DNA of 16,095 bases from positions 1 through 16,095 of the forward strand of contig NW_003314523.1 of assembly GCF_000143415.4 (NCBI RefSeq). The letters are read 5' to 3'. This document shows positions 1-16,095 of this stretch, piece after piece. This DNA comes from Selaginella moellendorffii. Taxonomy: Eukaryota; Plantae; Lycopodiophyta. The translations under genes were made by a program, and so were the position numbers. The notes under the pieces are model-generated. The model was not told the origin of the DNA, made no database searches, and worked only from the letters and a program-made list of their open reading frames with translations. Within the stretch, counting starts at the first letter, position 1. Each line of letters opens with the position of its first letter.

Positions 1-1660
1 ACAAAATGTTGCTCGTAACTGCAGTCGTCAATGTTTCTCGGCGAGATTGAACTTGATCTGGAATCATACAAGAGCTTGCTATGAATAGTTTGATCTAGGC
101 GCGAACCTTAGTTAGCGGTGGAATTGCTGTCTCCATACCTCGAGATTTTTCTCGAACGAAGGTTCCAACGCGATTGTAGAAAAGCTTGCCCTGGGGTCAA
201 GCTCGTACCTTGACACTGGACTCATCTGCGAGCTCCCATTCTCATCGTCGGTCGCACAGAGAGCTTAATCCGATGGAAGATAGGGGCGGCGGATTTGCGT
301 CGGTCAGCCTCTTCGAGCATCGGATCGCCCCATTGTTGTGAGAGCCTAGTCTAGCCAGTGAAGAAAAATATCTTACTGAAAGAAAGATCACATTGACCAT
401 CTGGAGGTGTTGGATCACATAAAATCCTGGAGTATTCTTCTTGTTACGTTCGATCCAAGCCGATCAAACGTCTTGGATGTAGAGGTTGTCTGGAAGACAA
501 TCCTAGCAGCCTGGCAGCATGACACCTGATCTCTCTGTCAAGAACTCCTATGGAAGTGCTTAAGCCTTGGTTCCCGCAAACTCCTCGTGGCGATTCGGTT
601 TAAGCGGTCTACCAGCCTTCTCGCAATCTGGCTGCCGGATTGGCTTCAGTTCACTACGAGGCATGTCCTCCGTTTTCTAGTGTCTAGACAAGGCGGCGCC
701 AGCAAAGCTAAGTTAAGTTCGCGCGGTTACTTCATCTGACTTTTCAGAAGATCGTTCCAGCTCAGGAGTTTAATCCTTGCGAAGTTTGGAAGGATCCTCC
801 AAACCTTCTGAATCCTAACACAGGAAATCTAAAGTGAGACCTCGAGATCAAATAAAGCAACACGTAAAAGACTTGAAAACCTGGTCGTGCTTGTCGCTTA
901 AATCGTCCTTTTGGAGAGCATCGTCCAGTGAGTTGTCAAGAAAGCTCAGATACTTCCCAAGAAAGCTCCCCTTCACCTCGCCAAGTTTCTGCTTAGACAC
1001 TTCATGCTTGAGCCTCTGCTTCTGCAGAAAGTTGTCAAGCGCAACCCGGTCACGCTCCATGGCTTCTTTCACATTTCCAAGAAAGAAGCGCCTCTCCTTC
1101 TCTTTTTCCTTTTCGAGAGACTCCTGCTTCGTGAAATCTCTCTTCATCGTTTCTGGAAGCTGAGAACACGCAACCGAATCAATACTTCCGACCTAGAAAA
1201 CTATATCTAAGTGTCACCTTCGTGGTTTTGGGACCTTCCAGCGCTGGTGCTGTCTGATCCTCTTGCTTTGCAGTCGCTACATTCGTTCTTGCTGAAATAA
1301 CCTTGCCATCGTCCAAACCTTTGGTTCTCACGCTTTGTAGAGCTATCCTGTTCTCTATATTCTCCTGGCATTGAGAGCATACGCAGATATCCAGCAAGCT
1401 TCGAAGACGTCCTTCCGCGGCCTATAAAGAAGAAAGAAGAAATAAAACGATGGTCTAAACTCAAGAAAGAAGGAGCCTTCGACCAACCTTAGCAGAAGCT
1501 TCCATGTTCAAAGCATTCTCCTCCGAGTCGATGAGCGCCTCAATCTCTTTGAGAAGCTTTAACTTCTCACGAGAGAACCCCGCCAAGTCCCACAGCTCCA
1601 GCTGCCTCTTCTTGTTCATCAAATCCCCACCGTGATCCTTCTTCGACCCGACCCTGGACC
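1..1660. repeat. Direct repeat, left copy (partner 14444-16095)
   Basis: Near-identical sequence recurs at an offset of about 14.44 kb (ORFs 1207..1464 and 15642..15899 are identical), with indels and one non-homologous block (about 735-876 vs about 15115-15311). Confidence 0.95.
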
Positions 1661-1982
1661 AAGCTGCCCTGTTCGACCAAGGATTCGATAGGAAGCCCTT
1701 CCCATTCACCGACATTGTCCGAAGAGCATTGGCCTGGAGCGCGCGGAGAAAGTTTGGATCGTGCGGTGGTGGTGAGTGATTGAGCTGCCGGAGGGAGAGG
1801 AGTGAGGAAGGGTGAGGAAGTAAAGGAGGAGGAGGAGGAGTGGCGACATTGATGTCGCTGGAGATCTTCTTGCGCTTGGCGGTGCCGGCGCCAGGCCTCC
1901 ACTCCATAGCCACGCGCGAGAAGGGCCACTGGAAACCCTCTACCCTGAAATGCCTCTTCTTGACGCCATTGAGAGCTTCCAT
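770..1982 (-). CDS. Uncharacterised spliced gene, family copy A (about 340 aa; Pro-rich N-terminal part, CxCxxC motif, charged coiled-coil-like C-terminal half). Exons 1982-1488, 1421-1218, 1159-881 and probably 814-770
   Basis: ORFs 1461..1982, 1179..1397 and 848..1147 join in phase 0 across GT-AG introns: 1487-1422 (66 nt, AAG|GTTGGT...TTCTTCTTTATAG), 1217-1160 (58 nt, AAG|GTGACA...TTCTCAG) and 880-815 (66 nt; an alternative acceptor at 829 would give a different last exon). Spliced product: MEALNGVKKRH...MEASAK|AAEGRLRSLLDICVCSQCQE...GPKTTK|LPETMKRDF...SDKHDQ|DSEGLEDPSKLRKD*. No family recognised. Confidence 0.6.
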
Positions 1983-2109
1983 GGCTGGATCATGCTCGCG
2001 CTACCCCGAGAGCATTGCGCCGCCGGAGCTGCCGCCACTCTGTTCGCGTGACAATGTTATAGCAGTTAGTCGTTAAACCTGGAAATGGTCTGCTGCCACG
2101 GCCACCATG

Positions 2110-2279
2110 GCCTCGCCACGTGGTCGGCGACGATCGTGTATGCGGGGCAGTCACCAGAGCTTACGCCGTCAAATTAAAAACAAAGAACGCCATGGTAATG
2201 CTCGGCTGGCATGGTAATTCATTTGAACTGTGGCATCATCGCTCGCCTCGCCACGTGGTCGGCTAGGATCTTGTATGCG
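2110..2279. promoter_or_regulatory. Duplicated 35-bp element, each copy with a G-box (CACGTG at 2117-2122 and 2252-2257), upstream of the minus-strand gene ATG at 1982
   Basis: gcctcgccacgtggtcggcgacgatcgtgtatgcg (2110-2144) vs gcctcgccacgtggtcggctaggatcttgtatgcg (2245-2279). GCCACGTGG is a classic bZIP/bHLH G-box/ABRE context. Confidence 0.4.
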
Positions 2280-3188
2280 AGGGCGGGAATAAATTTAAAA
2301 ACATGAATATTCGTTTCTTCTTCATTGCTTCGTTGCGAGGGTTTTTTGTGTGGAGGAAGTGCGATGGCGGGCAAAAGCTCGACGAGGGCAGCCGACAACG
2401 AGAAGAAGGGGAAGAGGAGAATGCCGAGGAAGGAACATCGCGGGATCAGTGAATCCCAACGGCAGCGCCAGGACAAGGAAAGGGCCAAGGCTCAAGCTGC
2501 GCAAGGTGAAATTTCGTGCAATCTCTCCCGAAATATCTCTCCCTCACTCTCAATCTCTCCCTCACACTCGAAATCTTGGCAAAGATTCTCTCTTTCTCTC
2601 TCGATCTCTGAAATCTTGCTGTTTCAGAGAAGAAGACGCGCGGGAACGATGCAGAGAGAGGAGCAGGATGAGGCCGCGAGCTCGTGGTGCTGTGAGATCG
2701 TCGAAAGAAAGGGCGCGAGGCCATGTATCGAGCGGCAATCTGTTGTCATTTTGTGAATTTGATCCAAGGCGGCTGACTTTCATCCTACATTCTCCCACTG
2801 CCTGGTCCGGGCGCTTAGCCGCGAGAGTTCTCTCTCGATCGAGCGATTTCCAAGCCAACGCCGCCGCGGATGGAGCTTGCGCTCGGATTTCTGCCGCACC
2901 AGTGGCTGGATTTCGATTCTGGGAGGGAAGAATGTAGCATCGACAGAAATTTTTAAAAATATTTAGGGTACAATTGTCCATGGCGGCCGCGTCTTGGATC
3001 GCACAGCGCGCTCCCGCTCGGAATGGCGCCAGGGCGAGCTTGGAATCCCCAGTTCTTGGTGGCGCCACGGCGAGCTCCATCGGATGGCCGCTTTGCTACT
3101 GCGGGAGCAAGTCGGATGGCATCTCGTTTTCACTGTAAGTCATTCTCGTTTGTGCTTGAGCTTGGAGTCGCGAGTGTGTGAGCGCTTG

Positions 3189-3520
3189 TGCTAGGGTATG
3201 CTGCTGATGGTGTTCCCGGTGTGCCTGGTTTTACAGCTCTGAAACTTATGAGGAAGCACGGCTCGCTAGAAAATCTAGTAAGTGCAGCGGCAATTCGGAC
3301 GGTTGTGAAGCCATACATGCAAGATGCTCTCAAGGAGCATTCCGTGTTGCTTGAGAAAAACTTGGAAGTTTTGTCCTTACGCAGGTAACTGGCTATTCTT
3401 TTCTAGCATGCCAGGTGATTTTCTTATTTCCTTTTTCTTGCAGAGATATTGACGTAGAGCTGGTGCTTGTCGAGGGATAAGTCAAGCGATCTTGCTGCAT
3501 TGAAGGAACTTGAAACGTTG
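3189..3520 (+). pseudogene. Fragment of an organellar 5'-3' exonuclease (OEX2-like, H3TH region), degraded copy
   Basis: LGYAADGVPGVPGF-TALKLMRKHGSLENL...VLSLRR. Relative to the 8076 copy, GD has become GY and GRK is deleted (9 bp). A 59-nt intron at 3385-3443 is followed by a last exon that is frameshifted to a stop at 3478-3480. Confidence 0.8.
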
Positions 3521-3623
3521 CAGGTTGTTTAGCAGCGGTGAACTGATCAGGCTCAAGGTATGAAAATTTTGAGCTCGCTTTATCGTTTCTTACTACGGCC
3601 TTCGTAGAATCCATAGTCTGTCC

Positions 3624-5799
3624 TTGATGGAAGCGAAGGTTGGTCCACTTCTGCAGAAACCTCAGGGTCTTTCAAATGAAGTGTACAGACGAATGCAACG
3701 TCAGGGATTGAAACCAGCCATTGGCATTGTTGTTGGTGCTCTCAAGGTATGTAGAAGCATGAGAGATCTACAACTAGGCAGGAGAATGAACAGGGATGTT
3801 TCCGAGACAGGTGACTTCTCAAACATTATCGTCGCCAACATCCTGCTTGATCTGTACGCGAAATGCGGAAGCATGATAGATGCTCGTGGAACATTTGACA
3901 GCATGCCGCATCGCGATGTTGTCTCCTGGAATTCGATCGTACAGGGATATGATATGCACAGAGTGGAAATGGTGAAATGGCTCTACAGTTGTTTGCTCCT
4001 CTGGGAGACGAAGGGTACAAACCGGATCGAGTATCAGTTCCTGGTGCTCTCAAGGCTTGTTCCAGCTTGATAGAGAAGGATTCCGGGCAGGCTTTGGATG
4101 GTCAACGGGTGGTATTCTTAGAGAGGAGCAGGGAGATTCACAGGAAAGCAGTAAAACTTGGCTTAGACTCGGATCTCTTCGTCGCGAGCACCTTGATTGA
4201 TCTTTACGCAAAATGTGGGAGCTTGACAGAGGCTCGTCGAGTTTTCGAAGGAATGAGCCATCGTAGTGTGGTGACATGGAACTGCATGATTCTCGGGTAT
4301 GCCAGCAGCGGCGAGGGTGGTGAAGCTCTCGATATCTATGCTCGAATGCGTCGTGGAGACACTCCACCGGATGCTTTAACTTTCATCGCAGCGCTGAAAG
4401 CTTGTTGCCGTCTTGCGGACGAGGAACTTGCCCATGCCCCGGCACGCATTCGTGGCATGTTTGTTCCCCCATCGATGGATCGATCAGTTGTTCATGGTGA
4501 AGAAGAAACGGAAGTCTTGAAGATTCAGAGCTTCGAAAAAGGAAGGGCCGTTCGCTTGGAAGCTGGTAAGCACTATTCAAACATCTTAGTGACCAACACA
4601 CTTGTGGAGTTCTATGCCAACTGTGGGAGCATGGTGGAGTCTCGCAGTTTCTTTGACAGTATTGAACGTCCAGACGTGGTTTCTTGGAACTGCCTCACTC
4701 TTGGTTATGCTCAGAACAGCAAAGGCGAGCAAGCTCTTGAGATATTCTTTAGCATGGACGAGAATGGTTGCGCTCCAGATCGTGTCACAGTTCTTGCTGC
4801 ACTAAAGGCCTGTGTCACCTTGGCTGAGAAGGAACAGGGCCAGATTGTCGACGGAGGCGTCGTTAAGCTTCGGGCTTTGCAGAGAGGCAAGGCCGTGCAT
4901 GCTCGAGCTCTCGCTTTTGTGGACGGAGAAGACCTCTCGGTTCATAATGCTCTCGTTGACATGTACGCCAAGTGTGGAGGCATGGTGGATGCTTGGCTGG
5001 TTTTCCAAGATATGGTGGTGCGACTTGGACGGGGATAATCCTGGGGTATGCTTGCGGCGGCCAGCACAAGCTCGTCTTACAATCGTTCGAAAGCATGCAA
5101 GAGGAAGGTGTTAAGGCAGATCATGTCACTGCTACTGCTGCATTTAAGGCTGTTGCGACTCTAGCAGAGAATGGAGACCGCAAGCTTGTGAAGAAATAGC
5201 TGGAGAAAGGCAGAGCTCTCCACTTGCAAGCCGCAAGGATTTGCGAACTGGATGACTACTTTTCGGTGGATATGTATACCAAGTGTCAAAGCACGGCGGA
5301 AGTCTTCACAGCATCAAAGGCCCCTTGATCTTGGGATATAGTCGGTTTGGAGAACCCGAGCGAGCTCTGGAGTTCTACACTCGGTTGCTGCACGAGAAAA
5401 GCTTGTAACCGGACGTACGTTGCTGCTCTCAAAGCCTGCGCTGAGCCTTGCAGCACTGGACTTCGGGCAGCAGATTCACGTACAAGCTTGCAGTGCTGGA
5501 TTGGATACAGAGGCATCGGTGGGAAGTTCTTTCTCTCAAAACGAGGCGCTCAAAGAGCGTGGCCTTGCAAGGTGGACGCGGTGGTGTGGATGGCATTCTT
5601 AAGTTCGTGCCTCAAGTGGAGAAATGTGGAGCTTGGCAGGATGGCCTTCAAGTCGGTTCTCAAGCTCGACGATGGAACAGGCTCTGCGTACTCTCTCACG
5701 TCCAACATCTATGCCCGAGGTCAGTCGGATTTACAACTCCAACATCATAGGAAACAGTTGTTGGAACGATTTAATGCTTCTTTTAACAGGAAGGCATGA
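3624..5799 (+). pseudogene. PLS-class pentatricopeptide repeat (PPR) gene with a C-terminal E domain and no DYW; disrupted
   Basis: Repeated motifs: LLDLYAKCGSMIDAR..FDSMPHRDVVSWN, LIDLYAKCGSLTEARRVFEGM..SVVTWNCMILGY, PDALTFIAALKAC, ALVDMYAKCGG. E-domain: DAVVWMAFLSSCLKWRNVELG..AYSLTSNIYA. Disruptions: frameshift from a GATAT duplication at 3946-3955, frameshift near 5015, in-frame TAG at 5197-5199, and further frameshifts after 5300. Confidence 0.9.
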
Positions 5800-6462
5800 A
5801 GAGAAAGGAACAGAACACAAGCGAAGAACAAGGATAAAGCAAGGAGAGGGGAAGCGGTTTAAAGGTATGTAATCGTTGCCTAATCCTACAACAAAGCATG
5901 GAAGTTTCTGGTCCCATTGGCCCCCGATGTTTATCATTTTCTCGCTCAACATGCCTTTGTGACCTTCCAACCAGCAGTGGCCTTGTTAAACAAACAGCTC
6001 CGCAAGCTTACCATGGATATGTCACTCATGTTGGTAGAGCCACAAACGCTCGTGTTTCCTCTCGTTTTTCTTCTGTCTTGCTTGGCTTGCATACTTTTCG
6101 TGTGTCGAATGAGCTTCCCTTCTTGCGAGTGAGTTCTTGAAGTGGCTGTCCAAAAGGCTTAAAATGACATGTTGTCTGGTTTTTTGTAAAATTTGCGTCA
6201 CTTGGCTTGTAGAAACTTTGTTCAATCCATGAATTTGCGACAGGAAGGAGAGCGCTTGAACGTGGATGATGGTGTGCTTTGGATCAACGTAGCCAGTGGA
6301 AGTTAGAAAAATGGAAGAACGAGGTGAAAACATTGACAGCGAAAGAAAGCTTTTTGATCCAGGTTTGCGGATACGGTGAAAAAACTCAGTTTTGGTGGTG
6401 TAGTAACTTTTTGACTTGGCTGTGATGTAGGGTTGAACACGCAACAAATAAAAGGGAAAGAG

Positions 6463-6512
6463 TTGACGGCTTATAAATTCCCACACTCTAGGATTTTGGG
6501 AATTTAGGGTTT
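6463..6512 (+). promoter_or_regulatory. Putative core promoter of protease gene copy 1: TGACG, TATAAAT (6472-6478) and telo-box TTTAGGGTTT (6503-6512) abutting ATG 6514
   Basis: The motifs are seen directly and are conserved before copy 2 (TATA 9793-9799). The telo-box is also kept in the diverged copy 3 (13207-13216). Confidence 0.5.
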
Positions 6513-6513
6513 G

Positions 6514-7539
6514 ATGGCAGAAACTTTTGGAAGGCTATCTGGGGATCATGGGTTGGAGAGGAAAATCAATGTTTTTTGGGATTCTGGTTGTGACCGTGAT
6601 ATTATCTCACAGAAATTAGTAGATGAATTCAATATTACTGTGGACAGTAATTCACAAGTTAAAGATTTCAAGTTTATGGTGGAGGATTGTGAATTTAAAA
6701 CAAGTTTGACTGTAAAACCATTGATTCTTGATCATGATATAATTTTGGGTTCACCTTGGATACATCAACATTGCTTAGAGTTAGACTGCAGTGGCACTAT
6801 AAACAGTTTAACTTTTGAGGTCAATAATTCTATATATTGCCTCAAGGAGATTGATGGTGCCCTTGATGATCACTACCAATTATATAAGTGCAGAAAATAC
6901 AAGAGAATAAATCAACATATATGTACTACTTTTCATTATGCAGAATACAGTGGGAGAATCAATGATCATCACATCACAATTGAATTTGATAATGGTTCTG
7001 ATTGGTCAGCTATATCACTTCAACTTCTCAAGAAACTTGGGCTCAAAGCAATTCGTGATTACAAGTATTTTACAAAAAGATTAACTGCAGATGTGCAAAT
7101 GAAAGATGGTTATGGAATTGAGAATTTAACGTATAAAATGGGAAGCTTTTCAGAAAGTACAGATTTTATTGGTATAAAAGAGAATATAGATACCATAATT
7201 TTGGGGATGAATTGGCTTAAGAAGCACTCAGCAATAATTGACTTCAGGAATCATATTGTTACTTTTAAATCTAGTGAATTGGGTTGCTGGTATAGACTTC
7301 AATATCCAAATGGTGTATTTGAAGTCAGTAAAGATAGATTTGTTACAGAGACAGATAGTTTATGTTGGTGCCACCAAAAAAAAAGGGCCTCAGTTTTGGT
7401 TATGGCAAAGGCAAGCAAGTGGATAAGAATGGTTCTCCAAATCACATCACAATTCTTACTGCACAGGATCAGATTGTTGACCAATACATTGTTAAGCTTG
7501 GAGTTTTTGAGTTCTAAAGGCAAAGCCGTGCATGCTTGA
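6514..7539 (+). CDS. Tandem double retropepsin-like (A2 / Ty3-gypsy-type) aspartic protease domain protein, copy 1
   Basis: Domain 1: INVFWDSGCDRDIISQKLV...HDIILGSPWIHQHCLELD. Domain 2: GRINDHHITIEFDNGSDWSAISLQLLKKLGL...TIILGMNWLKKHSAIIDFRNHIVTF. Both carry the hydrophobic-D-x-G and IILG-x-x-W retropepsin signatures. Intronless and AT-rich; ATG at 6514 (the ORF track starts at a TTG). Confidence 0.8.
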   Translation: MAETFGRLSGDHGLERKINVFWDSGCDRDIISQKLVDEFNITVDSNSQVKDFKFMVEDCEFKTSLTVKPLILDHDIILGSPWIHQHCLELDCSGTINSLTFEVNNSIYCLKEIDGALDDHYQLYKCRKYKRINQHICTTFHYAEYSGRINDHHITIEFDNGSDWSAISLQLLKKLGLKAIRDYKYFTKRLTADVQMKDGYGIENLTYKMGSFSESTDFIGIKENIDTIILGMNWLKKHSAIIDFRNHIVTFKSSELGCWYRLQYPNGVFEVSKDRFVTETDSLCWCHQKKRASVLVMAKASKWIRMVLQITSQFLLHRIRLLTNTLLSLEFLSSKGKAVHA

Positions 7540-7598
7540 GCTCTGGCTTTTGTGGACCAAGGGGACCTCTCTCGTGGTCATATACCTCTCTGGACATG
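7387..7598 (+). pseudogene. PPR gene remnant homologous to 4692-4963, overlapping the protease 3' end
   Basis: gcctcagttttggttatggcaaaggcaagcaag...aaggcaaagccgtgcatgcttgagctctggcttttgtggac...gacatg aligns to gcctcactcttggttatg...ggcaaggccgtgcatgctcgagctctcgcttttgtggac...gacatg. Confidence 0.85.
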
Positions 7599-7946
7599 AG
7601 TCATAACATAAATTGTTTTATATTTTGATTCTGTTTGAATAAATATTATCACAAGTAGAAATAATTTGCTACACATTGCTACATTCAATGCTTAATTTGT
7701 TTAATAGTACTGTTAGATGGTAGAATATCCTAGAATATTCAAGCATATTCTAGGTATAATCACTATCCCCTTATAGGTTTGGTTAAGCAAACAAATAATT
7801 TGGTGCCCGTTGCATGCAATAATACTTAATTCTTAATAGTAATATTATTCTTATATATTAATCCATTTGATCAAAGAAACGTTTATAATTATAAAGATAT
7901 TGATAATTTATAGACACAAGATTAATCTTATTTAATATCAACCATT

Positions 7947-8450
7947 TGGTCGTTTCACACTGTCAAGGATTACGTTGAACAACACAAACGCGAGCCTGGG
8001 ATTGAATTGGGACTTCGTATATATCCAGTTTCGTGAGTTTGGCTGATTATTTCTTCTTGTTTTTTTCTTTCCAAGGATGCTTGCTAGGGGATGCTGCTGA
8101 TGGTGGTCCCGGTGTGCCTGGTTTTGGACGGAAAACAGCTCTGAAACTTATGAGGAAGCACGGCTCGCTAGAAAATATATTAAGTGCAGCGGCAATTCGA
8201 GCGGTTGGGAAGCCATACATACAAGATGCTCTCAAAGAGCATTCCGTGTTGCTTGAGAAAAACATGGAAGTTTTGTCCTTACGCAGGTAACTGGCTATTC
8301 TTTTCTAGCATCCAGGTGATTTTCTTATTTCCTTTTTCTTGCAGAGATATTAACGTAGAGCTACCAGTTGAGTGGTGCAGGGATAAGTCAAACGATCTTG
8401 CTGCATTGCAGTGGCTGGAGAAAGAACTTGAAATGCTGCATCGTGTCTAA
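7947..8450 (+). pseudogene. OEX2: 5'-truncated organellar 5'-3' exonuclease (OEX2/At1g34380-like). Exons 7947-8016, 8076-8286, 8345-8450
   Basis: The spliced product WSFHTVKDYVEQHKREPGIELGLR|CLLGDAADGGPGVPGFGRKTALKLMRKHGSLENILSAAAIRAVGKPYIQDALKEHSVLLEKNMEVLSLRR|DINVELPVEWCRDKSNDLAALQWLEKELEMLHRV* matches, from recall, the C-terminal H3TH region of plant OEX2. Introns 8017-8075 (59 nt) and 8287-8344 (58 nt) restore the frame. The N-terminal nuclease domain is absent. Confidence 0.8.
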
Positions 8451-8453
8451 AGA

Positions 8454-8602
8454 GAGGTATCTGGCTATTCGTTTCTAGCATCCAGGTGATTTTTATATAT
8501 TTTCTTGCAGAGATATTGACGTAGAGCTGGTGCTTGTCGAGGGATAAGTCAAGCGATCTTGCTGCATTCCAATGGCTGGAGAAGGAACTTGAAACGTTGC
8601 AG
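8454..8602 (+). repeat. Tandem duplicate of the last intron and last exon of the exonuclease (copy of about 8285-8440), frameshifted
   Basis: aggtatctggctattcgtttctagcatccaggtgattt...ttcttgcagagatattgacgtagagct...gataagtcaagcgatcttgctgcatt repeats 8285-8410. Confidence 0.85.
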
Positions 8603-8683
8603 GTTTTTTAGCAGCGGCAAACTGGTCAGGCTCGAGGTATGAAAAATATGAGCTCGCTTTATCATTTCTTACTAATAATCTGT

Positions 8684-9080
8684 CCTTGATGGAAACAAAG
8701 GTTGGTCCCATTTGTATCTTATGCCACAGAAGAAAACGCAGAAAAAAACCAAGAGCTTGATAGAGAGGATTCCGGGCAGGCTTTAGATGGTCGATGGCTG
8801 GATACAGAGGCATCGGTGGGAAGTTCTCTCGCTCAAAACGAGGCGCTCAAAGAGCGTGGCCTTGCAAGGCGGACGCGTTGGTGTATTCTTAAGTTCGTGC
8901 CTCAAGTGGAGAGATGTGGAGCTTGGCTGGATGGCCTTCAAGTCGGTTCTCAAGCTCGACGACGGAACAGGCTCTGCGTACTCTCTCACGTCCAACATCT
9001 ATGCCCGAGGTCAGTCGGATTTACAACATCGTGGGAAACAGTTGTGGGTAAGTTATAATGCTTTTTTTAACAGGAAGGCA
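8684..9080 (+). pseudogene. Internally deleted copy of the PPR pseudogene
   Basis: Mosaic of 3622-3647, a novel stretch of about 45 bp, 4064-4103, and then 5497-5797 (E domain). About 1.8 kb of the PPR array is missing. Confidence 0.85.
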
Positions 9081-9841
9081 TGGGGACTCAAGAGAAACGA
9101 GCAGAACACAAGCAAAGAACAGCGAAGAACAAGGATAAAGCAAGGAGAGGGGAAGCGGTTTAAAGGTATGTAATCGTTGCGTAATCCTACAGCAAAGCAT
9201 GGAAGTTTCTGGTCCCATTGGCCCCCAATGTTCATCATTTTCTCGCTCAGCATGCCTTCCAACCAGCAGTGGCCTTGTTAAACAAGCAGCTCCGCAAGCT
9301 TACCATGGATTTGTCACTCATGTTGGTAGAGCCACAAAAGTTCGTGTTTCCTCTCGTTTTTCTTCTGTTTTGCTTGCTTGCATACTTTTCGTGTGTCGAA
9401 TGAGCTTCCCTTATTCTGGCTGTCCAAAAGGTTTAAAATGCCATGTTGTCTGGATAATTTGCGTGACTTGTCTTGTAGAAACTTTGTTTAATCCATGAAT
9501 TTGCATCTTACACGACAGGAAGGAGAGCGCTTGAACGTGGATGATGGTGTGCTTTGGATCAACGTAGCCAGTGGAAGTTAGGAAAATGGAAGAACGAGGT
9601 AAAAACATTGACAGCAAAAGAAATGATCCTGTGATCTCCAGGTTTGCGGACACTGGAAACACTCGGTCTCGGTGATGAGGTTACTTTTTGGCGCAACAAG
9701 GACATCGATGTTCACTTGGTTGCTAACAAGAGGATGTTCTCAAGCTCAAAGGGTTGAACACGTAACAAATAAAAGGGAAAGAGTTGACGGCTTATAAATT
9801 CCCACACTCTAGGATCTATAGGGTAGGGAATTTAGGGTTTG

Positions 9842-10888
9842 ATGGCAGAAACTTTTGGAAGGCTATCTGGGGATCATGGGTTGGAGAGGAAAATCAATGT
9901 TTTTTGGGATTCTGGTTGTGACCGTGATATTATCTCACAGAAATTAGTAGATGAATTCAATATTACTGTGGACAGTAATTCACAAGTTAAAGATTTCAAG
10001 TTTATGGTGGAGGATTGTGAATTTAAAACAAGTTTGACTGTAAAACCATTGATTCTTGATCATGATATAATTTTGGGTTCACCTTGGATACATCAACATT
10101 GCTTAGAGTTAGACTGCAGTGGCACTATAAACAGTTTAACTTTTGAGGTCAATAATTCTATATATTGCCTCAAGGAGATTGATGGTGCCCTTGATGATCA
10201 CTACCAATTATATAAGTGCAGAAAATACAAGAGAATAAATCAACATATATGTACTACTTTTCATTATGCAAAATATAGTGGGAGAATCAATGATCATCAC
10301 ATCACATTTGTATTTGATAATGGTTCTGATTGGTCAGCTATATCACTTCAACTTCTCAAGAAACTTGGGCTCAAAGCAATTCGTGATTACAAGTATTTTA
10401 CAAAAAGATTAACTGCAGATGTGCAAATGAAAGATGGTTATGGAATTGAGAATTTAACTTATAAAATGGGAAGCTTTTCAGAAAGTACAGATTTTATTGG
10501 TATAAAAGAGAATATAAATACCATATTTTTGGGGATGAATTGGCTTAAGAAGCACTCAGCAATAATTGACTTCAGGAATCATATTGTTACTTTTAAATCT
10601 AGTGAATTGGGTTGCTGGTATAGACTTCAATATCCAAATGGTGTATTTGAAGTCAGTAAAGATAGATTTGTTACTGAGACAGATAGTTTATGTTGGTGCC
10701 ACCAAAAAAAAAGGGCCTCAGTCTTGGTTATGGCAAAGGCAAGCAAGCTCTGGAGCAATTCTTTAGGATGGACAAGAATGGTTCTCCAAATCACATCACA
10801 ATTCTTACTGCACAGGATCAGATTGTTGACCAATACATTGTTAAGCTTGGAGTTTTTGAGTTCTAAAGGCAAAGCCGTGCATGCTTGA
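9842..10888 (+). CDS. Tandem double retropepsin-like aspartic protease domain protein, copy 2
   Basis: Same as 6514-7539: domain 1 identical, 5 amino-acid changes in domain 2, and a 7-aa in-frame indel in the PPR-derived tail. ATG at 9842. Confidence 0.8.
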   Translation: MAETFGRLSGDHGLERKINVFWDSGCDRDIISQKLVDEFNITVDSNSQVKDFKFMVEDCEFKTSLTVKPLILDHDIILGSPWIHQHCLELDCSGTINSLTFEVNNSIYCLKEIDGALDDHYQLYKCRKYKRINQHICTTFHYAKYSGRINDHHITFVFDNGSDWSAISLQLLKKLGLKAIRDYKYFTKRLTADVQMKDGYGIENLTYKMGSFSESTDFIGIKENINTIFLGMNWLKKHSAIIDFRNHIVTFKSSELGCWYRLQYPNGVFEVSKDRFVTETDSLCWCHQKKRASVLVMAKASKLWSNSLGWTRMVLQITSQFLLHRIRLLTNTLLSLEFLSSKGKAVHA

Positions 10889-10947
10889 GCTCTGGCTTTT
10901 GTGGACCAAGGGGACCTCTCTCGTGGACATATACCTCTCTGGACATG
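10715..10947 (+). pseudogene. PPR gene remnant homologous to 4692-4963, overlapping the 3' end of protease copy 2
   Basis: gcaaaggcaagcaagctctggagcaattctttaggatggacaagaatggtt aligns to gcaaaggcgagcaagctcttgagatattctttagcatggacgagaatggtt (4719-4769). Confidence 0.85.
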
Positions 10948-11038
10948 AGTCATAACATAAATTGTTTTATATTTTGATTCTGTTTGAATAAATATTATCA
11001 TAAGTAAATATAATTTGCTACACATTGCTACATTTAAT

Positions 11039-11640
11039 GCTTAGTTTGTTTAATAGTAGTGTTATTTCTATAAATTAATCCAATTGATCAATTAAAGTTC
11101 ATAATTATAAACATGTTGATAATTTATAAACACAAGATTAATCATAGTAGAATAAACTAGAATATACTAGAAAGTGTTTAGAAAAATTTATAATCTAAAA
11201 ACATATTTATAAATTAGAGATACAAGATTAGTCTAAATGAATAACAACTGTTAGATGGTAGAATATCCTAGAATATCCAAGCATATTCTAGGTATAATCA
11301 CTATCCCCTTATAGGTTTGGTTAAGCAAACAAATAATTTGGTGCACGTTGCATGCAATAATACTTAATTTGCTTAATAGTAATTTATTAATCCATTTGGT
11401 CAAAGAAACGTTTATAATTATAAAGATATTGATAATTTATAGACACAAGATTAATCTTATTTAATATCAACCATTTGAATGTAGAATAAACTAGAATATA
11501 TTAAGAAGTGTTTAAGAAAGTTTACAGATTAATTCAAATGAATAACAACTGTTAGAAAATATCTTAAAATATCCAAGCATATTTTAGATATATCCACTAC
11601 CTTTCTACAGGTTTGTTTATGAAAACAAAAAATTTAGATA
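11039..11640. repeat. Degenerate AT-rich tandem repeat, about two units of roughly 280-330 bp
   Basis: These blocks each occur twice, in the same order: 'tataattataaa..ttgataatttata.acacaagattaatc', 'tagaataaactagaatata' and 'aaatgaataacaactgttaga..aatatccaagcatatt'. Confidence 0.75.
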
Positions 11641-12510
11641 AATTGAAAACTACAAATAAATTATTCACTAAAAAATATAACATATATGTTTATACATATG
11701 TATAAAGTTTAACAGAAAGAGAATGATTATTTATATTTTCCAAATAATATTATAGTTATAAATAATACTCACTATTAAAAAAGATTATTCATTTTGTAAT
11801 TTGAAACAATTATGGTTTCATTTATATTACCCAAATTAAACGCCAGGTGCCTATATATCTTATTTATATTAACATTATTGTTATTTTTATTAGTGTTTTA
11901 TTTAGCATTGGATTGAAATATTATTGGATATTCATGGTATATTTAATTGAAATTATTTATTAAAATTTTCTAACACTAAGCACCAACATAGATTAGAGTA
12001 AAATGACTTTGAAACAACTATAATATTTCATTGAGTATTTCTTATGACAAAAATTTATCCAATTTTCCTACATAGTTTTCTTTTTTTCTAAATGTTTAAA
12101 ATACAAACTTATGAGTTGGAATAAATACATGTCTATATATGGCATGCACCATTATTTTGAAAATTACTAAACTACTTAAGTGTTACCTCTGATTTGTGAT
12201 CTCTGGCTCCATCGTAACTTGATCATAACTTGATCAAGGAGGCAGAATTATACTATGTACATACCAAAACAAGTTACTAGCTAACGTGTATATTTCACCT
12301 TTGTGGTAGCTTTCACATATACTAAAGCAAATTACATATATAACTTGTCGTTAACTTCCCATAATTAATGTATCATCTTGCACCCTTGCTTTTCATAGTG
12401 CTTCAAAAGAATTACCAACAATGGAAAGGCATGAAAAGACCATAATCTGGTAATGCAAAACAAACCAAACAAAATGGACTGTGCTAAAAAAGTATTTATT
12501 AAATTTGTGG

Positions 12511-13206
12511 TCAAAATGAGCACCAACACAAACTACTCATCTCTTTGCCAAATCTATCTTTACTTGCTTCATATATACCAGATGGGTATTGAAATCTATA
12601 CCAACAATCCAACTCTTTGGATATAAAAGTAACAATATGATTCCTGTAGTTAATTATTGCTGAGTGATTATGAAGCCAGTCAATCCCAAGAAATATGGTT
12701 TCTCTATAATCTTCTAGACCAATAAAATTTCTTCTTTCTAAAAAGTTTAATTATAACATACCAATTCCATAACTTTCATTTGAACTTATGGAGTTAGTCT
12801 TTCTGCAAAATACTTGGAATCGTGAACTACTTTAACCCCGAGTTTCCCGATAAGTATTCCAGAACTTGCACAACCATTATCTATTTCAATTCTGATTTTC
12901 TGATCATTGATTCTCCCACAGTATGTATATGTTGATTTATTCTCTTGTATTTTCTAGACTTAGATAAGTTGCAATCACCCATGAGGCAATATGTAGTCCT
13001 CAAATGTTAAAGTATTTATTATGCCATTGCAGTCTAACTCTAAGTAGTGTTTATGTATCCAAAGTGAACCCAAAATTATATTATAATCAAGAATCATTAG
13101 TAATACAGTCAAAGTTCTCATAACTTCACTCATAAACTTTGAGTTACTGTTAATAGTAATATTAAACTCATCCACCAACTTCTCATCTTTCAAGCCTTTT
13201 GCTATC
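12511..13206 (-). pseudogene. Diverged, inverted third copy of the double-retropepsin gene
   Basis: The reverse strand reads KLVDEFNIT..ILDYNIILGSLWIHKHYLELDC, GRINDQKIRIEIDNGCASSGI and ETIFLGIDWLHNHSAIINYRNHIVTF..LDCWYRFQYPSGIYEASKDRFGKEMSSLCWCSF* (TGA 12511-12513). ATG has become ATA, the first DSG motif is deleted, and there are frameshifts and an internal stop. Confidence 0.88.
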
Positions 13207-13419
13207 AAACCCTAAACTTACAAATTTTATGGATTTCACCAGCAGGGCTTTTGCTAGTCAACAACTTACACATGGTTCCACCATACGAGGAGAATAGCAA
13301 TAAAGAACTTTCTCGAGTTTTCCAATTGTTGGTTGGCAGCACGCAGCATTCAAAGAACGTACCCTAATTTACCTTAAGAAACCACCAGTACATGCAATCT
13401 TTCTCTGGCATCGGAAAAA

Positions 13420-14317
13420 TTAGTCCGTTACACTCGGGCACGAGCTCCAAAAATTTTCAAGCGGCTCCATGATGATCATTCCGGGATATGCCTCGATCGT
13501 GTTCCAACGTCGCTCAAAGCTCCTCGAGTTCACCAGCTTGCTCTGGCCACGATTCGTATACGTCGCGAATAGCCTCTCGGGTTTAAGTTTCTGCTTAGAC
13601 GCTTCATGCTTGAGCCTCTGCTTCTGCAGAAAGTTGTCAAATGCAACCCGGTCACGCTCCATAGCTTCTTTCACATTTCCCAGAACGAAGCGCCTCTCCT
13701 TCTCTCTTTACTTTTCGGTAGAGCTATCCTGTTCTCTATATTCTCCTGGCATTGAGAGCATACGCAGATATCCAGCAAGCTTCGAAGACGTCCTTCCGCG
13801 GCCTATAAAGAAGAAAGAAGAAATAAAACGATGGTCTAAACTCAAGAAAGAAGGAGCCTTCGACCAACCTTAGCAGAAGCTTCCATGTTCAAAGCATTCT
13901 CCTCCGAGTCGATGAGCGCCTCAATCTCTTTGAGAAGCTTTAACTTCTCACGAGAGAACCCCGCGAAGTCCCACAGCTCCAGCTGCCTCTTCTTGTTCAT
14001 CAAATCCCCACCGTGATCCTTCTTCGACCCGAGCGTGCTCTGGACCCTGGACCAAGCTGCCCTGTTCGACCAAGGATTCGATAGAAAGCCCTTCCCATTC
14101 ACCGACATTGTCCGAAGAGCATTAGCCTGGAGCGCACGGAGAAAGTTTGGTACCGGGGGCAAGTGAGGAGGAGTGAGGAAGGGTGAGGAGGTAAAGGAGG
14201 AGGAGAAGGAGTAGCGACATTGATGTCCCTGGAGATCTTCTCGCGCTTGGTCGAGAAGGGCCACTGGAAAGCCTCTGCCCTGAAATGCCTCTTCTTGACG
14301 CCATTGAGAACTTCCAT
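13420..14317 (-). pseudogene. Decayed copy A' of the uncharacterised gene family
   Basis: Homologous to about 984-2095. Exon 1 has frameshifting deletions, and a deletion of about 220 bp (equivalent to 1116-1336) near 13717 removes intron 2 and shifts the frame. The sequence is non-homologous below about 13583. Confidence 0.85.
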
Positions 14318-14443
14318 GGCCGGATCATGCTCGCGCTACCACCGAGGCTGCCGGAGCTGCTGCCACTCGCAGTTAGTTGTTAAACCTGGAAATGTCCCGC
14401 TGCCATCTCAAGTCGAAGTATATTCGTTCATTTGAAATTTAAA

Positions 14444-16095
14444 ACAAAAATGTTTGCCTCGTAAACTTCCGGAGATACAGAAAACTCGGCAGTTCGTCAA
14501 TGTTTCTCGGCGAGATTGGACTTGATCTGGAATCATACAAGAGCTTGCTATGAATAGTTTGATCTAGGCGCAAACCTTAGTTAGCGGTGAAATTGCTCTG
14601 TCTCCATACCTCGAGATTTTTCTCGAACGAAGGTTCCAACGCGATTGTAGAAAAGCTTGCCCTGGGGTCAAGCTCGTACCTTGACACTGGACTCATTCTC
14701 GAGCTCCCATTCTCATCGTCGGTCGCACAGAGAGCTTAATCCGATGGAAGATGGATTTGCGTCGGTCAGCCTCTTCGAGCATCGGATCGCTGAAAGAAAG
14801 ATCACATTGACCATCTGGAGGTGCTGGATCACATAAAATCCTGGAGTATTCTTCTTGTTACGTTCGATCCAAGCCGATCAAACGTCTTGGGTGTAGAGGT
14901 TGTCTGGAAGACAATCCTAGCAGCCTGGCAGCATGACACCTGATCTCTCTGTCAAGAACTCCTATGGAAGTGCTTAAGCCTTGGTTCCCACAAACTCCTC
15001 GTGGCGATTCGGTTTAAGCGGTCTACCAGCCTTCTCGCAATCTGGCTGCGGGATTGGCTTCAGTTCACTACGAGGCAATGTCCTCCGTTTTCTAGTGTCT
15101 TCGCGGTTACTTCCGCCTCCTCGTGGAACCCGAGAAGTTTACCACCTCTGGGGTGAGTTATGGCGATTGGTGCTCTTAGGGAGAGGAGATTGGATTCTTT
15201 GCGATAAACAATAAGTTGCAACCACAAGAGGGATGGTTCCAAAATTGAGTCCATCACTTTAAAAAACAGATCCTTGGAGCTCCTTCCAAGCGGCGATCTC
15301 CGGGTCCACGGAAACCTGGTCGTGCTTGTCGCTTAAATCGTCCTTTTGGAGAGCATCGTCCAGTGAGTTGTCAAGAAAGCTCAGATACTTCCCAAGAAAG
15401 CTCCCCTTCACCTCGCCAAGTTTCTGCTTAGACACTTCATGCTTGAGCCTCTGCTTCTGCAGAAAGTTGTCAAGCGCAACCCGGTCACGCTCCATGGCTT
15501 CTTTCACATTTCCAAGAAAGAAGCGCCTCTCCTTCTCTCTTTCCTTTTCGAGAGACTCCTGCTTCGTGAAATCTCTCTTCATCGTTCCTGGAAGCTGAGA
15601 GCACGCAACCAAAGCAATACTTCCGACCTAGAAAACTATATCTAAGTGTCACCTTCGTGGTTTTGGGACCTTCCAGCGCTGGTGCTGTCTGATCCTCTTG
15701 CTTTGCAGTCGCTACATTCGTTCTTGCTGAAATAACCTTGCCATCGTCCAAACCTTTGGTTCTCACGCTTTGTAGAGCTATCCTGTTCTCTATATTCTCC
15801 TGGCATTGAGAGCATACGCAGATATCCAGCAAGCTTCGAAGACGTCCTTCCGCGGCCTATAAAGAAGAAAGAAGAAATAAAACGATGGTCTAAACTCAAG
15901 AAAGAAGGAGCCTTCGACCAACCTTAGCAGAAGCTTCCATGTTCAAAGCATTCTCCTCCGAGTCGATGAGCACCTCAATCTCATTGAGAAGCTTTAACTT
16001 CTCACGAGAGACCCCGCGAAGTCCCACAGCTCCAGCTGCCTCTTCTTGTTCATCAAATCCCCACCGTGATCCTTCTTCGACCCGACCGTGCTCTG
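14444..16095. repeat. Direct repeat, right copy (partner 1-1660)
   Basis: See the left copy. Confidence 0.95.
15259..16095 (-). CDS. Copy A'' of the uncharacterised gene, 5' end beyond the window. Exons >16095-15923, 15856-15653, and 15594 to 15316 or 15259
   Basis: Same splice sites as copy A at offset +14435. One base is missing near 16011 (gagagacccc vs gagagaacccc), which is either a real frameshift or a contig-end error. Confidence 0.5.

What the first reader, a model, noticed from the sequence alone, without database searches (positions are those of the whole stretch)
6514..7370. Stand-alone single-chain 'double retropepsin': two Ty3/gypsy-type protease domains fused, with no other retroelement genes
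Seen: two consecutive retropepsin-like domains (FWDSG...IILGSPW and FDNGS...IILGMNWL) form one intronless ORF, and no gag, RT, RNase H, integrase or LTR is recognisable anywhere in the window. Known: A2 retropepsins work as homodimers with one Asp from each chain; bilobed pepsins (A1) are thought to have arisen by duplication and fusion of such a unit; domesticated retropepsins such as DDI1 and ASPRV1 carry a single protease domain. Inference: this could be a domesticated, covalently linked pseudo-dimeric aspartic protease, an independent replay of the retropepsin-to-pepsin transition in a plant. I know of no named plant family with this architecture.
Basis: partly seen in the sequence, partly recalled or inferred. 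Interest (0 to 1): 0.85.

Follow-up and report, generated by a model that had tools for sequence, protein, structure and literature searches.

The report
Two-lobed retrotransposon-type protease in spikemoss
An open reading frame, likely from a spikemoss, joins two retrotransposon-type protease halves that are predicted to fold into one pepsin-like active site, but this copy is likely a silenced, decaying member of a small gene family, and a natural two-in-one chain of this kind has already been crystallised from a bacterium.

Summary
The two-domain ORF is real. It runs 6514-7539 (341 aa). Only lobe 2 passes Pfam cut-offs, but a Ty3/gypsy protease profile scores both lobes (41 and 61 bits; shuffles at most 8.9). 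No gag, RT, RNase H or integrase was found in the window. Lobe 1 keeps DSG but lacks the ~16-residue flap; lobe 2 is full-length with DNG. A complex prediction pairs the lobes with both catalytic loops at the interface (0.63 vs best control 0.03; may be from memory of solved homodimers). The unit is strongly CpG-depleted, no RNA read was laid past about codon 33-50, and no two-lobed relative was found outside this plant. Signs of past coding constraint exist. Best reading: a once-constrained, stand-alone, single-chain retropepsin gene, likely silent and decaying here (0.45). A live domesticated protease remains possible (0.25). The architecture is not new (PDB 9iy9); a retroelement-derived plant version with one flapless lobe appears to be.

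The parts
6514..7539 (+). Copy 1 ORF, 341 aa: two retropepsin lobes, a 30-aa family extension and a read-through tail
6514..6852 (+). Lobe 1 (about residues 1-113): DSG at 6580, IILG at 6739; flap hairpin absent
   Evidence: model matches AMV protease 1mvp_A, Z 8.9, rmsd 2.7, 89 aligned
6853..6930 (+). Linker of about 26 residues, low model confidence
   Evidence: pLDDT under 50 at 112-141
6931..7281 (+). Lobe 2 (about residues 140-256): DNG at 6988, IILG at 7195; flap-length segment present
   Evidence: Pfam RVP_2 36.2 bits, gag-asp_proteas 36.3 bits; Ddi1 4rgh_A Z 12.9, rmsd 3.2, 123 aligned
7282..7371 (+). C-terminal family extension ending in CWC, shared with copy 3, which stops two codons later
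7387..7539 (+). PPR-gene fragment read off-frame as the protein tail, behind an A9 run; homologous to 4692-4938
6503..6512 (+). Telo-box-type motif (reverse orientation) directly before the ATG; the only three such 10-mers in the window lie at the three copies
6361..6428 (+). Small GT..AG intron; spliced RNA enters the 5' end of the ORF at low depth
   Evidence: 2 and 3 reads in X17 and X18, 0 in X19; reads may come from a paralogue
9842..10888 (+). Copy 2 ORF, 348 aa; 8 differences in the 858-nt core, one in-frame 21-nt indel in the tail
12511..13224 (-). Copy 3, broken: about 72% nt identity, the DSG region has no counterpart, 8 gaps (3 not multiples of three), 2 aligned stops; keeps its own terminal stop
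5502..7715 (.). First unit of a tandem duplication (second unit 8799-11064, 90% identical) carrying PPR 3' sequence and the ORF
7659..7948 (.). AT-rich repeat of about 300 nt behind copy 1 (two units behind copy 2, 11010-11635), with a 26-nt near-palindrome
   Evidence: many contigs lie on 7709-7750

Best explanation
The ORF encodes two fused retropepsin lobes, likely of Ty3/gypsy origin and predicted to fold into one intramolecular active site, and it is likely a silenced, decaying copy of a once-constrained stand-alone gene family confined to this plant lineage. Shown: two homologous lobes, flap loss in lobe 1, DNG in lobe 2, three copies, a PPR-derived tail, CpG depletion. Predicted: Asp23 and Asp159 face each other across a canonical retropepsin interface, so one chain would make the whole enzyme, covered by the single flap of lobe 2. 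That is the asymmetry of pepsin with the lobes swapped. Inferred: the ancestor began at this ATG and ended just after CWC (about 288 aa), was kept open by selection for much of its history, then multiplied within a methylated, repeat-rich unit. Copies are now decaying, and copies 1 and 2 lost the stop and read into a captured PPR fragment.
For: Architecture. Pairing: score 0.63 (three runs 0.62-0.63), best of 3 controls 0.03. The mark was reached by 51 of 78 solved and 2 of 108 mismatched microbial pairs, and by 39 of 65 and 2 of 126 in eukaryotes. Runs agree in at least 75% of contacts, partner pLDDT at least 77. The interface holds residues 157-162 (DNG loop) and 21-27 (DSG loop). Like homodimers are solved, so the pass may be from memory. 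Stand-alone ancestor: the start motif is shared by all three copies and copy 3 has its own stop. Past constraint: all 8 gaps fall in copy 3, and a neutral lineage stays open with P 0.022 at 0.115 substitutions per site. A gap-free 84% identical relative in X15 keeps DSG, with 8 silent of 18 listed changes out of 24 (hand count; P 0.012-0.14). Decay and silencing: CpG o/e 0.13, 0.09 and 0.19 in the three copies against 0.73-0.83 in three neighbouring coding stretches. 12 of 14 CpGs of the PPR counterpart are changed in the tail. True gene-body methylation is judged absent in lycophytes (PMC5410703, passages). Copy 3 and P0003 are degraded. Raw RNA reads of 3 runs (one study, 9.2 million records each) gave depth 0 over 6612-7924, against 0.5-4.8 on 6410-6611 and up to 61 on the flanks (weak, see against).
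Against: Between the tandem copies the ORF is better kept than its flanks: core 8/858 with no gap, upstream 64/877 with 12 gaps, downstream 7/176 (Fisher P 0.007 core vs downstream). This fits ongoing selection, though silent sites are also low (3/163), so gene conversion fits too. A spliced sense transcript reaches the ATG. The RNA blank is soft: only 12% of each run was read, the tissue is unknown, and the lay drops human-like records. X15 holds 0.59 of the words but only 6429-6669 was laid at high identity. Evidence for past constraint is modest: copy 1 vs 3 dN/dS is 0.65 (0.42-1.02), a control frame gave 0.63, and changes by codon position were 36/42/45. The full-chain AlphaFold model did not place the lobes as in two-lobed structures (pTM 0.45; rmsd 13.8-15.6 A to 9iy9 and tethered HIV protease), with an alignment that covered lobe 2 only.
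Confidence: 0.45

Rival explanations
1. A live domesticated host gene: an active monomeric protease using Asp23 and Asp159 with one flap, expressed only in tissues or stages not sampled (spores, gametophyte, stress).
For: Two intact copies with lower divergence than the flanks and only an in-frame indel. Telo-box at the start, a motif enriched in plant 5' UTRs (PMC3022908, passages). Spliced RNA reaches the ATG. Both Asp residues are kept and predicted to pair. DNG also occurs in a Ty3/gypsy-type protease, P0007, and DCG in 8 of 21 element proteases.
Against: No read laid on 6612-7924 (weak). CpG erosion. Lost stop and off-frame tail. No two-lobed homologue among 1.84 billion representatives: 8 hits, of which 1 is a fragment of this family, 6 are single-domain matches and 1 is a rearranged element model with two near-identical proteases. 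dN/dS between copies 1 and 2 is not significant (5/695 vs 3/163, P 0.18). Asn after the Asp lacks the Thr/Ser hydroxyl of the fireman's grip (PMC11313796, passages).
Confidence: 0.25
2. Cargo of a mobile unit, never host-selected: the AT-rich, CpG-poor block (ORF, PPR fragment, 300-nt repeats) is a non-autonomous element, and the frame was kept open by element-level selection, for example supplying protease in trans.
For: Sharp CpG-poor block, copies in both orientations, captured gene fragment, flanking multi-copy repeat. The nearest relatives are element proteases.
Against: No LTR pair, PBS, TIR or target duplication was recognised. Copies 1 and 2 arose by segmental duplication with their flanks. 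None of the 58 metagenome loci showed two protease motifs in the matched ORF by a simple motif count.
Confidence: 0.17
3. A made but catalytically dead or weak pseudo-protease: the lobes pair, or a flapless lobe pairs with protease monomers of active retrotransposons and poisons them, or it serves as a peptide-binding scaffold.
For: Each lobe has one defect (no flap; DNG), yet the fold and interface are predicted intact.
Against: Both catalytic Asp residues are kept, which a dead scaffold would not need. No expression of the body was seen.
Confidence: 0.13

Closest known systems
Ty3/gypsy (Metaviridae) polyprotein protease, Pfam RVP_2 PF08284 / gag-asp_proteas PF13975
   Same: Lobe 2 passes both cut-offs. 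Both lobes match a profile of 27 such domains. 6 of the 7 distant representative hits are of this type. P0007 shares DNG and is the best of these 7 for lobe 1.
   Different: Two lobes in one chain at only about 26% mutual identity; no gag/RT/RH/INT; lobe 1 flapless; identity to any element protease at most 36%.
PDB 9iy9, putative endopeptidase of Bacteroides fragilis (natural chain with two retropepsin-like units)
   Same: Top Foldseek hit (E 2e-8, 302 columns); VIA aligns model 1-252 to 184-437, Z 8.7.
   Different: 10-15% identity, rmsd 13.8-15.3 A to my unpaired model, 420 aa. No sequence link was found, so an independent origin is inferred.
Ddi1/DDI2 retroviral-like protease (MEROPS family number recalled as A28) and ASPRV1
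   Same: Best solved folds for lobe 2 (Z 12.9). The best single distant sequence hit is a Ddi1-like Tritrichomonas protein (29%, E 8.5e-7).
   Different: Single-lobed homodimers; no UBL/UBA here; Pfam Asp_protease 23.4 bits is under its cut-off of 26. A Ddi1-like origin is not excluded.
Pepsin family A1 (bilobed monomer)
   Same: Two lobes in one chain, one Asp each. Only one lobe has a flap: pepsin lobe 2 lost it (PMC2642776, passages); here lobe 1 lacks it. Lobe 1 of the model aligns to pepsin-family lobes at Z 5-6.7.
   Different: No Pfam pepsin match, no signal or propeptide seen, lobes of 113-120 residues still alignable in sequence, DNG in lobe 2.
Engineered tethered HIV-1 protease dimers (for example 1hvc, 2o40)
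   Same: Foldseek ranks 2-12: two retropepsin units in one chain.
   Different: Artificial, identical halves, two flaps.

Membership tests
Clan AA retropepsin-like fold | D[ST]G loop, helix, and hydrophobic-hydrophobic-Gly (ILG) psi-loop in each unit | tested here: met
   Both lobes have the Asp loop, helix and IILG; folds match at Z 8.9 and 12.9. Lobe 2 has N in place of S/T.
Clan AA retropepsin-like fold | Thr/Ser after each catalytic Asp (fireman's grip) | tested here: not met
   Lobe 1 DSG, lobe 2 DNG in all three copies. Natural element proteases also deviate: DCG 8 of 21, DNG in P0007.
Clan AA retropepsin-like fold | Flap hairpin over the active site | tested here: inconclusive
   Segment present in lobe 2 (70 residues Asp to ILG), absent in lobe 1 (54). 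Model confidence over the lobe 2 flap is low.
Ty3/gypsy LTR retrotransposon | Protease inside a gag-pol polyprotein with RT, RNase H and integrase | tested here: not met
   Six polyprotein tblastn queries hit only the protease part.
Ty3/gypsy LTR retrotransposon | LTRs, PBS, PPT | tested here: inconclusive
   None recognised around the ORF by repeat and motif scans; old LTRs could be missed.
Pepsin family A1 | Sequence match to A1 models; bilobed chain with signal and propeptide | tested here: not met
   No Pfam Asp match among the families returned; the only pepsin-family PDB sequence hit is plasmepsin at E 0.52.
Single-chain two-lobed retropepsins (9iy9 type) | Two retropepsin units in one chain that pair to form one site | tested here: inconclusive
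   Two units shown. Pairing is supported (possibly from memory) but not reproduced in the full-chain model.
Single-chain two-lobed retropepsins (9iy9 type) | Common descent with the bacterial family | tested here: inconclusive
   No sequence hit; TIGR02281 only 15-17 bits against a cut-off of 57.95.
Domesticated retropepsin host gene (DDI1/ASPRV1-like) | Full-length transcript | tested here: inconclusive
   Reads only to about 6611; none laid on 6612-7924; one study, and the filter caveat applies.
Domesticated retropepsin host gene (DDI1/ASPRV1-like) | Orthologues under purifying selection across species | tested here: inconclusive
   No orthologue found; paralogue tests are borderline. No other Selaginella genome could be searched as DNA.
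Domesticated retropepsin host gene (DDI1/ASPRV1-like) | Asp-dependent proteolytic activity | not testable with these tools
   Needs an assay.

The most novel reading that the evidence does not exclude
A lycophyte built a working monomeric aspartic protease from two retrotransposon protease units and, like pepsin, then discarded one flap (from lobe 1 instead of lobe 2): an independent, still traceable replay of both steps of the retropepsin-to-pepsin transition, symmetry fusion and symmetry breaking.
Probability: 0.22. Interest if true: 0.75.

Novelty: new variant of a known kind. Interest (0 to 1): 0.45.

Why it matters
Pepsins are thought to come from duplication and fusion of a single-lobed ancestor, and the direction is still argued (PMC2761423, passages). 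Natural two-lobed retropepsin chains exist (9iy9). A plant example from retroelement stock, in which one lobe has cleanly lost its flap, would let one test whether fusion frees a lobe to break symmetry. The protein can be expressed and assayed whether or not the plant still uses it. If it is only a relic, it is an unannotated, lineage-specific orphan family of modest interest.

Tried and rejected
No whole genome is held, so no genome-wide copy count or element map was possible. Homologue searches: 1 hit among 967 candidates at 187-597 aa; 0 among 1109 longer candidates; 0 among 3609 at 42-207 aa with the lobe alignment; neither ORF is in the 15-billion collection; none in viral contigs, metagenomes with the single protein, plasmids or phages. 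Run search: no RNA holder listed. RNA-guess contigs X1, X2 and X3 (two studies) were laid only up to 6640, 6669 and 6619; they stop at different places and a hole proves nothing. Single-sequence AlphaFold was useless (pLDDT 35). The tree of 23 protease domains was uninformative: both lobes sit on branches of about 2.5 and a lobe1+lobe2 clade was neither found nor rejected (p-AU 0.28). DNA-level similarity between the lobes is not above chance (74 of 500 shuffles), so a recent internal duplication or assembly slip was rejected. Atlas searches could use only stored homologues and said nothing on this protein. Giant-virus origin was considered: the top BFVD hit is a Klosneuvirus protease (rmsd 12), but PMC4083422 (passages) has no occurrence of 'protease' and lists two other Selaginella families, and the sequence hits are eukaryotic. 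The 27-sequence profile is partly circular because its loci were fished with this family's ILG motif; residues 1-75 of lobe 1, without that motif, still score 12.2 bits against a best shuffle of 6.2. Rows dropped: 43 of 59 loci had enough frame for a domain, 27 remained after a 90% identity filter, and 21 went into alignments A3-A5. Ten literature searches listed no paper on a plant two-lobed retropepsin; this library lacks most subscription papers, and no supplement was opened.

Full report
Observation. The ORF starts at ATG 6514 and runs to 7539 (341 aa), not to 7370. It is AT-rich (33% GC in the first 286 codons against 51% in the neighbouring PPR ORF), and an open frame of that length has a chance of about 1e-11 at this composition. 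It holds DSG (residue 23) with IILG (76), then DNG (159) with IILG (228). The source is likely Selaginella moellendorffii or a close relative. The only close protein hit is SELMODRAFT_424830, whose last 48 residues match residues 31-81 at 71% and whose other parts match elsewhere in the window. This is an inference; the source was not given.

Are there two domains? Pfam passes only lobe 2 (RVP_2 36.2 bits, gag-asp_proteas 36.3, Asp_protease_2 28.3). Lobe 1 alone reaches RVP_2 at E 0.011, below cut-off. Three other tests establish lobe 1. It resembles lobe 2 beyond shuffles (z 6.2-7.1). A profile of 27 protease domains from retroelement-type loci gives it 41.0 bits against a best shuffle of 8.9, and 12.2 against 6.2 without the motif used for fishing. 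AlphaFold, with an alignment covering only lobe 2, still folded lobe 1 at pLDDT 68-89 over residues 11-80, and that part superposes on AMV protease (Z 8.9, rmsd 2.7, 89 residues). The profile matches lobe 1 in two pieces and skips positions 43-59. Lobe 1 has 54 residues from the Asp to ILG, against 68-75 in 21 element proteases and 70 in lobe 2. By position the missing part is the flap. Pepsin lobe 2 is also thought to have lost its flap (PMC2642776, passages read).

Do the lobes pair? Given as two chains, they scored 0.63 against a best control of 0.03. The mark was reached by 51 of 78 solved and 2 of 108 mismatched microbial pairs, and by 39 of 65 and 2 of 126 in eukaryotes. The runs agree in at least 75% of contacts and the partner's pLDDT is at least 77. 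The interface contains both catalytic loops and the C-terminal strands, as in a canonical retropepsin dimer. Such dimers are solved, so the pass may show likeness only. The full-chain model did not reproduce the pairing: pTM 0.45, rmsd 13.8-15.6 A to two-lobed structures. DNG lacks the hydroxyl of the fireman's grip (PMC11313796, passages), but it occurs in the Ty3/gypsy-type protease P0007, and 8 of 21 element proteases have DCG. Activity is neither shown nor excluded.

Origin. Six full polyproteins hit the window only in their protease part, so the gene stands alone here. Against 1.84 billion representatives there were 8 hits: the Selaginella fragment, one Ddi1-like protein and six Ty3/gypsy-type proteins at 22-36%, all matching lobe 2. 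One of these has two near-identical proteases from a rearranged element. A Ty3/gypsy origin is likely and a Ddi1-like origin is not excluded; the tree did not resolve it. The lobes share no significant DNA similarity, so the fusion is old.

Copy 2 (9842-10888) lies in a tandem duplication, and a broken copy 3 lies inverted at about 13224-12511. Further diverged relatives appear in other runs. All three copies have a telo-box-type motif at the start, and copy 3 has its own stop two codons after the shared CWC. The ancestor was therefore likely a self-contained gene of about 288 aa. Copies 1 and 2 lack that stop and run through an A9 tract into PPR sequence read off-frame. All three copies are CpG-poor (o/e 0.09-0.19 against 0.73-0.83 in three neighbouring coding stretches). 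In the tail, 12 of 14 CpGs of the PPR counterpart are changed, 7 to TG or CA. Low GC alone does not force this: 7601-8000 has 28% GC and o/e 0.79. True gene-body methylation is judged absent in lycophytes (PMC5410703, passages), so long-term repeat-type methylation is the likely cause. This is inferred; no methylome was seen.

Selection. For past constraint: all 8 gaps between copies 1 and 3 are in copy 3, a neutral lineage would stay open with P 0.022 at half the divergence, and an 84% identical, gap-free relative shows 8 silent among 18 listed of 24 changes (hand count; P 0.012-0.14). Against: dN/dS is 0.65 (0.42-1.02), a control frame gave 0.63, and codon positions are nearly even. For present constraint: between copies 1 and 2 the core differs at 8 of 858 sites, against 64 of 877 upstream and 7 of 176 downstream. 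Silent sites are also low and the dN/dS test is not significant (P 0.18), so gene conversion fits as well.

Expression. In three raw RNA runs of one study (9.2 million records each, about 12% of each run), sense reads, a few of them spliced, reach the first codons at depth 0.5-4.8. None was laid on 6612-7924, while the flanks reach 10-61, largely from paralogues. This is weak evidence: the tissue is unknown and the tool drops some records. Run X15 holds 0.59 of the words, but only 6429-6669 was laid at high identity.

Comparison and novelty. The top structural hit is 9iy9, a natural Bacteroides chain aligned over both lobes, so the architecture is known. Earlier scan notes report it as common in bacteria and present in a fungus and a green alga; I checked only the 9iy9 part. 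No sequence link to that family was found, so this is likely a separate origin. Ten literature searches listed no description of a plant family of this kind. Papers seen as passages: PMC2761423, PMC2642776, PMC5410703, PMC11313796, PMC4083422, PMC3022908; abstract, outline and passages: PMC12239564; all others as search listings only. No supplements were opened.

Verdict. This is a real two-lobed retropepsin with one flapless lobe, predicted to form a single-chain active site. It is most likely a silent, decaying copy of a once-constrained lineage-specific family (0.45), with a live domesticated enzyme as the main rival (0.25). It is a new variant of a known kind; interest 0.45.

Noticed in passing
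window 3573-5799 (+): PPR gene with an E motif (PLS-class) broken into several ORFs in different frames; likely a pseudogene or frameshifted copy.
   Followed up: partly
window 3182-3505, 7947-8440, 8455-8601 (+): Repeated fragments of a 5'-3' exonuclease gene (Pfam 5_3_exonuc); the copy at 7947 lacks its 5' part relative to the RNA reads laid there, and one exon is duplicated in tandem (161-nt period).
   Followed up: partly
window 21-2098 vs 13718-16095: A second, roughly 14.4-kb-spaced duplication of an unannotated minus-strand gene related to SELMODRAFT_424830; no Pfam family found for its ORFs.
   Followed up: no
window 7659-7948 and 11010-11635: AT-rich repeat of about 300 nt with a near-palindrome; many contigs of other runs lie on it, so it is likely a dispersed repeat or element end.
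   Followed up: partly
L001:585-4856 (also L002-L004): A complete-looking Ty3/gypsy gag-pol polyprotein in a Methanosphaera metagenome-assembled genome; likely eukaryotic contamination of that bin.
   Followed up: partly
L009, L013, L015, L022, L025, L027, L035, L040: Retroelement-type proteases with Cys after the catalytic Asp (DCG), two of them (L009, L025) in long open frames with an RT motif, so the D[ST]G rule is not strict in this group.
   Followed up: partly
P0006 (Tanacetum gene model): Two near-identical RVP_2 domains separated by an RT fragment: a rearranged element that would look like a tandem protease in annotation.
   Followed up: no
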